A stretch of 64,000 bases of DNA from the NCBI RefSeq assembly GCF_965641715.1, contig NZ_OZ282453.1, one strand, 5' to 3'. Shown here in pieces: positions 1-64,000 of this stretch (positions within the stretch are counted from its first letter, which is position 1; every line of letters starts with the position of its first letter). Below the pieces are notes generated by a model. The model did not search any database, had not been told where the DNA came from, and worked only from the letters and a program-made list of their open reading frames with translations. The stretch comes from Escherichia coli. Its GTDB lineage: Bacteria; Pseudomonadota; Gammaproteobacteria; Enterobacterales; Enterobacteriaceae. The position numbers were made by a program, and so were the translations under genes.

Positions 1-164
1 TTCAGCATCCCTTTTTGCTGGATTTGCTGCGTTTGCATTTGGGTTTGCATCCGCTGCTGACTGGGGATCTGATACCCCGGCTGGTTAGGGTTATTCAGAG
101 TATTAATGGGCTGTGCAAAGCCGACAAACGGCAGGAGTGCCGTAAGAATCAGAAGTCGTTTCAT
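1..164 (-). CDS. yhhA: Gln-rich secreted protein, 5' part only (N-terminal ~54 codons; gene runs off window start)
   Basis: Minus-strand ATG at 162..164 preceded by GGAGGA (revcomp of 171..176); translation [23 protein letters not shown]... has a signal-peptide-like N-terminus then a Q-rich stretch; divergent from ggt as in the K-12 map (recalled). Confidence 0.6.
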
Positions 165-283
165 CGCGTATCCTCCTCTGAAGATATTCTTTAAGTTTAC
201 TCCTTTCCTGCAATCATCAGGATTAATTCAGAGTTATATACCAGGCTTAGCTGGGGTTGCCCCTTAATCTCTGGAGAATAACG

Positions 284-2029
284 ATGATAAAACCGACGTT
301 TTTACGCCGGGTGGCCATTGCTGCTCTGTTCACAGGAAGTTGTTTTAGTACGGTAGCCGCGCCACCTGCGCCGTCTCCTGTTTCTTACGGCGTGGAGGAA
401 GATGTCTTTCATCCGGTACGCGCGAAACAGGGGATGGTGGCATCTGTAGATGCTACTGCCACTCAGGTGGGGGTGGATATCCTCAAGGAGGGCGGGAATG
501 CCGTTGATGCCGCCGTGGCTGTGGGCTACGCGCTGGCGGTAACGCATCCGCAGGCAGGGAATCTGGGCGGTGGTGGTTTTATGCTGATCCGCTCGAAAAA
601 TGGCAATACCACCGCTATCGATTTCCGCGAAATGGCACCCGCCAAAGCGACCCGCGATATGTTCCTTGATGACCAGGGCAACCCGGACAGCAAAAAATCA
701 CTCACTTCGCATCTGGCTTCCGGCACGCCCGGTACGGTCGCTGGTTTCTCGCTGGCGTTGGATAAATACGGCACAATGCCGTTGAACAAAGTGGTGCAGC
801 CAGCGTTTAAACTGGCACGCGATGGTTTTATCGTTAACGACGCGCTGGCTGACGATCTCAAAACCTACGGGAGCGAAGTGCTGCCGAATCACGAAAACAG
901 CAAGGCTATCTTCTGGAAAGAGGGCGAGCCGCTGAAAAAGGGCGACAAGCTGGTGCAGGCGAACCTGGCAAAGAGCCTGGAGATGATTGCCGAAAACGGC
1001 CCGGACGAATTCTACAAAGGCACGATAGCGGAACAGATTGCCCAGGAGATGCAGAAAAACGGTGGCCTGATCACTAAAGAAGATTTAGCGGCGTATAAAG
1101 CGGTCGAACGCACACCGATAAGCGGCGATTATCGCGGGTATCAGGTTTACTCTATGCCACCGCCATCTTCCGGTGGGATTCATATCGTGCAGATCCTCAA
1201 TATTCTGGAAAACTTCGATATGAAGAAATACGGCTTTGGCAGTGCCGATGCGATGCAAATCATGGCAGAGGCTGAGAAATACGCCTACGCCGACCGCTCG
1301 GAATATCTTGGCGACCCGGATTTTGTCAAAGTCCCGTGGCAGGCGCTGACCAATAAAGCCTATGCCAAATCTATTGCCGAGCAAATCGATATCAATAAAG
1401 CGAAACCGTCCAGCGAGATTCGCCCTGGCAAGCTTGCGCCTTATGAGAGTAATCAAACTACCCATTACTCAGTGGTGGATAAAGACGGTAACGCCGTGGC
1501 GGTGACCTATACGCTGAACACCACCTTCGGTACGGGTATTGTCGCGGGCGAGAGCGGTATTCTGCTTAATAACCAGATGGATGATTTCTCCGCCAAACCG
1601 GGCGTACCGAACGTTTACGGGCTGGTAGGCGGTGATGCCAACGCGGTCGGGCCGAATAAACGCCCGCTGTCGTCGATGTCACCAACCATTGTGGTGAAAG
1701 ACGGTAAAACCTGGCTGGTTACCGGTAGCCCTGGCGGGAGCCGGATTATTACCACCGTGCTGCAAATGGTGGTGAATAGCATCGATTATGGCATGAACGT
1801 CGCCGAAGCGACCAATGCGCCGCGTTTCCACCATCAGTGGTTGCCGGACGAGCTGCGTGTCGAAAAAGGGTTTAGCCCGGATACGCTCAAACTGCTGGAA
1901 GCAAAAGGTCAGAAAGTGGCGCTGAAAGAGGCGATGGGCAGTACACAAAGCATTATGGTTGGGCCGGACGGTGAGTTGTACGGCGCATCCGACCCGCGCT
2001 CGGTGGATGATTTAACGGCGGGGTACTAA
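284..2029 (+). CDS. ggt: gamma-glutamyltranspeptidase (periplasmic, Ntn-hydrolase)
   Basis: ORF track 257..2029; N-terminus MIKPTFLRRVAIAAL... signal peptide from the ATG at 284; conserved autoprocessing region ...SNQTTHYSVVD...; full-length match to E. coli GGT as recalled. Confidence 0.95.
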   Translation: MIKPTFLRRVAIAALFTGSCFSTVAAPPAPSPVSYGVEEDVFHPVRAKQGMVASVDATATQVGVDILKEGGNAVDAAVAVGYALAVTHPQAGNLGGGGFMLIRSKNGNTTAIDFREMAPAKATRDMFLDDQGNPDSKKSLTSHLASGTPGTVAGFSLALDKYGTMPLNKVVQPAFKLARDGFIVNDALADDLKTYGSEVLPNHENSKAIFWKEGEPLKKGDKLVQANLAKSLEMIAENGPDEFYKGTIAEQIAQEMQKNGGLITKEDLAAYKAVERTPISGDYRGYQVYSMPPPSSGGIHIVQILNILENFDMKKYGFGSADAMQIMAEAEKYAYADRSEYLGDPDFVKVPWQALTNKAYAKSIAEQIDINKAKPSSEIRPGKLAPYESNQTTHYSVVDKDGNAVAVTYTLNTTFGTGIVAGESGILLNNQMDDFSAKPGVPNVYGLVGGDANAVGPNKRPLSSMSPTIVVKDGKTWLVTGSPGGSRIITTVLQMVVNSIDYGMNVAEATNAPRFHHQWLPDELRVEKGFSPDTLKLLEAKGQKVALKEAMGSTQSIMVGPDGELYGASDPRSVDDLTAGY

Positions 2030-2037
2030 GGTTAGCG

Positions 2038-2066
2038 GCCCTCTTCGTGGGAAGAGGGCTATTTTG
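2038..2066. terminator. Rho-independent terminator hairpin shared by convergent ggt and yrhB
   Basis: Stem GCCCTCTTC (2038..2046) / GAAGAGGGC (2051..2059), loop GTGG, followed by TATTTTG. Confidence 0.7.
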
Positions 2067-2351
2067 TCAGGGCAAGCCGAAGGTAGCCTTTTTTATTTCG
2101 TAATCCTGTAGATATTCTTCCAGCGGCTTTGCCGTTCCCAGAGAATGAATTTCACCACTGTCTTTATCAATAATAAAAGGTGCGTTACCAGCTAAGCGCG
2201 CGGCCTCATCTCCAGTTTCGAGAAATTCTCGTGCTTCGAAACAGAAATACCAGCCCTGGCTAAAGCGTCCATGTAGAGTAATGACGACCGGGAGATCTGC
2301 ATCATCAAGGTAATGGTTCGCTTTCGCGAATGCGTCGTGATAAGTAATCAT
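2067..2351 (-). CDS. yrhB: small 94-aa protein at the position of K-12 yrhB
   Basis: ORF track 2067..2351 (94 aa); size and position next to ggt match K-12 yrhB (recalled); the sequence itself was not independently recognised. Confidence 0.55.
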   Translation of the reverse strand: MITYHDAFAKANHYLDDADLPVVITLHGRFSQGWYFCFEAREFLETGDEAARLAGNAPFIIDKDSGEIHSLGTAKPLEEYLQDYEIKKATFGLP

Positions 2352-2800
2352 AATTATAATAAATATTATTGTTGAATGTTATATTATTATTCCTGTGTGA
2401 TACATTGAGCAAAGGTGCATTCATCTTCGTCAAAGATATTATTAAATGCTGGTTTTGAAAAAAGTTCATCGGATAAGATATAGTCACGAAATAAGTATCT
2501 GCTAATATTTTGTGATTTCTTTTTCAGAACGTCGAACGGGATTTTCTTATTTAAGATATCAGAATCTTATGATTTGGGTAAAATTCTAAATAAATCAACA
2601 TGTCACTAAAATCATCATAGCCATTAGCTATTTCGGCTAAAATAGAGACTACATGTCTTCGGTCCATCTCACTTAAGGAGTGTAGTTCCGTTGTAAGTTT
2701 TTCCATAGCTTGCATTGCTAAATTTCGAACAAGGAATTTTCTGGTGGTAATCTCTAAAAAGATGGCATGGTTTACAATGATTTTTGTTTCCTTTTGATTA

Positions 2801-3295
2801 TTATGAACAACTATCCATGATTTCGTTTAAGAATGAAGAGAAATCACTAAACGAACTGAATATATTTTCTGTGCCAATATTATCTCTAATTTCAAAAAAG
2901 TTACTTTTAATGTCATAAGTAAATATTGAAATGCTATCATCCCCGATCACTAACCGTTCTTGTAGATCAGGGTTTATGAAATCATCATTATTTCTATAAA
3001 ATTCATTTACGGCAAAAAGGTTTTTAACTGAAGGTTCTGGAATCGAGAGGCTAAATAATCGCAATCCATTAACTTCGAATCCATCCATTGCTCTTAAAAA
3101 AGTAAGATAATCAGGTTGATTCTTAAAAAGAATACTAACTTCATTACATAACTTCTCCAGGCAATTAGTTGAATTAGAATTAAATTCTATTTGGATTATA
3201 CTTTCAATAAATGATTCCTTGAGCGGTGCTTCAAATGGATAGTCTAAATCATTCATCATTTTTATTAATTTGTTTATTTGGGTTTTAGTCATCAT
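2801..3295 (-). CDS. putative immunity protein for the upstream HNH-like toxin domain (position of K-12 yrhA)
   Basis: 164-aa acidic ORF; its ATG overlaps the stop of the toxin-domain ORF (ATGA overlap at 3292..3295); AT-rich codon usage like the neighbouring Hcp gene. Confidence 0.5.
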   Translation of the reverse strand: MMTKTQINKLIKMMNDLDYPFEAPLKESFIESIIQIEFNSNSTNCLEKLCNEVSILFKNQPDYLTFLRAMDGFEVNGLRLFSLSIPEPSVKNLFAVNEFYRNNDDFINPDLQERLVIGDDSISIFTYDIKSNFFEIRDNIGTENIFSSFSDFSSFLNEIMDSCS

Positions 3296-3678
3296 TTTGT
3301 GGGTTCCATAATATTTTTCATGGGAGGATAAATTGAGCCAGATGGAATGGCCCAGGGAGTGATTTTGCTTTCACCTACTAATATTCCCTTAGCTATTCGT
3401 GATTGCATGTTAGTAAAAACTTTATGATATGGTTCGTTTTCGATTAATACTAAATTTTCGAAATCATTAGTACCACCATCATCTAGAGATAGTTTATGGT
3501 GAACATTATAATTTAGAGGAACATAGCCCTTTCTCATTCTTAAAAGGTCTTCGGTGTTGAATCTTCCAGATGCTTCGGAGGTTTTTGCAAGTTTGATAAG
3601 AAAATTTTTTCTTACAGTTTTGTTAAACTCCTTTCGTAAGTTAGCTAAGTCTTTTGAAGGTCTCTTAATGTATATTAT
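3292..3678 (-). other. C-terminal HNH-like nuclease toxin domain of an Hcp-toxin fusion (yhhZ-like), in frame with the Hcp ORF but separated from it by one TAA
   Basis: Frame arithmetic: 4470-3537=933 (multiple of 3); the 47 codons between the TAA (3679..3681) and the ATG at 3535..3537 contain no stop and translate cleanly (IIYIKRPSKDLANLRKEFNKTV...); HNH-type motif NVHHKLSLDDGGTNDFENLVLIENEPYHK. Confidence 0.55.
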
Positions 3679-4470
3679 TTATATTATGTCTATGCCATCA
3701 AGAAGTTTTTGTTGATCTCTAAGTTTGCCTAAGTAACTATTTATTTCTGTATATGTATCAACTTTAGAACGCTTTGTTAAAAGAATAGATGCTGTTGCTA
3801 TCGCTATGCCCGCTGTTTTTTCATTTAGTATTTGATCATAGCCTTTGATTGCATCTCCACCCAGTTTTTCCGCAGTATCTCTGAATCCTTCAATGTTCCC
3901 ATTGTATACGCCACCAGCAGCAAGTAGCCTGCCAACAGCTTTGCTGTTTAACGTTTTGAAACGATTATTTGTTTGGTTTTTTGAATTTGGTAAAAACAAA
4001 CGGTTATAATTTTCAGGGAGTGCCAAATAGCTGAACTCGGTATTTGCGATAAGATGTTGACAGAGGATAAATTCATAACTAACAGTTATTGTTTCTGTAT
4101 CCAGTTGATTTTGAATGATCTGATGATGAATAGCCGATAAAAAAGCGCCTCTTAGTTGTGTATAATAATACTTTTCCCATCTACCAAATCTATTGATTCT
4201 ATAAAAGTCAAATTTCATAAATAATTGCTCATTATTGTTAATGGAATTAATAAGTAATGGAGTGCTTTTATCAATTAATTTACAAAATGTCATAGCCTGT
4301 AACTGTGAACCAAGCCCCGTATTAGTAATTCTATTTTCGAGTGAGAATGTAAATATTTCATTCTCATGCCCGCTCTGCCAGCGATTACCTATAGATTCAG
4401 TAGTCCCACAACCTGCGGAGATGCTTCCTTGTTGTTCTCCCGTTACTGTCAGATAAACAATATTACTCAT
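3679..4470 (-). CDS. yhhZ: Hcp (type VI secretion tube protein) domain with C-terminal extension; N-terminal part of a yhhZ-like Hcp-toxin fusion ending at an in-frame TAA
   Basis: N-terminus MSNIVYLTVTGEQQGSISAGCGTTESIGNRWQSGHENEIFTFS is Hcp-like; 263 codons to TAA at 3679..3681; ORFs 3679..4470 and 3292..3537 share one frame; combined length ~392 codons equals K-12 YhhZ as recalled. Confidence 0.7.
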   Translation of the reverse strand: MSNIVYLTVTGEQQGSISAGCGTTESIGNRWQSGHENEIFTFSLENRITNTGLGSQLQAMTFCKLIDKSTPLLINSINNNEQLFMKFDFYRINRFGRWEKYYYTQLRGAFLSAIHHQIIQNQLDTETITVSYEFILCQHLIANTEFSYLALPENYNRLFLPNSKNQTNNRFKTLNSKAVGRLLAAGGVYNGNIEGFRDTAEKLGGDAIKGYDQILNEKTAGIAIATASILLTKRSKVDTYTEINSYLGKLRDQQKLLDGIDII

Positions 4471-4706
4471 CCCTGAAAAGTCCTTTTATGGCATGCTATT
4501 TTATCAATGGCACTATTATGCTTGTTAATTGTTATTTATTTACTCCAGGAAATTGTAGGCGTATATATTAAAAAATAAAATATTACACTTTAGGAAGTAA
4601 TTATGAGGTAAGTCTCAATATATTTATTGGGAAAATAAATACATTAAAGGAAGGTATGCCGATTTTGAATGACACCCTTTTTCCATCTCAGAAAAAGGGC
4701 ACTATT

Positions 4707-5195
4707 TTACTTCACCCGCGCCATAAAATACGCATCAACATATTCACCATTACGTAATGCGTACTTCTTGCCAGTCCCTTCAATCTCAAAGCCGAATTTT
4801 TTATAGACCTTAATTGCTGGCGCGTTATCGACAAACACCGTTAGCTCAATACGATCTACCCGCAACCAGTTGTCGCACATTTCAATCATCTCTCGCATCA
4901 GGGCGCTGGCGACGCCGCGATTCTTCCAGCGGGCGTCGACACAGATACCAAAATCGGCAACATGACTGCGGCGTGGGCGCTGTTGCACGTCAATGGTGAG
5001 ATGGCCCACGACGTCTCCATCAATACAGGCGACGAGTTGCTTGATGCCGGGACGATTGGCGAGTCGCTCCTGCCACATATAATCGGAAGGATGAGGCACT
5101 TGTAGCGTGTTGTAATACACCTCCGGCTGGGCGTGAATCTGCCTGATGGCCTCGTAATCGCGCGTTTCAGCATGGCGTATCACTATCTCACTCAT
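4707..5195 (-). CDS. yhhY: GNAT-family N-acetyltransferase
   Basis: ORF track 4707..5273; likely start at the ATG 5193..5195 (MSEIVIRHAETRDYEAIRQIH...) preceded by GAGGA; 162 aa. Confidence 0.85.
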   Translation of the reverse strand: MSEIVIRHAETRDYEAIRQIHAQPEVYYNTLQVPHPSDYMWQERLANRPGIKQLVACIDGDVVGHLTIDVQQRPRRSHVADFGICVDARWKNRGVASALMREMIEMCDNWLRVDRIELTVFVDNAPAIKVYKKFGFEIEGTGKKYALRNGEYVDAYFMARVK

Positions 5196-5528
5196 TCCTT
5201 TGTCCTCTTTGGGGTAAATGTCCCTTTCAACATCATTGACTTTCGAATGCGAGTCAAATGCATTTTTTTGCAAAAAGTGTTGGACAAGTGCGAATGAGAA
5301 TGATTATTATTGTCTCGCGATCAGGAAGACCCTCGCGGAGAACCTGAAAGCACGACATTGCTCACATTGCTTCCAGTATTACTTAGCCAGCCGGGTGCTG
5401 GCTTTTTTTTTGATCTTTCGTTCTCAATTTATCCTCGGGAAGTGCTTGTGTTCGTTATGCGCACTCCAGTAGGAACCACGTCCGCTTTGCGCTAAGGTGT
5501 AAATAACCACCTTAAAAAGGACGAAATC

Positions 5529-6566
5529 ATGGTCATCAACTGCGCCTTTATTGGCTTCGGCAAAAGCACCACCCGTTACCATCTGCCGTATGTACTTAAC
5601 CGCAAGGATAGCTGGCATGTCGCGCATATTTTTCGCCGCCATGCAAAGCCGGAAGAACAAGCTCCCATTTACTCTCATATCCATTTCACCAGCGATCTCA
5701 ACGAAGTGCTAAACGATCCCGATGTTAAGCTGGTTGTTGTCTGCACCCATGCGGACAGCCACTTCGAGTACGCGAAGCGCGCGCTGGAAGCCGGGAAAAA
5801 TGTGCTGGTCGAAAAACCGTTCACTCCGACACTTGCGCAGGCGAAAGAGCTGTTTGCACTGGCGAAAAGCAAAGGGCTGACCGTCACGCCATATCAGAAT
5901 CGTCGCTTTGATTCCTGCTTCCTGACGGCGAAAAAAGCGATTGAAAGCGGCAAGCTGGGAGAGATTGTCGAAGTGGAAAGCCATTTTGACTATTACCGCC
6001 CGGTGGCAGAAACCAAACCTGGGCTGCCGCAGGATGGCGCGTTCTATGGCCTTGGTGTGCATACGATGGACCAGATTATTTCTCTGTTCGGTCGCCCGGA
6101 TAACGTCGCTTATGACATCCGCAGCCTGCGCAATAAAGCCAATCCTGACGATACTTTCGAAGCGCAACTGTTTTATGGCGATCTAAAAGCCATCGTCAAA
6201 ACCAGCCATCTGGTGAAAATCGATTATCCGAAATTTATCGTTCATGGTAAGAAAGGTTCGTTTATTAAATACGGTATCGACCAGCAGGAAACCAGCCTGA
6301 AGGCTAATATTATGCCGGGCGAACCGGGATTCGCAGCGGATGATTCGGTCGGTGTGCTGGAGTATGTCAATGACGAGGGCGTGACGGTCAGAGAAGAGAT
6401 GAAGCCGGAGATGGGCGATTACGGGCGCGTTTATGATGCGTTGTATCAAACCATCACCCACGGTGCGCCAAATTACGTCAAGGAATCTGAAGTTCTTACG
6501 AATATGGAAATCCTTGAACGCGGATTCGAGCAAGCCTCTCCCTCCACAGTGACTCTCGCGAAGTAA
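5529..6566 (+). CDS. yhhX: Gfo/Idh/MocA-family NAD(P)-dependent oxidoreductase
   Basis: 345-aa ORF; N-terminal Rossmann motif CAFIGFGKSTTRYHLP. Confidence 0.9.
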   Translation: MVINCAFIGFGKSTTRYHLPYVLNRKDSWHVAHIFRRHAKPEEQAPIYSHIHFTSDLNEVLNDPDVKLVVVCTHADSHFEYAKRALEAGKNVLVEKPFTPTLAQAKELFALAKSKGLTVTPYQNRRFDSCFLTAKKAIESGKLGEIVEVESHFDYYRPVAETKPGLPQDGAFYGLGVHTMDQIISLFGRPDNVAYDIRSLRNKANPDDTFEAQLFYGDLKAIVKTSHLVKIDYPKFIVHGKKGSFIKYGIDQQETSLKANIMPGEPGFAADDSVGVLEYVNDEGVTVREEMKPEMGDYGRVYDALYQTITHGAPNYVKESEVLTNMEILERGFEQASPSTVTLAK

Positions 6567-6688
6567 GTTTGATGGCCCCTCGAATAGTTCAATTTTTTTG
6601 AACAGAGGGGTCAATTTTCACCCTCTATCATCCCAGGCAGATCGGGTCCACACTAAGCCCATCGAAATCATTCAGGGGGCGAATACAA

Positions 6689-7384
6689 ATGATCTACTTA
6701 CGCAAAGCAAATGAACGTGGTCATGCAAATCATGGCTGGCTGGACTCCTGGCATACTTTCTCTTTTGCCAACTATTACGATCCGAACTTTATGGGCTTCT
6801 CCGCGCTGCGCGTGATTAACGACGACGTGATTGAAGCAGGGCAGGGCTTCGGCACTCACCCGCATAAAGATATGGAAATTTTGACCTACGTGCTGGAAGG
6901 TACTGTTGAGCACCAGGACAGCATGGGCAATAAAGAGCAGGTTCCGGCGGGCGAGTTCCAGATTATGAGTGCGGGTACGGGTATTCGTCACTCAGAGTAC
7001 AACCCAAGCAGCACTGAGCGTCTGCATCTGTATCAGATCTGGATCATGCCTGAAGAAAACGGTATTACGCCGCGTTATGAACAGCGTCGCTTCGATGCCG
7101 TACAGGGCAAACAGCTGGTGCTCTCGCCGGATGCGCGAGATGGTTCATTGAAAGTGCATCAGGATATGGAACTGTACCGCTGGGCGTTGCTGAAAGATGA
7201 GCAGTCGGTGCATCAGATTGCCGCTGAACGCCGCGTCTGGATCCAGGTGGTGAAAGGCAATGTCACCATTAACGGCGTGAAAGCCTCGACCAGCGATGGT
7301 CTGGCAATCTGGGATGAGCAGGCAATCTCCATCCATGCGGATAGCGACAGCGAAGTGTTACTGTTCGATCTGCCGTCGGTTTAA
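6689..7384 (+). CDS. yhhW: pirin-like cupin protein (quercetin 2,3-dioxygenase)
   Basis: 231-aa ORF; cupin metal-binding His motifs (HPHKDMEILTYVLEG...H). Confidence 0.9.
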   Translation: MIYLRKANERGHANHGWLDSWHTFSFANYYDPNFMGFSALRVINDDVIEAGQGFGTHPHKDMEILTYVLEGTVEHQDSMGNKEQVPAGEFQIMSAGTGIRHSEYNPSSTERLHLYQIWIMPEENGITPRYEQRRFDAVQGKQLVLSPDARDGSLKVHQDMELYRWALLKDEQSVHQIAAERRVWIQVVKGNVTINGVKASTSDGLAIWDEQAISIHADSDSEVLLFDLPSV

Positions 7385-7607
7385 AGCTCAACGGCATCTT
7401 TGAAGCCTGCCTTTTTGCAGGCTTCCTCGCTCGCTCCGGTCGCGTGCTGATGTACGCTTCCGGGGTTTTGCAGCGTCGTTAGCACAATGCGATGCAATTG
7501 ATTTAGTGTATATCTAATAATTGTAAACAAGCACTGTTTTCCCCGGGAAGGTTCTGATGCGTCCGTGTTAAACTAAGAGAATCTATCTCTTTTGTACCTT
7601 CAGGACG

Positions 7608-8603
7608 ATGAAAAAGAAAAGACCCGTACTTCAGGATGTGGCTGACCGTGTAGGCGTGACCAAAATGACGGTCAGCCGTTTTTTACGCAACCCGGAGCAG
7701 GTTTCCGTCGCTCTACGCGGCAAGATTGCCGCGGCTCTTGATGAACTGGGCTATATTCCCAATCGTGCGCCCGATATCCTCTCTAACGCCACCAGCCGGG
7801 CGATTGGCGTCCTGTTACCTTCTCTCACCAACCAGGTTTTCGCGGAAGTATTACGCGGAATCGAAAGCGTCACCGACGCGCACGGTTATCAGACCATGCT
7901 GGCGCACTACGGTTATAAACCGGAAATGGAGCAAGAACGTCTCGAATCCATGCTCTCATGGAATATCGACGGACTGATCCTCACCGAACGTACCCACACG
8001 CCGCGCACCTTAAAGATGATTGAAGTGGCGGGGATTCCCGTGGTGGAACTCATGGACAGCCAGTCGCCGTGCCTCGATATCGCCGTCGGTTTTGATAACT
8101 TTGAAGCGGCACGCCAGATGACCACCGCCATTATTGCTCGCGGGCATCGCCACATTGCCTATCTCGGCGCACGTCTCGACGAACGTACTATCATCAAACA
8201 GAAGGGATACGAACAGGCGATGCTGGATGCAGGCCTGGTGCCATATAGCGTGATGGTTGAGCAATCTTCTTCTTACTCTTCCGGTATTGAACTGATTCGC
8301 CAGGCGCGGCGGGAATATCCGCAGCTGGATGGCGTGTTCTGTACTAATGATGATCTGGCGGTCGGCGCGGCGTTTGAATGTCAGCGTCTGGGGTTAAAAG
8401 TTCCTGACGATATGGCGATTGCCGGTTTCCACGGTCATGACATTGGTCAGGTGATGGAGCCACGACTTGCGAGCGTGCTGACGCCGCGTGAGCGGATGGG
8501 CAGTATTGGCGCTGAACGCCTGCTGGCGCGTATTCGTGGCGAATCTGTGACACCGAAAATGTTAGATTTAGGTTTCACCTTGTCACCGGGCGGATCTATT
8601 TAA
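7608..8603 (+). CDS. gntR: LacI-family gluconate repressor
   Basis: 331-aa ORF; N-terminal HTH (LQDVADRVGVTKMTVSRFL) plus periplasmic-binding-like effector domain; precedes gntK-gntU. Confidence 0.95.
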   Translation: MKKKRPVLQDVADRVGVTKMTVSRFLRNPEQVSVALRGKIAAALDELGYIPNRAPDILSNATSRAIGVLLPSLTNQVFAEVLRGIESVTDAHGYQTMLAHYGYKPEMEQERLESMLSWNIDGLILTERTHTPRTLKMIEVAGIPVVELMDSQSPCLDIAVGFDNFEAARQMTTAIIARGHRHIAYLGARLDERTIIKQKGYEQAMLDAGLVPYSVMVEQSSSYSSGIELIRQARREYPQLDGVFCTNDDLAVGAAFECQRLGLKVPDDMAIAGFHGHDIGQVMEPRLASVLTPRERMGSIGAERLLARIRGESVTPKMLDLGFTLSPGGSI

Positions 8604-8682
8604 GCCCACAAATTTGAAGTAGCTCACACTTATACACTTAAGGCACGGATGGATATTGCTTCTGATAATGTCCGGCTGGACA

Positions 8683-8711
8683 ATGTTACCGATAACAGTT
8701 ACCCGTAACAT
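8683..8711. promoter_or_regulatory. GntR operator (palindromic) in the gntK promoter region
   Basis: ATGTTACCGATAACAGTTACCCGTAACAT at 8683..8711, two ATGTTAC-type half-sites, ~30 bp upstream of the gntK TTG start. Confidence 0.6.
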
Positions 8712-8741
8712 TTTTAATTCTTGTATTGTGGGGGCACCACT

Positions 8742-9269
8742 TTGAGCACGACTAACCATGATCACCACGTTTACGTCTTGATGGGCGTATCGGGCAGCGG
8801 CAAATCTGCGGTCGCAAGTGAAGTGGCGCATCAACTTCATGCCGCGTTTCTTGATGGCGATTTCCTCCATCCACGGCGCAATATCGAAAAAATGGCGTCT
8901 GGCGAACCGCTGAATGACGACGATCGCAAACCGTGGTTGCAGGCGCTGAACGACGCTGCGTTTGCTATGCAGCGCACTAATAAAGTGTCGCTGATCGTCT
9001 GTTCTGCATTGAAAAAACACTATCGCGACTTGCTGCGTGAAGGTAATCCGAATCTCTCTTTCATCTACCTGAAAGGCGATTTTGATGTGATTGAAAGCCG
9101 CCTGAAAGCGCGCAAAGGCCATTTCTTTAAAACCCAAATGTTGGTGACGCAGTTTGAAACGCTGCAGGAGCCGGGTGCGGACGAAACCGATGTACTGGTG
9201 GTGGATATCGATCAACCGCTGGAAGGTGTTGTGGCAAGCACCATTGAGGTTATTAAAAAAGGCAAATAA
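8742..9269 (+). CDS. gntK: gluconokinase (thermoresistant), TTG start
   Basis: Frame of ORF 8721..9269; MSTTNHDHHVYVLMGVSGSGKSAV (P-loop) begins at TTG 8742..8744; 175 aa. Confidence 0.85.
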   Translation: MSTTNHDHHVYVLMGVSGSGKSAVASEVAHQLHAAFLDGDFLHPRRNIEKMASGEPLNDDDRKPWLQALNDAAFAMQRTNKVSLIVCSALKKHYRDLLREGNPNLSFIYLKGDFDVIESRLKARKGHFFKTQMLVTQFETLQEPGADETDVLVVDIDQPLEGVVASTIEVIKKGK

Positions 9270-9272
9270 GTA

Positions 9273-10613
9273 GTGACTACATTAACGCTTGTTTTAACAG
9301 CAGTAGGGTCTGTTTTACTGCTGCTGTTTTTAGTCATGAAGGCGCGTATGCACGCTTTCCTGGCTTTGATGGTGGTGTCCATGGGGGCTGGCCTTTTTTC
9401 CGGTATGCCGCTCGATAAAATCGCAGCGACGATGGAAAAAGGGATGGGAGGCACCCTCGGCTTCCTGGCGGTGGTTGTCGCCCTGGGAGCTATGTTTGGC
9501 AAGATCTTACATGAAACCGGCGCAGTCGATCAGATTGCCGTCAAAATGCTCAAATCCTTCGGTCACAGCCGCGCGCATTATGCCATCGGCCTTGCGGGGC
9601 TGGTCTGTGCGCTACCGCTGTTCTTTGAAGTGGCGATTGTTCTGCTGATTAGCGTTGCTTTCTCAATGGCGCGCCACACCGGTACGAACCTGGTGAAGCT
9701 GGTAATCCCATTATTCGCAGGCGTGGCGGCAGCGGCGGCGTTCCTGGTGCCAGGGCCAGCGCCAATGCTGCTGGCATCGCAGATGAACGCCGATTTTGGC
9801 TGGATGATCCTGATTGGCCTGTGTGCGGCAATTCCGGGAATGATTATTGCCGGGCCGCTGTGGGGTAACTTCATCAGCCGTTACGTTGAGCTGCATATTC
9901 CTGATGACATCAGCGAGCCGCATCTCGGCGAAGGCAAAATGCCGTCCTTCGGATTCAGCCTGTCGCTGATCCTGCTGCCGCTGGTGCTGGTGGGGCTGAA
10001 AACCATTGCCGCGCGTTTTGTGCCAGAAGGCTCTACCGCTTACGAATGGTTCGAGTTTATTGGTCATCCGTTTACCGCGATTCTGGTTGCTTGTCTGGTA
10101 GCGATTTATGGCCTGGCAATGCGTCAGGGCATGCCAAAAGACAAAGTGATGGAGATTTGCGGTCACGCGCTGCAACCGGCGGGGATCATTCTGCTGGTGA
10201 TTGGTGCGGGCGGCGTGTTCAAACAGGTGCTGGTTGACTCTGGCGTAGGTCCGGCACTGGGCGAAGCGTTAACCGGCATGGGCCTGCCGATTGCTATCAC
10301 CTGCTTCGTGCTGGCCGCTGCAGTGCGCATCATTCAGGGTTCTGCAACCGTTGCCTGTTTAACGGCGGTGGGACTGGTGATGCCGGTTATTGAACAACTG
10401 AACTACTCCGGTGCGCAAATGGCGGCGCTGTCGATTTGTATCGCCGGTGGTTCGATTGTTGTCAGCCACGTTAACGACGCTGGTTTCTGGTTGTTCGGTA
10501 AATTTACCGGCGCGACCGAAGCCGAAACGCTGAAAACCTGGACCATGATGGAAACCATCCTCGGCACTGTCGGTGCCATCGTTGGGATGATTGCGTTCCA
10601 GCTGTTGAGTTAA
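9273..10613 (+). CDS. gntU: low-affinity gluconate:H+ symporter (GntP family)
   Basis: 446-aa polytopic membrane ORF beginning GTG (MTTLTLVLTAVGSV...); paralogous to gntT in this window. Confidence 0.9.
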   Translation: MTTLTLVLTAVGSVLLLLFLVMKARMHAFLALMVVSMGAGLFSGMPLDKIAATMEKGMGGTLGFLAVVVALGAMFGKILHETGAVDQIAVKMLKSFGHSRAHYAIGLAGLVCALPLFFEVAIVLLISVAFSMARHTGTNLVKLVIPLFAGVAAAAAFLVPGPAPMLLASQMNADFGWMILIGLCAAIPGMIIAGPLWGNFISRYVELHIPDDISEPHLGEGKMPSFGFSLSLILLPLVLVGLKTIAARFVPEGSTAYEWFEFIGHPFTAILVACLVAIYGLAMRQGMPKDKVMEICGHALQPAGIILLVIGAGGVFKQVLVDSGVGPALGEALTGMGLPIAITCFVLAAAVRIIQGSATVACLTAVGLVMPVIEQLNYSGAQMAALSICIAGGSIVVSHVNDAGFWLFGKFTGATEAETLKTWTMMETILGTVGAIVGMIAFQLLS

Positions 10614-10625
10614 TTACTGCGACAA

Positions 10626-10665
10626 ATTACTGCGAGCTTGCTCGCAGTAATTCATTTCTCTTTTC
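10626..10665 (+). terminator. gntU terminator hairpin
   Basis: Perfect inverted repeat ATTACTGCGA (10626..10635) / TCGCAGTAAT (10642..10651) followed by TCATTTCTCTTTTC. Confidence 0.6.
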
Positions 10666-10698
10666 TCCTCTCTTCATCTTTTTGATCTCTCTCGCAAA

Positions 10699-10747
10699 TT
10701 TACCTGCAAATAATCCGTTCTAATCACTGCCTAAAGATCGCAGGAGA
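10699..10747 (+). promoter_or_regulatory. candidate sigma70 promoter and RBS for the RecQ-like gene
   Basis: TTTACC (10699..10704), 16-nt spacer, TAATCA (10721..10726); AGGAGA (10742..10747) 5 nt upstream of the ATG at 10753. Confidence 0.3.
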
Positions 10748-10752
10748 TAAAG

Positions 10753-12849
10753 ATGGAAAAGCACGCAGCTGAATTGCTTTTACAGCGGATGTTAGGAAAT
10801 ACCACCGCTACTTTCAGGGAAGGGCAATGGGAAGCCATAGACGCGGTGGTGAACCAACGGCGAAAACTGCTGGTTGTCCAACGCACTGGCTGGGGGAAAA
10901 GTGCTGTGTACTTCATCGCCAGTAAAATCTTCCGCGATCGCGGCGCTGGCCCGACAATTATCATCTCTCCTTTGCTTGCCCTGATGCGTAACCAGGTTGC
11001 CGCCGCTGAACGGTTAGGTATTACGGCTGAAACGTTGAATTCTACAAACAGAGAAGAATGGCAGCGCATTAGCGATAAGTTGCTGCAAGGTGAGGTCGAT
11101 TGCTTGCTGGTTTCCCCGGAACGTTTGGCAAACCAGGACTTTATCGAAACGGTTTTATATCCTATAGCCGATCGTATTGGCTTGCTTGTGGTCGACGAGG
11201 CGCACTGCATCTCTGATTGGGGCCACGATTTTCGCCCGGATTACCGACGTATATTAGATATTTTGCGCCAACTACCTGCGAATACCCCTGTTCTGGGTAC
11301 AACCGCGACAGCGAATAACCGTGTCGTTGAGGATATCCGTCAGCAATTGGGTGACATTGTGATTCAGCGTGGAACGCTGGCTCGCGAAAGTTTGGCGCTT
11401 GATGCCTTAGTCTTAGGTGAACAGTCATCCCGTCTGGCATGGTTAGCAACGGTTATCCCTCAGTTTTCCAAATCGGGAATTGTTTATACCCTGACTACTC
11501 GCGATGCCGAACTTGTCGCCGAGTGGTTAAGGAAAAATGGTATCAGTGCATTTGCTTACTACAGCGGCGTGACTTGCGAAGGCGCGGAAGATTCTAATAC
11601 TGCCAGGGAATATCTGGAGCAGGCGTTGCTGGCAAATAAAATTAAAGTGCTGGTTGCGACAACGGCGCTGGGAATGGGCTTTGACAAACCGGATTTGGGG
11701 TTTGTTATTCATTACCAGATGCCAGGTTCGATAGTTGGTTACTACCAACAGGTGGGGCGTGCCGGTCGCGGTATCGATTCTGCTGTTGGCATACTGCTTT
11801 GCGGCAGTGAAGACCGTGCTATTCATAAATTCTTCCGTGAAAGCGCCTTTCCTGCGGAGGCGCAAATTCATGAAATACTCAACGTACTTAGCGTGAATGA
11901 CGGTCTTACCTTACGAGGCATTGAACAACGGACGAATCTCCGTTATGGGCAAATAGAAAAAGCACTGAAATTATTGGTAGCTGAAAATCCATCGCCTGTG
12001 GTGTATACCGAGAAATTATGGCGCAGAACAATTGTCAGTTTTTCTCCTGACCATGAACGAATTAACCATTTGATGAATCAGAGAAAAAGTGAGCTGGCAG
12101 ACGTTGAAAGCTATATCACGACCAAGGAGTGCAAAATGCAATTTCTGCGCCGCGCACTCGATGAGCCAGGTGCCGAACATTGTGGTAAATGTAGCAGTTG
12201 TCTTCAGCATCCGTTGTTGTCGCCCGACATTGATAGCGGCTTACTCCATGCGGCAAACTTATTTATTAAACACGCTGACCTGCCATTAAATCTCAATAAA
12301 CAGGTGGCAGCTGGGGCTTTTACGCAATACGGATTTAAAGGGAACTTGCCTGCGAGTTTACAAGGATCTACGGGGCGAATCCTTTCTCGTTGGGGAGATT
12401 CCGGGTGGGGAAAGCAGGTAGCACAGGAGAAAAAAACGGGGCGATTCAGTGATGAACTGGTGGAGGCATGTGCGGAAATGGTTCGCCAACGCTGGAATCC
12501 GCATCCTGAACCAACCTGGGTATGCTGCGTTCCTTCATTAAAGCACCTCGACCTGGTTCCTGATTTTGCCCGGCGACTGGCGGCGAAACTTGGCTTACCT
12601 TTTATTGATGCCATTGAAAAAGTCGTGGACAATCCACCGCAGAAAATGCAGCAAAACCGTTTCCACCAGTGTCAAAATCTCGACGGGGCGTTTGTGATTA
12701 CCCCTCCTTTGATGCCTGGTCCGGCGTTGCTGGTTGACGATATCGTGGATTCTGCATGGACGCTGACAGTTCTGACAGCACTGTTACGCCAGGCAGGTTG
12801 CCCGACGGTTTATCCTCTTGCCCTTGCTTCTACCTCGGTAAAAAATTGA
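10753..12849 (+). CDS. RecQ-like superfamily-2 DNA helicase fused to a C-terminal divergent phosphoribosyltransferase (ComF/GntX-like) domain; candidate toxin/effector of a two-gene module
   Basis: 698-aa ORF. Walker A QRTGWGKSAV, DEAH box LLVVDEAHCISDWGHDFR, motif VI QQVGRAGRG, Cys cluster CKMQ...HCGKCSSC, C-terminal PRTase-like fold with altered PRPP loop (LLVDDIVDSAWTL). Strong AGGAGA RBS. Confidence 0.85.
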   Translation: MEKHAAELLLQRMLGNTTATFREGQWEAIDAVVNQRRKLLVVQRTGWGKSAVYFIASKIFRDRGAGPTIIISPLLALMRNQVAAAERLGITAETLNSTNREEWQRISDKLLQGEVDCLLVSPERLANQDFIETVLYPIADRIGLLVVDEAHCISDWGHDFRPDYRRILDILRQLPANTPVLGTTATANNRVVEDIRQQLGDIVIQRGTLARESLALDALVLGEQSSRLAWLATVIPQFSKSGIVYTLTTRDAELVAEWLRKNGISAFAYYSGVTCEGAEDSNTAREYLEQALLANKIKVLVATTALGMGFDKPDLGFVIHYQMPGSIVGYYQQVGRAGRGIDSAVGILLCGSEDRAIHKFFRESAFPAEAQIHEILNVLSVNDGLTLRGIEQRTNLRYGQIEKALKLLVAENPSPVVYTEKLWRRTIVSFSPDHERINHLMNQRKSELADVESYITTKECKMQFLRRALDEPGAEHCGKCSSCLQHPLLSPDIDSGLLHAANLFIKHADLPLNLNKQVAAGAFTQYGFKGNLPASLQGSTGRILSRWGDSGWGKQVAQEKKTGRFSDELVEACAEMVRQRWNPHPEPTWVCCVPSLKHLDLVPDFARRLAAKLGLPFIDAIEKVVDNPPQKMQQNRFHQCQNLDGAFVITPPLMPGPALLVDDIVDSAWTLTVLTALLRQAGCPTVYPLALASTSVKN

Positions 12850-14051
12850 TGAATCTTTCAGCCAATGCACAAGCAACTCTCCTGCTAACCAGCGATTTTT
12901 CTCGCGCGGCGGCGAGTGAGTATAAACCTCTTAGTAATAGTGAATGGGGGAAGTTTGCATTATGGCTGAAGCACCAACGTATCAGTCCCGCCGAGCTTCT
13001 GGTGCCGCAACCGCAAGAGAAACTTACAGGCTGGAGCGATCCGCGTATTTCTCAGGAGCGTATTCTTGGCTTGCTGGCGCGTGGTCATAGTCTGGCGTTG
13101 GCGGTAGATAAGTGGCAACGCGCCGGTTTATGGATCTTAACCCGCGGAGATGCTGATTATCCCGTTCGCTTGAAAAACCGATTGCGAACGGATGCACCTC
13201 CCGTTTTATTTGGCTGCGGGAATAAAGCATTACTGCAAGCGGAAGGTATGGCGATTGTTGGCTCGCGAGATGCTCCGACTGACGATTTGCGCTATACCCA
13301 ACAACTGGCCGCGAAACTGGCCCAACAGGGGATTTGCGTTATCTCTGGTGGTGCGCGAGGTATTGATGAATGTGCAATGGCGTCGGCACTGGAGGCCGGG
13401 GGAACTGCCGTTGGCGTATTAGCTGATAGCTTGTTAAAAACGAGTACGTTAGTGAAATGGCGTGAAGGGCTTATAGCAGGCAACCTGGTGTTGATTTCGC
13501 CGTTTTACCCAGAGGTACGTTTCACCGTCGGCAATGCGATGGCGCGAAATAAATATATTTATTGCCTTGCTGAAAGCGCAATGGTTGTACGTGCGGGAAT
13601 GACCGGTGGAACGATAACCGGGGCGATGGAGGCATTAAAACATCAGTGGCTGCCTGTGCAGGTTAAACCAAATCAGGATATGCAATCAGCCAATTCACGA
13701 TTAGTAGAAAATGGGGCGTCATGGAGTGCTGAACAGGCTGAGAATGTGACGATCAGACTGCCAGACGTTCCTGGGCTGATGTATGACAGAGCACTCCGTA
13801 ACGCTCAACCAGAACTGTTTTCGCTGCATGAAGATGACGCAAATTACGCAGTAATGCCCGCGTATACGCCTGTCGATTTTTATCAACTCTTTGTGGCGGA
13901 ACTGGCGATCCTTGCAAAGGAATCGATAAGTATTGAAAGGCTGGCGTCTTGTACTGGTTTAACCATCGAACAAATTAGTGTGTGGCTGAACCGCGCAGAA
14001 GAAGAGGGAAGGGTTATCCGATTGGGCGAAGGTCATTATCAGTTCAGGTAA
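12849..14051 (+). CDS. DprA/Smf-like protein; candidate antitoxin/partner of the RecQ-PRTase protein
   Basis: ATG at 12849..12851 overlaps the helicase TGA (12847..12849); 400 aa (MNLSANAQATLLL...); Rossmann signature GMAIVGSRDAPTDDLRYTQQLAAKLAQQGICVISGGARGIDECAMASALEAGG; ORF track extends it upstream in the same frame (12756). Confidence 0.8.
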   Translation: MNLSANAQATLLLTSDFSRAAASEYKPLSNSEWGKFALWLKHQRISPAELLVPQPQEKLTGWSDPRISQERILGLLARGHSLALAVDKWQRAGLWILTRGDADYPVRLKNRLRTDAPPVLFGCGNKALLQAEGMAIVGSRDAPTDDLRYTQQLAAKLAQQGICVISGGARGIDECAMASALEAGGTAVGVLADSLLKTSTLVKWREGLIAGNLVLISPFYPEVRFTVGNAMARNKYIYCLAESAMVVRAGMTGGTITGAMEALKHQWLPVQVKPNQDMQSANSRLVENGASWSAEQAENVTIRLPDVPGLMYDRALRNAQPELFSLHEDDANYAVMPAYTPVDFYQLFVAELAILAKESISIERLASCTGLTIEQISVWLNRAEEEGRVIRLGEGHYQFR

Positions 14052-14053
14052 TA

Positions 14054-14091
14054 AAACAGGTGCCGCGTCTGGTTGTGTGCAGCACCTGTTT
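14054..14091. terminator. inverted repeat / likely bidirectional terminator between the DprA-like gene and yhgN
   Basis: AAACAGGTGC (14054..14063) / GCACCTGTTT (14082..14091), 18-nt loop. Confidence 0.4.
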
Positions 14092-14096
14092 GAACC

Positions 14097-14690
14097 TTAC
14101 CCCTTCATCCACATTCGAATGCCGTCGAGGAACATCTGGGTTGCCATCATCACCAGAATCAATCCCATCAGGCGTTCAAGTGCGTTCACCCCTTTCTCGC
14201 CCAGCAGACGTAAAAATAGCGAAGACTGTAGCAGGATGACAAAGGTGCCGCCCCAGGCCAGCAGCAGAGCAATCACCAGATGTCCCATCTGATTCGGGTA
14301 CTGATGAGACAACAACATCAGCGTGGCGAGAATAGTTGGCCCGGCGACCAGCGGAATTGCCAGCGGCACGATAAATGGCTCTTCACCTGCCGGAAGCCCG
14401 CTGCTATTTCCTGAAGCGCTGGGGAAAATCATCTTAATGGCAATTAGAAACAGAATGATGCCGCCAGAAATGGAGACGGTTTCTGCTCGCAGGCTGAGAA
14501 ATGCCAGAATTTTCTCACCCGCAAACAGGAACACCAGCATCACCAGGAGAGCAATAAGCAACTCTCGCACCATGATTGCCCGCCGTCTTTTCGGTTCAGT
14601 ATGTTTCAGTACGGACATGAAAATAGGTAGGTTTCCGAGCGGATCCATAATCAGGATCAATAAAACTGCTGCAGAAATGATTTCATTCAT
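14097..14690 (-). CDS. yhgN: MarC-family inner membrane protein
   Basis: 197-aa multi-TM ORF (MNEIISAAVLLILIMDPLGNLPIF...); adjacent to asd as in K-12 (recalled). Confidence 0.9.
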   Translation of the reverse strand: MNEIISAAVLLILIMDPLGNLPIFMSVLKHTEPKRRRAIMVRELLIALLVMLVFLFAGEKILAFLSLRAETVSISGGIILFLIAIKMIFPSASGNSSGLPAGEEPFIVPLAIPLVAGPTILATLMLLSHQYPNQMGHLVIALLLAWGGTFVILLQSSLFLRLLGEKGVNALERLMGLILVMMATQMFLDGIRMWMKG

Positions 14691-14881
14691 AACTCAAATT
14701 CCCTGATAATTGCCGCGGACTTTCTGCGTGCTAACAAAGCAGGATAAGTCGCATTACTGATGGCTTCGCTATCATTGATTAATTTCACTTGCGACTTTGG
14801 CTGCTTTTTGTATGGTGAAAGATGTGCCAAGAGGAGACCGGCACATTTATACAGCACACATCTTTGCAGGAAAAAACGCTT

Positions 14882-15985
14882 ATGAAAAATGTTGGTTTTA
14901 TCGGCTGGCGCGGTATGGTCGGCTCCGTTCTCATGCAACGCATGGTTGAAGAGCGCGACTTCGACGCCATTCGCCCTGTCTTCTTTTCTACTTCTCAGCT
15001 TGGTCAGGCTGCGCCGTCTTTTGGCGGAACCACTGGCACACTTCAGGATGCCTTTGATCTGGAGGCGCTAAAGGCCCTCGATATCATTGTGACCTGTCAG
15101 GGCGGCGATTATACCAACGAAATCTATCCAAAGCTTCGTGAAAGCGGATGGCAGGGTTACTGGATTGACGCAGCATCGTCTCTGCGCATGAAAGATGACG
15201 CCATCATCATTCTTGACCCCGTCAATCAGGACGTCATTACCGACGGATTAAATAATGGCATCAGGACTTTTGTTGGCGGTAACTGTACCGTAAGCCTGAT
15301 GTTGATGTCGTTGGGTGGTTTATTCGCCAATGATCTTGTTGATTGGGTGTCCGTTGCAACCTACCAGGCCGCTTCCGGCGGTGGTGCGCGACATATGCGT
15401 GAGTTATTAACCCAGATGGGCCATCTGTATGGCCATGTAGCAGATGAACTCGCGACCCCGTCCTCTGCTATTCTCGATATCGAACGCAAAGTCACAACCT
15501 TAACCCGTAGCGGTGAGCTGCCGGTGGATAACTTTGGCGTGCCGCTGGCGGGTAGCCTGATTCCGTGGATCGACAAACAGCTCGATAACGGTCAGAGCCG
15601 CGAAGAGTGGAAAGGGCAGGCGGAAACCAACAAGATCCTCAACACATCTTCCGTAATTCCGGTAGATGGTTTATGTGTGCGTGTCGGGGCATTGCGCTGC
15701 CACAGCCAGGCATTCACTATTAAATTGAAAAAAGATGTGTCGATTCCGACCGTGGAAGAACTGCTGGCTGCGCACAATCCGTGGGCGAAAGTCGTTCCGA
15801 ACGATCGGGAAATCACTATGCGTGAGCTAACCCCAGCTGCCGTTACCGGCACGCTGACCACGCCGGTAGGCCGCCTGCGTAAGCTGAATATGGGACCAGA
15901 GTTCCTGTCAGCCTTTACCGTGGGCGACCAGCTGCTGTGGGGGGCCGCGGAGCCGCTGCGTCGGATGCTTCGTCAACTGGCGTAA
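14882..15985 (+). CDS. asd: aspartate-semialdehyde dehydrogenase
   Basis: Frame of ORF 14822..15985; start [17 protein letters not shown] (NAD-binding motif) at the ATG 14882; active-site Cys context GGNCTVSLM. Confidence 0.95.
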
Positions 15986-16257
15986 TCTTTATTCATTAAA
16001 TCTGGGGCGCGATGCCGCCCCTGTTAGTGCGTAATACAGGAGTAAGCGCAGATGTTTCATGATTTACCGGGAGTTAAATAGAGCATTGGCTATTCTTTAA
16101 GGGTGGCTGAATACATGAGTATTCACAGCCTTACCTGAAGTGAGGACGACGCAGAGAGGATGCACAGAGTGCTGCGCCGTTCAGGTCAAAAAAATGTCAC
16201 AACCAGAAGTCAAAAATCCAATTGGATGGGGTGACACAATAAAACAGGAAGACAAGC

Positions 16258-18444
16258 ATGTCCGATCGTATCGATAGAGACGTGATTAACGCGCTAATTG
16301 CAGGCCATTTTGCGGATCCTTTTTCCGTACTGGGAATGCATAAAACCACCGCGGGACTGGAAGTCCGTGCCCTTTTACCCGACGCTACCGATGTGTGGGT
16401 GATTGAACCGAAAACCGGGCGCAAACTCGCAAAACTGGAGTGTCTCGACTCACGGGGATTCTTTAGCGGCGTCATTCCGCGACGTAAGAATTTTTTCCGC
16501 TATCAGTTGGCTGTTGTCTGGCATGGTCAGCAAAACCTGATTGATGATCCTTACCGTTTTGGTCCGCTAATCCAGGAAATGGATGCCTGGCTATTATCTG
16601 AAGGTACTCACCTGCGTCCGTATGAAACCTTAGGCGCGCATGCAGATACTATGGATGGCGTCACAGGTACGCGTTTTTCTGTCTGGGCTCCAAACGCCCG
16701 TCGGGTCTCGGTGGTTGGGCAATTCAACTACTGGGACGGTCGCCGTCACCCGATGCGCCTGCGTAAAGAGAGCGGCATCTGGGAACTGTTTATCCCTGGG
16801 GCGCATAACGGTCAGCTCTATAAATACGAGATGATTGATGCCAATGGCAACTTGCGTCTGAAGTCCGACCCTTATGCCTTCGAAGCGCAAATGCGCCCGG
16901 AAACCGCGTCTCTTATTTGCGGGCTGCCGGAAAAGGTTGTACAGACTGAAGAGCGCAAAAAAGCGAATCAGTTTGATGCGCCAATCTCTATTTATGAAGT
17001 TCACCTGGGCTCCTGGCGTCGCCACACCGACAACAATTTCTGGTTGAGCTACCGCGAGCTGGCCGATCAACTGGTGCCTTATGCTAAATGGATGGGCTTT
17101 ACCCACCTCGAACTACTGCCCATTAACGAGCATCCCTTCGATGGCAGTTGGGGTTATCAGCCAACCGGCCTGTATGCACCAACCCGCCGTTTTGGTACTC
17201 GCGACGACTTCCGTTATTTCATTGATGCTGCACACGCAGCTGGTCTGAACGTGATTCTCGACTGGGTGCCAGGCCACTTCCCGACTGATGACTTTGCGCT
17301 TGCCGAATTTGATGGTACGAACTTGTATGAACACAGCGATCCGCGCGAAGGCTATCATCAGGACTGGAACACGCTGATTTACAACTATGGTCGCCGTGAA
17401 GTCAGTAACTTCCTCGTCGGTAACGCGCTTTACTGGATTGAACGTTTTGGTATTGATGCGCTGCGCGTCGATGCGGTGGCGTCGATGATTTATCGTGACT
17501 ACAGCCGTAAAGAGGGGGAGTGGATCCCGAATGAATTTGGCGGGCGCGAGAATCTTGAAGCGATTGAATTCTTGCGTAATACCAACCGTATTCTTGGTGA
17601 GCAGGTTTCCGGTGCGGTGACAATGGCTGAGGAGTCTACCGATTTCCCTGGCGTTTCTCGTCCGCAGGATATGGGCGGTCTGGGCTTCTGGTACAAGTGG
17701 AACCTCGGCTGGATGCATGACACCCTGGACTACATGAAGCTCGACCCGATTTATCGTCAGTATCATCACGATAAACTGACCTTCGGGATGCTCTACAACT
17801 ACACTGAAAACTTCGTCCTGCCGTTGTCGCATGATGAAGTGGTCCACGGTAAAAAATCGATTCTCGACCGCATGCCGGGCGACGCATGGCAGAAATTCGC
17901 TAACCTGCGCGCTTACTATGGCTGGATGTGGGCATTTCCGGGCAAGAAACTGCTGTTCATGGGGAACGAATTTGCCCAGGGCCGCGAGTGGAACCATGAC
18001 GCCAGCCTCGACTGGCATCTGTTGGAAGGCGGCGATAACTGGCACCACGGTATCCAGCGTTTGGTGCGCGATCTGAACCTCACCTACCGCCACCATAAAG
18101 CGATGCATGAACTGGATTTTGACCCGTACGGCTTTGAATGGCTGGTGGTGGATGACAAAGAACGCTCGGTGCTGATCTTTGTGCGTCGCGATAAAGAGGG
18201 TAACGAAATCATCGTTGCCAGTAACTTTACGCCGGTGCCGCGTCATGATTATCGCTTCGGCATTAATCAGCCAGGCAACTGGCGTGAGATCCTCAATACC
18301 GATTCCATGCACTATCACGGCAGTAATGCAGGCAATGGCGGCACGGTACACAGCGATGAGATTGCCAGCCACGGTCGTCAGCATTCACTAAGCCTGACGC
18401 TACCACCGCTGGCCACTATCTGGCTGGTTCGGGAGGCAGAATGA
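16258..18444 (+). CDS. glgB: 1,4-alpha-glucan branching enzyme
   Basis: 728-aa ORF; GH13 catalytic motifs; first gene of the glg cluster. Confidence 0.95.
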
Positions 18445-20414
18445 CACAACTCGCCATTGGCAAGCCCGCTCCCCTCGGCGCGCATTACGACGGTCAGGGC
18501 GTCAACTTCACACTTTTCTCCGCTCATGCCGAGCGGGTAGAGCTGTGTGTCTTTGACGCCAATGGCCAGGAACATCGCTATGACTTGCCAGGGCACAGTG
18601 GCGACATTTGGCACGGTTATCTGCCGGATGCGCGCCCGGGTTTGCGTTATGGTTATCGCGTTCATGGCCCCTGGCAACCCGCCGAGGGGCATCGCTTTAA
18701 CCCGGCGAAGTTGTTGATTGATCCTTGCGCGCGGCAAATTGACGGGGAGTTTAAAGATAACCCGCTGCTGCACGCCGGTCATAATGAACCTGACTATCGC
18801 GACAACGCCGCCATTGCGCCGAAATGCGTAGTGGTGGTTGATCACTATGACTGGGAAGATGATGCCCCGCCGTGCACGCCGTGGAGCAGCACCATCATTT
18901 ATGAAGCCCATGTCAAAGGATTAACATACCTGCACCCGGAGATCCCGGTCGAGATCCGTGGCACTTATAAAGCCCTCGGGCATCCGGTGATGATCAACTA
19001 TTTGAAACAGTTGGGCATTACCGCGCTGGAACTGCTGCCGGTGGCGCAGTTTGCCAGTGAACCACGTCTGCAACGCATGGGGCTAAGTAACTACTGGGGG
19101 TACAACCCGGTGGCGATGTTTGCGCTGCATCCGGCGTATGCCTGCTCGCCAGAAACGGCGCTGCATGAGTTTCGCGATGCAATCAAAGCACTGCATAAAG
19201 CGGGTATCGAAGTCATTCTTGATATCGTGCTCAACCATAGTGCGGAACTGGACCTCGACGGCCCGTTATTCTCGCTGCGTGGGATCGACAACCGTAGCTA
19301 TTATTGGATAAGAGAAGACGGCGATTATCACAACTGGACCGGTTGTGGCAACACGCTCAATTTGAGTCACCCGGCGGTGGTGGATTATGCCAGCGCCTGC
19401 CTGCGTTATTGGGTAGAAACCTGCCACGTCGATGGTTTCCGCTTTGATCTGGCGGCAGTCATGGGTCGTACGCCAGAGTTCCGTCAGGATGCGCCGTTGT
19501 TTACCGCTATCCAGAACTGCCCGGTGCTCTCGCAGGTGAAGTTAATTGCTGAACCGTGGGATATCGCTCCTGGTGGTTATCAGGTGGGAAATTTCCCGCC
19601 GCTGTTTGCCGAGTGGAACGATCATTTCCGCGATGCTGCCCGTCGTTTCTGGCTACATTATGATTTGCCTCTGGGGGCGTTTGCCGGGCGTTTTGCTGCC
19701 TCCAGCGATGTTTTTAAACGTAATGGTCGTCTGCCGAGTGCCGCGATTAATCTCGTCACCGCACATGACGGTTTTACGCTTCGCGACTGCGTTTGCTTCA
19801 ACCATAAACACAATGAAGCAAACGGAGAAGAAAATCGCGACGGGACCAACAACAATTACAGTAACAATCATGGTAAAGAAGGGTTAGGCGGTACTCTTGA
19901 TCTGGTTGAACGGCGGCGCGACAGCATTCATGCCCTGTTAACAACGTTGTTGCTCTCCCAGGGCACGCCGATGTTACTGGCCGGTGACGAACATGGTCAC
20001 AGCCAGCATGGCAATAACAATGCCTACTGTCAGGATAACCAATTAACCTGGTTGGACTGGTCGCAGGCAAGCAGTGGTTTAACCGCATTTACCGCCGCGT
20101 TAATCCATCTGCGCAAGCGTATTCCCGCTTTGGTGGAGAATCGCTGGTGGGAAGAAGGCGACGGCAATGTCCGTTGGCTAAATCGATATGCTCAACCTTT
20201 AAGCACGGATGAGTGGCAAAACGGGCCGAAACAGCTGCAAATTCTGCTCTCGGATCGCTTTTTGATCGCAATTAACGCCACGCTTGAGGTAACAGAGATT
20301 GTTTTACCTGCTGGGGAGTGGCACGCCATTCCCCCATTCGCTGGAGAGGATAACCCAGTGATTACGGCTGTCTGGCAGGGACCTGCACACGGATTGTGTG
20401 TGTTCCAGAGATGA
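18441..20414 (+). CDS. glgX: glycogen debranching enzyme
   Basis: 657-aa ORF; start overlaps the glgB stop (ATGA); GH13. Confidence 0.95.
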
Positions 20415-20431
20415 TAAAAAAGGAGTTAGTC

Positions 20432-21727
20432 ATGGTTAGTTTAGAGAAGAACGATCACTTAATGTTGGCGCGCCAGCTGCCATTGAAATCTGTTGCCCTG
20501 ATACTGGCGGGAGGACGTGGTACCCGCCTGAAGGATTTAACCAATAAGCGAGCAAAACCGGCCGTACACTTCGGTGGTAAGTTCCGCATTATCGACTTTG
20601 CGCTGTCTAACTGCATCAACTCCGGGATCCGTCGTATGGGCGTGATCACCCAGTACCAGTCCCACACTCTGGTGCAGCACATTCAGCGCGGCTGGTCATT
20701 CTTTAATGAAGAAATGAACGAGTTTGTCGATCTGCTGCCAGCGCAGCAGAGAATGAAAGGGGAAAACTGGTATCGCGGCACCGCAGATGCGGTCACCCAA
20801 AACCTCGACATTATCCGCCGTTATAAAGCGGAATACGTGGTGATCCTGGCGGGCGACCATATCTACAAGCAAGACTACTCGCGTATGCTTATCGATCACG
20901 TCGAAAAAGGCGCACGTTGCACCGTTGCTTGTATGCCAGTACCGATTGAAGAAGCCTCCGCATTTGGCGTTATGGCGGTTGATGAGAACGATAAAATTAT
21001 CGAATTCGTTGAAAAACCTGCTAACCCGCCGTCAATGCCGAACGATCCGAGCAAATCTCTGGCGAGTATGGGTATCTACGTCTTTGACGCCGACTATCTG
21101 TATGAACTGCTGGAAGAAGACGATCGCGATGAGAACTCCAGCCACGACTTTGGCAAAGATTTGATTCCCAAGATCACCGAAGCCGGTCTGGCCTATGCGC
21201 ACCCGTTCCCGCTCTCTTGCGTACAATCCGACCCGGATGCCGAGCCGTACTGGCGCGATGTGGGTACGCTGGAAGCTTACTGGAAAGCGAACCTCGATCT
21301 GGCCTCTGTGGTGCCGGAGCTGGATATGTACGATCGCAATTGGCCAATTCGCACCTACAATGAATCATTACCGCCAGCGAAATTCGTGCAGGATCGCTCC
21401 GGTAGCCACGGGATGACCCTTAACTCACTGGTTTCCGGCGGTTGTGTGATCTCCGGTTCGGTGGTGGTGCAGTCCGTTCTGTTCTCGCGCGTTCGCGTGA
21501 ATTCATTCTGCAACATTGATTCCGCCGTATTGTTACCGGAAGTATGGGTAGGTCGCTCGTGCCGTCTGCGCCGCTGCGTCATTGATCGTGCTTGTGTTAT
21601 TCCGGAAGGCATGGTGATTGGTGAAAACGCAGAGGAAGATGCACGTCGTTTCTATCGTTCAGAAGAAGGCATCGTGCTGGTAACGCGCGAAATGCTACGG
21701 AAGTTAGGGCATAAACAGGAGCGATAA
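20432..21727 (+). CDS. glgC: glucose-1-phosphate adenylyltransferase
   Basis: Frame of ORF 20396..21727; start [20 protein letters not shown] at 20432 after AGGAG; 431 aa. Confidence 0.95.
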
Positions 21728-23160
21728 TGCAGGTTTTACATGTATGTTCAGAGATGTTCCCGCTGCTTAAAACCGGCGGTCTGGCTGATGTTATTGGGGC
21801 ATTACCCGCAGCACAAATCGCAGACGGCGTTGACGCTCGCGTACTGTTGCCTGCATTTCCCGATATTCGCCGTGGCGTGACCGATGCGCAGGTAGTATCC
21901 CGTCGTGATACCTTCGCCGGGCATATCACGCTGTTGTTCGGTCATTACAACGGGGTTGGCATATACCTGATTGACGCGCCGCATCTCTATGATCGTCCGG
22001 GAAGCCCGTATCACGATACCAACTTATTTGCCTATACCGACAACGTATTGCGTTTTGCGCTGCTGGGGTGGGTTGGGGCAGAAATGGCCAGCGGGCTTGA
22101 CCCATTCTGGCGTCCTGATGTGGTGCATGCGCACGACTGGCATGCAGGCCTTGCGCCTGCGTATCTGGCGGCGCGCGGGCGTCCGGCGAAGTCGGTGTTT
22201 ACTGTGCACAACCTGGCCTATCAAGGCATGTTTTATGCACATCACATGAATGACATCCAATTGCCATGGTCATTCTTTAATATTCATGGGCTGGAATTCA
22301 ACGGACAAATCTCTTTCCTGAAGGCCGGTCTGTACTATGCCGATCACATTACGGCGGTCAGTCCAACCTACGCTCGCGAGATCACCGAACCGCAGTTTGC
22401 CTACGGTATGGAAGGTCTGTTGCAACAGCGTCACCGTGAAGGGCGTCTTTCCGGCGTACTGAACGGCGTGGACGAGAAAATCTGGAGTCCAGAGACGGAC
22501 TTACTGTTGGCCTCGCGTTACACCCGCGATACGTTGGAAGATAAAGCGGAAAATAAGCGCCAGTTACAAATCGCAATGGGGCTTAAGGTTGACGATAAAG
22601 TGCCGCTTTTTGCAGTGGTGAGCCGTCTGACCAGCCAGAAAGGTCTCGACCTGGTGCTGGAAGCCTTACCGGGCCTTCTGGAGCAGGGCGGGCAGCTGGC
22701 GCTACTCGGCGCGGGCGATCCGGTGCTGCAGGAAGGTTTCCTTGCGGCGGCAGCGGAATACCCCGGCCAGGTGGGCGTTCAGATTGGCTATCACGAAGCA
22801 TTTTCGCATCGCATTATGGGCGGCGCGGACGTCATTCTGGTGCCCAGCCGTTTTGAACCGTGCGGCTTAACGCAACTTTATGGATTGAAGTACGGTACGC
22901 TGCCGTTAGTGCGGCGCACCGGTGGGCTTGCTGATACGGTTTCTGACTGTTCTCTTGAGAACCTTGCAGATGGCGTCGCCAGTGGGTTTGTCTTTGAAGA
23001 TAGTAATGCCTGGTCGCTGTTACGAGCTATTCGACGTGCTTTTGTACTGTGGTCCCGTCCTTCTCTGTGGCGGTTTGTGCAACGTCAGGCTATGGCAATG
23101 GATTTTAGCTGGCAGGTCGCGGCGAAGTCGTACCGTGAGCTTTACTATCGCTTGAAATAG
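21727..23160 (+). CDS. glgA: glycogen synthase
   Basis: 477-aa ORF ([22 protein letters not shown]...), start overlaps the glgC stop. Confidence 0.95.
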
Positions 23161-25626
<2,466 letters not shown>

Positions 25627-25642
25627 GTTCGCTAAAAAACAG

Positions 25643-25670
25643 AACGGGGCCACAAGGTCCCGTTTTTTTT
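25643..25670 (+). terminator. Rho-independent terminator of the glg operon
   Basis: Stem AACGGGGCC (25643..25651) / GGTCCCGTT (25656..25664) then a T8 run. Confidence 0.8.
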
Positions 25671-25742
25671 CGCCTTTATTTCGGAAAAGTGTCCAGAGGG
25701 GGCGAGGGTTCTCGGGGAGTATAATTCCGTCATTCAGGAAGA

Positions 25743-27260
25743 ATGGACAGAATGATGCCAAATAGAAAATGGATTTTGACCTCGCTGATAATGACTTTTT
25801 TCGGCATCCCCATACTGGCGCAATTTTTGGCAGCGGTTGTTGCCATGCTGGGTGTCGGGCTTACCGGTATTATTGAAGTTTGTAATATCCTTATCACGCC
25901 AACAATTTATCTTCTACTCAACGTCTTTATGCTGACGCTGGGGGCGATAATAATATTTTTCTCTGGTCGCGTGTGGGCCGGTGATAGCGCGCCAGAAAAC
26001 AGAGAAATAGCCGTCTGGCGGCAATGCTTTTTTCTCTTACCCGCGCTATTAACCTTGGTTGGCTGGATAATCACGCTACATCTGGCAGATTATCAATTTC
26101 GCCAGATGGGAGCTGGTTGGTTGGCAAACCTTATGCTTCCCTGGTTGGGCGTTTTTTTAGTCTCATTAGTGGGTGGTGAGTACTGGTGGATGGTCATTAT
26201 TCCCGTTGGGGCGCATATCAGTTTTTCGCTGGGATACGCCTGGCCGACCAGATATCCTTTATCCGGCACGTCCGGACTACGTTGCCGTAACTTACTCCTG
26301 TTTCTACTTATCTTACTTGGTATTGTCGCCGGGTATCAGGCCCATTTATATAAGCAGCAAAATCCTGGTGTCGGTGTACGCGAAAATATTGATATCTGGG
26401 CCTGGCGACCCGATAAACTCAATAATCGACTGACGCCGCTGCGTGGCAAACCGCAAATTCAGTTTAGGCAAAACTGGCCGCGAATCGATGGCGCCACGGC
26501 TGCGTACCCAATTTATGCTTCTGCATTTTATGCATTAAGTGTAATACCAGAGGATTTTCACGTTTGGGATTATCTGGAAAACTCTCGTACGCCAGAAGCA
26601 TATAACAAAATCGTTAAGGGCGATGCTGATATTATTTTCGTGGCGCAACCTTCCGGTGGGCAAAAAAAACGTGCAAAGGAATCTGGTGTCACTTTGGTGT
26701 ACACCCCCTTTGCCCGTGAAGCATTCGTTTTCATCGTCAATGCGGATAATCCGGTTAATTCCCTGACTGAACAACAGGTGCGTGACATTTTCAGTGGTGC
26801 AATTACCAATTGGCGTACTGTTGGCGGTAACGATCAGGAGATCCAGACCTGGCAGCGCCCGGAAGACTCTGGCAGCCAGACAGTGATGCAATCACAGGTC
26901 ATGAAAAATGTCCGCATGATCTCGCCGCAGGAAACGGAAGTGGCAAGCGTGATGGAGGGAATGATTAAAGTCGTTGCCGAATACCGTAATACAAACAACG
27001 CAATAGGCTATACCTTCCGCTATTACGCGACGCAAATGAATGCCGATAAAAATATAAAACTGCTAGCGATTAACGGTATTGCACCGACTGCGGAAAATAT
27101 TCGCAATGGCAAATATGCGTACATCGTCGATGCATTTATGGTGACGAGAGAAAATACAACGTCAGAAACACAAAAACTGGTCGAATGGTTTTTAACGCCG
27201 CAGGGGCAGAGTCTGGTAGAAGATGTGGGATATGTGCCGCTGTATCCAACAATGGAATAA
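25743..27260 (+). CDS. membrane-anchored PstS-like (PBP-like) substrate-binding protein: ~6-7 TM N-terminal domain plus C-terminal binding domain
   Basis: 505-aa ORF; N-terminal ~200 aa with several hydrophobic helices; C-terminal domain paralogous to the next gene (IIFVAQPSGGQKKRAKESGV...WQRPEDSGSQTVMQ); start codon uncertain (25743, 25752 or 25755). Confidence 0.75.
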   Translation: MDRMMPNRKWILTSLIMTFFGIPILAQFLAAVVAMLGVGLTGIIEVCNILITPTIYLLLNVFMLTLGAIIIFFSGRVWAGDSAPENREIAVWRQCFFLLPALLTLVGWIITLHLADYQFRQMGAGWLANLMLPWLGVFLVSLVGGEYWWMVIIPVGAHISFSLGYAWPTRYPLSGTSGLRCRNLLLFLLILLGIVAGYQAHLYKQQNPGVGVRENIDIWAWRPDKLNNRLTPLRGKPQIQFRQNWPRIDGATAAYPIYASAFYALSVIPEDFHVWDYLENSRTPEAYNKIVKGDADIIFVAQPSGGQKKRAKESGVTLVYTPFAREAFVFIVNADNPVNSLTEQQVRDIFSGAITNWRTVGGNDQEIQTWQRPEDSGSQTVMQSQVMKNVRMISPQETEVASVMEGMIKVVAEYRNTNNAIGYTFRYYATQMNADKNIKLLAINGIAPTAENIRNGKYAYIVDAFMVTRENTTSETQKLVEWFLTPQGQSLVEDVGYVPLYPTME

Positions 27261-27285
27261 CGCTCGAGAGAAAGGAATCAGCGAG

Positions 27286-28278
27286 ATGAATAAATTCACC
27301 GGTGTTTTACTATTAGGCACGGCGTTACTGGCGGGATGTGTCGACCGGGAAGGGTACTATAACAGCGTCAGGGAAGAAGAGAGCCATGGACTGACGTCTC
27401 TGCGGGGGCAACCTGCATTACGTTACAGCGATGATTGGTCAAGATGGCCGAGAGTGTACGGCGCTACAGCCTTATACCCGCTGTATGCCTCCGCGTATTA
27501 TAAATTAGTACCCGAGCCAAAAGATAAGGATCGAACCTCGCTGGCCTGGCAGGCGTATGGTTTGCAGCAAACCCGAACAGCTGAAGCCTACGATAGTCTG
27601 ATTAAAGGTTCCGCGACGGTTATTTTTGTTGCACAACCGTCGGAAGGACAGAAAAAACGTGCAGAAGAAGCGGGTGTTAAACTGAAATATACCGCTTTCG
27701 CCCGCGAAGCCTTTGTCTTTATCGTTGATATTAATAACCCGGTAAATTCTCTCTCTGAGCACCAGGTTAAAGATATTTTTAGCGGCAAAACTAGCCGCTG
27801 GAATAAAGTAGGTGGTAGTGACGAACATATAAAAGTCTGGCAGCGCCCTGAAGATTCTGGAAGCCAAACGATTATGAAGGGATTGGTTATGCAAGACACC
27901 CCAATGCTGCCAGCTAAAAAATCCACTGTGATTGATCTTATGGGCGGTTTAATTACTGAAGTTGCCGACTATCAAAACACGCCATCTTCCATTGGGTACA
28001 CCTTCCACTATTACGTCACTCGTATGAATGACAATATGCTCAAAATGCGCAAGCAGATTAAACTTTTGGCTATAAATGGCGTTGCGCCTACCGAGGAAAA
28101 TATCCGCAACGGCACTTATCCATACATTGTGGATGCCTATATGGTGACGCGTGAAAATCCCACGCCGGAAACGCAGAAATTTGTTGACTGGTTTATAAGT
28201 CAGCAGGGGCAACAGTTGGTAGAGGATGTGGGGTATGTGCCGCTGTATGAAGCATCCCCCGAATCATCAGGACAATAA
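27286..28278 (+). CDS. PstS-like (PBP-like) substrate-binding lipoprotein, paralogue of the upstream gene
   Basis: Frame of ORF 27223..28278; start MNKFTGVLLLGTALLAGC (lipobox LLAGC) at 27286 after AAAGGAA; 330 aa; shares VIFVAQPSEGQKKRAEEAGV...WQRPEDSGSQTIMKG with the upstream gene. Confidence 0.8.
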   Translation: MNKFTGVLLLGTALLAGCVDREGYYNSVREEESHGLTSLRGQPALRYSDDWSRWPRVYGATALYPLYASAYYKLVPEPKDKDRTSLAWQAYGLQQTRTAEAYDSLIKGSATVIFVAQPSEGQKKRAEEAGVKLKYTAFAREAFVFIVDINNPVNSLSEHQVKDIFSGKTSRWNKVGGSDEHIKVWQRPEDSGSQTIMKGLVMQDTPMLPAKKSTVIDLMGGLITEVADYQNTPSSIGYTFHYYVTRMNDNMLKMRKQIKLLAINGVAPTEENIRNGTYPYIVDAYMVTRENPTPETQKFVDWFISQQGQQLVEDVGYVPLYEASPESSGQ

Positions 28279-28412
28279 TGATGAATATAATCAGACTTTA
28301 TATTTATCCGTTATTTCTCGGCTTTGTTATTGTGCCGTTGTTGGTGTGGCCGATGGTGGTTGCGCTGGCTGCTTGTATTATCGTTGACAAAGTGCACTTT
28401 GTTCATGCCTGA
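28278..28412 (+). CDS. candidate 44-aa hydrophobic small protein, translationally coupled to the lipoprotein gene
   Basis: ATG at 28278 overlaps the TAA of the upstream gene (TAATG); MMNIIRLYIYPLFLGFVIVPLLVWPMVVALAACIIVDKVHFVHA; below the ORF-track size cut-off; no RBS beyond coupling. Confidence 0.3.
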   Translation: MMNIIRLYIYPLFLGFVIVPLLVWPMVVALAACIIVDKVHFVHA

Positions 28413-28440
28413 TGCGGCGTGAACGCCTTATCAGGCCTAC
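28407..28440. repeat. REP (repetitive extragenic palindromic) element
   Basis: GCCTGATGCGGCGTGAACGCCTTATCAGGCCTAC; a related copy lies at 53568..53593. Confidence 0.7.
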
Positions 28441-28547
28441 AAAATCATGCAAATTCAATATATTGCATAAACCACGCATCAGGCAATTTTGTGTTTGTCA
28501 TCAGTCTCAGGCCAGATTGAAATCTGACCTGATCACCTTACGTTAAT

Positions 28548-30053
28548 TTATGACGCCAGCGACAACTTCTGCTGCGTATATTCCACCAGCCACTGACTCA
28601 CACGAGATTGTTGATCCGCATTCAGCCACATGCCTTGTTTTGTGCGACGCCACAGGGCATCGTCGGCGCGGCGGACCCATTCGTGATCCACCAGGTATTT
28701 CAGTTCCGCTTCGTAGAACTCATGACCGAAATCCTCCCCGAGGTCGCTTATCGCCCCCGCATTGCCGAGCAGCAGCTCGCTGTTGCTGCCGTAAGTGCGT
28801 GCGTAATGACGCGCCAGCGATTCAGTCAGGAATGGATAGCGACGGCGCAGACGAGCGGCATAATCGTCGCGGTCGCCTTCAATGGCACCACCCGGTAGCA
28901 CGCTCTCTTTCGTCCACGCCGGGCCAATACCCTGATAATACGGCGTCAGTTTTTCCAGCGCATGTTCCGCCAGTTTGCGGTAGGTGGTCAGCTTACCGCC
29001 GAATACCGACAGCAGCGGTGCTTTGCCATTTTCATCATGAATATCAAGGGTGTAATCACGGGTAATAGCCTGCGGCGAGTCGGACTCATCATCACACAGC
29101 GGACGCACACCGGAGTAGGTCCAGACGATATCGTCACGGCTTAACTGCTTTTTAAAGTGCGTGTTATACACTTTCAGCAGGTAATTGATTTCACTCTCTT
29201 CAATCTTCACTGCTTTCGGATCACCTTTGTATTCCACATCGGTGGTGCCGATGATGGAAAACTCGTCCATCCACGGGATCACGAACACAATGCGTTTATC
29301 TTCGTTTTGCAGAATGTAGGCCTGCTTTTGGGTATGCACGCGCGGCACCACAATATGGCTGCCTTTGATCAGGCGAATGCCATAAGGCGAAGGCAGATGC
29401 ATCCCGTCGTCGAAGAACTGTTTCACCCACGGGCCGGTGGCGTTAACCAGGCCGCGCGCTTGCCAGCTATATTTTTTGCCGGTATCGATATCTTCCGCTT
29501 CCACAATCCACAGGCCGTTTTCGCGGCGAGCAGAGGTGGCGCGAGTCCGAGTAAGCACTTCGCCGCCTTTACGCACCACCATCTGGGCGTTGGCGAGTAC
29601 CAGACGGGCGTCGTCTACCCAACAGTCAGAATATTCGAATCCGCGCTTAATTTCCGGTTTTAACACTGAATTTGCGCCAAAACGCAAACCAGTTGATCCC
29701 GGCAGGCTGGTGCGTTTACCCAGATGATCGTACATAAACAGACCAATGCGAATCATCCACGCCGGGCGCAGATGCGGACGATGTGGCAGGCGAAAACGCA
29801 TCGGGAAGGCGATATGCGGGGCCATTTTCAGCAGCACTTCACGTTCAGCCAGCGCCTCGCTGACCAGGCGGAATTCATAGTGCTCAAGGTAGCGCAGGCC
29901 ACCGTGAATGAGTTTTGAACTGGCGGAAGAGGTCGCGCAAGCGAGATCCTGCGCCTCCAGCATCAGCACGGATAAACCGCGTCCAGCGGCGTCTGCCGCG
30001 ATACCAGCACCATTGATGCCGCCCCCTATCACAATCAGATCTTTGGTTTCCAT
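28548..30053 (-). CDS. glpD: aerobic glycerol-3-phosphate dehydrogenase (FAD)
   Basis: Frame of ORF 28548..30068; start METKDLIVIGGGINGAGIA (FAD-binding GxGxxG) at 30053; 501 aa. Confidence 0.95.
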   Translation of the reverse strand: METKDLIVIGGGINGAGIAADAAGRGLSVLMLEAQDLACATSSASSKLIHGGLRYLEHYEFRLVSEALAEREVLLKMAPHIAFPMRFRLPHRPHLRPAWMIRIGLFMYDHLGKRTSLPGSTGLRFGANSVLKPEIKRGFEYSDCWVDDARLVLANAQMVVRKGGEVLTRTRATSARRENGLWIVEAEDIDTGKKYSWQARGLVNATGPWVKQFFDDGMHLPSPYGIRLIKGSHIVVPRVHTQKQAYILQNEDKRIVFVIPWMDEFSIIGTTDVEYKGDPKAVKIEESEINYLLKVYNTHFKKQLSRDDIVWTYSGVRPLCDDESDSPQAITRDYTLDIHDENGKAPLLSVFGGKLTTYRKLAEHALEKLTPYYQGIGPAWTKESVLPGGAIEGDRDDYAARLRRRYPFLTESLARHYARTYGSNSELLLGNAGAISDLGEDFGHEFYEAELKYLVDHEWVRRADDALWRRTKQGMWLNADQQSRVSQWLVEYTQQKLSLAS

Positions 30054-30164
30054 GCTGCCCTCATTCACTTTCGTTAAAGCTCATAAATGTTCGTTATCGA
30101 ACATATTAGCAAAGAATCGCGCTTTAGGTAACATTGAAAAAACATTTTAGAGTGATATGTATAA

Positions 30165-30569
<405 letters not shown>

Positions 30570-30601
30570 CGCTTTATACTGTCCCCTTTTGTGTGGAATA
30601 A

Positions 30602-31444
<843 letters not shown>

Positions 31445-31460
31445 TTCCAGGGATTTATAA

Positions 31461-32219
31461 ATGAAACAAACACAACGTCACAACGGTATTATCGAACTGG
31501 TTAAACAGCAGGGTTATGTCAGTACCGAAGAGCTGGTAGAGCATTTCTCCGTCAGCCCGCAGACTATTCGCCGCGACCTCAATGAGCTGGCGGAGCAAAA
31601 CCTGATCCTGCGCCATCATGGCGGTGCGGCGCTGCCTTCCAGTTCGGTTAACACGCCGTGGCACGATCGTAAAGCCACCCAGACCGAAGAAAAAGAGCGC
31701 ATCGCCCGCAAAGTGGCGGAGCAAATCCCCAATGGCTCGACGCTGTTTATCGATATCGGCACCACGCCGGAAGCGGTGGCGCACGCGCTGCTCAATCACA
31801 GCAATTTGCGCATTGTCACCAACAATCTTAACGTTGCTAACACGCTGATGGTAAAAGAGGATTTCCGTATTATTCTCGCCGGTGGCGAATTACGCAGCCG
31901 CGATGGCGGGATCATTGGCGAAGCGACGCTCGATTTTATCTCCCAGTTCCGCCTTGATTTCGGCATTCTGGGGATCAGCGGCATCGATAGCGACGGCTCG
32001 CTGCTGGAGTTCGATTACCACGAAGTTCGCACCAAGCGCGCCATTATTGATAACTCGCGCCACGTTATGCTGGTGGTCGATCACTCGAAATTTGGCCGTA
32101 ACGCGATGGTCAATATGGGTAGCATCAGCATGGTAGATGCCGTCTACACCGACGCCCCGCCGCCAGTAAGCGTGATGCAGGTGCTGACGGACCACCATAT
32201 TCAACTGGAGCTGTGCTGA
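31461..32219 (+). CDS. glpR: DeoR-family glycerol-3-phosphate regulon repressor
   Basis: 252-aa ORF with N-terminal HTH (IIELVKQQGYVSTEELVEHFSVSPQTIRRDL); 3' end overlaps the convergent rtcR 3' end by 19 bp. Confidence 0.95.
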   Translation: MKQTQRHNGIIELVKQQGYVSTEELVEHFSVSPQTIRRDLNELAEQNLILRHHGGAALPSSSVNTPWHDRKATQTEEKERIARKVAEQIPNGSTLFIDIGTTPEAVAHALLNHSNLRIVTNNLNVANTLMVKEDFRIILAGGELRSRDGGIIGEATLDFISQFRLDFGILGISGIDSDGSLLEFDYHEVRTKRAIIDNSRHVMLVVDHSKFGRNAMVNMGSISMVDAVYTDAPPPVSVMQVLTDHHIQLELC

Positions 32220-33799
32220 TCCTGCACGGCTTCCCACGTCAGACCAAAACGCGCCAGGTATTTGCGTAGCCGATCCGCGTCATTGACGCTGGCTTTGCCC
32301 TGGCGCGAAACGTCAAAAAGCTGGCGTCCGGCTGCGGAAAGCGACTTTGCCTGGCGGCAGATTGCGATAACGTGTTCCAGTTGCATACGGTCGAAGAGAT
32401 CGATGTTTTCTGCCTCTGCGCCCAGCAACGCCGTAAGCGCGGAGGGGCGGCTCTCCTGCCAGTTATAGCGCAGACGGTTTATCTCATCTTCAACCACGTC
32501 CAGAGTAATGCGTCCGCTAGAGGCAAAGGTTGCCATTCGCGTGACGCTGGCAGAAAGCTCGCGAAAGTTACCGCGCCATGTTGCCTGGGGAGATGTCGCA
32601 AAGGCCAGCCAGGCGCGCCGCGCTTCGGTGTTAAAACGCACGCTGTCGCCGGTGAGTGAAGCGTGGCGCTCCACTTCATAATCCAGGTTAGGTTCAATAT
32701 CTTCCTGACGCTGGCGCAGCCCCGGCAGGGTGAAGGTCCAGAGATTGATCCGCGCGTATAGATCTTCGCGGAATTTGCCATCGGCAACCAGCTGGCGTAA
32801 ATCGCGCACCGTTCCGGCGATGAGCTGAAAATCACTGCTCACCTGGCGATCGCTGCCAAACGGATAAAAGGTTTTTTCTTCAATGGCTTTAAGCAGCATT
32901 GCCTGTTCGTCTGCGCCCAGTTCGCCAATCTCATCAAGAAACAACATTCCGCCGTTGGCGCTGCGTAATAATCCTTCACGAGATTCCCGCGCCCCGGTAA
33001 ACGCGCCTTTCACATGACCAAACAGCGTCGACATGGCGGTATCGCCGCGCAGGGTTGCGCAGTTCACTTCCACAAACGCGCCGCTAAACTGATGCCGCGC
33101 CTGTTTTAATTCAAATATACGTCGCGCCAGAAATGACTTGCCCGCACCGGTTGGGCCGTTTAGCAGGATCGGTGCGCGGGATTTAATCGCCACTTTTTCG
33201 ATCTGTTCAATCATGCGGTTGAAGTGCGGGTTACGCGTGGCAATGCCGGACTTAAGAAAATCAAGCGTTTGCTGGCGTTCCTCGGCAAAGCGGCTGGCGA
33301 TGGCGTTATAACGGCTTAAATCGAGATCGATAATCGTCACTTCACCTGGGCCGCGCGGCTGTTCTTTTTTGCGCGGAGGTGAAGATTGTATCAACCGGGC
33401 GGGCAGGTAACGCGCTTCCGCCAGCAGAAACCAGCAAATCTGCGCGACGTGGGTGCCGGTGGTGATGTGAATTAAATAGTCTTCTTTTTCTGGCTGAAAC
33501 TCGTAACCACGGGCGAAATCATGCAGGCAGGCGTAAACCTCTTCGAAATCCCACGGGTTATGCAGTTCAATCTCAACGCTCACCACTTCTGTTTCTGGCG
33601 AAACGCTGGCGATATCGCGTTTAAGCGTTTCAAATAGCGAGCGCGAGCGGGCGTCGTGCAATAATTCCAGTCGATCGATGACCAACGATTCTTGCTGGCA
33701 TAAACAGAGCGTCGGACGCCATTTTGACCAGCGCTGACTACCGCGCCCGGCATAATCCAGCACCGTTCCGACAAAGCCAAAAGCCACTTTTTTACGCAT
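32201..33799 (-). CDS. rtcR: sigma54-dependent transcriptional activator of the rtcBA operon
   Basis: Frame of ORF 32201..33967; start [18 protein letters not shown] at 33799; AAA+ sigma54-interaction motifs ([14 protein letters not shown]); 532 aa. Confidence 0.9.
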
Positions 33800-33985
33800 C
33801 TTAGATATCCTTATAAAAGACGATATTTCATTATCGGTAAATCGGCTTTGCGGGAAATCTCCGGTTACGGACGTAAAGATATAATCTTTTTTAAAACAAT
33901 GAATTAAAAAATTAATCTGCTTATTTAATTTTCTGGCACGACGGTTGCAATTATCAGGACATACCAACGAAAAGAGAAAAACAAA

Positions 33986-35212
33986 ATGAATTACGAATTA
34001 CTGACCACTGAAAATGCCCCGGTAAAAATGTGGACCAAAGGCGTGCCGGTAGAAGCCGATGCGCGTCAGCAACTTATTAATACGGCGAAGATGCCGTTTA
34101 TTTTCAAACATATTGCGGTAATGCCTGATGTACACTTGGGTAAAGGTTCCACCATTGGTAGCGTGATCCCGACCAAAGGGGCGATTATTCCGGCGGCGGT
34201 GGGCGTGGATATTGGCTGTGGAATGAACGCGCTGCGTACCGCGTTAACGGCGGCAGATCTGCCTGAAAACCTGGCGGAGCTGCGTCAGGCGATTGAAACT
34301 GCGGTGCCGCACGGGCGTACCACTGGCCGTTGTAAACGTGATAAAGGCGCATGGGAAAACCCGCCTGTTAACGTCGATGCGAAATGGGCTGAGCTGGAGG
34401 CCGGTTATCAGTGGTTAACGCAAAAATATCCGCGTTTCCTTAACACTAACAACTATAAACACCTGGGAACGCTGGGAACGGGTAACCACTTTATTGAAAT
34501 CTGCCTTGATGGGTCGGACCTGGTGTGGATTATGCTGCACTCCGGTTCACGCGGAATTGGTAACGCCATCGGGACTTACTTTATCGATCTGGCGCAAAAA
34601 GAGATGCAGGAAACGCTTGAAACATTGCCGTCGCGTGATCTGGCGTACTTTATGGAAGGTACGGAATACTTTGATGATTACCTGAAAGCCGTGGCCTGGG
34701 CGCAGCTTTTTGCCAGCCTTAACCGCGATGTGATGATGGAAAACGTAGTAACGGCGTTGCAGAGCATTACGCAGAAAACGGTCAGACAGCCACAAACGCT
34801 GGCGATGGAAGAGATCAACTGTCACCACAACTATGTGCAAAAAGAACAGCACTTTGGTGAAGAGATCTACGTGACGCGTAAAGGCGCGGTGTCTGCGCGT
34901 GCTGGTCAATATGGAATTATTCCAGGGTCGATGGGAGCGAAAAGCTTTATCGTCCGTGGGCTGGGAAATGAAGAGTCGTTCTGTTCATGCAGCCACGGTG
35001 CCGGGCGGGTAATGAGCCGTACTAAAGCGAAAAAACTGTTCAGCGTGGAAGATCAAATTCGTGCCACCGCGCATGTGGAATGCCGTAAAGATGCCGAAGT
35101 GATCGACGAAATCCCGATGGCGTATAAAGATATTGATGCGGTGATGGCGGCACAAAGCGATCTGGTGGAAGTTATCTATACCCTGCGTCAGGTGGTGTGC
35201 GTAAAAGGATAA
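33986..35212 (+). CDS. rtcB: RNA-splicing ligase RtcB
   Basis: 408-aa ORF (MNYELLTTENAPVKMWTKGVP...), intact. Confidence 0.95.
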   Translation: MNYELLTTENAPVKMWTKGVPVEADARQQLINTAKMPFIFKHIAVMPDVHLGKGSTIGSVIPTKGAIIPAAVGVDIGCGMNALRTALTAADLPENLAELRQAIETAVPHGRTTGRCKRDKGAWENPPVNVDAKWAELEAGYQWLTQKYPRFLNTNNYKHLGTLGTGNHFIEICLDGSDLVWIMLHSGSRGIGNAIGTYFIDLAQKEMQETLETLPSRDLAYFMEGTEYFDDYLKAVAWAQLFASLNRDVMMENVVTALQSITQKTVRQPQTLAMEEINCHHNYVQKEQHFGEEIYVTRKGAVSARAGQYGIIPGSMGAKSFIVRGLGNEESFCSCSHGAGRVMSRTKAKKLFSVEDQIRATAHVECRKDAEVIDEIPMAYKDIDAVMAAQSDLVEVIYTLRQVVCVKG

Positions 35213-37578
<2,366 letters not shown>

Positions 37579-37593
37579 TGATATAAAGATGTA

Positions 37594-37619
37594 AGCCGGA
37601 TCCAATGCATTATCCGGCT
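37594..37619. terminator. hairpin between convergent rtcA and malT (likely bidirectional terminator)
   Basis: AGCCGGAT (37594..37601) / ATCCGGCT (37612..37619), 10-nt loop; 5 nt past the malT stop. Confidence 0.45.
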
Positions 37620-37623
37620 AAAC

Positions 37624-40335
<2,712 letters not shown>

Positions 40336-40827
40336 TCACTTCACTGTGGAAAATGAGGAAATATTATTTTTTTTGCGCTTCGTAATTAATGGTTATAAGG
40401 TCGGCCAGAAACCTTTCTAATGCAAGCGATGACGTTTTTTTATGTGTCTGAATTTGCACTGTGTCACAATTCCAAATCTTTATTAACAACTCACCTAAAA
40501 CGACGCTGATCCAGCGTGAATACTGGTTTTCCTTATGTTCATCAGTTTCATTTAAGCAAGGGTTTGTGCTCCATTCCTGATGAAAGTGCTATCTAAAAAG
40601 ATGATCTTAATAAATCTATTAAGAATGAGATGGAGCACACTGGATATTTTACTTGTGAAACTGTTTCACTCCTTTACTTAATTTATAGAGTTACCTTCCG
40701 CTTTTTGAAAATACGCAACGGCCATTTTTTGCACTTAGATACAGATTTTCTGCGCTGTATGGCATTGATTTGCTGCTAATCCTGTGGTTTGCACTAGCTT
40801 TAAGTGGTCGAGATCACATTTCCTTGC

Positions 40828-40869
40828 TCATCCCCGCAACTCCTCCCTGCCTAATCCCCCGCAGGATGA
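40828..40869. promoter_or_regulatory. malPQ promoter region with MalT-box-like hexamers
   Basis: GGATGA at 40864..40869 and its reverse complement TCATCC at 40828..40833, upstream of malP (ATG 40941); matches the MalT box consensus GGA(T/G)GA as recalled. Confidence 0.4.
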
Positions 40870-40916
40870 GGAAGGTCAACATCGAGCCTGGCAAACTAGC
40901 GATAACGTTGTGTTGA

Positions 40917-43334
<2,418 letters not shown>

Positions 43335-43343
43335 GGAAGCTCG

Positions 43344-45428
43344 ATGGAAAGCAAACGTCTGGATAATGCCGCGCTGGCGGCGGGGATTAGCCCCAATTAC
43401 ATCAATGCCCACGGTAAACCGCAGTCGATTAGCGCCGAAACCAAACGGCGTTTGCTTGACGCGATGCATCAACGTACCGCCACGAAAGTGGCGGTAACGC
43501 CAGTCCCGAATGTCATGGTTTATACCAGCGGCAAAAAAATGCCGATGGTGGTGGAGGGCAGCGGCGAATATAGCTGGCTGCTGACCACCGAAGAAGGAAC
43601 GCAGTACAAAGGCCATGTAACGGGGGGCAAAGCGTTCAATCTACCGACGAAGCTGCCGGAAGGTTATCACACGCTGACGCTTACCCAGGAAGACCAGCGC
43701 GCGCATTGCAGGGTGATTGTCGCCCCGAAACGCTGTTACGAACCGCAGGCGTTGCTGAATAAACAAAAGCTGTGGGGTGCCTGCGTCCAGCTTTATACGC
43801 TGCGATCGGAAAAAAACTGGGGTATTGGGGATTTTGGCGATCTCAAAGCGATGCTGGTGGATGTGGCAAAACGTGGCGGGTCGTTCATTGGCCTGAACCC
43901 GATTCATGCGCTCTATCCGGCAAATCCGGAGAGCGCCAGCCCATACAGCCCGTCTTCTCGCCGCTGGCTGAATGTGATTTATATCGACGTTAACGCCGTC
44001 GAAGATTTCCATCTTAGCGAAGAGGCTCAGGCCTGGTGGCAGTTGCCGACCACGCAACAGACGCTGCAACAGGCGCGGGATGCCGACTGGGTCGATTACT
44101 CCACGGTTACCGCCCTAAAAATGACAGCATTACGAATGGCGTGGAAAGGTTTCGCGCAACGTGATGATGAGCAGATGGCCGCGTTTCGCCAGTTTGTTGC
44201 AGATCAAGGCGACAGCCTGTTCTGGCAGGCAGCCTTTGATGCGCTACATGCCCAGCAAGTGAAAGAGGACGAAATGCGCTGGGGCTGGCCTGCATGGCCA
44301 GAGATGTATAAGAACGTGGATTCACCAGAAGTGCGTCAGTTCTGCGAAGAACATCGCGATGACGTTGATTTTTATCTCTGGTTGCAGTGGCTGGCTTACA
44401 GCCAGTTTGCCGCCTGCTGGGAGATAAGCCAGGGCTATGAAATGCCGATTGGCTTGTATCGTGATCTGGCGGTTGGCGTAGCGGAAGGTGGGGCGGAAAC
44501 CTGGTGCGACCGTGAACTGTATTGCCTGAAAGCGTCGGTTGGCGCGCCGCCGGATATCCTCGGCCCGTTGGGGCAGAACTGGGGATTGCCGCCAATGGAC
44601 CCGCATATCATCACCGCGCGTGCCTATGAACCGTTTATCGAGCTGTTGCGTGCCAATATGCAAAACTGCGGCGCATTACGAATTGACCATGTGATGTCGA
44701 TGCTGCGTTTGTGGTGGATACCGTATGGCGAGACGGCAGATCAGGGCGCGTATGTTCACTATCCGGTGGATGATCTGCTCTCGATTCTGGCACTCGAAAG
44801 TAAACGTCATCGCTGTATGGTGATTGGTGAAGATCTCGGTACCGTACCGGTAGAGATTGTCGGTAAGCTGCGCAGCAGCGGTGTGTACTCCTACAAAGTG
44901 CTCTATTTCGAAAACGACCACGAGAAGACGTTCCGTGCACCGAAAGCGTACCCGGAGCAGTCGATGGCGGTTGCGGCGACACACGACCTGCCAACGCTGC
45001 GTGGTTACTGGGAGAGCGGGGATCTAACTCTGGGCAAAACCCTGGGGCTGTATCCGGATGAAGTGGTACTGCGCGGTCTGTATCAGGATCGCGAACTGGC
45101 GAAGCAAGGGCTGCTGGATGCACTGCATAAATATGGTTGTCTGCCAAAACGTGCCGGGCATAAGGCATCGTTGATGTCGATGACGCCGACGCTGAACCGT
45201 GGTTTGCAGCGCTACATTGCCGACAGTAACAGTGCTCTGTTAGGACTACAGCCGGAAGACTGGCTGGATATGGCCGAACCGGTGAATATTCCTGGCACCA
45301 GTTACCAGTATAAAAACTGGCGACGCAAGCTTTCCGCAACGCTTGAGACGATGTTTGCCGATGATGGCGTGAACAAGTTGCTGAAGGATTTGGACAGACG
45401 GCGCAGAGCTGCAGCGAAGAAGAAGTAG
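43344..45428 (+). CDS. malQ: 4-alpha-glucanotransferase (amylomaltase)
   Basis: 694-aa ORF directly downstream of malP. Confidence 0.95.
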   Translation: MESKRLDNAALAAGISPNYINAHGKPQSISAETKRRLLDAMHQRTATKVAVTPVPNVMVYTSGKKMPMVVEGSGEYSWLLTTEEGTQYKGHVTGGKAFNLPTKLPEGYHTLTLTQEDQRAHCRVIVAPKRCYEPQALLNKQKLWGACVQLYTLRSEKNWGIGDFGDLKAMLVDVAKRGGSFIGLNPIHALYPANPESASPYSPSSRRWLNVIYIDVNAVEDFHLSEEAQAWWQLPTTQQTLQQARDADWVDYSTVTALKMTALRMAWKGFAQRDDEQMAAFRQFVADQGDSLFWQAAFDALHAQQVKEDEMRWGWPAWPEMYKNVDSPEVRQFCEEHRDDVDFYLWLQWLAYSQFAACWEISQGYEMPIGLYRDLAVGVAEGGAETWCDRELYCLKASVGAPPDILGPLGQNWGLPPMDPHIITARAYEPFIELLRANMQNCGALRIDHVMSMLRLWWIPYGETADQGAYVHYPVDDLLSILALESKRHRCMVIGEDLGTVPVEIVGKLRSSGVYSYKVLYFENDHEKTFRAPKAYPEQSMAVAATHDLPTLRGYWESGDLTLGKTLGLYPDEVVLRGLYQDRELAKQGLLDALHKYGCLPKRAGHKASLMSMTPTLNRGLQRYIADSNSALLGLQPEDWLDMAEPVNIPGTSYQYKNWRRKLSATLETMFADDGVNKLLKDLDRRRRAAAKKK

Positions 45429-45440
45429 AGTGCGGTTGAT

Positions 45441-45461
45441 GCCGGATGCGATGCATCCGGC
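45441..45461. terminator. hairpin between convergent malQ and gntT
   Basis: GCCGGATGC (45441..45449) / GCATCCGGC (45453..45461), loop GAT. Confidence 0.45.
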
Positions 45462-45472
45462 AGTCAGTGTTA

Positions 45473-46789
45473 TCAAATCACCATATTCAGCAGCAGACAG
45501 CCTACCAGACCGCACACCGAGATAATGGTTTCCAGCATCGACCAGGATTTGATGGTCTCGCCGATAGTCAGGTTAAAGTACTCTTTGAACAGCCAGAAGC
45601 CCGGATCGTTCACATGAGAGAAAATCACACTACCGGAACCAACCGCAATAACCATCAGCTCCGGGCTAACACCCGTCGTTGCAATCAGCGGTGCCGCGAT
45701 ACCACCCGCAGTGATTGCCGCAACGGTTGCGGAACCCAGCGCGATACGCAGTACGGCAGCAATCGACCAGGCCATCAGCAGCGGAGAAATGTTGGTTTCG
45801 TGCATCATGGAAGCAATGTATTTGTCCACGACGCTGTCTACCAGCACCTGCTTGAACGCACCGCCACCACCGATGATCAACAGCATCATCGCAATGATTT
45901 TGATGGAAGAAACCAGCGTGTCGTTAATCTGATCCATTGAACGACCACGGTTTAGACCAAAGGTGAACATCGCAATCAGCACGGCAATCAGCGTAGCCAT
46001 TACCGGGTCACCGAGGAACTCCGCTACCGGCAGGAAAGCGTGACCTTTCGGCAGGATCATTTCGGCAATCGCACGCATCGCCATCAGTACTACCGGCACC
46101 AGAGAGGTCCAGACGCTGACGCCAAAGCTCGGCATCTCTTCTTCGCTGAAGGTTTTCGCGCTGTAGAGACCTTCCGGAATTGGCTTATCGATACCTTTCA
46201 ACACGCGAGCGTAAACCGGACCGGCGAGAATCACGGTCGGGATTGCCAGAATAGTACCGTACAGCAGGGTTTTACCCATATCGGCATTGAAAATGGTGGC
46301 AATCGCAGTCGGACCCGGATGCGGTGGCAGGAAGCCGTGGGTCACAGACAGTGCAGCCGCCATTGGTACACCAACATACAGCAGTGGAATATTCGCAGAA
46401 GCCGCGATGGTAAACACCAGCGGCAGCATCAGCACAAAGCCCACTTCATAGAACAGGGCAAAACCAACGGTAAAACCGGTCAGTACCACCGCCCACTGGA
46501 TGTGTTTTTTACCAAATTTGGCAATCAGCGTGGTGGCGATACGTTGTGCGCCACCGCAGTCTGCCAGCATTTTGCCCAGCATTGCGCCAAAACCCATGAT
46601 CAGGGCAAGGCTACCGAGCGTCCCGCCGACACCGGCTTTGATGGAGCCAATAACTTTATCCAGCGGCATTCCTTGCATTAATCCAACAGCAAGCGCCACG
46701 AGGACGAGAGCGATGAAGCCGTTCATTTTGAAGCGGATCATCAGGAGCAACAACAAGATTACACCGATAGCAACAATGACTAATGGCAT
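45473..46789 (-). CDS. gntT: high-affinity gluconate:H+ symporter (GntP family)
   Basis: 438-aa polytopic ORF; paralogue of gntU. Confidence 0.95.
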   Translation of the reverse strand: MPLVIVAIGVILLLLLMIRFKMNGFIALVLVALAVGLMQGMPLDKVIGSIKAGVGGTLGSLALIMGFGAMLGKMLADCGGAQRIATTLIAKFGKKHIQWAVVLTGFTVGFALFYEVGFVLMLPLVFTIAASANIPLLYVGVPMAAALSVTHGFLPPHPGPTAIATIFNADMGKTLLYGTILAIPTVILAGPVYARVLKGIDKPIPEGLYSAKTFSEEEMPSFGVSVWTSLVPVVLMAMRAIAEMILPKGHAFLPVAEFLGDPVMATLIAVLIAMFTFGLNRGRSMDQINDTLVSSIKIIAMMLLIIGGGGAFKQVLVDSVVDKYIASMMHETNISPLLMAWSIAAVLRIALGSATVAAITAGGIAAPLIATTGVSPELMVIAVGSGSVIFSHVNDPGFWLFKEYFNLTIGETIKSWSMLETIISVCGLVGCLLLNMVI

Positions 46790-46930
46790 GATTTACCTGG
46801 CCTTTCATTTGTTATGGGTAACGTCAATTTTCTGACGACAAACTCTAATTATCCCAATCGGGAACAGAGATATTGCGGCACCACGACTGATACCCACTAA
46901 AACTAATTATTGTAGTCAGATGTCAGGAGT

Positions 46931-46965
46931 ATGTTTGGTACCCATGTGAATGATACGGGTAACAT
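46931..46965. promoter_or_regulatory. GntR operator-like palindromes in the gntT promoter region
   Basis: Minus strand reads ATGTTACCCGTATCATTCACATGGGTACCAAACAT; the ATGTTACCCGTA half-sites match the gntK operator at 8683..8711. Confidence 0.55.
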
Positions 46966-47093
46966 CTGGCGTTTGAGAATCACCAGAGCGGGGTAAATTT
47001 AAATTATGAGAGGTTGGTCATATTATCGCGGGGAAACGAAGGGAGGGATTTGCCAAAGCAATGCTGCGCCAACGTCTGGCACATGTTCAACGT

Positions 47094-47149
<56 letters not shown>

Positions 47150-47725
47150 TTAGTAGTAGGAGTGTTCGCCGCGCTGGTGTTCGGTGAGATCGCGCACACC
47201 TTTCAGCTCCGGGAATTCGTTTAGCAGCTGCTTCTCGATCCCTTCTTTCAGCGTCACATCGACCATGGAACAACCGTTACAGCCGCCGCCAAATTGCAGA
47301 ATGGCGTAACCGTCTTCGGTGATTTCCATCAGCGAAACGCGACCACCGTGACCAGCAAGTTGCGGGTTGATCTGCGACTGCAGCATATACTCCACACGCT
47401 CCATCAGCGGTGCATCGTCTGCCACTTTACGCATTTTGGCGTTCGGGGCTTTCAGCGTTAACTGGGAACCCAACTGGTCGGTAACAAAATCGATCTCTGC
47501 ATCTTCCAGGTATGGTGCGCTTAACTCATCAACATACGCGGTCAGCAGGTCAAATTTCAGGGCGGTGTCGGTGGCTTCCACGGCATCCGGCGGACAATAA
47601 GAAACACCACATTCAGCGTTAGGCGTGCCAGGGTTAATCACAAATACGCGGATTTGTGTCCCTTCTTCCTGATTTGCCAGCAGTTTGGCAAAGTGCGCTT
47701 GTGCAGCATCGGAAATACGGATCAT
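47150..47725 (-). CDS. nfuA: Fe-S cluster carrier protein NfuA
   Basis: 191-aa ORF; C-terminal Nfu CxxC motif (GGGCNGCSM). Confidence 0.95.
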
Positions 47726-47783
47726 AGTAATGGCCTAATAGTTGACTATTTTAGTTGGTTATAATACGCCCATCATCGAGGCT

Positions 47784-49275
<1,492 letters not shown>

Positions 49276-49301
49276 GCACTTTTGAATGGCGAGACAGAAC
49301 T

Positions 49302-50180
49302 TTACTGGCTCGCCGCAGCCAATTCTTCCTCTGACAGCCCGGTAAAGCGCATGATGTCTGCAAGAGGGACTCCGGATTCAAGCATTATTTTGGCTATATG
49401 CAGGGCTTTGGATTGTTCCCCCTCCTGCCGCAATCTTTCCGCAATAGTCATTAAACTCTCCTTGTGTATCGGTGATCGTTCGGCAACGCCGTCGATAAAA
49501 TCGTTAAAACGTACCGCATCGCCGGTTTGCAGTATGTAATTAAACAGCCCTTTGATTTGTCTGTCATTAGCGTATCCACTACTTAATAAGCAGGCCATTT
49601 GCTCTACCAGCCCCATCAGGTCGCGTTGACGAATATGTTTTTGAATTAACTCCAGCAGCGCCATACGTCGGTGCTGCATGATTTCATCATCAGGCATGAC
49701 GGTGACATCAATCAGCGGAAATGCAGAGGCATAAAGCTGCCTTGCCAGGTTGGGATCGGCGAAACGATCCAGCCAACACAGCGAATAGGGATAGGGGCTT
49801 TCAATACCGTGATAAAACAACAATGGCACCACCATCGGCAACGTTTTGTATCCGGCATCAAGGTGATTTTGCATTGCGGCAATGGCGTAACGCATCATGC
49901 GGAATGCGATCAGTTTGTTTGAGGTGCTTTGATGTTCAATCAGACAATAGATGTATCCTGGTCCTTGTTCTGTTTTCACCGACCACAGCACATCGGAATA
50001 GCTTTCACGCAGATCGTCATCAATAAAGCTGCTCGACTCCAGCTTGAGGGTTTTCATATCACAGAGCGCGTGAATGGGTGCCGGTAAATGAAACGCAAGA
50101 AAATCGCGTGCCGTGTCCGGTTGGCGTAAAAAGAGTTTGAACAGCGCATCGTGTGGGGTGGAACTCTGCTTTTTGCTCAT
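49302..50180 (-). CDS. rpnA: Rpn-family recombination-promoting nuclease (PD-(D/E)XK, transposase_31-like)
   Basis: 292-aa ORF ([27 protein letters not shown]...); position of yhgA/rpnA between bioH and feoC. Confidence 0.85.
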
Positions 50181-50329
50181 GGCGTTCCTTCACCTGTTGT
50201 TTGAATGCCGCGACTCTACGCGCCACTCCACACCTGTGCATTAGCCAGTTTTCATCCCTGCGAGACGCTTTCAGAGGAACTTACGTCGCGCTGCAAGAAT
50301 TGCATTTTTATGGAAAGCCGCACGCAAAA

Positions 50330-50362
50330 AAGCCCGGATGCAAACGCATACCGGGCTTTTCA
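50330..50362. terminator. bidirectional Rho-independent terminator downstream of feoC
   Basis: AAGCCCGG (50330..50337) / CCGGGCTT (50351..50358) flanked by an A6 run upstream and TTTTC downstream. Confidence 0.7.
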
Positions 50363-50382
50363 AAACAGGCGATGGAGTATGG

Positions 50383-50619
50383 TTAACGCAGCGCCCACCA
50401 CTCGCGCAGACAGGCTTTTCCTTCCGGACAGCTTTTACAACTGCCGGAGAGGCAGCCGTCAGGTTCTTCCTGAATCCGCACGGCTTTGCCCATGCTTTCC
50501 AGCTGTTGCAGCATGGCGTTAATCATTGGCTGCGGAGTGTTCAATGTCTGGCTTATCTGGGCCGCTTCCATACGGCCCCGTAACGCCAGCAAATCACGTA
50601 CCTGAATAAGTGAAGCCAT
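50383..50619 (-). CDS. feoC: ferrous iron transport regulator FeoC (winged helix, Cys-rich)
   Basis: Frame of ORF 50383..50628; start [15 protein letters not shown] at 50619 overlapping the feoB stop (TAATG); 78 aa. Confidence 0.85.
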
Positions 50620-52940
50620 TAATGGCAATCACCGGTGGTGCTGGCTGCGCAGCAACTACTTACCGACTTGCGGGTTGCCAGCAGTTCGATATCCACCCGG
50701 CTACGCGCGCGGCGCAGCAGACCGATAACCACGATGTTAAACAGGATAACCGCCAGAATGCACACCAGGCTGTAAGTTGGGTGCTGACTGTAGCTGGCGA
50801 TCTGATAGAACAATGTTGCCAGTGAGTAAGCGATATTCAGCCCCCACAGGATGGAGAAGCCCATCCAGCCACGGCTTGATTCACGGGCGATGGCTCCCAT
50901 CACCGAGATGCACGGTACATACAGCAGGACGAAAATCAGGTAGCTGTATGCGGCAGCTGCGCTACCGAATTTCTGATCCATCACGCCCATCGCCCCGGTA
51001 CCCATTTCGCCGTCGCCTTTGCTAGCTTCAATGGGGTTCATCAGTACGCTAAGGCTGAAGGTGTCCTTCAGGCTCTGCCAGGTTTCATCTACCGCGCTGA
51101 ACAACTCTTCACCGAGGTTAAATTCCGCCGGATTGAACTCTTCGTCCTGAATATTTTCTGCGGTGTAGAGGGTGTTGAGCGTACCCACCACCACTTCTTT
51201 CGCCATTGCACCCGTAAACAGGCCAACTGTTGCCTGCCAGTTATCTTCATGCACGCCAATCGGCTTGAAGACCGGGGTGATCACCCGGCTGACGGAAGCC
51301 AGCGCCGAGTCGTTGATGTTATCGACGATTTTCCCGCTCAACGAGAAGCTGTTGAAAGCGCTCAGGAAAATGCTGACGATGATAATCACTTTACCAGCAC
51401 GCAGAACGAAGCCTTTCAGACGCTGCCAGGTCTGGATAATCAGGCTTTTAACGTGTGGTACATGGTAGACCGGCAGCTCCATGACAAACGGCGTCGCTTC
51501 ACCGCGCATGATGGTGTACTTGAGCATCAGGCCAGTCAGCACCGCCATCACGATACCGAGCATATACAGCGAGAAGACCGCCAGCGCACCGTTCTGCCCG
51601 AAGAAGGCAGCCGCGAATACTGCGAAGATAGCCAGACGCGCGCCGCAGGACATAAACGGTGCCATCATGATGGTCATCAGACGTTCACGCGGTGCATCAA
51701 GTGTACGTGCACCCATTACCGACGGTACGTTACAACCGAAACCGACGATCAGCGGCACAAAGGATTTCCCCGGCAAGCCCAGCGCCTGCATCAGGCGGTC
51801 CATCACAAACGCTGCACGCGCCATATAGCCGGAGTCCTCAAGGAAGGAGAGGAACAGGTACATCATGCCGATCTGCGGCACCAGTGGCAGCACGGTGTTA
51901 ATACCGCCACCCAAGCCCTGGGCGAGGAAGATAGTCAGCCAGTCCGGGAAGTGGAGCGTGTAGCCAATCCATTGAATACCATGCACAAATAGCGCCACGG
52001 AGCCGACGTCAAACAGCGGCTGTAACGCCCCGCCGATGTTGATAGCCAGCAGGAACATCAGGTACATCACAAAGAGGAAAATCGGCAGACCGAGGAAACG
52101 GTTGAGCACGATTTTATCTACCGCAGTGGTGAAACGGCTGGGTTCTGCCGTCAGGGTGTTGCTTACCACATCACAGATGGCAGCAATGCACTGGTAACGC
52201 GCATCGGCAATGTGCAGCGCCGGATCGTCCATCTCATTACGCAGACGGGCGAGGGCGGCATCAAGATGCTGCGACGCTTCACCGGCGTAGGCGCGGCTGT
52301 AGATATCGCCTTCCAGCATTTGCAGGCCCAGCCAGCGACGTTGTTTCAGCGGGATGTCGGAAGGCATCACTTTTGCCAGTGAATCTGCTTCGTTGAGCAG
52401 CGGCTGTGCGTAATGCACCAGTTCCACATTCTCGTTAGCTTTATAGCGATCAATCGCCAGCTTGAGCGCTTCAATACCGCGACCACGGGTTGAAACCAGC
52501 GGGATCACCGGGCAGCCAAGACGCGCCGACAGAGCATCAATTTCAATACGAATATTTTGCTTCTCGGCAATGTCGAGCATGTTCAGTGCCACGATGCAGG
52601 GAATGCCGAGTTCCAGCAGTTGTAGCGTCAGGTACAGGTTACGCTCAAGGTTAGACGCATCCACCACGTTAATCAGTAGGTCGGCGTCGCCACTCAAAAT
52701 GTAGTGACAGGCGATTTGCTCATCGAGCGAGGTCTGCGATGAGATGGTGGTCAGAGAATAGGTGCCGGGCAGGTCCACCAGCGTGACCTGATGATCGGTG
52801 GTGGAGAATTGCCCTTCTTTACGTTCGACGGTAACGCCAGCCCAGTTACCTACACGCTGACGTGCGCCAGTGAGCTGGTTAAATAAGGTTGTCTTGCCAG
52901 AATTTGGATTACCAATTAAGCCAATGGTTAATTTTTTCAT
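50619..52940 (-). CDS. feoB: ferrous iron transporter FeoB (N-terminal GTPase plus membrane permease)
   Basis: Frame of ORF 50619..52952; start [25 protein letters not shown] (G1 motif) at 52940; 773 aa. Confidence 0.95.
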
Positions 52941-52956
52941 TGTTGTTATCACCGTA

Positions 52957-53184
52957 TTAACAGGAAACCGCTTCCACTTCTAATAAGGCCAGATCTTTTT
53001 TGCGTAATACCAGGCTCACACGACGGGTTTCGATATGAATGGGGTCGCCGAGTGGAGCGACGCGCACCACATTAAAAGAGGAGCCAGGTAACATGCCTAG
53101 AGAAAGCAGTTTTTGGCGATATGCCGGGCTGATTTCACGGGAAAAGCCAGTGATTTTCCACGCAGTATCTGGAGTGTATTGCAT
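52957..53184 (-). CDS. feoA: ferrous iron transport protein FeoA
   Basis: 75-aa ORF directly upstream of feoB. Confidence 0.9.
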
Positions 53185-53521
53185 AGGTGCCTACTTGTTT
53201 CTCATTAACTGGATAACTACCTCATGGGGCGTTTGACAGCGACATGAGACCAGATGATTTGCCAACGAAGGAGAGATTAAATAATCAACAGTACAATGAT
53301 AATGAGAATGGTTTCTATCAGCAATACTTAAAATGTGTGCGAATGTTGGTTTGAATAATAATCTGACTCAATGTTGATGTGGCTCAAGGTTATATCGCAG
53401 CGAAAATATAATTCGAATAGCGAATTACCAGGACTGGCTAATGTTTAATTAAGGTTTCAGTTGTTAATGAGGTGATAAATATTAACGAAATATATTGTGA
53501 GTTTGGCTGTGGAATAAATAT

Positions 53522-53593
53522 GCCGGAGATATTCTCCGGCACTTTTATGTCAGGCAAGGCGTTCGTTGCCAGATGCGGCGTGAACGCCTTATC
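53522..53593. repeat. hairpin (probable tex terminator) plus REP-like element between tex and the feoA promoter
   Basis: Palindrome GCCGGAGA-TAT-TCTCCGGC at 53522..53540 with flanking A/T runs; REP-like GCCAGATGCGGCGTGAACGCCTTATC at 53568..53593 matching the REP at 28407..28440. Confidence 0.55.
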
Positions 53594-53621
53594 GCGCAGG
53601 TTTAGGGGCCAGTCCGGGCGT

Positions 53622-55943
53622 TTAACGTTTTTTGCCCATTGCTGCCGCCAGCGCGTCCATCATCGCGCTGTTACCGGCAGGCTGCGCTTCACGACCGCGT
53701 GGTTTGGCTGCCGGGCGGTTGTTTTGCGGGCGATCGTTACCGCCGCCGCGACGAGCGTTGGTTTCGCCAGGCTGCTCGTCCAGACGCATAGTCAGGGCGA
53801 TACGTTTACGCTGAAGATCCACTTCCAGCACTTTCACCTTCACAATGTCGCCCGCTTTCACCACGGTATGCGGATCTTCCACAAACTTGTTCGACAATGA
53901 AGAGATGTGAACCAGGCCGTCCTGATGCACGCCGATATCGACAAACGCGCCAAAGTTGGTGACGTTGGTGACAGCGCCTTCGAGGATCATACCCGGTTGC
54001 AGGTCGTTCATTGTCTCGACGCCATCGGCAAACTGAGCGGTTTTAAATTCCGGACGCGGATCGCGACCCGGTTTTTCCAGCTCTTTGATGATGTCAGTTA
54101 CTGTCGGCACACCGAATTTTTCATCAGTAAAGTCAGACGCTTTCAGGTTACGCAGTTCGCTGCTGTTACCCATCAGATCTTTCAGTGCCTGCTGTGTTGC
54201 TGCCAGAATGCGTTCCACCACCGGATAGGCTTCCGGGTGAACGGTAGAGGCGTCCAGCGGGTTATCACCGTGGTTAATGCGCAGGAAGCCCGCGCACTGC
54301 TCGAAGGCTTTCGGCCCCAGACGGCTCACTTTTAACAGTTGCTGACGGTTCTGGAACTGGCCGTTCTCATCGCGCCAGGCTACGATGTTTTGCGCCATCA
54401 TGCGCGTCAGGCCCGCCACGCGGGTTAACAGCGGAACAGAAGCAGTGTTGAGATCGACGCCAACGGCGTTTACGCAGTCTTCTACTACTGCATCCAGTTT
54501 GCGGGCCAGTTGCGTCTGGCTGACGTCATGCTGATACTGACCTACGCCGATAGATTTCGGATCGATTTTCACCAGCTCCGCCAGCGGATCCTGCAAACGG
54601 CGGGCGATAGAAACCGCGCCACGCAGCGAAACGTCGAGATCCGGGAACTCCTGCGCTGCCAGCTCGGAAGCCGAGTAAACCGACGCGCCAGCTTCGCTGA
54701 CGATCACTTTCTGTGCGGTCACTTTCGGGAACTGCTTCTGCACGTCGAGATAGAAACGTTCGGTTTCGCGGGAAGCTGTACCGTTGCCGATCGCCACCAG
54801 TTCAACGTTATGCTTTTCACACAGCGCAGCAACAGTCATCGCTGCTTTTGCGGCTTGTCCGGTGTGCGGGTAAATGGTATCGGTCGCTACCAGTTTGCCA
54901 GTGGCATCGACCACCGCCACTTTTACCCCAGTACGCAGACCCGGATCGAGGCCCATCGTTGCACGCAGTCCGGCAGGGGCCGCCATCAGCAGATCGTGCA
55001 GGTTACGGGCAAAGACGTTGATTGCTTCATCTTCCGCGCGTTCGCGCACGGTGCCCATCAGTTCGGTTTCCAGATGCATCAGCACCTTGATGCGCCAGGT
55101 CCAGCTCACCACGCCTTTGCGCCAGCTATCCGCCGGAGCATTGTTCAGGCGCAGGCCGAGATGATCCATGATGATTTGCTCGCAATAGCTCTCTTTTGGC
55201 GGCTCATCGAACTGCGGATCGGCATTCAGCGAAAGCTGGAGTACGCCTTCGTTACGCCCACGGAACATCGCCAGCGCGCGGTGAGAAGGCACCGTTGACA
55301 GCGGTTCGTGATGATCGAAATAGTCGCGGAATTTCGCCCCTTCCTCTTCTTTACCGCTCACCACCGTAGAAACCAAATGCGCGTTCTTCCACAGATAATC
55401 ACGCACTTTCGCCAGCAGCGCGGCATCTTCGGCAAACCGTTCCATCAGGATATAGCGCGCGCCGTCCAGCGCGGCTTTGGTATCTGCCACGCCTTTATCG
55501 GCATCAACATATTGTGCAGCGGCGACTTCTGGCGTGTGTGACGGATCGCTCCACAGCAGGTCAGCCAACGGCTCAAGCCCTGCTTCAATGGCGATTTGCC
55601 CGCGGGTGCGGCGTTTAGGTTTGTAGGGCAGGTAGAGGTCTTCGAGTTCGGTTTTGCTTAGGGTGGCGTTGATGGCATTCGCCAGATCATCGGTGAGTTT
55701 GCCTTGCTCGGAAATGGACTTGAGGATCGCCTGACGTCTCTCTTCCAGCTCGCGCAGGTATCCCAGACGCGTTTCCAGATTACGCAGCTGCGTGTCATCC
55801 AGACCGCCGGTGATTTCCTTACGATAACGTGCGATAAACGGCACGGTATTCCCTTCGTCAAGCAGGCGAACGGCAGCGTCAACCTGTTCCGGGCGCGCCT
55901 GAATTTCACCCGCAATAATGCGGCAGAACGAATCATTCATCAT
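53622..55943 (-). CDS. tex: transcription accessory protein Tex (S1 domain, YqgF-like)
   Basis: 773-aa ORF ([21 protein letters not shown]...). Confidence 0.95.
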
Positions 55944-56039
55944 GGTTTGAGTTCATCTTTTCGGATCAAAAATCAGGGGATAGTTATACGGACTGGCTGG
56001 CAAAAATGCCAGCCATCGGCAGGAGGTTAAGACTCTTCC

Positions 56040-56516
56040 TTACGGTTTCACGTACTCGATAGCATTAACATACCAGCTCGCTTCCCCGGCAGGGGTATTC
56101 ACCACCGCCAGATCGCCGACTTCTTTTTTCAGCAATGCGCGGGCCATTGGGGAATCGATAGAGATGTAATCTTTACGGCCAAAAATTTCATCGTAGCCGA
56201 CAATACGGAAGCGGTGAGTCACGCCATCGTCGTTTTCAATCTCCACCCACGCGCCAAAAAAGACTTTGCCTTCCTGCTGCGGGGAGTAATCGACGATTTT
56301 GAGATTTTCCATGCATTTAGTGAGATAGCGCACGCGACGGTCGATTTCACGCAGGCGCTTTTTATTATACTGATAGTCAGCATTTTCGCTGCGGTCGCCC
56401 AGACTTGCGGCCCAGGTCACCTTTTTTGTGACCTCCGGGCGTTCTTCACGCCAGAGATAATTAAGCTCTTGTTTGAGTTTTTCATACCCTTCCCGGGTAA
56501 CCAGGGGCGTTTTCAT
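56040..56516 (-). CDS. greB: transcription elongation factor GreB
   Basis: Frame of ORF 56040..56552; start MKTPLVTREGYEKLKQEL at 56516; 158 aa. Confidence 0.95.
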   Translation of the reverse strand: MKTPLVTREGYEKLKQELNYLWREERPEVTKKVTWAASLGDRSENADYQYNKKRLREIDRRVRYLTKCMENLKIVDYSPQQEGKVFFGAWVEIENDDGVTHRFRIVGYDEIFGRKDYISIDSPMARALLKKEVGDLAVVNTPAGEASWYVNAIEYVKP

Positions 56517-56743
56517 CTCGTTGATTCCCTTTGTCTGTTTGATAATGCGCACATTGGGTATAACGTGATCATATCAACAGAATCAATAATGTTTCGCCGA
56601 ATAAATTGTATACTTAAGCTGCTGTTTAATATGCTTTGTAACAATTTAGGCTGAAATTCATACCAGATTTAGCTGGTGACGAACGTGAGCTTTTTTAAGA
56701 ATACACGCTTACAAATTGTTGCGAACCTTTGGGAGTACAAACA

Positions 56744-58812
<2,069 letters not shown>

Positions 58813-58815
58813 ATA

Positions 58816-58850
58816 AACGGGAGGCGAAGGTGCCTCCCGTTTTGCTTTCT
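58816..58850. terminator. bidirectional Rho-independent terminator between envZ and pck
   Basis: AACGGGAGGC (58816..58825) / GCCTCCCGTT (58832..58841), loop GAAGGT, T-run after on plus and TTTATTT after on minus. Confidence 0.8.
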
Positions 58851-58887
58851 ATAAGATACTGGATAGATATTCTCCAGCTTCAAATCA

Positions 58888-60510
58888 TTACAGTTTCGGA
58901 CCAGCCGCTACCAGCGCGGCACCCGCAGGGGTGTCGGTGTATTTATCGAAGTTGTCGATAAACAGTTTCGCCAGGGTTTCGGCTTTTTCCTGCCACTGTT
59001 CCGGAGAAGCGTAGGTGTTACGCGGATCGAGGATCTTAGTGTCAACACCCGGCAGCTCGGTCGGGATCGCCAGGTTAAACATCGGCAGAGTGAAAGTTTC
59101 TGCGTTGTCCAGCGAACCGTTGAGGATAGCGTCGATAATGGCGCGGGTATCTTTAATCGAGATACGTTTGCCAGTGCCGTTCCAGCCAGTGTTAACCAGA
59201 TAAGCCTGCGCGCCCGCCGCCTGCATACGTTTCACCAGCACTTCTGCGTACTGAGTCGGGTGCAGCGACAGGAATGCCGCGCCGAAGCAAGCGGAGAAGG
59301 TTGGCGTCGGTTCGGTGATGCCACGCTCAGTACCGGCCAGTTTGGCGGTGAAGCCAGAGAGGAAGTGGTACTGGGTTTGATCGGCAGTCAGACGAGAAAC
59401 CGGCGGCAGCACACCAAAGGCGTCTGCGGTCAGGAAGATAACTTTCGTTGCGTGACCCGCTTTTGAAACCGGCTTAACGATGTTATCGATGTGATAGATC
59501 GGATAAGAAACGCGGGTGTTCTCGGTTTTTGAACCATCATCAAAGTCGATAGTGCCATCTTCACGCACGGTGACGTTTTCCAGCAGCGCATCGCGACGGA
59601 TAGCGTTGTAGATTTCAGGTTCCGCTTCTTTCGACAGCTTGATAGTTTTTGCGTAGCAGCCGCCTTCGAAGTTAAACACGCCGTCATCGTCCCAGCCGTG
59701 TTCGTCATCGCCAATCAGGCGACGTTTCGGGTCGGTGGAAAGGGTGGTTTTACCGGTGCCGGAAAGGCCGAAGAACACCGCAACATCGCCTTTCTCGCCA
59801 ACGTTGGCGGAGCAGTGCATAGAAGCGATACCTTTCAGCGGCAGCAGGTAGTTCATCATCGAGAACATCCCTTTCTTCATTTCGCCGCCATACCAGGTGC
59901 CGCCAATCAGCTGCATGCGCTCGGTCAGGTTAAAAGCCACGAAGTTTTCGGAATTCAGACCCTGTTCTTTCCACTGCGGGTTAGTGCACTTCGCGCCGTT
60001 CATAACGATAAAGTCTGGTTTGAAACCTGCCAACTCTTCATCGCTCGGGCGAATAAACATGTTTTTGACAAAATGCGCCTGCCAGGCCACTTCGGTGATG
60101 AAACGGACGGAAAGACGAGTATCCGGGTTCGCACCACAGAAGGCGTCGACAACGAACAGACGTTTGCCGGAAAGCTGTTTGGTCACCAGGCCTTTCAGAT
60201 GTTGCCAGGTTTCCGGAGAGAGAGGTTTGTTATCGTTCTTACCTTTGCCTTTGTCTGCCCACCAGAAAGTATCGCGAGTGGTATCGTCACGGACGATATA
60301 CTTATCTTTTGGTGAACGACCGGTGAAGATCCCGGTATCGACGGCAACGGCACCCAGATTAGTTAACACCCCGCGCTCATAACCTGTCAGGCTCGGATCG
60401 AGCTCTTCCTGATACAGCAGGTCGTAGCTTGGGTTGTAAACGATATCATGTACGTCACTGATACCATAAGCCTCGAGTTCTTGCGGGGTCAAACCATTGT
60501 TAACGCGCAT
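58888..60510 (-). CDS. pck: phosphoenolpyruvate carboxykinase (ATP)
   Basis: Frame of ORF 58888..60579; start [21 protein letters not shown] at 60510; ATP-binding [11 protein letters not shown]; 540 aa. Confidence 0.95.
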
Positions 60511-60888
60511 TTCACTGCTCCTTAGCCAATATGTATTGCCTGAATAGTAAAGTCTTTTTGGGGGTGTTAACCGCGACAAGGCTCATAGATTTACGTATCT
60601 GGAGAAATTCATATTTGACAAAAAACTCCGTGATTCCTGTCACGAAACGGTTGCTATTATCGCAGAAATAGCATTTTAGGTGTGGAAAATGTTCTCAAAA
60701 GGTTAAATCTTGGTTTATATGGCGGGAATATTGTGAGTGGAATCGCATTCCTGAATGAAATTGATGCAAATTCAACCGGTAAAGTATCGATTCACCACGC
60801 TAACTTTTTTTGATTATTTTCTGAAAAAAGCAAAATACTACTGCCCGGATGCGATAATTAACCCACCTTTTGATTCTGGATAACCAAC

Positions 60889-62613
60889 ATGGATAACGTT
60901 GAACTTTCACCCGCAACACGCTGGGGGATGATTGCTACCGGATTACTTCAGGGGCTGGTTTGCTATCTGCTGATCGCCTGGCTTGCCGGAAAAAATCACA
61001 GTTGGATTGTTTATGGCGTGCCTGCGACCGTTGCGTTTTCATCCGTTTTACTCTTCTCCGTGATCTCTTTTAAACAGAAGCGCCTTTGGGGATGGCTGGC
61101 GCTGGTGTTTATTGCCACGCTGGGGATGAGCGGCTGGTTGAAGTGGCAAACTGATGGCATGAACCCCTGGAGAGCTGAAAAGGCGCTTTGGGATTTTGGC
61201 TGCTATCTGCTGCTGATGGCAATGTTGTTGCTACCGTGGATACAACAAAGCCTTCGTATCCGCAATGACAGTAGCCGCTATCGCTATTTTTACCAGTCAG
61301 TATGGCATAACGTACTTATATTACAGGTTATTTTTCTCGCCAATGGCCTGACGTGGCTGGTGCTTTTACTGTGGGGTGAGTTGTTTAAACTTGTTGGCAT
61401 CACGTTTTTCAATACGCTCTTTTTTGCAACCGACTGGTTTATGTATCTTACATTAGGTCTGGTTACCGCGCTGGCGTTGATCCTCGCGCGAACACAGTCA
61501 CGTTTAATCGACTCTATTCAAAAGTTGTTCACGTTAATCGCCACGGGGTTGCTGCCGTTAGTATCATTGCTAACCCTGATGTTTATCATCACCCTGCCGT
61601 TTACAGGCCTGAGTGCGATTTCTCGCCACATCTCCGCCGCTGGGTTGCTGTTAACGCTGGCCTTTTTGCAATTGATCTTAATGGCTATTGTCCGCGATCC
61701 GCAAAAAGCGTCACTTCCCTGGACGGGGCCGTTGCGTTGCCTGATTAAAACCGCTTTGCTGGTTGCTCCGCTGTATGTGTTCGTCGCCGCCTGGGCGTTA
61801 TGGCTGCGGGTCGCTCAGTACGGCTGGACTGTCGACCGCTTGCAGGGCGCGCTGGCGGTGCTGGTGTTACTGGTATGGTCGCTGGGGTATTTTGTCAGTA
61901 TCGTATGGCGTAAAGGGCAAAATCCCCTTGTTCTTCAGGGCAAAGTGAACCTTGCGGTTTCGTTATTGGTGTTGGTAATACTGGTGCTTCTTAATTCTCC
62001 GGTGCTGGACAGTATGCGCATTAGCGTGAACAGTCATATGGCGCGTTATCAGAGTGGCAAAAACACGCCAGACCAGGTAACTATCTACATGCTCGAACAG
62101 AGCGGTCGCTATGGACGTGCGGCGCTTGAGTCGCTGAAAAGCGATGCCGGGTTTATGAAAGACCCGAAACGTGCGCGGGATCTGTTGATGGCGTTAGATG
62201 GAGAGCAACATCTTCAGCAACAGATATCGGAAAAAGTATTAGCCGAAAATGTGTTAATTGCCCCTGGTTCTGGTAAACCGGATGCGACATTCTGGTCGGC
62301 CTTAATCCAGGATCGCTATAACGTGATGACCTGTATTGAAAAAGACGCCTGCGTACTGGTCGAGCAAGATCTGAATAGTGATGGCAGGGCAGAGCGGATC
62401 CTCTTTGCCTTTGATGATGAAAGATACATTGTCTATGGCTTTGATCCTGACAAGAAAGAATGGCAAGAGCTTACGATGAGTTTACTTCCGCGTGATATAA
62501 CGAAAGAAAAATTACTCACAGCTGCGAAGGATGGAAAACTGGGAACGAAGCTCAAAGCGTGGCGCGATCTTGTAGTGGATGGTGAAAGGCTGGATGTGAA
62601 TCTGAATGAGTGA
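60889..62613 (+). CDS. yhgE: polytopic inner membrane protein
   Basis: 574-aa ORF, highly hydrophobic N-terminal two-thirds; position between pck and hslO. Confidence 0.85.
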
Positions 62614-62675
62614 CAAAGCGCATCAGGTGTATTAGTCGTAAAATCCGGCAGAACCCTCTCTGCCGGACATACTCA

Positions 62676-63560
62676 TTAATGAACTTGCGGATCTGCCGGA
62701 GACGCGTTGTTGCGGATTTCAGCAATATCCATCGCATTGAACAGATAGTGGTTACCGCAGTAATCACAATGCATGTCAATTTCGCCATCTTCCGCCAGGA
62801 TGCTATCGACTTCTTCATCAGGCAGCGTTTTCAGCGCATCGGCGCAACGTTCACGCGAGCAGGTGCATTTGAACTCCACATCCTGCGGATCGTAAACCGT
62901 CACCTCTTCTTCGTGATACAAACGCCACAACACTTCGTTTGCCGGTAAGGTCAGCAGTTCTTCGGTTTTGATGGTTTCGGTTAGCGTCGCCAGGTGGTCA
63001 AAGTCGTCCTGCTGGGCATTTTGCGCAGGCATTACCTGCAACAACATACCGCCTGCAGCCGGTTTGCCGTCTACGTCGCCGGTGCGAATAAACAGACGCG
63101 TCGGCAGCTGTTCAGAACGCATAAAGTAATCTTCCAGGCAGGCCGCCAGGGTATCACCTTCCAGACCCACCACGCCCTGATAGCGTTCACCTTCGCTCGG
63201 GGTAATGGTGATCACCACGTAACCATTGACGACCAGCGTTTTCAGGTCGGCATTTTCTGGAATTTCGCCCTGCACGCGCGCCACACCGCGCATCTGCTGG
63301 TTGTTGTTACCGTTAATAACCGCCAGATTCATCGGACCGTCGCCTTGCAGCTGTACGGTGATATCACCATCAAACTTCAGCGTAGCGGTTAACAGGCTGG
63401 TCGCAACCAGCAGTTCTGCCAGCACGTTTTTAACGGGCTGCGGATAATCGTGATTCTCAAGGATCTGTTGCAGGGTTTCCGAAACGGTTACCAGTTCGCC
63501 GCGAACGGCAAAGTTTTCAAACAGATAGCGATGTAATTGGTCATGTTGCGGCATAATCAT
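62676..63560 (-). CDS. hslO: redox-regulated chaperone Hsp33
   Basis: 294-aa ORF; C-terminal zinc centre CTCSRERC...CDYCGNHY; the start may be 2 codons later (MPQHDQ...). Confidence 0.95.
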
Positions 63561-63578
63561 CTCTCTTGCAGGTGACAG

Positions 63579-63980
63579 TTATTCACTGTCGCCGTGTTTA
63601 AATCGTAACAGGTCGCGGCGCTCTTTTTTGTCCGGGCGTCGGTCCGGATGCGGCATGGTTAAGGCATTAAGTTTACGTGCCAGCGCCATTTTTTCGCGTT
63701 TCTCTACACTTTCCGCAGTCTCTTCATACAGCAAGGCTGCCTCGCTGGCGGGGCGACGCTGTTCAGTAATCGCCTTTACAATCACCGTGCGTTCGTCATT
63801 TCCCTGGCGCAGAGTGAGCGTGGCATTCAGCTCGACGATTTTGCTCGGCTTGCTGCGCTGCCCGTTGTAATGCACCTTACCGCCTTCAATCATTTCACGG
63901 GCCAGCGCGCGGGTTTTATAAAAACGGGCAGCCCATAGCCATTTATCCAGTCGAACCTCAACAGCAGGTTTTTCTTTCAT
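63579..63980 (-). CDS. hslR: ribosome-associated heat shock protein Hsp15 (S4 domain)
   Basis: 133-aa ORF (MKEKPAVEVRLDKWLWAARFYKTRALA...), immediately upstream of hslO on the same strand. Confidence 0.95.
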   Translation of the reverse strand: MKEKPAVEVRLDKWLWAARFYKTRALAREMIEGGKVHYNGQRSKPSKIVELNATLTLRQGNDERTVIVKAITEQRRPASEAALLYEETAESVEKREKMALARKLNALTMPHPDRRPDKKERRDLLRFKHGDSE

Positions 63981-64000
63981 GGCGTCTCCTTCACATTAGC

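What the first reader, a model, noticed from the sequence alone, without database searches (positions are those of the whole stretch)
2352..2800. AT-rich spacer with a 51-codon ORF (2551..2706, minus strand): possible orphan immunity-gene remnant
Between the putative immunity gene and yrhB lies about 450 bp of strongly AT-rich sequence. It contains a minus-strand ORF, MEKLTTELHSLSEMDRRHVVSILAEIANGYDDFSDMLIYLEFYPNHKILIS, with no clear RBS. Polymorphic-toxin loci often carry arrays of orphan immunity fragments. This is also where K-12 carries IS1, as recalled.
Basis: seen in the sequence. Interest (0 to 1): 0.3.

Follow-up and report, generated by a model that had tools for sequence, protein, structure and literature searches.

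The report
yrhD: decayed orphan immunity gene
The 51-codon ORF is the annotated E. coli gene yrhD, and it is most likely not a working gene: it and the DNA after it are wrecks of two antitoxin ("immunity") genes left by older toxin cassettes at a bacterial-warfare locus.

Summary
Window 2352-2800 is 30% GC and carries the stated minus-strand ORF, with no Shine-Dalgarno sequence.

The ORF is the annotated gene yrhD (b4612). It lies in the islet yhhZ (Hcp-HNH toxin), yrhA, yrhD, yrhB (Imm35).

Its length alone is within chance. Homology is what identifies it. A profile of an uncurated family of about 84-aa proteins, built without E. coli sequences, matches the stop-free frame 2554-2826 at 56 bits (E 2.5e-16). 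The match runs across the yrhD ATG into a start-less upstream stretch.

Intact family members sit directly after one conserved toxin domain of about 124 aa. That domain is carried by CdiA proteins and by an intact Salmonella Hcp-toxin at the syntenic yhhX-ggt locus.

A second frame (2390-2566) matches residues 2-52 of an 86-aa Citrobacter gene, which lies between an Hcp-toxin and Imm35.

yrhD evolves neutrally (pN/pS about 1, against 0.1-0.3 for yrhA). It carries two independent nonsense alleles, in about 815-970 of 3808 genomes.

Verdict: the spacer is two decayed orphan immunity genes. Interest is modest.

The parts
2352..2800 (.). AT-rich 'spacer' between yrhB and yrhA (30.3% GC). It is almost entirely filled by two decayed minus-strand genes.
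2551..2706 (-). Annotated yrhD ORF (51 codons plus stop). Its ATG aligns with a mostly conserved internal Met/Leu (position 37) of the 84-aa family. No Shine-Dalgarno sequence.
2554..2826 (-). Stop-free frame of 91 codons that contains yrhD. The 37 codons upstream of ATG 2715 hold no ATG, GTG or TTG. The 5' end overlaps the last codons of yrhA in another frame.
2611..2802 (-). Remnant 1. This segment is homologous to positions 5-68 of the uncurated family of about 84-aa immunity-type proteins (motifs KII..AIFLE.. and AMEqLaaELq..Y).
   Evidence: 56 bits in all; the upstream part alone 20.4 bits; YrhD alone 25.2 bits
2554..2610 (-). Last 19 codons of yrhD (FSDMLIYLEFYPNHKILIS). They do not match the family's fourth helix (GDKxEFVxxLPESLGLI). 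Origin unexplained.
2390..2566 (-). Second stop-free frame of 59 codons (DSDILNKKIPFDVL...CITQE). It is offset by one base from the yrhD frame, overlaps yrhD's stop codon, and is closed by tandem TAA TAA at 2384-2389.
2396..2548 (-). Remnant 2, homologous to residues 2-52 of an 86-aa Citrobacter/Budvicia family. The ancestral start position (2549-2551) is now AAT. The 3' third of the gene and the downstream spacer (about 100 nt) are missing relative to Citrobacter.
   Evidence: 45% identity over 53 aa, E 5e-15; 37.8 bits, E 1.2e-10
2067..2351 (-). yrhB, an intact orphan immunity gene (Pfam Imm35, 4e-23). It is under purifying selection.
2801..3295 (-). yrhA (NCBIfam YrhA family, 1.5e-36). It is the presumed immunity gene of the YhhZ HNH toxin and is under purifying selection.
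3292..4470 (-). yhhZ/tssD, an Hcp-HNH polymorphic toxin. In this window a premature TAA at 3679-3681 (E264*) cuts it.
2859..2888 (-). Promoter-like site TAGAGA-18-TATATT inside the 3' part of yrhA. The same hexamer pair is listed upstream of yrhD in a genomic-SELEX table of RpoD holoenzyme sites, flagged H-NS.
   Evidence: PMC3946193

Best explanation
The interval is not a spacer with a small gene. It is the decayed remains of two orphan immunity genes in an Hcp-borne polymorphic-toxin locus.

**Layout.** The locus lies between yhhY and ggt and is a cassette-exchange site in Enterobacteriaceae. On the minus strand the window reads:
- yhhZ, an Hcp fused to an HNH toxin;
- yrhA, its presumed immunity gene;
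- remnant 1, which contains yrhD;
- remnant 2;
- yrhB, an intact Imm35 immunity gene.

**Remnant 1.** It descends from a four-helix immunity-type gene of about 84 codons. Intact relatives sit directly after one particular toxin C-terminal domain of about 124 aa, overlapping its stop codon by a few bases (4-17 nt). The annotated yrhD ATG is an internal methionine of that ancestor. The true start and the fourth helix are gone.

**Remnant 2.** It descends from an 86-codon gene that in Citrobacter follows a different Hcp-toxin and precedes Imm35. It has lost its start codon and its 3' third.

**What is shown and what is inferred.**
- Shown: the homology, the synteny, the positional pairing with a toxin domain, the loss of starts and ends, the neutral substitution pattern and the recurrent nonsense alleles.
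- Inferred: that the ancestors were immunity proteins that bound and neutralised their cognate toxins; that successive replacement of the toxin/immunity cassette left them behind; and that no functional product is made today.
For: **Identity and context**
- The ORF is yrhD, sitting between yrhA and yrhB in the islet yhhZ (Hcp plus HNH), yrhA (YrhA family), yrhB (Imm35).

**Remnant 1 homology**
- tblastn of the stop-free frame found 82-84-aa proteins in Rahnella and Pantoea. The Pantoea copy is at the tail of a CdiA orphan toxin/immunity array.
- A profile search gave 112 hits at E <= 0.001 (about 90 outside E. coli), in Enterobacterales and Rhodocyclales. The alignment is co-linear.
- An HMM of 31 non-E. 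coli members scores window frame 2554-2826 at 56.3 bits, E 2.5e-16. The next best of 1482 frames has E 1.9.
- The start-less upstream part alone scores 20.4 bits.

**Immunity position of the family**
- The same 124-aa toxin domain lies directly upstream in Photorhabdus CdiA, Quatrionicoccus TPS proteins (two copies), a Lelliottia orphan module, and an intact 373-aa Salmonella Hcp-toxin.
- Only the last 17-20 codons of that toxin remain upstream in other Salmonella strains and in Rahnella.

**Synteny**
- Salmonella and Citrobacter carry the intact 84-aa gene between yhhX/yhhY and ggt, with Imm35 downstream.

**Remnant 2 homology**
- 45% identity over 53 aa without gaps to the Citrobacter 86-aa protein, E 5e-15.
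- A family HMM without E. coli scores 37.8 bits, E 1.2e-10.
- The gene has the same neighbour (Imm35), and there is DNA-level co-linearity.

**Decay**
- No start codon is present upstream of ATG 2715.
- pN/pS is 0.7-2.5 for yrhD in the six comparisons involving phylogroup-divergent haplotypes (0.25, on 1 syn/1 nonsyn, against the near-identical K-12 copy), against 0.08-0.27 for yrhA and 0.08-0.57 for yrhB. Fisher tests give p = 0.003-0.02.
- The TTA>TAA change at codon 23 is in 458 genomes, including Nissle 1917 and ATCC 11775. The TAT>TAG haplotype at codon 39 is in 358-510 genomes. The region is present in 3808 genomes.
- RefSeq marks these copies as pseudogenes.
- K-12 has a nonsense codon in remnant 2.
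Against: - No experiment shows that the 84-aa or 86-aa families confer immunity. The assignment rests on gene position. Only one database name says so ('MafI family immunity protein', one Lelliottia record), and no NCBIfam or Pfam model supports it.
- About three quarters of the E. coli genomes that carry the region, K-12 and this window among them, keep the 51-codon ORF open.
- The 87-codon frame is open in eight of the nine haplotypes examined.
- An RNA-polymerase binding site is reported upstream (PMC3946193).
- I could not reach any ribosome-profiling or proteomic table that lists yrhD, so translation is untested rather than excluded.
- The substitution counts are small (7-13 changes per segment).
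Confidence: 0.85

Rival explanations
1. yrhD is a genuine small protein gene of 51 aa, as annotated, with its own function in E. coli. It might have been recruited from the old immunity gene.
For: - It is annotated in K-12 and RefSeq.
- The ORF is intact in roughly 75% of the genomes that carry the region.
- A promoter-like RNA-polymerase site lies upstream (PMC3946193).
Against: - There is no Shine-Dalgarno sequence.
- The ATG is an internal residue of the ancestral protein. The product would lack helix 1 and most of helix 2 of a four-helix bundle.
- pN/pS is about 1.
- Two independent nonsense alleles are fixed in large lineages, while yrhA and yrhB stay intact.
- An ORF of this length is expected by chance in this composition.
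- No homologue with this start exists outside E. coli.
Confidence: 0.08
2. The whole 87-codon frame is still translated, from a non-canonical start (ATA/ATT at 2812-2814) by coupling to yrhA. It would still give partial immunity against the Salmonella-type or Photorhabdus-type toxin.
For: - The upstream frame is open in eight of nine haplotypes.
- The yrhA stop lies 14 nt into the aligned frame. This is the same 14-nt overlap geometry as the toxin/immunity junctions in Lelliottia, Photorhabdus and Rahnella.
Against: - The same nonsense alleles interrupt this frame. One haplotype also has a 1-nt insertion between the upstream part and yrhD.
- pN/pS of the upstream part is 0.6-1.3.
- The helix 4 signature LPESLGLI and the conserved Asp31 are lost.
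- No cognate toxin or homologous DNA is found in 5426 E. coli genomes.
Confidence: 0.04
3. The ORF is a chance ORF in AT-rich, horizontally acquired, H-NS-bound intergenic DNA with no genic ancestry.
For: - ORFs of at least 54 codons arise in 29% of simulated sequences of this composition.
- No Pfam or NCBIfam match was found.
Against: - Profile matches to two independent families built without E. coli sequences have E 2.5e-16 and 1.2e-10.
- Both remnants lie on the operon strand.
- Their order (member, 86-aa gene, Imm35) matches the order of the intact genes in Citrobacter, although an 88-aa ORF and the Hcp-toxin lie between the first two there.
Confidence: 0.01
4. This was my own first hypothesis. 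yrhD would be the 5' half of a single gene of about 106 codons, split by a 1-nt frameshift at its stop codon and continuing in frame 2390-2566.
For: - The two frames abut and overlap at the yrhD stop.
- One E. coli variant protein joins them (P0007).
Against: - The two frames match two different protein families.
- The second family's N-terminus (MKKIP...) aligns at the junction.
- An exhaustive search with the fused sequence found only E. coli fragments and two spurious repeat proteins.
Confidence: 0.01

Closest known systems
E. coli K-12 yrhD (b4612, UniProt P58037, 'uncharacterized protein YrhD')
   Same: It is the same gene at the same position between yrhA and yrhB. 50 of 51 residues are identical (S34 here, N34 in K-12).
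   Different: Nothing differs structurally. What is new is the reading. The annotated ORF is the 3' part of a decayed gene of about 84 codons. None of the papers in the library that mention E. coli yrhD says anything about its origin or function.
Orphan cdiA-CT/cdiI and rhs-CT/rhsI modules (Poole et al. 2011, PMC3150448)
   Same: - The remnants lie downstream of the active toxin/immunity pair.
- Their homologues are paired with a full toxin in other species.
- Orphan copies elsewhere (Salmonella, Rahnella; fainter, frameshifted traces by eye in Pantoea and Citrobacter) keep only the last codons of the toxin gene.
- The modules are shared between delivery systems.
   Different: - The carrier at this locus is an Hcp (T6SS) fusion, not CdiA or Rhs.
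- The E. coli copies are decayed pseudogenes without any toxin fragment. The orphan modules described by Poole et al. were functional.
Hcp-ET effectors with downstream immunity genes (Ma et al. 2017, as summarised in PMC6730261); YhhZ as an Hcp-HNH toxin (PMC5714182)
   Same: [quoted passage not shown] Salmonella and Citrobacter carry other Hcp-toxin variants at the same locus.
   Different: The toxin domains paired with the two ancestral genes match no Pfam family (the ~124-aa domain was also checked against NCBIfam and PDB sequences, without a match).
YrhB / Imm35 (PF15567)
   Same: It is the neighbouring orphan immunity gene in the same array. In Salmonella it is preceded by a 69-aa Gln_amidase toxin fragment.
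   Different: yrhB is intact and under purifying selection, with pN/pS 0.08-0.57. The two remnants are not.
'MafI family immunity protein' (a label on one Lelliottia member, WP_420171538.1)
   Same: It is a small immunity-type protein in a polymorphic-toxin island.
   Different: None of the 32 sequences scanned matches any NCBIfam or Pfam immunity model at E <= 1. All other records say 'hypothetical protein'. The label is not a tested membership.

Membership tests
YrhD (RefSeq 'protein YrhD', b4612) | Near-identity to K-12 YrhD and a position between yrhA and yrhB | tested here: met
   50 of 51 residues identical. The same gene order is found in 3757 genomes that cover at least 80% of the 2.6-kb query.
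Uncurated family of about 84-aa immunity-type proteins (alignment A2) | Significant match to a family profile that does not contain the candidate | tested here: met
   56.3 bits, E 2.5e-16, HMM positions 5-68 of 84.
Uncurated family of about 84-aa immunity-type proteins (alignment A2) | Full-length gene with its own start codon (TTG or ATG) that overlaps the stop of the upstream gene | tested here: not met
   There is no ATG, GTG or TTG upstream of 2715. The aligned start position is ATA.
Uncurated family of about 84-aa immunity-type proteins (alignment A2) | Conserved C-terminal helix 4 signature (GDKxEFVxxLPESLGLI) | tested here: not met
   The E. coli residues after NGYDD do not align.
Uncurated family of about 84-aa immunity-type proteins (alignment A2) | The cognate 124-aa toxin domain, or its 3' end, lies immediately upstream | tested here: not met
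   tblastn of the toxin domain against the window gives only noise (E >= 2.2). The native 3' end of yrhA occupies that position.
Orphan immunity gene of a polymorphic-toxin locus | It lies downstream of an active toxin/immunity pair in such a locus | tested here: met
   yhhZ (T6SS_HCP plus HNH), then yrhA, upstream; Imm35 downstream.
Orphan immunity gene of a polymorphic-toxin locus | Homologues elsewhere are paired with a full-length toxin that carries the cognate C-terminal domain | tested here: met
   Salmonella Hcp-toxin L018 5896-7017, Photorhabdus CdiA L013, Quatrionicoccus TPS protein L015.
Orphan immunity gene of a polymorphic-toxin locus | The protein neutralises its cognate toxin | not testable with these tools
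   This needs co-expression or competition assays. Only positional evidence is available here.
86-aa Citrobacter/Budvicia family (remnant 2) | Significant match to a family profile built without the candidate | tested here: met
   37.8 bits, E 1.2e-10, HMM positions 2-52. Pairwise E 5e-15.
86-aa Citrobacter/Budvicia family (remnant 2) | Full-length ORF with a start codon | tested here: not met
   The start position reads AAT. The 3' 34 codons are absent. K-12 has an internal stop.
Functional small protein gene | Ribosome-binding site, purifying selection and ORF conservation across the species | tested here: not met
   No Shine-Dalgarno sequence. pN/pS about 1. Nonsense alleles in about 815-970 of 3808 genomes.
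Functional small protein gene | Direct evidence of translation | not tested
   No accessible supplement lists yrhD.
MafI family immunity protein (NCBI name) | Match to a curated MafI or immunity model | tested here: not met
   No NCBIfam or Pfam immunity model is hit by any of the 32 sequences scanned.

The most novel reading that the evidence does not exclude
The family of about 84-aa proteins and the toxin domain of about 124 aa encoded just before it (...FDGVDxxVMIDRK...MFDELGIKNIEVKVVKE) would form a previously uncurated toxin/immunity pair. The pair is exchanged between T5SS CdiA/TPS carriers (Photorhabdus, Quatrionicoccus, Lelliottia) and a T6SS Hcp carrier (Salmonella). On this reading E. 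coli yrhD is a fossil showing that this cassette once occupied the yhhZ locus. The toxin may be a restriction-endonuclease-fold nuclease, but that rests only on weak fold hits and a D...D-R-K motif.
Probability: 0.65. Interest if true: 0.4.

Novelty: new member of a known kind. Interest (0 to 1): 0.3.

Why it matters
- It gives an evolutionary identity to a K-12 gene (b4612) that has been carried as 'uncharacterized protein' for two decades. The gene should probably be re-annotated as a pseudogene fragment, and a second unannotated remnant sits beside it.
- It shows that the yhhY-ggt locus is a cassette-exchange site for Hcp-borne toxins across Escherichia, Salmonella and Citrobacter. At least three generations of immunity genes are stacked behind the current one.
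- It points to an uncurated toxin/immunity pair that moves between type V and type VI delivery scaffolds.
- None of this changes how polymorphic-toxin loci are understood. It is a clean example of a known process.

Tried and rejected
1. **Frameshift hypothesis.** I first read yrhD plus frame 2390-2566 as one gene of 106 codons. I handed the fused sequence to the exhaustive 1.84-billion-protein search. It returned only E. coli fragments and two repeat proteins (P0025, P0026) whose scores come from summed repeats. The idea was later rejected because the two frames belong to different families.
2. **Direct searches with YrhD alone.** These gave only E. coli hits and no Pfam hit. The breakthrough came from tblastn with the whole stop-free frame, including the start-less upstream part.
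3. **A second, tandem partial copy of the family in yrhD's C-terminus.** LIYLEF resembles AIFLEF, but the score is only 2-5 bits, which is not significant.
4. **yrhD's last 19 codons as the 3' end of the Citrobacter-type toxin gene.** One 16-nt local DNA match has shuffle P = 0.04 and there is no protein-level signal. This is inconclusive.
5. **Shared 14-nt overlap geometry of the yrhA stop and the aligned start.** I noted it, but the DNA is not alignable, so I treat it as a possible coincidence.
6. **RNA families.** Nothing relevant was found in 1900-5400 apart from RyhB outside the finding. Counts of promoter-like and terminator-like sites are at shuffle expectation.
7. **Fold search of the 84-aa model** (four helices, pLDDT 82). 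No PDB match with E <= 0.001.
8. **Fold search of the toxin-domain model.** Only one of five models was confident. It gave only weak hits (best E 0.05) to PD-(D/E)xK nucleases and one T6SS effector complex.
9. **Translation evidence.** Four ribosome-profiling or small-protein papers were checked. Their supplements either are not held or do not list yrhD.
10. **The 'MafI' label.** Curated models do not support it.
11. **An intact copy in E. coli.** A blastn 'distant' search with the Salmonella toxin-plus-immunity DNA against 5426 genomes gave no match.

Full report
**1. Observation**

The window's first 5.3 kb is the E. coli ggt region. It holds these features:
- ggt (257-2029, plus strand);
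- yrhB (2067-2351, minus);
- a 54/51-codon ORF (2551-2715/2706, minus);
- a 164-aa ORF (2801-3295, minus);
- an Hcp-type gene (3292-4470, minus);
- yhhY (4707-5273, minus).

The interval 2352-2800 is 30.3% GC, and the whole stretch 2352-4706 is 28-34% GC, against 50-54% for ggt and yhhY. No Shine-Dalgarno-like triplet lies within 24 nt of either ATG.

ORF length by itself proves nothing. In 5000 Markov-1 simulations of this composition, 29% held an ORF of at least 54 codons. Only 4% held a stop-free run as long as the 91 codons seen at 2554-2826.

**2. Identity**

Megablast against 5426 complete E. coli genomes found the 2.6-kb neighbourhood in 4505 genomes. The features annotated there are ggt, yrhB, yrhD, yrhA and tssD. 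In the nearest relative and in K-12 MG1655 the ORF is yrhD (b4612, 'uncharacterized protein YrhD').

K-12's IS1E lies inside yrhA, 105 nt before that gene's stop. It is not in the spacer.

Family scans of the neighbours gave:
- Pfam Imm35 for YrhB (4e-23);
- T6SS_HCP for the N-terminal part of YhhZ, and a weak HNH match for its C-terminal ORF;
- the NCBIfam YrhA family for the 164-aa ORF.

YhhZ is described in the literature as an Hcp-HNH polymorphic toxin (PMC5714182). Hcp proteins with C-terminal toxin extensions and downstream immunity genes have been characterised in E. coli (review PMC6730261).

**3. A false start**

YrhD alone found only E. coli proteins and no Pfam family. I noticed that a frame offset by one base stays open for 59 codons after the yrhD stop. 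I guessed that a gene of 106 codons had been split by a frameshift.

The one exhaustive search went to that fusion. It returned only E. coli fragments plus two repeat proteins with additive scores. The guess was wrong in form. It did draw attention to the fact that the yrhD frame is also open for 37 codons upstream of its ATG, with no possible start codon.

**4. Population genetics**

The spacer is present in 3808 of 5426 genomes at 92-100% identity. I compared nine haplotypes: the window, K-12 and seven others.

- yrhA and yrhB are intact in all nine (apart from the IS1 insertion in K-12's yrhA).
- yrhD carries TAT>TAG at codon 39 in three haplotypes.
- yrhD carries TTA>TAA at codon 23 in three other haplotypes.
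- One haplotype has a 1-nt insertion just upstream of the ATG.
- RefSeq marks these copies as pseudogenes.

Allele-specific 47-mers found the codon-23 stop in 458 genomes, including Nissle 1917 and the type strain ATCC 11775. They found the codon-39 haplotype in 358-510 genomes.

| Segment | Nei-Gojobori pN/pS |
|---|---|
| yrhD | 0.25-2.5 (0.74-2.5 in the six comparisons with divergent haplotypes) |
| start-less upstream part | 0.6-1.3 |
| downstream frame | 0.3-0.9 |
| yrhA | 0.08-0.27 |
| yrhB | 0.08-0.57 |

Pooled synonymous and nonsynonymous counts differ between the remnants and the intact genes, with Fisher p = 0.003-0.02. Nucleotide divergence of the spacer segments reaches 7-12% in the most distant comparisons, against at most 4% for yrhA.

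**5. Remnant 1**

*Finding the family.* tblastn of the whole stop-free frame against plasmid records hit two hypothetical proteins of 82-84 aa. One is in Rahnella (E 3e-3). The other is in Pantoea, at the tail of a CdiA array of orphan VENN-toxin and immunity modules.

The three sequences align end to end, with the similarity running across the yrhD ATG. A profile search found 112 hits at E <= 0.001, about 90 of them non-E. coli proteins of mostly 81-93 aa. They come from Rahnella, Serratia, Pantoea, Lelliottia, Citrobacter, Cedecea, Photorhabdus, Salmonella, Pectobacterium, Kosakonia and Rhodocyclales. The motifs are AIFLEF(T/S), AvEaMEQlAaELQ and LPESLGLI.

*Testing without circularity.* I built an HMM from 31 members with no E. 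coli sequence and searched all 1482 stop-free frames of the window.
- Frame 2554-2826 (minus) scored 56.3 bits, E 2.5e-16. The next best frame had E 1.9.
- The start-less upstream part alone scores 20.4 bits, and YrhD alone 25.2 bits.
- The match covers model positions 5-68 of 84, which is window 2611-2802.
- The last 19 codons of yrhD do not match.

The yrhD ATG therefore corresponds to an internal Met/Leu of the family.

*What is known about the family.* It has no Pfam, NCBIfam or PDB sequence match. AlphaFold2 predicts a four-helix bundle (pLDDT 82) with no significant PDB neighbour.

**6. What the family does, by position**

In every context that could be read, the 84-aa gene lies directly after one conserved toxin domain of about 124 aa (...KVKWVDENA...FDGVDxxVMIDRK...MFDELGIKNIEVKVVKE) or after that domain's last codons.

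| Context | What lies upstream of the 84-aa gene |
|---|---|
| Photorhabdus CdiA (>2900 aa) | full domain, 14-nt overlap |
| Quatrionicoccus TPS protein, plus a downstream orphan copy | full domain, 4-nt overlaps |
| Lelliottia orphan module behind a CdiA-TNT/Imm63 pair | 100 of 124 residues |
| Other Salmonella strains and Rahnella | last 17-20 codons only |

This is the architecture of cdiA-CT/cdiI and orphan modules described by Poole et al. 2011 (PMC3150448).

The toxin domain has no Pfam, NCBIfam or PDB sequence match. One of five AlphaFold models was confident. Its best fold hits were weak (E 0.05-0.3). They were PD-(D/E)xK nucleases and a T6SS effector/immunity complex. I treat the nuclease idea as a hint only.

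**7. Synteny**

Salmonella enterica and Citrobacter braakii carry the intact 84-aa gene at the same chromosomal site. It sits between yhhX/yhhY and ggt, with an Imm35 gene downstream.

In Salmonella CP034702.1 an intact 373-aa ORF fuses an Hcp domain to this very toxin domain. The Hcp domain is 73.5% identical to YhhZ residues 1-234. The toxin domain is 85% identical to the Photorhabdus CdiA-CT. The 84-aa gene follows, overlapping the ORF's stop.

So the ancestor of yrhD was the partner of an Hcp-toxin cassette at this locus. No E. coli complete genome carries recognisable DNA of that cassette.

**8. Remnant 2**

In Citrobacter, an 86-aa gene lies between a different Hcp-toxin (417 aa) and Imm35. 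Its sequence begins MKKIPLDVLEQKAKKISRDTLGDYILPDDIFSQ....

The E. coli 'downstream frame' reads NKKIPFDVLKKKSQNISRYLFRDYILSDELFSK....
- It is 45% identical over 53 residues without gaps, E 5e-15.
- It scores 37.8 bits (E 1.2e-10) against an HMM of 14 Citrobacter and Budvicia members.

The aligned start codon is AAT in E. coli. About 100 nt are missing relative to Citrobacter. The missing piece includes the 3' third of the gene and the AGGAGG that precedes Citrobacter's Imm35. K-12 has an internal stop in this frame.

**9. Synthesis**

Reading the minus strand, the locus is:
- Hcp-HNH (yhhZ);
- YrhA;
- the fossil of the 84-aa immunity-type gene;
- the fossil of the 86-aa gene;
- Imm35 (yrhB).

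The 449-bp 'spacer' is thus filled by two dead genes, separated from their neighbours by ordinary short gaps.

The most economical history, which is an inference, is repeated replacement of the 3' toxin-plus-immunity cassette of the Hcp gene. Older immunity genes would have been pushed downstream. YrhB was retained under selection and the other two decayed.

The annotated yrhD ORF is what happens to remain open from an internal methionine. I put 0.85 on this reading. About 0.08 goes to yrhD being a real small protein, and less to the other rivals.

**10. Limits**

- Immunity function is inferred from position only.
- Translation of yrhD is untested. No accessible ribosome-profiling table lists it.
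- An RNA-polymerase and H-NS site upstream of yrhD has been reported by genomic SELEX (PMC3946193). It matches the promoter-like site at 2859-2888.
- Substitution counts are small.
- The origin of yrhD's last 19 codons is unexplained.

Noticed in passing
window 3679-3681 (within yhhZ, 3292-4470, minus strand): The window's own Hcp-HNH toxin gene has a premature TAA (E264*). It separates the Hcp domain and linker (263 aa) from the HNH domain. The 99.7%-identical relative PapRG-04-4 is intact, and APEC O18 has an independent Y267*. The toxin seems to be decaying in some lineages while its immunity gene yrhA stays intact.
   Followed up: partly
L018 5896-7017 and 7001-7255 (Salmonella enterica CP034702.1); L013 7640-8255 (Photorhabdus): One toxin domain of about 124 aa, 85% identical between the two, is carried by a T6SS Hcp fusion in Salmonella and by a T5SS CdiA in Photorhabdus. 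Each is followed by the same 84-aa gene. Neither the domain nor the 84-aa family has a Pfam, NCBIfam or PDB sequence match.
   Followed up: partly
window 2352-2389 compared with L020 9341-9478: E. coli lacks about 100 nt that Citrobacter has between the 86-aa gene and Imm35. The missing piece includes the AGGAGG Shine-Dalgarno sequence of Imm35. E. coli yrhB therefore starts without a recognisable ribosome-binding site, yet it is under purifying selection.
   Followed up: no
L019 7366-7575 (Salmonella): A 69-aa Gln_amidase (papain-fold toxin) fragment abuts the Imm35 gene. This suggests that YrhB/Imm35 is itself the orphan immunity of a third, glutamine-deamidase-type cassette.
   Followed up: no
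window 2801-2814: The yrhA stop codon lies exactly 14 nt into the aligned start of the remnant's frame. The toxin/immunity junctions of Lelliottia, Photorhabdus and Rahnella have the same 14-nt overlap, but the DNA there is not alignable with E. coli. This may be coincidence or a trace of the recombination joint.
   Followed up: partly
window 5346-5400: The 5' part of the RyhB sRNA gene lies just beyond yhhY (Rfam RF00057, 62.8 bits, cut off by the searched stretch), as in K-12.
   Followed up: no
L020 7317-7583 and 9779-10030 (Citrobacter); L018 8012-8248 and L019 9371-9640 (Salmonella): A further family of 78-89-aa proteins (...ELNILKLLA...NWTWYNLDR...) recurs in these loci, sometimes twice per locus. 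Its Pfam hits (EarA-like, Imm27) are weak and below threshold. It may be another immunity or regulator family of the islet, and it is absent from E. coli.
   Followed up: no
E. coli genomes without the spacer: About 1600 of the 5426 complete genomes have no match to window 2352-2800, and about 920 have no match to the 2.6-kb neighbourhood. I did not examine what occupies the ggt-yhhY interval in those genomes.
   Followed up: no

Follow-up and report, generated by a model that had tools for sequence, protein, structure and literature searches.

The minus-strand frame at positions 3292-4470 of the 64-kb stretch of Escherichia coli DNA analyzed here (the window) is, with a probability of about 90%, a pseudogene allele of yhhZ, an orphan T6SS effector gene of the Hcp-ET1 type, that has lost its function recently. 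The gene itself is already known, and the interrupting TAA is an ordinary, rare pseudogene allele that is flagged in the public annotation of two other strains.

An interrupted yhhZ at its usual locus

The window gene is E. coli yhhZ in its normal position, with yhhY on one side and yrhA-yrhD-yrhB-ggt on the other. The gene order yhhY-yhhZ-yrhA-yrhD-yrhB-ggt is that of K-12, 55989, and other strains. The region contains the following features.

2200-4700, no strand: AT-rich (~32% GC) accessory island with yrhB-yrhD-yrhA-yhhZ, from the composition profile
2067-2351, minus strand: yrhB (Pfam Imm35, a polymorphic-toxin immunity family), from the reference annotation and PF15567 Imm35 on an identical neighborhood
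2551-2706, minus strand: yrhD, a small island ORF at the position of annotated yrhD in two reference loci
2801-3295, minus strand: yrhA, intact putative cognate immunity gene (NCBIfam NF038335 YrhA family, 125.5 bits)
3292-4470, minus strand: yhhZ (tssD/Hcp-ET1 family), most probably a pseudogene, with 392 sense-codon positions plus a terminal TGA and one internal TAA
3679-3681, minus strand: premature stop TAA at codon 264, from base-by-base comparison with intact alleles
3292-3537, minus strand: 81-codon ORF (Met312-Lys392), a probable yhhZ remnant judging from the ORF list, the AlphaFold2 (AF2) model, and Shine-Dalgarno (SD) pairing

Translation of this frame gives 393 codons, with the TAA at codon 264 as the sole internal stop and TGA as the terminal one. 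On the minus strand, the frame runs through 263 codons (3679-4470) to the stop; 47 codons free of stops (3538-3678) come next, and after them the ATG-initiated ORF of 81 codons (3292-3537), which holds the HNH motif. This layout is the one described in the original prediction, made from the sequence alone, which also likened the total of about 392 codons to K-12 YhhZ; intact reference alleles, including K-12 yhhZ (b3442), are indeed 1179 nt long and encode 392 aa. The 1179-nt coding sequence is the orthologue of that in K-12, 55989, PapRG-04-4, D8, and others, and in 3,770 complete E. coli genomes an annotated gene matches the window frame at 96 to 99.8% identity, so the frame is neither chance nor artifact. 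The E. coli yhhZ orthologues are annotated as tssD or "Hcp1 family T6SS effector," the family being Hcp-ET1. Orthology to yhhZ at the K-12 locus bears out the proposal of an orphan, yhhZ-like Hcp-toxin gene.

The island has a GC content of 0.29 to 0.37 over about 2200-4700, compared with about 0.50 to 0.58 in its flanks (composition profile). The window is collinear with the annotated strain D8 (ggt ... glg ... mal ... feo ... envZ/ompR ... hslO), and by this collinearity no T6SS structural genes are found in the 64-kb window; both results agree with the earlier description of an AT-rich locus without such genes. The single stretch that is not collinear with D8 carries an IS4-family transposase ORF. 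Promoter and terminator sites in a scan of 2000-5400 were no more numerous than in shuffled controls. A match to the locus is present in 3,818 of the 5,426 complete E. coli genomes searched (one of these matches only 53 nt of flank), and about 30% of complete E. coli genomes lack the yrhB-yrhD-yrhA-yhhZ island.

The stop is a recent, single nonsense mutation

The mutated base is window position 3681, where G is changed to T on the coding strand, converting GAA (Glu264) to TAA. All intact reference alleles have GAA at codon 264, while more distant orthologues have E, Q, K, R, or N in this column. The closest intact allele, that of PapRG-04-4, differs from the window at only 3 of 1,179 nt, the stop included (alignment), in line with the prediction that a normally single gene had been inactivated by one recent stop. 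Among the alleles inspected, those without this TAA are each a single gene of 392 aa (A29, 395 aa), with the exception of O145:H28, which has other lesions (E25* and a 4-nt insertion). The alignment with yhhZ alleles of other strains that had been proposed as a check thus shows the two halves to be one gene rather than separate genes. As is characteristic of a nonsense pseudogene, the change is disabling relative to intact orthologues and is not conserved across the species; the conservation of the stop codon among orthologues that marks programmed recoding is not seen. To our knowledge, no recoding signal has been described for yhhZ.

The TAA lies inside the nuclease module

To place the stop in the protein, the frame was divided into modules.

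4030-4470, minus strand: Hcp/TssD tube-protein domain (residues 1-147), from NCBIfam TIGR03344, Pfam PF05638, and PDB 3he1
3787-4029, minus strand: conserved extension/linker (residues 148-228), from an alignment of Hcp-toxin fusions with differing C-terminal toxins
3322-3753, minus strand: colicin-like HNH (His-Me finger) DNase module (residues ~240-383), from homologs, AF2, Foldseek, and Pfam; cut at residue 264
3421-3507, minus strand: HNH core motif NVHHKLSLDDGGTNDFENLVLIENEPYHK, from invariant columns and alignment to Cas8f-HNH

Hcp-ET genes are recognized by an N-terminal Hcp/TssD domain, a toxin joined to Hcp in one uninterrupted ORF, and a cognate immunity gene directly downstream. The first is present in the window gene, as residues 1-147 match NCBIfam TIGR03344 with 123.7 bits (cut-off, 58.9) and the Hcp domain also matches Pfam PF05638 (E 3.8e-12), Hcp3 in PDB entry 3he1 (E 1.2e-12), and PDB Hcp chains (E 1e-11 to 1e-12). 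The second is broken by the TAA at codon 264, and the third is represented by intact yrhA, the putative immunity gene. The window gene is hence a member of the Hcp-ET family by descent, as a pseudogene. Invariant alignment columns extend to S228, beyond which the sequences diverge by toxin type. The conserved carrier extends to near residue 228, and the toxin module starts at about residues 240 to 245.

The toxin module has the ββα-metal core with conserved His and Asn residues of HNH/His-Me finger nucleases and a predicted fold that partially matches solved colicin and pyocin DNases. In a family alignment of 31 homologs, H324, H325, D330, N335, N339, and H349 are invariant. The module is C-terminal in all 577 homologs, where it spans query positions of about 16 to 155 and never consists of the C-terminal half alone. 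Single-protein Pfam searches gave weak hits to HNH (E 0.015) and Col-Pyo_DNase (E 1.4), a weak signal that was resolved by the family alignment, by a family profile search of the PDB (Cas8f-HNH, E 2.6e-4), and by AF2 with Foldseek. The AF2 model of the domain has a pLDDT of 90.2, and Foldseek matches it with probability 1.0 to 4qko, 4uhp, 1mz8, and ColE9 (pyocin S2, pyocin AP41, and colicin E7/E9 DNases), these matches being partial (77 to 87 columns; TM, 0.34 to 0.45; rmsd, 2.5 to 2.9 Å). Pfam HNH is found in 12 of the 31 family members at E<=1e-3 and in all 31 at E<=0.1. NCBIfam searches of eight long carriers of the toxin module found almost nothing besides LysM repeats in one.

Codon 264 falls about 20 residues into the ~140-residue toxin domain, in a β-strand of the AF2 model. 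The original prediction had set the split between the Hcp and HNH domains and regarded the toxin as decoupled from its carrier; with the carrier ending near residue 228 and the toxin starting by about 245, the stop instead cuts a strand of the toxin domain itself. Intact YhhZ has three parts according to the literature, namely, Hcp (1-147), the extension (148-228), and the colicin-like HNH DNase (about 240-383). In the window allele, translation should stop after 263 residues, in the first nuclease β-sheet, and the product would keep the carrier and lose every catalytic residue, so that the weapon is probably lost.

Possible consequences for yrhA

The yrhA ATG overlaps the yhhZ TGA (ATGA). YrhA has the same sequence as its counterparts in PapRG-04-4 and A30, and this exact sequence occurs on at least 1000 contigs. 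A Pfam search with the YrhA family protein gave no match and hence revealed no relationship to the Im7/Im9 immunity proteins. With yrhA intact, the strain is probably still protected from toxin-making kin. Because the yrhA start overlaps the yhhZ stop, a loss of coupled translation may nonetheless reduce yrhA expression. In other strains, yrhA is disrupted beside an intact toxin gene, by IS1E in K-12, by ISApl1 in E423, and by a frameshift in KC-Dl-1, which casts doubt on either the expression level of the locus or a strict need for YrhA in self-protection.

Frequency of the TAA allele and alternative readings

The 61-mer bearing the TAA occurs exactly in 2 of about 3,500 complete genomes, A30 (NZ_CP028745) and 2018-05-2CC (NZ_AP027877), and PGAP calls the gene a pseudogene with an "internal stop" in both. 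Such rarity and annotation speak against the suggestion that the gene is "regulated" by its stop. The exact 263-aa product (SQM44808.1) has been found on 27 contigs and in 35 index blocks; sizes of truncated protein clusters were left out of the pseudogene frequency, as many members are contig-end partials. A second 263-aa protein (17 aa different), seemingly with an independent stop at the same codon, was rejected since both contigs shown end there, indicating assembly truncation. AHM8C212RI and AHM8C160RI, which are 98.4% identical to the TAA probe and not close overall, were considered as extra carriers, and the one checked was intact.

A30 is identical to the window over 1892-4112 (~2.2 kb), TAA included. 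The TAA is found on at least three different 5' haplotypes, those of the window, A30, and 2018-05-2CC. Whereas the latter two pseudogenes share the identical GAA-to-TAA change at codon 264 with the window, their Hcp-domain (5') haplotypes differ from it by 9 to 10 nt in the first 400 nt, implying recombination near yhhZ. These haplotypes, together with the 27 contigs, the untouched Hcp domain and extension, and the intact yrhA, could also be read as a disarmed carrier kept by selection, in which the 263-aa Hcp protein serves as a tube subunit or decoy alongside YrhA and the allele spreads by recombination. We regard this as improbable, as the allele is very rare, the shared 2.2-kb tract suggests a single recent origin and recombination break-points close by rather than a selective sweep, and E25* in O145:H28 destroys the Hcp part too, as fits neutral decay.

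Recent loss of function also accounts for the frame downstream of the TAA, whose remaining 128 codons are open because the mutation is recent. This open frame keeps all the invariant HNH residues, and some submitted annotations call the 81-aa ORF a gene (e.g., BED20519.1), as might be expected if the toxin worked in split form, with a free nuclease made from the 81-aa ORF or, in longer form, by reinitiation, or with regulatory readthrough of the TAA. However, any recent nonsense mutation should leave the downstream frame open, and the stop is not conserved. The first in-frame start lies 141 nt downstream of the TAA, with an SD pairing of -1.4 kcal/mol compared with -5.3 for yhhZ. This start falls within helix 78-85 of the toxin-domain model, and the resulting product would hold no more than about 72 of the ~140 residues of a domain that is modeled with confidence as a compact unit, leaving out its N-terminal β-sheet and its long helix 44-67. 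The helix-internal start, the half domain, and the weak SD make a free-standing toxin from this ORF unlikely, and the absence of the C-terminal half alone among homologs also weighs against one. In E. coli, both release factors read UAA, and we know of no recoding at UAA in this organism, which counts against readthrough. Nothing suggests either regulation or a working split toxin, a reading to which we give very little weight; the 81-aa ORF is best viewed as a remnant of yhhZ, presumably silent, rather than as an independent gene.

Finally, although no RefSeq complete genome is identical to the window (the best is 99.3% over 25 kb), an error of sequencing or assembly at 3681 concealing a true GAA and an intact gene has a negligible probability, as the mutant base is shared by two complete genomes that were sequenced independently (A30 and 2018-05-2CC), the exact product is on 27 contigs, and Logan contig ERR14841801, an independent short-read assembly, is identical to the window over all 1179 nt.

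Significance

The allele is of low importance in itself and adds a further case of accessory interbacterial-toxin loci eroding in E. coli. The part lost at this locus varies by lineage: the toxin in the TAA allele and in O145:H28 (E25* with a frameshift), the immunity gene in K-12 (IS1), E423 (ISApl1), and KC-Dl-1 (frameshift). Annotations should treat 3292-4470 as one pseudogene and not as "Hcp" plus "hypothetical/HNH endonuclease," as in SQM44808.1 and BED20519.1. Researchers working on Hcp-ET1 may use the domain map, with the carrier to ~228 and the toxin at ~240-383, where a β-sheet is added N-terminally to a colicin-like HNH core.

Comparison with known systems

The original Hcp-ET1/ETI1 work is reportedly that of Ma et al. 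(2017, in Virulence), with strains STEC004, O104:H4 C227-11, and E. coli 55989. YhhZ has been classified as a His-Me finger nuclease (PMC5714182) and described as an 'evolved Hcp' outside T6SS loci (PMC2907695). In two further sources, Hcp-ET1 of STEC, O104:H4, and 55989 is presented as an HNH DNase that the T6SS2 tube carries into rivals and that is neutralized by ETI1, the product of the downstream gene, which protects the producer (PMC6730261; bioRxiv 10.1101/2024.03.05.583533). Secondary sources and the intact orthologue at this locus in 55989 suggest that Hcp-ET1 is the YhhZ orthologue. Strain 55989 has both intact yhhZ and yrhA at this very locus, and its YrhA is 1 aa from that of the window. 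Whereas the Hcp-ET1 alleles of STEC004, C227-11, and 55989 are intact, with reported T6SS2 killing, the window allele cannot make the nuclease, and the DNase activity is a literature report for Hcp-ET1, not for the window allele (PMC6730261).

K-12 YhhZ (b3442, NP_417899, 'putative endonuclease YhhZ') shares with the window gene its locus, order, 1179-nt length, and Hcp/extension/HNH architecture, and the two alleles differ by 39 nt and 24 aa. The two strains are in reverse states: in K-12 the frame is intact (GAA at codon 264) and yrhA is split by IS1E, whereas in the window yhhZ is the truncated gene and yrhA the intact one.

Hcp-toxin fusions of Citrobacter, Salmonella, and Enterobacter are 48 to 54% identical overall to YhhZ over residues 1-228, with many invariant columns in common. 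Unlike YhhZ with its HNH module, they have PF15644, PF11429, or PF21814 C termini after about residue 228; these differing toxins are the usual cassette exchange of polymorphic toxins. In the predicted fold, YhhZ residues ~277-350 superpose on the colicin E7/E9 and pyocin S2/AP41 DNases (2.5 to 2.9 Å over 77 to 87 columns), which share the HH...N...H motif, although sequence identity is only 16 to 28%. Relative to these DNases, the YhhZ module is extended at its N terminus by a three-stranded sheet, and its carrier is Hcp in place of the colicin translocation/receptor scaffold.

The yhhZ locus and its interrupted frame

A single reading frame of 393 codons occupies 3292-4470 on the minus strand; apart from the terminal TGA, its translation shows exactly one stop, a TAA at codon 264 (3679-3681). 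It lies in a tract of 0.29 to 0.37 GC (about 2200-4700), both flanks of which are at about 0.5 to 0.58. The frame, its lone TAA, the ORF layout, the motif, and the AT-rich setting had all been described correctly in the original prediction, as judged from translation, the ORF list, and the GC profile. The features of the region are as follows.

257-2029, plus strand: ggt
2067-2351, minus strand: yrhB
2551-2706, minus strand: yrhD
2801-3295, minus strand: yrhA, whose ATG overlaps the TGA of yhhZ (ATGA)
3292-3537, minus strand: downstream ATG ORF of 81 codons in the ORF list, containing the motif NVHHKLSLDDGGTNDFENLVLIENEPYHK
3679-4470, minus strand: upstream ATG ORF of 263 codons in the ORF list, separated from the 81-codon ORF by 47 codons without a stop
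4707-5195, minus strand: yhhY
5346-5410, plus strand: RyhB small RNA gene (Rfam RF00057, 83.1 bits), between yhhX and yhhY as in K-12

Beyond RyhB lie yhhX, yhhW, and gntR, and by gene order the neighborhood is that of the E. coli yhhZ locus. The counterpart in K-12 MG1655, 1179 nt long, is b3442 (yhhZ), annotated as "putative endonuclease YhhZ." Megablast matched 3200-4560 in 3,818 of 5,426 complete E. coli genomes at 96-99.8% identity, on the chromosome every time; the island is absent from about 30% of complete E. coli genomes, one sampled genome aligning over 53 nt of flank only. The gene, its family, and the pseudogene status of the allele are all already in public annotation.

Carrier and toxin modules

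Domain analysis was performed on the 392-aa protein with codon 264 restored to Glu. Residues 1-147 form an Hcp/TssD domain (NCBIfam TIGR03344, 123.7 bits with a cut-off of 58.9; Pfam PF05638, E 3.8e-12; Hcp chains in the PDB, E ~1e-12). Among 5.8 billion proteins searched, orthologs with the same C terminus occur in Citrobacter and others, and many Hcp fusions align to the first 56-70% of the query only, followed by PF15644, PF11429, or PF21814. As the invariant alignment columns reach S228, beyond which sequences split by toxin type, the alignment delimits a carrier module of residues 1-228. Strains vary far more in the Hcp-domain part of yhhZ (4030-4470, its opening ~400 nt) than in the rest of the gene: relative to K-12, there are 28 nt and 16 aa differences over these 400 nt and 3 nt over the following 350. 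This suggests that the carrier domain is under diversifying selection or that there are two families of haplotypes.

Residues 229-392, searched against 1.84 billion representatives (E <= 1e-3), yielded 577 homologs, nearly all aligning at query positions ~16-155 (residues ~244-383). The match sits at the extreme C terminus (median of 2 residues after it) of proteins of 170 to 1,542 aa, the hallmark of C-terminal modules in polymorphic toxins. H324, H325, D330, N335, N339, and H349 are invariant in a 31-sequence alignment, 12 members of which match Pfam HNH at E <= 1e-3 and all 31 at E <= 0.1. With the family profile, Cas8f-HNH fusions give a hit in their HNH (E 2.6e-4), and the DNases of colicin E7 and the pyocins give weak hits.

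An AlphaFold2 model of residues 229-392 is confident (pLDDT 90.2, pTM 0.83). Since codon 264 (model position 36) sits within β-strand 32-40, the stop falls inside the toxin domain, about 20 residues past its start, and not at a domain boundary; the clean split between Hcp and HNH domains that had been proposed was wrong.

Origin and rarity of the stop

Base-by-base comparison shows that the stop arises from one coding-strand G->T at 3681, converting GAA (Glu264) to TAA. The nearest intact allele, in PapRG-04-4, differs at 3 of 1179 positions, the stop being one of them. The core of the original prediction, a recently inactivated orphan Hcp-toxin gene, was right. The K-12 and 55989 alleles, both with GAA, differ by 39-40 nt and 24-25 aa. 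A 61-nt probe centered on the TAA was compared to the 3,500 complete genomes with the region and matched exactly in only two, A30 (NZ_CP028745, baboon feces) and 2018-05-2CC (NZ_AP027877, human feces, Viet Nam), in both of which the 1179-nt feature is a PGAP pseudogene carrying the note "internal stop." Two further candidate carriers were rejected, P0009 as a contig-end truncation and AHM8C212RI because its gene is intact.

The window and A30 are identical throughout 1892-4112, a 2.2-kb tract that takes in yrhB, yrhD, yrhA, and two-thirds of yhhZ from its 3' end, the TAA included. Over the gene's first 400 nt they have 9 differences. The pattern fits a TAA that arose once, with later recombination near the gene. 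The presence of the allele on more than one 5' haplotype is the sole support for a toxin-less carrier kept by selection, an improbable reading given that 2 of 3,500 complete genomes speaks against an advantage.

A split toxin that still works, or a stop that is read through under regulation, is less probable still. The stop is not conserved, and both it and the restart, Met312 (model position 84, within helix 78-85), lie within secondary-structure elements of a compact domain. The 81-aa ORF covers about half of the toxin domain, without the N-terminal sheet and the long helix 44-67, and its start signals are poor: anti-Shine-Dalgarno pairing in the 20 nt 5' of it is -1.4 kcal/mol, compared to -5.3 for yhhZ itself. 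No other in-frame start codon occurs among the 47 codons after the TAA. The lack of conservation, the poor start signals, and the placement of stop and restart contradict both readings, and the original prediction was wrong in suggesting that the effector may be regulated. A sequencing error in a gene that is really intact is excluded for practical purposes, since independent assemblies carry the same base: the exact 263-aa product (e.g., SQM44808.1, "Secreted protein hcp") is in public proteins, in 35 index blocks and on 27 contigs (longest, 5.16 Mb), and the independent run assembly ERR14841801 is identical over all 1179 nt.

Consequences and decay of the locus

With recent inactivation as the preferred reading, translation would stop at residue 263, and as this product has no catalytic residue, the strain would retain a carrier whose effector function is lost. 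Immunity to kin is probably kept, because yrhA, the putative cognate immunity gene, is intact and of the commonest allele (exact sequence on at least 1000 contigs). Early termination 385 nt upstream may reduce yrhA translation, as the two genes overlap and reportedly form a single, terminator-free operon in K-12 (PMC12428005).

Other strains carry different lesions. In O145:H28 strains, RM12761 among them, yhhZ has E25* and, near codon 150, an insertion of 4 nt, while yrhB carries a frameshift too; by these lesions, the pseudogenization is independent of the window's. K-12 has IS1E inside yrhA, E423 has ISApl1 between tssD and yrhA, and KC-Dl-1 has a frameshifted yrhA beside an intact toxin gene. 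In A29, an in-frame 9-nt tandem duplication (Glu-Ile-Ile) at codons 264-266 (equivalent to ~3670-3690) lies in the repetitive ATAATAGAAATAATA, the exact site of the TAA, and the 395-aa protein is annotated as intact. The nonsense allele is one more ordinary decay event.

The yhhZ toxin is intact in K-12, E423, and KC-Dl-1 while the adjoining yrhA is disrupted or displaced, which would be odd if YrhA were the sole protection against an expressed nuclease and suggests locus silencing or low toxicity to the producer. In NCTC9064, ggt, which adjoins the island, is also a pseudogene with an internal stop.

Other features of the window

The yhhY segment (4700-5200) differs from each of seven compared strains at 15-36 positions per 500 nt and stands out by a wide margin as the most divergent 500-nt bin relative to the closest relatives, PapRG-04-4, A30, and 2018-05-2CC, suggesting from divergence an imported or recombined tract. 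At 10753-14051 (plus strand), between gntU and yhgN, two overlapping ORFs encode a helicase of the RecQ family (698 aa) and a protein resembling DprA (431 aa); they form an accessory two-gene module found in the annotated collinear strain D8 and not in K-12 or 55989. Between glgP and glpD, in the window as in D8, two ORFs for phosphate-binding proteins of the PstS family stand side by side (505 and 351 aa; 25743-28278, plus strand), both scoring under the NCBIfam PstS cut-off. The rtcA-malT interval, with an IS4-family transposase ORF (372 aa; 36037-37155, minus strand), is the sole stretch not collinear with D8, which has a DUF1778/GNAT toxin-antitoxin pair there.

Comparison with known systems

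PMC2907695 describes YhhZ as an "evolved Hcp" whose HNH domain is degenerate and whose gene lies outside T6SS loci, and PMC5714182 assigns it, as a probable nuclease, to the His-Me finger superfamily. K-12 yhhZ and yrhA appear among "promoter islands," in a table within a section on H-NS complex formation (PMC3661553), a listing that agrees with an AT-rich, horizontally acquired segment, which would be expected to be poorly expressed. Hcp-ET1 is delivered via T6SS2 and neutralized by ETI1, the product of its downstream gene (PMC6730261; PMC6099711; bioRxiv 10.1101/2024.03.05.583533). Because 55989 carries an intact 392-aa gene and yrhA at the same locus, we infer, from this locus and the secondary literature, that Hcp-ET1 and ETI1 are orthologs of YhhZ and YrhA; the YrhA of 55989 differs from that of the window by one residue. 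The predicted toxin fold resembles the DNase domains of colicins E7 and E9 and of pyocins S2 and AP41, as well as the Serratia Rhs2-CT toxin, which are the top PDB matches of the model (probability 1.0, with an rmsd of 2.5-2.9 Å over 77-87 columns).

Follow-up and report, generated by a model that had tools for sequence, protein, structure and literature searches.

YrhA as the probable cognate immunity protein of the Hcp-HNH effector YhhZ, kept as an orphan beside a toxin pseudogene in Escherichia coli

In the stretch of E. coli DNA analysed here (64,000 nucleotides, referred to as the window), a 164-aa open reading frame can be assigned by its sequence to yrhA (ETI1), an ordinary and already described E. 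coli gene. Its product very probably serves the T6SS effector YhhZ/Hcp-ET1 as cognate immunity protein and, in this strain, is kept as an orphan that may still protect the cell. New at this locus is only that the toxin gene carries a rare nonsense mutation.

The identity of the gene is given by the NCBIfam model NF038335 (“YrhA family”, YPO0640_fam), which the protein matches with 125.5 bits (cut-off 55, E = 1.5e-36), residues 4–163 lying on profile positions 2–149 of 150. Among 5426 complete E. coli genomes, 3404 cover the 495-nt gene to at least 80%, and it is annotated as yrhA; together with the score, this rules out a chance ORF. In the same set, an ORF with at least 99% identity is present in 2552 genomes, and a megablast search found window positions 2000–4600 in 4505. 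YrhA itself matched no Pfam family at E ≤ 0.1, and thus neither a Pfam immunity family nor a SUKH model directly, and no PADLOC model, and a single-sequence search of PDB sequences returned noise, mainly antibody heavy chains (E of at least 0.045). The family assignment consequently comes from NCBIfam, from homologues and from structure. The similarity to yrhA and to immunity families anticipated by a first-pass annotation of this DNA is thereby found in the NF038335 match and in a SUKH relationship that runs via homologues, with no direct match in Pfam.

The left end of the window corresponds to the ggt-yhhY region of E. coli, where the minus strand carries ORFs of 164 aa, 81 aa and 263 aa (the last at 3679–4470; for all other features, see Table 1). 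YrhA is acidic (pI 4.26; 26 D+E vs. 13 K+R), and its start codon overlaps the stop codon of the HNH frame in an ATGA (junction yhhZ/yrhA, minus strand: ...ACAAAATGATGACT...), both as the first-pass annotation had described. The same 4-nt overlap of coding sequences is annotated in PapRG-04-4, K-12, 55989 and C227-11. A further statement, that of an “HNH-like segment” preceding yrhA, held only in part: the HNH frame is real, but it does not represent a separate gene, being instead the tail of yhhZ/tssD cut off by a TAA.

Table 1. Features of the yhhZ–yrhA locus, in window positions.
Feature	Position	Strand	Basis
yrhA (= ETI1), 164 aa, 495 nt	2801..3295	minus	ORF list
ATGA overlap of yhhZ stop TGA (3294-3292) and yrhA start ATG (3295-3293)	3292..3295	minus	
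yrhD, small ORF 3' of yrhA	2551..2715	minus	ORF; named yrhD in relatives
yrhB, 94 aa, Pfam Imm35	2067..2351	minus	Pfam 4e-23
Hcp (TssD) T6SS tube/delivery domain, yhhZ codons 1-147	4030..4470	minus	Pfam T6SS_HCP 1e-12; TIGR03344 2.7e-36
Linker/pre-toxin (KTLNSKAxGRLLAAGG...), yhhZ codons 172-263	3682..3957	minus	travels with HNH in non-Hcp toxins
In-frame TAA, yhhZ codon 264 (GAA elsewhere), E264*	3679..3681	minus	sequence comparison with other strains
HNH (His-Me finger) DNase toxin domain, yhhZ codons 265-392, past the stop	3295..3678	minus	
HNH catalytic core, YhhZ H324-H349: HHKLSLDDGGTNDFENLVLIENEPYH	3424..3501	minus	invariant alignment columns
81-aa HNH remnant (M312-K392), “HNH-like segment” of the first-pass annotation	3292..3537	minus	
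Site of K-12 IS1E inside yrhA, YrhA residues 128-131	2903..2914		blastn of K-12 locus; uninterrupted here

Hcp-ET1 and ETI1 are said to have been described by Ma et al. in 2017 in Virulence 8:1189, reportedly for E. coli STEC004, O104:H4 C227-11 and 55989. In C227-11, yrhA bears the tag AAF13_RS24945 and tssD the tag AAF13_RS24950, both located between ggt and yhhY on the chromosome; one review gives AAF13_24945 as the locus tag of Hcp-ET1. The gene order ggt-yrhB-yrhD-yrhA-tssD-yhhY is common to the window and C227-11, with the same arrangement in 55989, and the large ORFs of the window are arranged like the backbone genes of both strains. YrhA is identical to the C227-11 protein at 163 of 164 positions, the one change being D16N, and this identity at a shared locus makes yrhA the orthologue of ETI1. 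As in C227-11 and 55989, the immunity gene lies at the yhhY-ggt locus, directly downstream of the Hcp-HNH gene and overlapping it by the ATGA; what differs from the C227-11 Hcp-ET1 is the toxin gene, which carries E264* in place of an intact reading frame as well as 24 further substitutions, most of which affect the Hcp domain. According to reviews and a preprint, Hcp-ET1 acts as an HNH-DNase toxin, is delivered by T6SS2 and is neutralised by ETI1 encoded directly downstream (PMC6099711; PMC6730261; bioRxiv 10.1101/2024.03.05.583533). The role of YrhA in immunity, as ETI1, is hence already known and is supported by an experimental claim, available through such secondary sources, for an orthologue identical at all but this one position.

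Regarding the effector, the 263-aa and 81-aa ORFs form a single gene of 392 codons, yhhZ/tssD, split by the TAA at codon 264. Its HNH domain stays below the Pfam gathering score, and the columns invariant in the paired toxin–immunity alignment are H60, H61, K62, D66, D67, G69, N71, N75 and H85. For the allele with the same stop in strain A30, PGAP gives the label pseudogene with “internal stop”. A 61-nt query centred on the stop was found exactly in two of 3500 genomes carrying the stretch (A30, from a baboon, and 2018-05-2CC), and because of this rarity the E264* allele is presumably recent. Judged from the reading frame, yhhZ of this strain is a nonsense pseudogene, the effector half of which is predicted to be inactive. 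This would leave yrhA as effectively an orphan immunity gene with no working pair in this strain, and for the locus the annotation “orphan immunity plus hcp-ET1 pseudogene” is more appropriate than that of an active effector–immunity pair. One could also imagine that the 81-aa remnant is still translated and mildly toxic, and that yrhA is kept as its antitoxin in an addiction-like manner, since the remnant ORF retains the whole HNH core and the ATGA overlap. However, no ribosome-binding site is evident before M312 and the fragment lacks three helices at the N-terminus of the domain model (H8–49), and we regard this scenario as highly improbable.

Expression of yrhA bears on a further alternative. 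No strong Shine-Dalgarno sequence precedes its ATG (...TATGGAACCCACAAA), and this weak ribosome-binding site, taken together with the ATGA overlap, suggests that translation of yrhA may be coupled to that of yhhZ. A scan for an internal yrhA promoter gave nine promoter-like sites, with 11.7 expected by chance, and a sequence scan found no convincing terminator between yhhZ and yrhA; both outcomes carry little information. As translation of yhhZ now ends 384 nt before the yrhA start, the lack of a strong Shine-Dalgarno sequence and a promoter scan not above chance would also fit a gene which lost coupled translation after the codon-264 stop and persists as a decaying, functionless remnant, not yet mutated. 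This option appears rather unlikely, as the reading frame is uninterrupted, YrhA has the sequence found in PapRG-04-4, a strain with an intact toxin (no amino-acid and two synonymous differences), and polymorphic toxin loci often keep orphan immunity genes (PMC3482391). The absence of decay in yrhA is uninformative either way, given the rarity and evidently recent origin of the nonsense allele. Retention of yrhA as an orphan that may still protect the cell is the reading that we prefer.

The K-12 locus is orthologous to the one described here (97% nucleotide identity) and represents its mirror image: yhhZ is intact with 392 codons, whereas a copy of IS1E interrupts yrhA after residue ~130. The first-pass annotation had mentioned such an interruption by IS1, in agreement with the K-12 annotation, which places IS1 between yrhD and a shortened 138-aa YrhA, and with the published position of IS1E in K-12 yrhA (PMC12428005). 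It had further stated that the ORF is uninterrupted and free of IS1 in the present strain, and a blastn comparison of the K-12 locus with the window, which also served to map the insertion point, found no IS1 sequence in the whole 64 kb. A point that weighs against the immunity reading is that K-12 lives with an intact yhhZ and a disrupted yrhA: either the absence of full-length YrhA does not invariably make the toxin lethal, or the toxin is silent in K-12. The K-12 locus (L002, 3477–5068) implies a silent or harmless toxin or, alternatively, a 130-residue YrhA stub that still works.

At the level of structure, YrhA is predicted to adopt the SUKH immunity fold, a placement that comes from structure prediction and is not visible in Pfam. 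A phmmer search of the whole library yielded 67 representative YrhA relatives, and the motif DYxxFLxxMDGFExNG is conserved in an alignment of 42 full-length ones. Pfam matches among the 42 phmmer-linked relatives are to SMI1_KNR4 (SUKH-1; 16), SUKH_6 (14) and SUKH_5 (13), and the YrhA family profile matches the SUKH structure 2ICG with E = 0.0018. YrhA is thus connected to SUKH proteins by a transitive sequence relationship, a predicted alpha+beta fold and an adjoining nuclease toxin, with a direct Pfam match missing. Compared with members of the SUKH superfamily (Zhang, Iyer, Aravind, 2011; PMC3113570), e.g., YobK of B. subtilis (2PRV), Lin2918 (2ICG) or the SMI1/KNR4-family RhsPI (8BD1_B), YrhA is too divergent for the Pfam SUKH models, is curated apart as the NCBIfam “YrhA family” and has an additional N-terminal helical segment in the predicted model (H2–34).

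We also considered, and rejected, an immunity protein of the Im7/Im9 type. Im7 and Im9, which confer immunity to the DNase colicins E7 and E9, are four-helix proteins of about 85 aa, and these colicins are imported via receptors. YrhA, in contrast, is a 164-aa protein with a predicted SUKH alpha+beta fold unrelated to theirs, and the delivery of its toxin is by fusion to the T6SS protein Hcp. No Im7/Im9 structure was found among the matches of the model of YrhA alone. The only matches labelled Im7 were 4f37_F, which is sequence-level noise (E 0.84), and 7CEI_B, which fell on the toxin part of the fused model described below.

Further support for the pairing was found in other genera. Here, the neighbours of eleven YrhA homologues (27–67% identical) were obtained from exact-protein look-ups, and in all nine loci fitting the pattern the upstream protein ends in a YhhZ-type module (37–68% identity, up to 217 residues). 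In Citrobacter, the homologue, likewise at the ggt locus, comes after an Hcp fusion of 394 aa. In Leclercia and five metagenomic contigs, it follows proteins of 295–382 aa with DUF8093 or unassigned N-termini in place of Hcp; in addition, one upstream gene is cut at the contig end, and a distant SUKH relative is found after a stand-alone HNH protein of 122 aa. In blastp, the alignments of YhhZ residues 172–392 with the upstream proteins, those of the DUF8093 type and others, extend over 210–217 residues. As YrhA homologues follow the HNH module under varied N-termini, the immunity protein tracks the toxin and not the delivery domain, and such tracking of the toxin domain is a signature of immunity genes in polymorphic toxin systems (PMC3482391). 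Toxins closer to that of E. coli come with immunity proteins closer to YrhA (Spearman 0.88 for the two identities), a correlation to which shared phylogeny contributes.

The two loci outside this pattern differ in kind. In L017 (316–2752), an orphan YrhA homologue (~50% identical) is preceded by a DUF8093-Ntox30 toxin, a probable immunity gene of 124 aa and an ORF of 58 aa, which is an immunity-array arrangement. L014 (Logan SRR33321306, partner of P0132) was excluded, as its strongly strand-asymmetric base usage (A 16%, T 30%, G 38%, C 16%) and its proteins, which look A-to-G-converted, point to what is probably an artefact of a chemically or enzymatically converted library and not a real divergent homologue.

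These loci also bear on the idea that YrhA is a SUKH-fold protein without an immunity function, e.g., a chaperone or adaptor loading Hcp-HNH into the T6SS or a Syd/Knr4-like regulator, with its position next to yhhZ reflecting assembly. Such a role fits poorly with homologues that follow the HNH module under Hcp, DUF8093 or other domains, with the neutralisation of the toxin by ETI1 stated in reviews, or with the orphan homologue standing in an immunity-type array after another toxin–immunity pair, and we assign very little probability to it.

More tentatively, HNH and YrhA could constitute a mobile module that is shuffled among Hcp, DUF8093 and other delivery domains in Enterobacterales, with the retained yrhA serving as an orphan “shield”; we consider this quite possible. 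If this is true, orphan yrhA would protect against the same DNase arriving by several routes from competing strains, and disarmament would have taken two alternative courses, namely loss of the toxin with retention of immunity in the present strain and the reverse in K-12. The occurrence of the HNH/YrhA cassette in non-Hcp (DUF8093) toxins also bears on the prediction of cross-immunity between strains. Among the individual loci, HNH module and YrhA homologue sit behind a DUF8093 and not an Hcp N-terminus in Leclercia (L010, 2845–8501) as well as in L019, L012 and L013, and the Leclercia pair adjoins a CDI-type filamentous haemagglutinin/PT-VENN gene and genes for Imm63 and Imm70.

For the interaction itself, the isoelectric points are complementary, with 4.3 for YrhA and 9.8 for the HNH domain. 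An AlphaFold (AF2) model of HNH residues 265–392 fused via a 30-residue Gly-Ser linker to YrhA, based on a paired alignment of 11 rows, reached a pTM of 0.79; both domains were confident, and pLDDT fell below 50 only at 122–157, i.e., the linker and a few flanking residues. This pTM is higher than expected of independent halves and suggests, as an indirect proxy, a defined HNH:YrhA interface. Together with the orthology to ETI1, the predicted SUKH fold and the conserved pairing with HNH, the fused model supports the immunity role that the first-pass annotation had put forward.

[quoted passage not shown] Producer and kin cells would in this way be shielded from toxin made inside the cell or injected by sister cells. 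Co-transcription with the toxin gene and the overlap of the yrhA start with its stop would normally lead to both proteins being made together. In the present strain, orphan yrhA might still protect against Hcp-ET1 of other E. coli, and, with the toxin gene being a pseudogene, it could be of protective use today only where other strains attack.

Apart from yrhA, several neighbouring features deserve mention. The block yrhB-yrhD-yrhA-yhhZ (2067–4470) has a G+C content of 29–46%, with 28.9% for yrhA, compared with 50–55% for the flanking ggt and yhhY and 51.5% for the window; an AT-rich block of this kind is consistent with a horizontally acquired islet. Within it, yrhD gave no family match in Pfam and NCBIfam profile scans. 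The Imm35 gene yrhB looks like a second, orphan immunity gene: Imm35 has been linked to papain-like Tox-PL1 toxins (PMC3482391), and the locus contains no cognate papain-like toxin. A papain-like Hcp-ET5, mentioned in reviews, could be the missing partner of yrhB.

Further along the window, two genes are inserted between gntU and yhgN (10753–14051, plus strand), a junction at which 55989 and C227-11 lack them. Their products are a DEAD/Helicase_C protein of 698 aa (PADLOC PsyrT, 1066 bits) and a DprA/SLOG protein of 431 aa (PsyrA, E 1.5e-202), matches by which the insert is assigned as a PsyrTA toxin–antitoxin or anti-phage defence pair. Finally, two PstS-like PBP_like_2 ORFs follow glgP at 25743–28278 (plus strand), a position at which 55989 and C227-11 likewise carry a PstS-family gene.

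Follow-up and report, generated by a model that had tools for sequence, protein, structure and literature searches.

The 236-bp spacer between yhhY and yhhZ of Escherichia coli (positions 4471..4706, minus strand, of the window, which is the whole 64,000-nucleotide stretch of DNA analyzed here) appears to be the yhhY-side edge of an orphan Hcp-HNH island, in which a 3' hairpin/Rho module of yhhY adjoins the cassette-borne 5' region of the toxin gene; we put the probability of this reading at about one half. The anatomy of the spacer, its membership of the island, the conservation of the hairpin and of three short upstream blocks, and the lack of any conserved fold at the RNA level were observed directly. 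The yhhY-yhhZ gap is an ordinary intergenic region with two functional modules; what is mildly new in it is solely the conserved module that diverged Hcp-toxin genes have upstream in common.

The window covers the E. coli neighborhood ggt/yrhB/yrhA/yhhZ/yhhY/ryhB/yhhX/yhhW/gntR, with ggt on the plus strand (257-2029), and the K-12 reference shows an identical gene order, in which the yhhY-yhhZ gap (U00096.3 3581627-3581862) carries no annotation. Both yhhY and yhhZ are read from the minus strand. The former is a core gene encoding a 162-aa N-acetyltransferase (4707..5195, from the RefSeq annotation of homologous loci), whose TAA stop codon (4707-4709) marks the island boundary, and the Hcp ATG of the latter occupies 4468-4470. 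The coordinates that the initial annotation gave for an AT-rich 236-bp spacer between them are exact, and the GC content is 0.297 versus 0.515 for the whole window, an AT-richness equaled by 0.9% of the 236-bp windows in the 64 kb. It is not above that of the island to which the spacer belongs (2300-4706, GC 0.321). When positions 2000-6000 were scanned against Rfam at E <= 1, the spacer gave no match and the only hit was the known RyhB sRNA gene (5346-5410, plus strand, 83 bits), which lies outside the spacer; its promoter and Fur-box region is located around 5281-5315 and its terminator at 5385-5403.

The entire spacer lies inside a variable, AT-rich island (the yhhZ, yrhA and yrhD region; 2352..4706, minus strand, GC about 0.32) and forms its yhhY-side end. 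This island is carried by 3,826 of 5,426 complete E. coli genomes (70%), and in 3,817 of the carriers the spacer is 95-99% identical. A 601-bp probe over the region matched 5,292 of the 5,426 genomes and did so at full length in 3,794, and in the remaining roughly 1,500 matching genomes the homology ends at window positions 4706-4711, that is, at the yhhY stop. There the other E. coli arrangements between ggt and yhhY consist of an empty 60-bp junction, yrhB only, or a DUF4225 gene, and reading across the junction reveals a yhhY stop codon that differs per arrangement (TAA, TAG or TGA), followed by unrelated DNA. Because the homology stops at the yhhY stop codon and each arrangement continues into unrelated sequence, the palindrome that follows yhhY in the window is supplied by the Hcp island. 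The proposal that this was a horizontally acquired, AT-rich control region is thus borne out by a variable island present in 70% of genomes with its boundary exactly at the yhhY stop, and its "control region" part holds for the proximal 170 bp, which are the Hcp-toxin gene's own conserved 5' region. Identity bands had suggested that the spacer was more conserved than its neighbors, which direct measurement did not support (pairwise difference 3.7% for the spacer, 3.3% for the Hcp N-terminal region and 5.2% for yhhY). The low island diversity of 1-4% could come from recent spread instead of selection.

The junction between ggt and yhhY (window 2030-4709) is a replacement hotspot with four E. 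coli arrangements, and the same site is occupied by Hcp-toxin cassettes in Citrobacter and Salmonella (loci L002-L005, L010, L021, L023, L024 and L027 for the three groups together). The 294-aa open reading frame (ORF) found there in Citrobacter was compared with the E. coli DUF4225 gene, and no similarity was seen. Insertion sequences have left their marks in the region, too: an IS1-associated deletion in strain ZF31 (L020 2445-3360) removed yhhZ and kept of the spacer only the part from the hairpin through about window position 4548, and an IS1E lies inside yrhA of K-12 (L001 5429-6196).

The gene downstream of the spacer is the Hcp-HNH effector gene yhhZ, of Hcp-ET1 type, whose Hcp domain (Pfam T6SS_HCP) spans 3679..4470 on the minus strand. 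In the window a GAA-to-TAA nonsense change at codon 264 (3679-3681) breaks it into two ORFs, one of 263 aa with Hcp alone and one of 81 aa with HNH (3292-3537); the intact gene encodes 392 aa in K-12 and at locus L018. The closest relative, PapRG-04-4, has it intact, and in strain S88 it is annotated as a pseudogene, with a stop of independent origin at codon 267. That two such stops fall at the Hcp/toxin linker, three codons from each other, suggests that the toxin domain has been lost repeatedly. On the ggt side the island is adjoined by yrhB (2067-2351, minus strand), which matches Pfam Imm35 (immunity protein 35) with an E value of 4e-23, and the 164-aa yrhA ORF (2801-3295, minus strand) shares 4 nt with the end of the HNH ORF, a usual layout for toxin-immunity pairs. 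The Imm35 match of yrhB and the overlap of yrhA indicate at least two immunity-type genes in the island. In the review PMC6730261, orphan Hcp-ET effectors (Hcp with a C-terminal toxin) are described as forming effector-immunity cassettes in Enterobacteriaceae (Ma et al. 2017), and the present locus resembles them in that yhhZ is an Hcp-HNH fusion followed by immunity-type genes, of which yrhB matches Imm35.

Next to the yhhY stop the initial annotation had described a palindrome with a 9-nt loop, possibly the yhhY terminator. Both arms, CCCTTTTT (4675-4682) and AAAAAGGG (4692-4699), are present and the palindrome is real, but it is larger than described, with a 9-bp stem and a 7-nt loop: CCCTTTTTC-TGAGATG-GAAAAAGGG (4675..4699, minus strand), which may serve the yhhY mRNA as a protective 3' stem-loop or as a weak terminator. 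The hairpin begins 7 nt past the stop codon. In the minus-strand, yhhY-sense RNA it comprises 11 pairs including G-U (4674-4700), with a folding energy of -14.2 kcal/mol (z -4.6), and the plus-strand fold is weaker (-10.8 kcal/mol, z -3.5). Since a perfect inverted repeat of at least 9 bp with a loop of 3-12 nt appeared in 125 of 5,000 spacer shuffles (2.5%), an origin by chance is moderately unlikely, and the palindrome gains extra weight from its position directly behind the stop together with its near-invariance in about 3,820 genomes.

With at most two mismatches per 47 nt, the hairpin was found in 3,822 of 3,828 genomes, at a median of one place per genome and always adjoining yhhY; this single-copy occurrence rules out a REP/BIME-like dispersed repeat. 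Among nine haplotypes the hairpin is invariant, and most substitutions of the spacer gather in the adjoining 56 nt (4619..4674, minus strand). No other part of the spacer is as polymorphic as this variable linker, which could not be aligned to other cassette types; with a sense RNA rich in C and poor in G, it is a candidate Rho loading (rut) region. It also contains a second perfect inverted repeat of 8 bp (4621-4641, TATTTATT-gggaa-AATAAATA), which is probably a chance product of AT-rich DNA, because it is imperfect in K-12 (TATGTATT...). Equally stable hairpins of unrelated sequence follow yhhY elsewhere, in Citrobacter (-13.3 kcal/mol) and in E. coli with the empty site (-20.1 kcal/mol, a hairpin shared by ggt and yhhY). 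Folding of the E. coli arrangements with a DUF4225 gene or with yrhB only gave no convincing hairpin after yhhY, which shows that the gene can dispense with it. The yhhY of Salmonella survives as a remnant between RyhB and the Hcp cassette (L027 2000-2260; also L023 and L024), consisting of about 100 nt of the 5' end and a few 3' bases. In the homologous Salmonella segment the fold is lost at L023 and L027 (-4 kcal/mol), and a stable fold of -12.1 kcal/mol, built from a different sequence, persists at L024. A general decay of the hairpin upon loss of yhhY fits the first two loci and does not fit the third, so the link between hairpin and yhhY is not clean: one Salmonella lineage lost the fold and another keeps it.

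What the hairpin may do for yhhY is suggested by its flanks. The yhhY-sense tail that follows it, UGUCAUUC, is without a U-tract. In the 88 nt 3' of the hairpin, the sense strand has 18 C, 7 G, 28 A and 35 T, a count that describes composition and not Rho binding. Dar and Sorek (PMC6061677) reported that E. coli mRNAs terminated by Rho have, at their steady-state 3' ends, stable stem-loops that lack a U-rich tail and have rut sites directly downstream. The yhhY hairpin resembles this class in its stability, in its place just behind the gene, in having no U-rich stretch after it and in being succeeded by C-rich, G-poor RNA; it differs in that its assignment is made from anatomy alone. The published datasets examined contain no experimentally mapped 3' end or transcription start of either yhhY or yhhZ, and neither gene has an entry in the PMC7815308 Term-seq tables examined. 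Because the U-tract is missing and the downstream RNA is C-rich and G-poor, a protective 3' stem-loop of a Rho-terminated transcript fits better than an intrinsic terminator, and by analogy of its anatomy the hairpin is most likely a Rho-associated protective 3' stem-loop for yhhY.

Three other explanations of the hairpin have to be weighed against this one. That it is a classical Rho-independent terminator of yhhY seems rather unlikely to us. The hairpin is well placed, stable and conserved, and the sense-strand tail, UGUCAUUCAAAA, has U in 4 of its first 8 bases, just below the threshold of our consensus terminator scan (5 U among the first 8 tail bases). Yet this tail never runs to more than two U, the scan made no call on the minus strand, and the hairpin comes with the island instead of the core yhhY locus. 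The ggt terminator (2037-2060) and the RyhB terminator (5385-5403) likewise are stem-loops directly after a gene, but they have G+C-rich stems followed by T-runs, whereas the yhhY stem is A/U-rich, closed at its base by only 3 G-C pairs, or by 4 if the 11-pair RNA form is taken, and has no sense-strand U-tract.

The scan did call the hairpin terminator-like on the plus strand, with the tail CACTATTTTA, which raises the question of whether it acts there and stops spurious or antisense island transcripts that would otherwise enter yhhY antisense; it could even end a small plus-strand RNA starting near 4585. A TTGTAG-N17-TAAAAT match on the plus strand ends at 4581, and spurious promoters are known in AT-rich, H-NS-bound DNA (PMC3661553). 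We nevertheless regard this as highly unlikely: the T-rich tail is limited to the window and L018, seven of nine haplotypes having CACTATCTTAC in its place, so that the majority allele lacks it; the fold on this strand is the weaker one; there is no Rfam match; and promoter-like matches are at chance level. It is also very unlikely, in our estimate, that the palindrome is functionless, an inverted repeat due to chance that travels with an island of recent spread and low diversity. The shuffles produce such a repeat in 2.5% of cases, the overall diversity of the island is low, there is no covariation to draw on, and two other arrangements manage with no hairpin after yhhY; against this, the palindrome is invariant while the adjoining 56 nt gather substitutions, it sits directly after the stop codon, and the Citrobacter and empty-site arrangements have hairpins analogous to it.

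The second module came to light when upstream regions were compared among Hcp-toxin genes with 71-77% identity to yhhZ in the Hcp domain. About 170 nt could be aligned in 8 of 10 retrieved upstream regions, which come from Escherichia, Citrobacter and Salmonella and from three or more chromosomal sites: behind the 294-aa ORF at the yhhY-ggt site in Citrobacter, at the yhhX/RyhB-ggt site in Salmonella, behind a dienelactone-hydrolase gene, and next to the SIS/PTS-metE locus. Three short blocks stand out, all on the minus strand, with identities given as the mean pairwise value among five independent cassette types. Block 1 (4597..4618, sense TTGAGACTTACCTCATAATTAC, consensus cAGAyTnnCCTcAaAAAAac) has an identity of 0.68 and is possibly a UP-element-like A-tract. 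Block 2 (4560..4593, sense CTAAAGTGTAATATTTTATTTTTTAATATATACG, family consensus yTAAAGTGAAAC(A/G)TTTT(A/G)TTT..TATATAC) reaches 0.83 in its core and is a candidate promoter/operator core. Block 3 (4536..4546, sense GGAGTAAATAA, family consensus GGCGTAAATAA) has an identity of 0.73. Additionally, a Shine-Dalgarno-like AAAAGGA (4481..4487) located 10 nt before the Hcp ATG is kept across cassette types. For the same five types the upstream region outside the blocks has an identity of 0.47-0.52, and the neutral proxies, taken from the adjacent Hcp coding sequence, amount to 0.52 (third codon positions) and 0.42 (fourfold sites); as the blocks were picked after seeing the alignment, this comparison of blocks with neutral values is indicative and not a formal test. 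Within block 2, the T-run TTTTATTTTTT (about 4566-4576) varies in length, being 1 nt shorter at L016 and 3 nt shorter at L017 and L019, and such variants would alter the spacing of elements if the flanking blocks are promoter elements.

A structured RNA leader, riboswitch or sRNA was ruled out as the basis of this conservation, as 11 homologous 5' regions share no conserved RNA fold (consensus -1.04 kcal/mol, with an unfavorable covariation term of +0.37 kcal/mol) and Rfam gives no match; the same two observations indicate that the constraint on the proximal module acts on DNA. It may be that the proximal 170 bp are a portable regulatory module moving with one orphan Hcp-toxin subfamily from site to site in the chromosome and from genus to genus, and that the near-invariant TGAAAC-(A/G)-TTTT core is the operator of a shared regulator, an idea that we hold as tentative and rather doubtful. 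The block 2 version of Citrobacter, AGTGAAACGTTTTA, fits the LacI-family or Cra-type consensus, RSTGAAWCSNTHHW. The degenerate copy of E. coli yhhZ, GTGTAATATTTT, could then mean escape from, or loss of, control by the shared regulator. Inspected by eye, block 2 contains no sigma-28-, sigma-32-, CRP-, PhoP- or OmpR-like pattern that fits in spacing. The conserved 19-mer of block 2 was also tried as a specific marker and rejected, since an Hcp gene follows in just 4 of the 120 metagenome matches that were sampled.

The best sigma-70-like match, TTAACA-N19-TGaTAAAAT with an extended -10 (4498..4528, minus strand), ends its -10 element 28 nt before the ATG; it is present in E. coli yhhZ only and is not conserved in the other cassette types. 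It is no more than a candidate, because the 7 loose sigma-70 matches on the sense strand of the spacer equal the shuffle expectation of 7.0 +/- 3.0. A paper from 2025 cites two yhhZ promoters, yhhZp5 and yhhZp7, and gives no mapping data for them. No sigma-70 -35/-10 pair is conserved across cassette types, and no RpoD-holoenzyme genomic-SELEX peak is listed in the spacer, the listed peaks lying further into the island. These two negatives would agree with yhhZ having no promoter of its own and being co-transcribed with yhhY, the blocks serving as H-NS nucleation or DNA-shape elements or reflecting slowly diverging ancestry; the A-tract-rich blocks do resemble H-NS-preferred DNA, and read-through from yhhY into yhhZ is plausible because the hairpin lacks a U-tract. 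Even so, we consider co-transcription quite unlikely as the explanation. The same 5' region also precedes Hcp-ET genes that stand behind unrelated or divergent genes (the 294-aa ORF, the dienelactone hydrolase gene and the divergent SIS gene), so it cannot depend on yhhY transcription, and the 0.83 of the block 2 core compared with the neutral 0.42-0.52 argues for sequence-specific constraint. It seems that the blocks are better taken as part of a 5' region belonging to the toxin gene.

Silencing of the spacer by H-NS, suggested when the region was first annotated, is plausible from its composition and context. The spacer has the features of a xenogeneic region, with its GC of 0.297 versus 0.515 and its place in variably present DNA, and it holds 2 near-matches to the H-NS high-affinity motif TCGATAAATT versus 0.75 expected. 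In published work (PMC3661553, Table 1; Kahramanoglou and Oshima datasets), "promoter islands" that lie within the K-12 genes yhhZ and yrhA are recorded as bound by H-NS. The spacer resembles those promoter islands in being about 70% AT, in belonging to a variably present island and in having many promoter-like matches, and it is like the H-NS-silenced regions of that study in that the neighboring yhhZ and yrhA sequence has published H-NS occupancy. It is unlike them in that the promoter islands lie inside yhhZ and yrhA and not in the spacer, whose density of promoter-like matches is that expected from shuffles. The literature searched yielded neither hns-mutant expression data for the locus nor H-NS binding data for the spacer itself. 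As the proximal module is embedded in about 2.4 kb of 68% AT DNA, H-NS probably holds the yhhZ 5' region at low expression, with occupancy presumably extending over the spacer itself.

From the two modules the following course of events may be proposed. Transcription of yhhY would run past the stop codon and be ended by Rho within the spacer, and the RNA would then be trimmed back to the hairpin, which may protect the 3' end of the mRNA; any leak-through past the hairpin would read into yhhZ. In the proximal 170 bp, the three short blocks, apparently under purifying selection, would act as candidate promoter/operator elements for some factor, next to the conserved ribosome-binding site.

For the Hcp-toxin cassettes of Escherichia, Citrobacter and Salmonella, the junction between ggt and yhhY is a hotspot of recombination. 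The Hcp-ET literature, as far as it was consulted, deals with the proteins and not with shared upstream DNA, so the module described here is an addition to it and not a contradiction. The spacer matters little alone, and the content of the unannotated yhhY-yhhZ gap, K-12 included, is now documented. If the tentative shared regulator is real, type VI effectors scattered over the chromosome would be expressed in response to a single physiological signal; and if the blocks are a shared operator, they would help in studying how the regulation of orphan type VI effectors is coupled to that of a secretion apparatus whose genes lie elsewhere.

What the first reader, a model, noticed from the sequence alone, without database searches (positions are those of the whole stretch)
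8683..8711. GntR operator palindromes shared by the gntK and gntT promoters
The gntK upstream palindrome ATGTTACCGATAACAGTTACCCGTAACAT (8683..8711) and the gntT upstream palindromes (46931..46965, minus-strand ATGTTACCCGTATCAT...) share ATGTTACC half-sites. This fits the known GntR control of both gluconate transport/kinase loci and ties the two ends of the window into one regulon.
Basis: partly seen in the sequence, partly recalled or inferred. Interest (0 to 1): 0.2.

Follow-up and report, generated by a model that had tools for sequence, protein, structure and literature searches.

The report
Known GntR operators at gntK/gntT
These short palindromes are the already well-characterised DNA sites where the E. 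coli gluconate repressor GntR sits to switch off the gluconate kinase/transporter genes, so the finding is correct in substance but ordinary.

Summary
The window is an E. coli chromosome. The 29-mer at 8683-8711 is exactly as quoted. It is two 16-bp GntR operators offset by 13 bp (8683-8698, 8696-8711), not one palindrome, and lies 31-59 nt upstream of the gntK TTG start. At gntT, only 46950-46965 (minus strand ATGTTACCCGTATCAT, overlapping the predicted -10 TATCAT) is an operator.

A consensus scan finds only these four sites in 64 kb (about 0.4 hits expected by chance). Two of them are letter-for-letter the GntR operators used in published gluconate switches. In a scan of species-representative genomes, 101 of 120 double-site hits lie just upstream of a gntK homologue. 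In a 15%-diverged E. coli gntT leader allele, both operators are untouched.

The repressor encoded next door is a LacI/GalR-family protein, not a GntR-family one. Most likely mechanism: GntR occludes the -10/+1 region, gluconate releases it, and CRP activates from about -71.5. This is already known and of low interest. No such site precedes the neighbouring helicase gene, which belongs to a PsyrTA defence/toxin-antitoxin insert.

The parts
8683..8698 (+). gntK operator 1 (ATGTTACCGATAACAG), a 16-bp pseudo-palindrome. It covers about -9..+7 of the inferred gntK promoter.
   Evidence: Sequence. 3 mismatches to the consensus. Identical to the functional GntR site in PMC10450161. Conserved in 15 Enterobacterales genera.
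8696..8711 (+). gntK operator 2 (CAGTTACCCGTAACAT). It is offset 13 bp from operator 1 and overlaps it by 3 bp. It covers about +5..+20.
   Evidence: 2 mismatches to the consensus. The 13-bp-offset arrangement is described as functional at gntKU in PMC4052901. Conserved across genera.
8679..8684 (+). Inferred gntK -10 hexamer GACAAT. Its last two bases are the first two bases of operator 1.
   Evidence: Inference from the conserved GAnAAT column block in the 15-genus alignment. It did not pass the simple promoter scan.
8656..8661 (+). Inferred gntK -35 hexamer TTGCTT, 17-nt spacer to GACAAT.
   Evidence: TTG invariant and the following C conserved in at least 80% of the 15 genera. Inference; the TSS was not measured here.
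8613..8628 (+). CRP-like site TTTGA-N6-TCACA. Its centre at 8620.5 is -71.5 if +1 is 8692.
   Evidence: Conserved block. CRP activation of the gnt genes is stated in PMC2230225. The position is inferred.
7608..8603 (+). gntR, the LacI/GalR-family gluconate repressor (331 aa).
   Evidence: Pfam LacI HTH PF00356 plus Peripla_BP_1/3. RefSeq annotation of a 99.7%-identical locus.
8742..9269 (+). gntK, gluconokinase (175 aa, TTG start).
   Evidence: RefSeq CDS boundaries mapped from L001. Kinase-type Pfam hits.
9273..10613 (+). gntU, a GntP-family gluconate transporter co-transcribed with gntK.
   Evidence: Pfam GntP_permease, E = 2e-168. Annotation.
46950..46965 (-). gntT operator 1 (ATGTTACCCGTATCAT). 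It covers about -22..-7 and contains the -10 hexamer TATCAT (46955-46950).
   Evidence: 1 mismatch to the consensus. Identical to the published 16-bp operator. Predicted promoter TTCTCA-18-TATCAT. 0 of 16 substitutions in the diverged allele.
46809..46824 (-). gntT operator 2 (ACGTTACCCATAACAA) in the 5' leader, about +120..+135 and 141 bp centre-to-centre from operator 1.
   Evidence: 3 mismatches to the consensus. 0 of 16 substitutions in the diverged allele, with substitutions at 46806 and 46827-46828 either side. My recollection of Peekhaus & Conway 1998 (a second operator near +120) is unverified here.
46974..46979 (-). Predicted gntT -35 hexamer TTCTCA.
   Evidence: Promoter scan. Invariant in the diverged allele.
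47007..47022 (-). CRP-like site TATGA-N6-TCTCA. Its centre at 47014.5 is -71.5 if +1 is 46943.
   Evidence: Read from the sequence. 0 of 22 substitutions across 47004-47025 in the diverged allele. CRP activation of gntT is cited in PMC2230225. The position is inferred.
45473..46789 (-). gntT, the high-affinity gluconate transporter (438 aa).
   Evidence: Pfam GntP_permease, E = 9e-188. RefSeq annotation.

Best explanation
These are the cis-acting operators of the E. coli gluconate repressor GntR, a LacI/GalR-family dimer encoded at 7608-8603. There are four 16-bp pseudo-palindromes of the type ATGTTACC-CGTAACAT. At gntK, two operators offset by 13 bp (8683-8698, 8696-8711) lie over the end of the -10 element, the transcription start and the first ~20 transcribed bases. 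Bound GntR therefore blocks RNA polymerase binding, open-complex formation or promoter escape. At gntT, operator 1 (46965-46950) fills the spacer and the -10 hexamer, which is direct competition with RNA polymerase. Operator 2 (46824-46809) lies about 120-135 nt into the leader, where it could act as a roadblock or as an auxiliary site that raises local occupancy, possibly by looping. Gluconate, and 6-phosphogluconate at higher concentration, binds the periplasmic-binding-protein-like core of GntR and lowers its DNA affinity. This de-represses both units. Both promoters have weak -35 elements and a CRP-like site centred at about -71.5, so full expression also needs cAMP-CRP. What is shown: sequence identity to experimentally used operators, motif enrichment, conservation, and the family of the repressor. 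What is inferred: the exact transcription starts, the -35/-10/CRP assignments, and how the second site at each locus contributes.
For: The motif scan finds only these four sites in 64 kb against 0.36 expected matches. No other hit has <=3 mismatches, and of the three 4-mismatch hits two lie inside long ORFs and one lies in AT-rich sequence without GTTAC cores. 8683-8698 is the functional GntR recognition site of PMC10450161, where deleting it or inserting 2 bp at its centre abolishes the response. 46950-46965 is the GntR operator of bioRxiv 10.1101/2023.01.10.523462, where GntR repressed and gluconate relieved transcription in a purified system and TATCAT served as the -10. PMC4052901 reports that the 13-bp overlapping GntR sites at gntKU are experimentally functional and conserved in gamma-proteobacteria. 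GntR binding to the gntT promoter is inhibited by gluconate and 6-phosphogluconate, and CRP activates (PMC2230225 citing Peekhaus & Conway; PMC3877293 Table 1). PgntK and PgntT are repressed more than 5-fold by GntR. The repressor is LacI family. In the genome scan for the double site, 101 of the 120 returned loci have it <400 nt upstream of a gntK homologue of 64-98% identity, in genera from Escherichia to Photorhabdus, Proteus and Edwardsiella. The 15-genus alignment shows the double operator as the most conserved block of the intergenic region. The 35-mer around it is at least 99% identical in 5327 of 5426 complete E. coli genomes. In the diverged gntT leader allele, 54 of 360 positions differ but 0 of 32 operator positions do (hypergeometric p about 0.004), and substitutions abut both sites.
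Against: No binding or expression experiment exists for this particular strain. The primary papers (Izu 1997, Porco 1997, Peekhaus & Conway 1998, Tsunedomi 2003) and RegulonDB could not be read here, so footprint boundaries and transcription starts come from secondary citations, from my inference, or from memory. The gntK promoter did not pass the simple sigma-70 scan. The genome scan was conditional on the motif, so it shows specificity (motif implies gntK) and not how many gntK genes carry the motif. The 141-bp spacing of the gntT sites is about 13.4 helical turns, which is not obviously in phase for looping. How two dimers share a 3-bp overlap is structurally unexplained (PMC4052901).
Confidence: 0.95

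Rival explanations
1. The sites are primarily targets of the paralogous LacI-family regulator IdnR (GntH) of the GntII/idonate system rather than of GntR. Alternatively, they are shared operators on which the two paralogues compete.
For: [quoted passage not shown]
Against: gntR is encoded immediately upstream of the gntK operators. GntR alone is sufficient for repression on these exact sequences in purified and heterologous systems. Cross-binding by IdnR would add to the GntR explanation and would not replace it. No idn genes are in the window.
Confidence: 0.03
2. The palindromes act as nucleic-acid hairpins (a gntR terminator, a leader attenuator or another structured RNA), not as protein-binding sites.
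For: The 29-mer can fold into an 8-bp-stem hairpin, and 46926-46970 can pair the left half of operator 1 with GGGTACC...AAACAT.
Against: Folding energies are no better than shuffles (z = -1.2 and -1.3; the single 16-mers fold at about 0 kcal/mol). No terminator-like site was found at 8560-8800. No Rfam family matches either region; the only hits are a sub-threshold REP-like naRNA4 match at 47096-47135 and a spurious lncRNA hit. With the inferred start sites, half of the gntK 29-mer and all of gntT operator 1 are not transcribed. Conservation across genera keeps the GTTAC/GTAAC cores and does not show compensatory pair changes.
Confidence: 0.01
3. The resemblance between the two loci is a chance similarity of short AT-rich palindromes.
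For: The shared octamer ATGTTACC alone is not very unusual: 5 matches against 1.47 expected, and 2 of 100 shuffles reach 5.
Against: The 16-mer consensus is strongly enriched and found only at the gnt promoters. Two sites are exactly the published operators. The sites are conserved across genera and across a diverged allele.
Confidence: 0.005

Closest known systems
E. coli K-12 GntR operators of the GntI regulon (gntKU and gntT; Izu et al. 1997, Porco et al. 1997, Peekhaus & Conway 1998, Tsunedomi et al. 2003a)
   Same: The gntT upstream region 46770-47010 is 100% identical to K-12 W3110. 8683-8698 and 46950-46965 equal the operator sequences quoted from those papers. The gntK pair has the same 13-bp overlapping arrangement. 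The flanking genes are the same.
   Different: Nothing in the operators themselves differs. This strain additionally carries a PsyrTA insert downstream of gntU, which has no GntR site.
LacI/GalR-family operators in general (LacI, PurR, GalR, CcpA; 16-20-bp palindromes with a central CG, auxiliary operators)
   Same: The sites are even-length pseudo-palindromes with half-sites GTTAC/GTAAC around a central CG or CC. The regulator has a LacI HTH domain and a periplasmic-binding-protein core. An auxiliary downstream operator at gntT recalls lacO2 and the galOI site.
   Different: The gntK pair overlaps by 3 bp at a 13-bp offset. PMC4052901 notes this is hard to reconcile with known LacI-family DNA complexes. 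Whether GntR tetramerises or loops DNA was not established here.
GntR-family (winged-helix HTH, Pfam PF00392) repressors such as Bacillus subtilis GntR
   Same: The name is the same, and so is the physiological role: a gluconate-released repressor of gluconate uptake and kinase genes.
   Different: The protein family and operator type are different. The E. coli protein has a LacI-type HTH and no PF00392 domain. Some literature conflates the two, for example the discussion in the bioRxiv preprint.

Membership tests
E. coli-type GntR (LacI/GalR family) operator | 16-bp pseudo-palindrome matching the consensus ATGTTACCCGTAACAT | tested here: met
   The four sites have 3, 2, 1 and 3 mismatches. 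There are no others at <=3 mismatches in 64 kb, and 0.36 matches are expected by chance.
E. coli-type GntR (LacI/GalR family) operator | Identity to sequences shown experimentally to mediate GntR binding and gluconate response | tested here: met
   8683-8698 is ATGTTACCGATAACAG, as in PMC10450161. 46950-46965 is ATGTTACCCGTATCAT, as in bioRxiv 10.1101/2023.01.10.523462. No quoted sequence could be retrieved for 8696-8711 or 46809-46824, so those two rest on motif and conservation.
E. coli-type GntR (LacI/GalR family) operator | Position within the promoter or leader of a gluconate uptake/catabolism operon | tested here: met
   The sites lie 31-59 nt upstream of the gntK start and 161-176 and 20-35 nt upstream of the gntT start. 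gntT operator 1 overlaps the predicted -10.
E. coli-type GntR (LacI/GalR family) operator | A cognate LacI-family GntR repressor is encoded in the genome | tested here: met
   gntR lies at 7608-8603 and has PF00356 plus PF00532/PF13377. It is annotated as GntR in a 99.7%-identical locus.
E. coli-type GntR (LacI/GalR family) operator | Evolutionary conservation at orthologous loci | tested here: met
   101 of 120 genome hits lie upstream of gntK homologues. The double operator is the conserved block in 15 genera. 0 of 32 operator positions differ in the 15%-diverged gntT allele.
E. coli-type GntR (LacI/GalR family) operator | Direct GntR binding and gluconate-dependent release on this strain's DNA | not testable with these tools
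   This needs EMSA, footprinting or ChIP. It is known for K-12 only through secondary citations.
GntR-family (PF00392 winged-helix) regulator/operator system | The regulator carries the GntR-type winged-helix HTH domain | tested here: not met
   Pfam finds LacI-type HTH and periplasmic-binding-protein domains only.
Intrinsic terminator / structured leader RNA | A stable GC-rich hairpin with a U-tract, or a match to a curated RNA family | tested here: not met
   No terminator-like site was found at 8560-8800. Folding z-scores are -1.2 to +0.5. No relevant Rfam hit.

The most novel reading that the evidence does not exclude
The conserved 13-bp-offset, 3-bp-overlapping operator pair at gntK may not be two independent dimer sites. 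It could be a distinct LacI-family binding mode, for example mutually exclusive registers, a distorted or partly unwound DNA complex, or a platform where GntR and its paralogue IdnR/GntH compete. Ravcheev et al. 2014 flagged this arrangement as structurally unexplained. The very strong conservation of the exact architecture from Escherichia to Proteus and Photorhabdus fits a constraint on the pair as a unit.
Probability: 0.15. Interest if true: 0.35.

Novelty: already known. Interest (0 to 1): 0.07.

Why it matters
It matters little as a discovery. GntR control of gntKU and gntT has been textbook E. coli regulation since 1997-2003, and the operators are already used as synthetic-biology parts. 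The value here is a corrected map: four operators, two per locus, with inferred positions relative to the promoters and the CRP-like sites. It also shows by natural variation that both gntT operators, including the leader site, are under purifying selection. The one residual open point is mechanistic: how LacI-family dimers occupy operators that overlap at a 13-bp offset.

Tried and rejected
1. I tried to read the primary papers (PMC107090, PMC150117, PMC178870, PMC107313). None is held, so footprint coordinates and measured transcription starts could not be checked. RegulonDB is not available.
2. A full-text search for the four operator sequences found only the two papers already identified. 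Nothing quoted 8696-8711 or 46809-46824.
3. The supplements of PMC4052901 hold only regulon counts, not site lists.
4. The simple sigma-70 scan found no gntK promoter. I inferred one from cross-genus conservation instead. I rejected GATAAT at 8664-8669 as the -10 because it is not conserved outside Escherichia.
5. I rejected 46931-46945 as a GntR site.
6. I rejected the 4-mismatch hits. 38138 and 54163 lie inside long ORFs. 2569 lies in AT-rich sequence without GTTAC cores.
7. The hairpin, terminator and Rfam explanations were tested and rejected.
8. There is no GntR-like site upstream of the helicase gene.
9. I did not run an unbiased cross-genus survey of gntT leaders.

Full report
**Where we are.** The window is an Escherichia coli chromosome. 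The stretch 8300-9300 matches 5424 of 5426 complete E. coli genomes at 95% identity or more, and is annotated there as gntR-gntK-gntU. From the ORF lists, Pfam and the RefSeq annotation of a 99.7%-identical locus, the genes are:
- gntR: 7608-8603 (+)
- gntK: 8742-9269 (+), TTG start
- gntU: 9273-10613 (+)
- gntT: 46789-45473 (-)

gntT lies between malQ and nfuA/gntX/bioH.

**Checking the observation.**
- The 29-mer ATGTTACCGATAACAGTTACCCGTAACAT sits exactly at 8683-8711 and is 24/29 self-complementary.
- ATGTTACCCGTATCAT is on the minus strand at 46950-46965.
- The published GntR consensus is ATGTTACCCGTAACAT, quoted in PMC10450161 from Porco et al. 1997. At up to 3 mismatches it gives 6 strand-matches in the 64-kb window. 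They collapse to four sites: 8683-8698, 8696-8711, 46950-46965 and 46809-46824.
- Dinucleotide-preserving shuffles give 0.36 +/- 0.61 matches, and none of 100 shuffles reaches 6.
- No other position has 3 or fewer mismatches. Of the three 4-mismatch positions, two lie inside long ORFs. The third lies in AT-rich sequence and lacks the GTTAC cores.

**Corrections to the anatomy.**
1. The gntK '29-bp palindrome' is two 16-bp operators offset by 13 bp and sharing 3 bp.
2. The other half, 46931-46945 (ATGGGTACCAAACAT on the minus strand), is 8/15 self-complementary and, by my own count, matches the consensus at 5 of 16 positions. It can pair with the left half of the true operator in a fold no better than shuffles (z = -1.3).
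3. The second gntT operator is elsewhere, at 46809-46824 (ACGTTACCCATAACAA), 141 bp downstream in the leader.

**Literature identity.**
[quoted passage not shown] It was the better of two GntR recognition sites. Deleting it, or inserting 2 bp at its centre, abolished the gluconate-dependent response.
[quoted passage not shown] It showed GntR repression and gluconate relief in a purified transcription-translation system.
- PMC4052901 states that overlapping sites about 13 bp apart have been shown to be functional for GntR upstream of E. coli gntKU (Tsunedomi et al. 2003a). It adds that the arrangement is conserved for more than half of GntR-regulated operons in gamma-proteobacteria.
- PMC2230225 and PMC3877293 summarise that E. 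coli GntR binding to the gntT promoter is relieved by gluconate, and by 6-phosphogluconate at higher concentration. They also note that cAMP-CRP activates the gnt genes.
- PMC13386637 shows PgntK and PgntT reporters repressed more than 5-fold by GntR.
- The primary papers themselves are not in the held library.

**Independent conservation evidence: gntK.** I scanned one genome per species (GTDB representatives) for the double-site skeleton TGTTACNNNTAACNNTTACNNNTAAC.
- My own estimate is roughly nine chance matches in 298 Gb at equal base frequencies.
- In 101 of them the motif midpoint lies within 400 nt upstream of a tblastn-detected gntK homologue of 64-98% identity. In most it is 32-100 nt upstream.
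- These loci span Escherichia, Salmonella, Citrobacter, Klebsiella, Enterobacter, Cedecea, Hafnia, Edwardsiella, Photorhabdus, Providencia and Proteus.
- Five more lie upstream of distant LacI-family genes. The rest are truncated loci or unrelated taxa.
- The scan was conditional on the motif, so it shows specificity, not prevalence.

An alignment of the 190 nt upstream of gntK from 15 genera shows four conserved islands in otherwise diverged sequence:
- a CRP-like TTTGA-N6-TCACA block (window 8613-8628)
- a TTGC block (TTGCTT, 8656-8661)
- a GAnAAT block (GACAAT, 8679-8684)
- the double operator

Within E. coli, the 35-mer around the operators is at least 99% identical in 5327 of 5426 genomes.

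**Independent conservation evidence: gntT.** E. coli carries two deeply diverged alleles of the nfuA-gntT intergenic region. 4333 genomes are at least 99% identical to the window, and 920 are only 80-90% identical. I aligned the window with strain NRG 857C.
- 54 of 360 intergenic positions differ.
- None of the 32 operator positions differs (hypergeometric p about 0.004).
- Substitutions lie just outside both operators: 46966-46968 and 46947 around operator 1, and 46827-46828 and 46806 around operator 2.
- The predicted -35 and the CRP-like site are also untouched.

**Mechanism (inferred steps marked).** The repressor is a LacI/GalR-family protein, with a LacI HTH domain and Peripla_BP domains. 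It shares only a name with the winged-helix 'GntR family'.
- At gntK, the conserved TTGCTT-17 nt-GACAAT implies a start near 8692 (inference). This puts the CRP-like site at -71.5, operator 1 at about -9..+7 and operator 2 at about +5..+20. Bound GntR would then occlude RNA polymerase at the -10/+1 region.
- At gntT, the scan predicts TTCTCA-18 nt-TATCAT, with a start near 46943 (inference). This puts the CRP-like site TATGA-N6-TCTCA (47022-47007) at -71.5.
- On that numbering, gntT operator 1 lies at -22..-7 and operator 2 at +120..+135. This agrees with my unverified recollection that Peekhaus & Conway placed one operator over the -10 and another near +120.
- Gluconate binding releases GntR. 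Weak -35 hexamers explain the dependence on CRP.
- Two points were not established here: whether the two gntT sites cooperate by looping (141 bp is about 13.4 helical turns), and how two dimers share the overlapping gntK sites. PMC4052901 calls the second point structurally puzzling.

**Rivals.**
- Hairpin, terminator or riboregulator readings fail. No terminator-like site was found, folding is no better than shuffles, and there is no relevant Rfam hit.
- Cross-regulation by the paralogue IdnR/GntH is documented in the titles and statements cited by PMC4052901. It adds to GntR control and does not replace it.
- Chance is excluded.

The region upstream of the RecQ-like gene (10614-10760) has no GntR-like site; the best match has 7 of 16 mismatches. 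That gene and its neighbour are PsyrT and PsyrA (PADLOC E = 0 and 1.5e-202). They form an insert between gntU and yhgN that is present in 1650 of 5426 E. coli genomes and absent from others. It is a separate mobile unit and not part of the gluconate regulon.

**Verdict.** Three anatomical details needed correction. The feature is already known, so interest is low.

Noticed in passing
window 10614-14096: There is a two-gene insert between gntU and yhgN. It encodes a RecQ-like helicase (10753-12849) matching PADLOC PsyrT (E = 0) and a DprA-like protein (12756-14051) matching PsyrA (E = 1.5e-202). This is the PsyrTA toxin-antitoxin / candidate anti-phage system. It is present at >=95% identity in 1650 of 5426 complete E. 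coli genomes and absent from the otherwise closest gnt locus (PapM-32-1). It has no GntR site upstream.
   Followed up: partly
window 46790-47149 (nfuA-gntT intergenic region); L122 1359-1721: E. coli has two deeply diverged alleles of the gntT promoter/leader. 4333 genomes are >=99% identical to the window and 920 genomes are only 80-90% identical (for example O83:H1 NRG 857C), with few intermediates. Over the intergenic region 54 of 360 positions differ, which is far above typical within-species divergence and suggests an old recombination import. The GntR operators, the -35 and the CRP-like site are all spared.
   Followed up: partly
window 47051-47135: A REP-like palindromic element lies just downstream of nfuA (GCCCGATGCGACGCTAAAGCGTCATTTCGGGCC on the minus strand). 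It gives a sub-threshold Rfam naRNA4 match (27.5 bits against a gathering score of 59.5). A terminator-like hairpin lies at 47083-47065.
   Followed up: no
window 8721-8744: The mechanical ORF list starts gntK at a TTG at 8721. The RefSeq-annotated start maps to the TTG at 8742, preceded by GGGGG at 8730-8734. gntK therefore uses a non-ATG start in E. coli and several relatives, whereas more distant genera have ATG at the same aligned position.
   Followed up: partly
L017, L032, L037, L101, L116; L002, L049, L085, L097: The same 13-bp-offset double palindrome, often perfect (TGTTACCGGTAAC-N-GTTACCGGTAACA), also occurs upstream of distant LacI-family genes (27-30% identity to GntR) in Advenella and unclassified Proteobacteria MAGs. 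It also occurs in some loci outside Proteobacteria, such as Streptomyces harenosi (L049) and an Actinomycetes MAG (L002). This suggests the overlapping-operator architecture is used well beyond Enterobacterales.
   Followed up: no
window 2400-2760: An AT-rich stretch with only short ORFs holds a 4-mismatch pseudo-match to the GntR consensus at 2569-2584. The match lacks the GTTAC cores and I judged it to be chance. The region looks like degraded or horizontally acquired sequence.
   Followed up: no

Follow-up and report, generated by a model that had tools for sequence, protein, structure and literature searches.

At the end of gntU in Escherichia coli, directly upstream of a RecQ-like/DprA-like gene pair that is present in some genomes and absent from others, a short sequence occurs three times, twice in direct and once in inverted orientation. 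The original prediction had read the distal pair as the gntU terminator hairpin and the extra direct copy as a possible insertion scar or recombination site marking a boundary of the RecQ/DprA island. This raises the question whether the cluster records the arrival of the gene pair in the chromosome or belongs to the end of the gluconate operon. It was addressed in a window (the whole stretch of 64,000 nucleotides of E. coli DNA that was analysed) and by comparison with other genomes. The comparison makes it probable that the hairpin and its T-rich tail are the Rho-independent terminator of gntKU in the module-carrying haplotype, insulating the toxin operon, and that the extra copy is a spacer turned arm-like by substitutions.

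Anatomy of the repeat cluster and its neighbourhood

The gene order in this region is gntR-gntK-gntU / RecQ-like / DprA-like / yhgN (minus strand) / asd / glgB. The open reading frame of gntU (9273-10613, plus strand) encodes a gluconate permease, as judged from a Pfam GntP_permease match of 561 bits and the RefSeq annotation of an identical junction, and ends with the stop codon TAA at 10611-10613. The 10-mer ATTACTGCGA was found at 10613-10622 and 10626-10635 on the plus strand and at 10642-10651 on the minus strand, exactly where it had been placed before, within the sequence TAATTACTGCGACAAATTACTGCGAGCTTGCTCGCAGTAAT (10611-10651). The direct repeat is slightly longer than the 10 bp first described: the 11 nt AATTACTGCGA are present at 10612-10622 and 10625-10635 with a period of 13, and once more, inverted, at 10642-10652. 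The inverted repeat consists of two perfectly complementary halves of 13 nt each (10625-10637 and 10640-10652), separated by 2 nt. From 10611 to 10652 the layout is TAA, TTACTGCGACA, AATTACTGCGAGC, TT and GCTCGCAGTAATT. Copy 1 (10612-10622, plus strand) is a direct copy of the hairpin 5' arm that is perfect only in Escherichia; it overlaps the last 2 bases of the stop codon and fills the spacer of about 11-12 nt between the stop and the hairpin (10614-10624). Copy 2 lies in the 5' arm of the terminator hairpin (10625-10637, plus strand) and the inverted copy in its 3' arm (10640-10652, plus strand), both assigned by fold and covariation; in the RNA they form 12 bp closed by the loop CUUG.

Three exact copies in 41 nt are far beyond chance. 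Beyond these three, no exact match to the repeat was found on either strand of the 64 kb. When up to one mismatch was allowed, 6 further scattered matches appeared, which brings the total to 9 versus 4.0 +/- 1.9 expected for 64 kb. The cluster is not a dispersed palindrome of the REP/BIME type, which has many copies per genome, as it was found in one place per genome in 1650 genomes and is unique in the 64-kb window.

The gene that follows the cluster, psyrT (rqlH; 10753-12849, plus strand), encodes an intact RecQ-like helicase toxin of 698 aa (PADLOC PsyrT 1066 bits; Pfam DEAD and Helicase_C; PMC4670107). It is followed by psyrA (rqlI; 12756-14051, plus strand), which encodes a DprA-like antitoxin (PADLOC PsyrA 671 bits, residues 32-431). 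Although the psyrA reading frame opens at 12756, its true start is likely the ATG at 12849, which is suggested by the residues covered in the PADLOC match, by the sequence at the psyrT stop and by the 401-aa length of orthologues. A RecQ-like PsyrT followed on the same strand by an overlapping DprA-like PsyrA is the arrangement of PsyrTA/RqlHI, and judged by their sequence the two genes are the published rqlHI/PsyrTA pair. In ExPEC, rqlH-rqlI was described as a two-gene operon separate from its neighbours (Russell & Mulvey 2015, PMC4670107). Toxin-antitoxin or anti-phage activity was reported for RqlHI of E. coli F11 (PMC4670107), the present allele being known by sequence. The likeness to the published system, which consists of the gene order and the overlap in the two genes after the hairpin, concerns these neighbouring genes and not the repeat; PMC4670107 makes no mention of an upstream hairpin or of the junction. 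The junction in the window is 100% identical to that of O157:H7 strains, and psyrT is intact in the window whereas it is disrupted in O157:H7 PV15-279.

The distal repeat pair forms a conserved terminator-like hairpin

The proposal that the distal pair is the gntU terminator hairpin was supported: the structure is called terminator-like, it dominates thermodynamically, and compensatory changes maintain it across seven lineages. Terminator-like scoring returned 12 pairs, of which 5 are G-C, a 4-nt loop and the tail CATTTCTCTT. The free energy of the hairpin is -16.6 kcal/mol and the repeat region folds better than 200 out of 200 shuffles (z = -4.4). Directly 3' of the stem lies the T-rich tail CATTTCTCTTTTCTCC (10653-10668, plus strand), with 8 U in its first 12 nt (CAUUUCUCUUUU). 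The T-tract of E. coli is broken up by C's, and the tract is weaker in Silvania and Citrobacter. The hairpin begins about 12 nt past the TAA of gntU, on the same strand, and gntU is the last gene of gntKU.

Relatives in which the module is linked to gntU were found by protein search and exact-protein contig look-ups in Citrobacter freundii, Silvania hatchlandensis and four metagenomic Enterobacteriaceae lineages. The hairpin is at the same place in all seven gntU-linked lineages, and in each of these module-carrying Enterobacteriaceae (7/7) the distance from the stop to the arm is 12-14 nt. Six of the seven have exactly the same core, CTGCGAG-N4-CTCGCAG, while the intergenic DNA around it is ~50% diverged. 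The outer stem differs by lineage in a compensatory manner: it is AATTA/TAATT in E. coli, ATTG/CAAT in Citrobacter, CATAAG/CTTATG in Silvania and TAGCG/CGCTA in the metagenomic lineage L104. In a gap-free alignment of the seven lineages 97.6% of the cells were paired and 5 of the 12 pairs had changed on both sides. This covariation score was reached by none of 500 shuffles, and pairing collapsed in controls with slid partners. A search of Rfam 15 yielded no family at the gathering threshold (best score 21.4 bits against a threshold of 47 bits; all E-values at least 0.35).

Like enterobacterial Rho-independent terminators, the hairpin has a stem-loop rich in G+C with a U-rich tract on its 3' side, and its stem is lengthened by A/T-rich sequence on the 5' side; it is placed a few nucleotides after the last stop codon of an operon, and compensatory substitutions maintain the stem. 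It differs from typical members of this class in its C-interrupted U-tract, in the direct copy of the 5' arm upstream of it (Escherichia) and in a 7-bp core that is conserved in sequence across genera. The same functional position is taken by the hairpin of the K-12-type gntU-yhgN spacer, GCCCGGTAG...CTACCGGG followed by TTCTTTT, the sequence of which is unrelated. Termination activity is what these sequence features would predict. The hairpin of the module haplotype would then functionally replace the different hairpin of the module-free 56-bp spacer, and would stop gluconate-induced transcription from entering the toxin gene psyrT. The hairpin is best read as an ordinary, previously undescribed terminator with a lineage-specific sequence curiosity, and its description provides a covariation-supported annotation of the gntKU terminator for about 30% of E. 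coli genomes.

The conservation of the 7-bp core exceeds what a terminator needs and may point to a further role that depends on its sequence. Toxin-antitoxin operons are often autoregulated at palindromes, and the three copies or the palindromic core might serve as half-sites for a DNA-binding regulator; a core that is invariant in six of seven lineages amid strongly diverged intergenic DNA would fit such an operator. However, the outer stem covaries to different bases from one lineage to another, as expected for a folded strand and not for a fixed recognition sequence. The centre of the palindrome is ~114 bp upstream of the psyrT start codon, directly past the gntU stop, and at a spacing of 13 bp the direct copies are not in phase with the helical repeat. 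Pfam shows no DNA-binding HTH domain in PsyrT or PsyrA. Finally, the core palindrome was not found ahead of psyrT in any of more than 80 loci outside the gntU context, which implies that it is not a universal PsyrTA element. An operator is accordingly very unlikely.

The module occupies an old presence/absence locus between gntU and yhgN

The variable segment of the window comprises 3483 bp (10614-14096); in its place, E. coli and Citrobacter without the module have 56 bp of unrelated spacer, counted from stop to stop. Among 5424 E. coli genomes matching the region, 1647 carried the module and 3774 the 56-bp gntU-yhgN spacer. Carriers and module-free strains align precisely up to the final base of the gntU stop codon and again from exactly the yhgN stop. 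The short spacer, GTTTGTTCGCCCGGTAGTTGTGACGCTACCGGGTTCTTTTCGAAAAACTCTCCTCG, contains a hairpin and T-tract of its own, and neither end of the 3483-bp segment has anything in common with it. The difference between the alleles hence involves the whole stop-to-stop spacer, with no single copy of the repeat retained: in module-free spacers (K-12-type, O145 and Citrobacter) 0 of the 3 copies were present. The case in which module-free strains possess all three copies, the cluster being simply their native terminator, was thus not encountered.

Two of these observations are what would be expected if copy 1 were a target-site duplication or an att-like crossover site left by integration of RecQ/DprA after gntU. 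The homology between carriers and non-carriers breaks at the very base that ends the gntU stop and at which copy 1 starts, so that a short repeat stands right where the alignment ends, as it does for att sites and target-site duplications; and none of the copies occurs in module-free strains. Such sites have a partner at the other boundary, however, and no k-mer of 8 nt or longer, direct or inverted, is shared between 10550-10720 and 13990-14160. The segment contains psyrT and psyrA alone, with no recombinase, transposase or tRNA. The empty allele retains no copy and has an unrelated spacer that is conserved between E. coli and Citrobacter. Moreover, the right-end break likewise falls exactly at a stop codon, that of yhgN, as expected where only coding sequence remains alignable. 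Origin of the K-12-type spacer by deletion of the module was also considered and rejected, since this spacer has nothing in common with the module ends and is itself conserved in Citrobacter. Plasmid and phage collections searched with the module and its junctions gave no real match (three 'plasmid' records were mislabelled chromosomes that match the flanks only); the native ends of the module are therefore not definable in that way.

The age of the junction bears on the same issue. The PsyrT relatives in the six other gntU-linked lineages have 69-74% identity and the same gntU / psyrT / psyrA position with a spacer of 140-144 bp. yhgN comes next in five of these six lineages; L104 is without it, and L107 has an AIM24-family gene at this place. 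A scan of genome contigs with PsyrT returned, among the matches listed, relatives of ~65% identity or less in other contexts. The gntU-linked PsyrT proteins form one clade, apart from the psyrT of other contexts, and the topology of this clade is that of the gntU tree. Citrobacter is biallelic, as genomes with an identical YhgN that are without the module carry 56 bp of spacer that are homologous to the K-12-type sequence. Within each species gntU is 98-99% identical between carriers and non-carriers. The shared slot, the matching trees and the two alleles of Citrobacter indicate that the junction is much older than E. coli and that both allele classes are shared across genera. With alleles common to Escherichia and Citrobacter and a module tree that mirrors the host tree, the sequences suggest that gntU|yhgN is a long-lived presence/absence polymorphism of a defence/TA system, kept without mobility machinery. 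Because the module has sat in the same slot and co-diverged with gntU across seven lineages, a scar of integration at this point becomes still less plausible.

Copy 1 arose from the spacer within Escherichia

Copy 1 was compared with the orthologous spacers of the other lineages. The identity between the spacer and the 5' arm is 10/11 in E. coli (p = 5e-5, shuffles). In the six other lineages it is 3-6/11, with p at least 0.19 in five of them and a nominal p = 0.04 for L104 (6/11). The length of the spacer is conserved with or without the direct repeat, and the spacers are orthologous: TTACTGCGACA in E. coli corresponds to TTACTGTTGCA in L107 and to TTAAGCTGTTACA in Citrobacter and the JGI lineage. 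Since six lineages share the hairpin junction but have no significant direct copy, the direct copy must be younger than the junction. The hypothesis that a 13-bp tandem duplication gave rise to copy 1 was rejected, as the distance of 12-14 nt is equal with and without the repeat, and it is also contradicted by the orthologous spacer itself, in which TTA..CTG..ACA is common to L107 and Citrobacter. As far as comparative sequence can tell, copy 1 is thus orthologous spacer, not inserted DNA, that arose via Escherichia-specific substitutions.

This also bears on the insertion scar, for which no added DNA is left to account for. The idea that the extra copy marks the island boundary found no support, as the repeat has no partner at the other boundary, no recombinase in the segment and no copy in the empty allele, and is younger than the junction; in all of this it differs from att sites and target-site duplications. 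A scar is extremely unlikely. The cluster is no mobile-element boundary and consequently cannot be used to define how rqlHI/PsyrTA entered the chromosome.

The direction of the changes could be read from the PsyrT tree, in which L107 and L104 are basal and E. coli is sister to a Citrobacter/Silvania group, with Citrobacter and JGI nested. Stem pair 6:25 is G:C in all six non-Escherichia lineages. With L107 and L104 basal and Citrobacter and JGI nested, the TT in the spacer and the G:C at 6:25 are ancestral, and the CG and A:T of E. coli are derived. The spacer would accordingly have become identical to the 5' arm in Escherichia when its TT changed to CG and the stem pair changed from G:C to A:T. 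There are four Escherichia-specific substitutions, all of which raise the three-way identity. The change from TT to CG is a tandem double substitution at exactly the two mismatched positions, the matched positions being unchanged.

It might be argued that copy 1 became arm-like by chance, via independent point substitutions. In the ancestral spacer 5-6 of 11 positions were already those of the arm, just four substitutions were needed, two of these follow the ordinary compensatory path from G:C via G:U to A:U, and the feature was chosen post hoc. This explanation is unlikely in view of the p-value for the 10/11 identity, of the double substitution that hits the two mismatches and spares every matched position, and of the fact that all four changes act in the same direction. 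Most likely, on comparative grounds, the cause is a templated, gene-conversion-like mutation between close quasi-repeats, either by quasipalindrome template switching or by slipped misalignment. Correction of quasipalindromes by template switching is an established mutational mechanism in E. coli (PMC7202029). As in the published cases, an imperfect inverted repeat (the ancestral spacer versus the 3' arm) was perfected by a clustered multi-base change, an outcome that is the signature of this mechanism; unlike there, the mechanism is here deduced from comparative sequence, and slipped misalignment between direct quasi-repeats would give the same product. Selection or coincidence may also have produced the pattern, as four substitutions in a single lineage do not distinguish these from a templated origin.

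No intermediate state was found within Escherichia: a genome labelled E. fergusonii already has the perfect cluster, identical to that of E. coli, next to a downstream spacer that is different at six sites. The cluster is unchanged in 1649 of 1650 E. coli carriers, and it is identical in divergent E. coli alleles. The one exception, strain HB6, has exactly lost one 13-bp unit, so that its hairpin abuts the stop codon, as expected when a direct repeat slips. Beyond spacing, no function of its own can be demonstrated for copy 1, and as a direct repeat it can mediate such 13-bp slippage deletions. That it was kept in all carriers except HB6 could reflect selection on copy 1, not just on the length of the spacer.

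Alternative pairing, ribosome spacing and the psyrTA transcription unit

All 11 nt of copy 1 are complementary to the 3' arm, and it could in principle compete with copy 2. The resulting structure has 11 bp, a 19-nt loop and a free energy of -11.8 kcal/mol, which is 4.8 kcal/mol weaker than the canonical hairpin. Its 3' arm and the U-tail at which it ends are those of the canonical hairpin, and for this reason it is not an antiterminator. An attenuator, in the sense of a mutually exclusive structure that blocks the terminator, was accordingly not recognized, the alternative being weaker, ending at the same U-tail and not conserved across the lineages.

A terminating ribosome was assumed to block the mRNA through +12 from the stop codon. 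When folding was carried out with the mRNA blocked through this position, the two-copy wild type still reached -16.6 kcal/mol and the one-copy form of HB6 just -0.9 kcal/mol. A distance of 12-14 nt from the stop would place the 5' arm just beyond the footprint of a ribosome terminating at gntU. In this model, blocking by the ribosome would account both for the ~12-14-nt spacer that is conserved everywhere and for the rarity of the one-unit deletion.

The same footprint allows a different role for copy 1, that of a decoy 5' arm in a translation-sensing attenuator. Whenever the gntU stop is free of a terminating ribosome, the 3' arm would be taken up by copy 1, and the poor terminator with the 19-nt loop would permit read-through into psyrTA. 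Copy 1 does lie wholly inside the expected footprint of the terminating ribosome, and a scan of the plus strand for sigma-70 sites between the hairpin and psyrT found none, so that the psyrTA promoter was not located there. Given this result, some control of psyrTA by read-through may exist. The complementarity noted above and the retention of copy 1 in 1649/1650 carriers would also fit a decoy. This reading is nonetheless quite improbable. Copy 2 adjoins the 3' arm and would nucleate first, the decoy pairing is the weaker one, neither pairing dispenses with the common 3' arm and U-tail, and the direct repeat is missing from six of the seven lineages that have the hairpin and the module. In addition, rqlHI was reported as a two-gene operon set apart from its neighbours (PMC4670107).

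A related possibility is that the triple repeat of Escherichia as such is a selected, translation-coupled control element, in which copy 1, unless masked by a ribosome, competes for the 3' arm and weakens termination. It is considered here because copy 1 is near-universal in spite of a slippage-prone repeat and because psyrTA has no recognizable promoter, but its probability is low. Were it true, PsyrTA expression would follow how actively the gluconate operon is translated, as in a phage-induced shut-off of translation. Plain termination of gntKU by the copy 2 hairpin remains the probable reading.

Between the hairpin and psyrT, the block TTGATCTCTCTCGCAA (10682-10697, plus strand) stood out in the alignment, where it is conserved across genera as TTGATYNCTNTCRCAA; it may belong to the promoter region of psyrTA. 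At the right end of the module a second hairpin, AAACAGGTGC...GCACCTGTTT (14054-14091, no strand assigned), lies between the psyrA stop and the yhgN stop and is terminator-like on both strands (z = -2.9 on the plus and -4.9 on the minus strand); on the minus strand it is followed by UUUUAUUA. By its appearance it could terminate both psyrA and yhgN and would close the unit at the right. The gntU hairpin would then be the left edge of a self-contained transcription unit consisting of a terminator, psyrTA and a bidirectional terminator.

Two alleles at the gntU-yhgN slot

The slot between gntU and yhgN (window 10614-14096) was occupied in both E. coli and Citrobacter by one of two alleles, the PsyrTA module or a 56-bp spacer, as compared at loci L001, L002, L089, L098 and L100. 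The module was present in 1647 E. coli genomes and the spacer in 3774. Either allele class was homologous between the two genera, and the gntU tree matched that of PsyrT. Neither mobility genes nor boundary repeats were found at the module in this slot. The pattern resembles a trans-specific polymorphism of long standing, in which a defence/toxin-antitoxin module is either present or absent. At a coverage of at least 80%, 3 of 5424 E. coli genomes matched neither the K-12-type (module-free) nor the module-type junction; these may have IS insertions or other cargo in the slot.

The right flank was examined in two basal gntU-linked lineages. In L104 (5100-6700) yhgN was missing between psyrA and asd, and in L107 (5778-6500) an AIM24-family gene took its place. 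Given these differences, the slot is less stable at its right boundary than at its left one.

The hairpin at the gntU end

The hairpin downstream of gntU (10625-10652), read as the gntKU terminator, contains a 7-bp core, CTGCGAG/CTCGCAG (10630-10647), that was invariant in sequence in six of the seven lineages having the module beside gntU, while the intergenic DNA around it was about 50% diverged in those lineages. Unlike the core, the outer stem covaried freely. The constraint on the core at the sequence level exceeds the needs of a terminator.

In E. coli HB6 (NZ_CP040305.1; L110 1500-1520) exactly one repeat unit of 13 bp, corresponding to window 10612-10624, was deleted, so that the 5' arm of the hairpin begins within the gntU stop codon. 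This deletion occurred in 1 of 1650 carriers, a complete genome, and may reflect either true slippage or a mistake in the assembly.

The psyrT and psyrA genes

Upstream of psyrT a conserved block, TTGATCTCTCTCGCAA, was located at 10682-10697, its cross-genus form being TTGATYNCTNTCRCAA. A sigma-70 scan between the hairpin and psyrT did not find a plus-strand promoter. In the window psyrT is an intact ORF of 698 aa. The O157:H7 strain PV15-279 (L003) has a junction identical to that of the window; its psyrT has lost 1 bp and carries an insertion of 29 bp (window 11268 and 12539), and it is annotated as a pseudogene, and that of HB6 is likewise flagged. At least some O157:H7 genomes thus have an inactivated toxin gene.

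Both the ORF and the RefSeq annotation place the psyrA start at 12756, which gives a 94-nt overlap with psyrT. The PADLOC match to the product, however, starts only at residue 32, and the orthologues in Citrobacter and Silvania have lengths of 391-401 aa, so the ATG at 12849, which overlaps the psyrT TGA, is probably the true start.

Between the psyrA and yhgN stops lies a right-end hairpin, AAACAGGTGC...GCACCTGTTT (14054-14091), with a T-run after it on either strand (minus-strand z = -4.9). It is likely to be a bidirectional terminator. At this position Citrobacter has another, different hairpin.

Follow-up and report, generated by a model that had tools for sequence, protein, structure and literature searches.

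Two genes between gntU and yhgN of Escherichia coli are very probably the rqlHI operon of the PsyrTA toxin-antitoxin and defence family

Introduction

What do the two genes lying between gntU and yhgN encode in the window of Escherichia coli DNA analysed here (the whole stretch of 64,000 nucleotides), and do they serve defence, addiction or DNA processing? An earlier note, made from the sequence alone, had described them as an inserted module, a RecQ-type helicase fused to a phosphoribosyltransferase (PRTase) and followed by a DprA-like protein, and had taken the module for an accessory toxin-antitoxin or anti-phage system. We find that the two genes are, with little doubt, the known rqlHI operon, E. 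coli's representative of the PsyrTA family of toxin-antitoxin and defence modules. The module is not new: a genetic dissection in E. coli dates from 2015, and both PADLOC and DefenseFinder call it automatically.

Results

Two co-oriented genes occupy the + strand between gntU and yhgN. The first, rqlH (= psyrT; 10753..12849), is predicted to encode a RecQ-like SF2 helicase of 698 aa with a C-terminal PRTase domain, the putative toxin according to family and literature; the second, rqlI (= psyrA; 12849..14051), is predicted to encode a DprA-like protein of 400 aa, the putative antitoxin on the same grounds. As the earlier note had read them, the two ORFs overlap in the motif TGATG (12847..12851, + strand), in which the end of rqlH meets the rqlI ATG at 12849, an arrangement consistent with translational coupling, and a ribosome-binding site AGGAG (10742..10746, + strand) lies 6 nt upstream of the rqlH ATG. 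The RefSeq pipeline annotates a longer rqlI (431 aa, start at 12756); the 400-aa form aligns over residues 1-400 to positions 1-397 of the 398 of the PsyrA profile and equals the published length of RqlI. The AGGAG belongs to the AT-rich leader/promoter region of the operon (10653..10752, + strand; GC is 0.40 for the spacer 10614..10752), in which no sigma-70 consensus was found on the + strand and no promoter was identified.

The two hairpins said to bracket the pair were both recovered. The left one (10625..10652, + strand; 12-bp stem, 4-nt loop, -16.6 kcal/mol, z = -4.6) is followed by a T-rich tract and is likely the gntU terminator of the module haplotype, in place of a different terminator hairpin in the K-12 spacer. 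The right one (14054..14091) lies between the convergent rqlI and yhgN and was folded on both strands. On the + strand the fold (-22.4 kcal/mol, z = -3.3) has no clear U tract behind it; on the - strand (-25.1 kcal/mol, z = -6.05) a U tract follows. Because the U tract is present on the - strand only, this hairpin fits best as the yhgN terminator on that strand; it may also act bidirectionally and end the rqlHI transcript.

Profile searches, which the earlier note had proposed, returned full-length and top-scoring matches of both proteins to the PsyrTA models of PADLOC. Residues 3-697 of RqlH align to positions 5-687 of the 689-position PsyrT profile (E = 0, 1065.9 bits), and the PsyrA profile matched RqlI over its full length (1.1e-202, 671.4 bits). 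The helicase-PRTase fusion proposed for gene 1 and the DprA signature proposed for gene 2 were likewise borne out. The helicase core of RqlH (aa 20-340; 10810..11772, + strand) contains Pfam DEAD (23-194, 4.9e-25) and Helicase_C (239-339, 9.5e-13), is matched by RecQ cores in the PDB at 4e-53, and includes the Walker A lysine K49 (10897..10899, + strand) and the DEAH motif 148-151 with D148 (11194..11205, + strand), K49 and D148 being invariant in five homologues (alignment A1). A cluster of four cysteines, C460, C477, C480 and C483 (12130..12201, + strand), all invariant in the same alignment, forms a RecQ-type zinc-binding motif weakly recognised by Pfam RecQ_Zn_bind (443-484, E = 0.0031). 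The PRTase domain (aa 509-698; 12277..12846, + strand) gives a weak Pfam Pribosyltran match (605-683, E = 0.0087), can be aligned with structures of adenine PRTases over the VDD(I/V)V motif, and carries the PRPP-binding loop DDIVDSAWT (aa 662-670; 12736..12762, + strand), in which alignment A1 shows no variation at D662, D663, V665, D666, S667, W669 and T670. The catalytic residues of RqlH are unchanged among homologues at 50-62% identity. It should be noted that RefSeq gives the name 'ComF family protein' to a truncated copy of the PRTase part of RqlH.

RqlI contains a DprA/SLOG Rossmann-like domain (aa 89-292; 13113..13724, + strand) matched by Pfam DNA_processg_A (4.7e-51) and LDcluster4 (4.4e-11); its PDB matches are DprA chains (2e-11) and ShosA (4e-7). 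The C-terminal tail (about aa 340-400; 13866..14048, + strand) is predicted to form a helix-turn-helix, with a faint match to Pfam HTH_26 (E = 0.35), and alignment A2 shows W379, L380 and G387 to be conserved. In F11, truncations showed that this tail is not needed for antitoxin activity (PMC4670107).

RqlH-RqlI of E. coli F11 (EcF11_3932 and EcF11_3933; PMC4670107) comes from the same species and forms the same two-gene operon with rqlH upstream, and its proteins match those of the window in length (698 and 400 aa) and in the numbering of K49, D148 and DIVD663. Orthology to the F11 pair is supported by lengths, residue numbering and the strain 131 allele; the window holds a different allele from the strain 131 copy taken for comparison. 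The architecture of PsyrTA, the Pseudomonas syringae toxin-antitoxin pair (Sberro 2013; PADLOC PDLC03928 and PDLC03927), is that of the window, with the helicase-PRTase toxin encoded first and the DprA-like antitoxin second; by contrast with the family, the E. coli chromosomal copy stands alone between housekeeping genes, outside defence islands and mobile elements. The RqlH of M. smegmatis (MSMEG_5935) joins helicase and PRTase in the same way and shares 41% identity with F11 RqlH along the full length; it is a biochemically proven 3'-5' helicase whose PRTase domain is dispensable for helicase activity. Unlike the window pair, it occurs without any RqlI partner. RqlH without RqlI is found in many bacteria, so that toxin-antitoxin pairing may not be how the family works in every case.

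The gntU-yhgN site was surveyed in 5,426 complete E. coli genomes. The K-12 gap is 56 bp, as short as the earlier note had stated, and K-12 lacks the pair. This spacer was found in 3,774 of the genomes and the 3.48-kb rqlHI module in 1,650 (about 30%), in every case on the chromosome, and neither other cargo nor mobility genes were found at the site in any genome of the survey. In the window, 3,483 bp replace all 56 bp; the exchange starts immediately after the gntU stop and runs right up to the yhgN stop, and neither spacer holds remnants of the other. The site is a two-state polymorphism, and the module is accessory, as had been proposed, single-site and chromosomal. The description of an 'inserted' module holds in so far as the spacer is replaced; an insertion event is not supported by a site with two states and no remnants either way.

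The rqlHI copy is enriched in phylogroup E2. The window allele is 100% identical to that of strain TUM13936 and 99.7-99.8% identical to those of O55:H7 and O157:H7 strains. An E. coli genome labelled 'strain 131' (ST131-type) carries at the same site an allele with 97.4% (RqlH) and 99.3% (RqlI) protein identity; the rqlH nucleotides of the two differ by about 5%, and alleles diverge most in the upstream spacer, where the window and the ST131-type allele are 88.8% identical.

In other gammaproteobacteria, copies 60-69% identical always keep the partner gene. Among 17 gammaproteobacterial loci, rqlI lies directly 3' of rqlH in 13 of the 13 that reach past the rqlH end, the toxin-antitoxin gene order being the same in every related locus that extends far enough. 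Several of these relatives occupy a defence context, within type I restriction-modification operons or next to BREX: the copy on an E. coli IncF plasmid sits between hsdS and hsdR, the Kluyvera and Providencia copies are located downstream of hsdM and an ORF in the hsdS position (in Kluyvera with hsdR following), and an Acinetobacter plasmid copy adjoins the BREX gene pglX.

That gene 1 is toxic and gene 2 neutralises it, which the earlier note had put forward for testing, is already published for the F11 allele (PMC4670107), and the following results come from that work. When its partner RqlI is missing, RqlH induces the SOS response and mutagenesis in E. coli, makes the cells filament and arrests their growth. 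Toxicity requires the C-terminal PRTase and D663 of the PRPP loop, since it is lost with the 509-690 deletion or D663A; the helicase-dead K49A and D148A proteins are still toxic, with low viable counts and more SOS induction and filamentation. RqlI neutralises RqlH and is recovered with it in co-immunoprecipitation, but no longer once the residues beyond 509 are deleted. Both genes are co-transcribed in F11 (RT-PCR), and the double deletion of rqlHI has no measurable fitness cost in this strain. The presence of RqlH is the sole reason why extraintestinal pathogenic E. coli (ExPEC), the group to which F11 belongs, need RqlI for fitness in the gut and in infection models.

As for phages, a PsyrTA homologue scored as defensive in the Millman 2022 screen, and the psyrA deletion could not be transformed (bioRxiv 10.1101/2022.05.11.491447), which implies that the toxin alone is toxic and is neutralised by its partner. 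The native PsyrTA of E. coli NILS69 gave no phage phenotype, either on deletion or on expression in K-12 (10 phages), where expression produced a growth defect only. The NILS69 result, the double deletion in F11 with no measurable cost and the position of the E. coli copy away from defence islands and mobile elements all count against the toxin-antitoxin and defence reading. The first of these favours a reading that we regard as unlikely, though well worth keeping in view, namely that rqlHI is not mainly anti-phage in E. coli. The operon would then stabilise itself as an addiction module, or its products would cooperate in DNA processing, the PRTase marking a base and RqlI and the helicase resolving the mark (the Fig 10 model of Russell & Mulvey, PMC4670107), with toxicity as a by-product of removing one partner. 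In keeping with this reading, the site is strictly two-state, without alternative cargo or mobility genes; module alleles are 94.8-98.9% identical, near the 97-99% of the core flanks, which suggests long vertical residence; the GC of the module (0.50) is near the window average (0.51); and the dependence of ExPEC on RqlI arises only from RqlH. Against it stand the phage defence scored for the PsyrTA homologue, the close relatives within type I restriction-modification operons and beside BREX, and the small panel of phages used with NILS69; the absence of a detectable cost of the double deletion argues against a needed housekeeping task.

It is very improbable that the pair represents a second housekeeping RecQ helicase and a DprA paralogue, acting in recombination repair or DNA uptake. 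RqlH does pass the broad subfamily model recQ_fam of NCBIfam (253.9 bits, cutoff 219.8), RqlI has a clear DprA domain and 3'-5' helicase activity is known for the M. smegmatis orthologue. However, the pair is missing from 70% of E. coli genomes, K-12 included, and both proteins fall far below the cutoffs of the dedicated models: 298 versus 640.2 bits and 226 versus 1015 for the RecQ equivalogs TIGR01389 and PRK11057, and 102 versus 191 bits and 79.9 versus 495 for canonical DprA (TIGR00732 and PRK10736). In addition, gene 1 alone is genotoxic in F11, and transformation was undetectable in the ExPEC isolates tested (PMC4670107). Distribution and score cutoffs already contradict such a housekeeping role.

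Finally, a ShosTA module or a stray DpdF helicase of the 7-deazaguanine Dpd system has next to no probability and both identities were rejected: the ShosA profile matches only residues 85-266 of gene 2 (2.7e-27, 93.8 bits) and is outscored by PsyrA, no ShosT model is among the best 25 of 39 PADLOC matches for gene 1, all of helicase type, and gene 1 carries the RecQ-like helicase that ShosT lacks, while the many DpdF models of PADLOC matching gene 1 (best 5e-93) cover the shared RecQ-like core or short fragments, the NCBIfam DpdF model NF041063 gives 150.4 bits for a cutoff of 550, and the neighbours are gntU and yhgN, with no other dpd genes flanking the pair. Of the two architectures named in the earlier note, PsyrTA/RqlHI thus stands and ShosTA does not.

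Discussion

The statement of the earlier note that the mechanisms of such modules are unresolved still holds for PsyrTA; for ShosTA it has been overtaken by structural papers of 2025 and 2026 (PMC11961720, PMC12961424). ShosTA is probably the best available mechanistic guide for RqlHI: both systems set a DprA-like antitoxin against a PRTase toxin whose action depends on PRPP binding and leads to DNA damage and filamentation. The N-terminal domain of ShosT is a hydrolase/pyrophosphatase where RqlH has its RecQ-like helicase.

In uninfected cells, RqlI would keep the PRTase domain inactive on a helicase able to travel along DNA. Upon phage infection this antidote would be lost or titrated, by analogy with ShosTA perhaps through the shut-off of host transcription, or through phage single-stranded DNA or replication proteins engaging the DprA-like protein. 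The freed PRTase would spend PRPP to modify a nucleobase, a component of the nucleotide pool or DNA, and this modification would block host and phage replication alike, resulting in abortive infection or growth arrest. The trigger model of ShosTA may not transfer to RqlHI, because ShosA neutralises ShosT without binding it, acting through RecA and single-stranded DNA, whereas RqlI binds RqlH and co-immunoprecipitates with its PRTase domain.

A more speculative proposal, to which we give only a small chance, is that rqlHI is not a suicide module but a pair of enzymes tracking along DNA. The RecQ-like motor would carry a PRTase that places phosphoribose from PRPP on a DNA base or a replication-associated nucleotide, and RqlI would direct the RecA-dependent processing of this mark. 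If true, DNA would here be modified in a new way, serving either against foreign DNA or during DNA stress at low oxygen, and the proposal could explain the long-lived two-state polymorphism at a single site between housekeeping genes together with the lack of a simple phage phenotype.

With rqlHI being very probably a member of a family already studied, the locus matters little as a discovery. The population picture, in which exactly two haplotypes occur, 30% of genomes carry the module and the single fixed site is free of mobility genes, is a modest but useful refinement.

The gntU-yhgN interval carries a PsyrTA (RqlHI) module

Between gntU (9273..10613, plus strand) and yhgN (14097..14690, minus strand), the window contains two co-oriented ORFs. 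Gene 1 (rqlH, 10753..12849, plus strand) encodes a 698-aa protein and has an AGGAG 6 nt before its ATG, and gene 2 (rqlI, 12849..14051, plus strand) encodes 400 aa, the TGA of the former overlapping the ATG of the latter in a TGATG at 12847..12851. On an identical locus, RefSeq places the start of the DprA-like gene at an earlier in-frame ATG (12756), giving a 431-aa product and a 94-nt overlap with rqlH. Since the PsyrA profile covers the 400-aa form from one end to the other and the published RqlI has this same length, ATG 12849 is favoured as the start of rqlI, and the RefSeq start is probably too long.

To these ORFs, the PADLOC profiles gave nearly full-length matches: gene 1 matched PsyrT with E = 0 and 1065.9 bits (residues 3-697 against profile positions 5-687 of 689) and gene 2 matched PsyrA with E = 1.1e-202 (residues 1-400 against positions 1-397 of 398). 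In Pfam, gene 1 matched DEAD (4.9e-25) and Helicase_C (9.5e-13) and, weakly, the RecQ zinc-binding and Pribosyltran families, the latter at residues 605-683, while gene 2 matched DNA_processg_A (4.7e-51) and a SLOG family (4.4e-11). Sequence searches of the PDB returned RecQ-type cores (4e-53), DprA (2e-11) and ShosA (4e-7), and for the phosphoribosyltransferase (PRTase) part only adenine PRTases at a marginal E = 0.14, in an alignment spanning the PRPP loop VDDIVDSAWT; these searches found no structure of PsyrT or PsyrA.

Other assignments were considered. The NCBIfam RecQ family model was passed by gene 1 (253.9 bits for a cutoff of 219.8), but a canonical RecQ was rejected because the score lies far under the RecQ equivalog cutoffs; likewise, gene 2 falls under both cutoffs for a canonical DprA. 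The earlier note had proposed a toxin-antitoxin or anti-phage module of the PsyrTA/RqlHI or ShosTA type, and the PsyrT and PsyrA scores uphold the first of these names, whereas ShosTA is ruled out by the PADLOC scores and by the context. DpdF was dismissed for gene 1, which scores far under the NCBIfam DpdF cutoff in a context that also argues against it. The module is PsyrTA/RqlHI, a system already known, studied in E. coli and called by standard defence-system annotation.

Both hairpins noticed earlier were borne out by folding. The left one (10625..10652, plus strand) forms a stem of 12 bp (z = -4.6) followed by a T-rich tail; the right one (14054..14091) folds on both strands (z = -3.3 on the plus strand and -6.05 on the minus strand), with a U tract behind it on the minus strand only. 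A sigma-70 promoter scan of the 139-bp spacer upstream of gene 1 gave no candidate that passed. Immediately 3' of the gntU stop codon, 10613..10652 holds ATTACTGCGA twice in direct orientation (from 10615 and from 10628) and a third time in inverted orientation, which gives rise to the hairpin; judged from the sequence, these repeats may stem from a small duplication of local sequence at the module's left edge. The left spacer is also the part of the module that diverges most between alleles (88.8% identity).

The module is one of two states of the site in E. coli

In MG1655, the gntU-yhgN spacer is 56 bp long and carries its own, unrelated terminator hairpin. In the window, 3,483 bp stand in place of all 56 bp, precisely from stop codon to stop codon, and no trace of the K-12 spacer was found inside them. 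The two-gene module at gntU-yhgN described earlier is confirmed in its ORFs, their overlap, the hairpins and the short K-12 spacer. The absence of both rqlH and rqlI from K-12 had been reported previously (PMC4670107).

To place these two arrangements in the population, 5,426 complete E. coli genomes were searched, 5,424 of which gave a match at gntU-yhgN. The 3,483-bp module was present in 1,650 genomes (1,641 at >= 80% coverage) and the K-12-type 56-bp spacer in 3,774; as together they account for all 5,424 matching genomes, gntU-yhgN exists in two states, without alternative cargo. The module is chromosomal in all carriers, at 95.9-100% identity. The window allele is identical to that of TUM13936 and 99.7-99.8% identical to those of O55:H7 and O157:H7 strains, a closeness that agrees with published data in which PsyrTA is enriched in phylogroup E2. 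An E. coli genome labelled "strain 131" has an allele at the same site, with protein identities of 97.4% for RqlH and 99.3% for RqlI; the corresponding nucleotide identities are 94.8% and 98.9%, compared with 97-99% for the flanking core genes. The GC content of the module is 0.50 versus 0.51 for the window, and no mobility genes were found at the locus. The module looks like an old presence/absence polymorphism rather than a recent insertion. A degenerate-pattern scan found no gntU-yhgN-flanked module in other Escherichia or enterobacterial species, an absence that is weak evidence as the scan required two intact peptide motifs and covered one genome per species. The module may have been gained here or lost from K-12-type strains.

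Nine of the 1,650 module carriers fall below 80% coverage. In the clinical isolate E. coli NRZ94505 (NZ_OZ501598.1, locus L006 1..5586), an ISEcp1-blaCTX-M-15 transposition unit cuts rqlH; the PRTase-encoding 3' end of the gene remains, annotated "ComF family protein", and rqlI is intact. This locus is a toxin knock-out of natural origin.

Relatives of the pair in other genomes

The same scan, again with one genome per species, recovered 17 gammaproteobacterial loci with RqlH identities of 60-69%, none of them flanked by gntU, yhgN or asd and none from another Escherichia species. RqlI was encoded directly 3' of rqlH in all 13 loci that reach beyond the end of rqlH. Walker A, DEAH, the four zinc-binding cysteines, NLDGAF and the DD.VDS.WT PRPP loop were invariant in alignments of the relatives.

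Several of the relatives lie in defence contexts. In Kluyvera cryocrescens (L021 4525..14444), the pair lies within a type I restriction-modification operon, in the order hsdM, an ORF at the hsdS position (for which no family match was found), psyrTA and hsdR. An E. coli IncF plasmid (L007 694..10127) has the pair 3' of hsdM, annotated between hsdS and hsdR, and in Providencia rettgeri (L019 1975..8799) it lies 3' of hsdM and hsdS, with no hsdR match before the locus end. These three pairs are 60-67% identical to that of the window. Since hsdR comes after the pair in both Kluyvera and the IncF plasmid, nesting of psyrTA in type I restriction-modification operons recurs. On an Acinetobacter plasmid the pair comes after the BREX gene pglX, and on a Nostoc plasmid after parAB. 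A phage-borne location was rejected: when phage genomes were searched with RqlI, the sole match was partial, DprA-like and in one Gordonia phage.

Other differences from K-12 in the window

At 35867..37203, a 1,337-bp IS4-family element, which we take to be IS186-like, splits rtcA, a gene intact in K-12. It has terminal inverted repeats CATAAGCGCTAACTTAAGGGTTG, encodes a 372-aa transposase on the minus strand (36037..37155) and is surrounded by a 12-bp target duplication, GGGAGTTTTCCC, at 35855..35866 and 37204..37215. The glpD-glgP interval holds two tandem genes for PstS-family substrate-binding proteins (25743..28278; 505 and 351 aa), both scoring about 120 bits, under the 206.6-bit cutoff. 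The extra DNA spans 25978..28383, where K-12 has 81 bp and a small ORF, yzgL, that seems to have been left behind by a deletion. In K-12, yrhA is split by an IS1E; the window lacks this element at 2906..2914, leaving the yrhA region uninterrupted, and between gntT and malQ, at 45454, K-12 has 64 additional bases.

Proposed mechanism and possible role in defence

The E. coli counterpart has been studied by Russell & Mulvey in the extraintestinal pathogenic strain F11, whose RqlH and RqlI are 698 and 400 aa long and whose genes are co-transcribed (PMC4670107). The residues mutated there (K49, D148 and DIVD663) have their counterparts at K49, D148 and D663 in the RqlH of the window. In F11, RqlH without RqlI leads to SOS response, filamentation, mutagenesis and growth arrest; toxicity is abolished by deletion of the PRTase domain or by D663A, helicase-dead mutants are still toxic, and co-immunoprecipitation of RqlI with RqlH requires the PRTase domain (PMC4670107). 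PsyrT, recovered in the toxin-antitoxin screen of Sberro, is orthologous to RqlH (PMC4670107).

Our literature search found no paper dedicated to the PsyrTA mechanism, for which the closest guide is ShosTA. There, the toxicity of ShosT depends on its binding of PRPP, ShosA has single-stranded DNA and RecA as binding partners, and the triggers proposed are transcription shut-off by T7 Gp0.7 and phage single-stranded DNA (PMC11961720, PMC12961424). The parallel is not complete, as RqlI binds RqlH but no such binding links ShosA to ShosT. Our inference for PsyrTA is that RqlI probably silences the PRTase domain carried by a helicase that translocates on DNA. On infection, RqlI would be removed or titrated, and the PRTase would then use PRPP, with damage to DNA or nucleotide metabolism.

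PsyrTA, "also called RqlHI", is among the phage-defensive toxin-antitoxin systems of Millman et al., who could not obtain a psyrA deletion (bioRxiv 10.1101/2022.05.11.491447). Against a defence role of the E. coli copy, the PsyrTA of E. coli NILS69 has been published as giving no phage phenotype in its native host and only a growth defect when expressed in K-12, and the rqlHI double deletion in F11 had no measured cost (PMC4670107).
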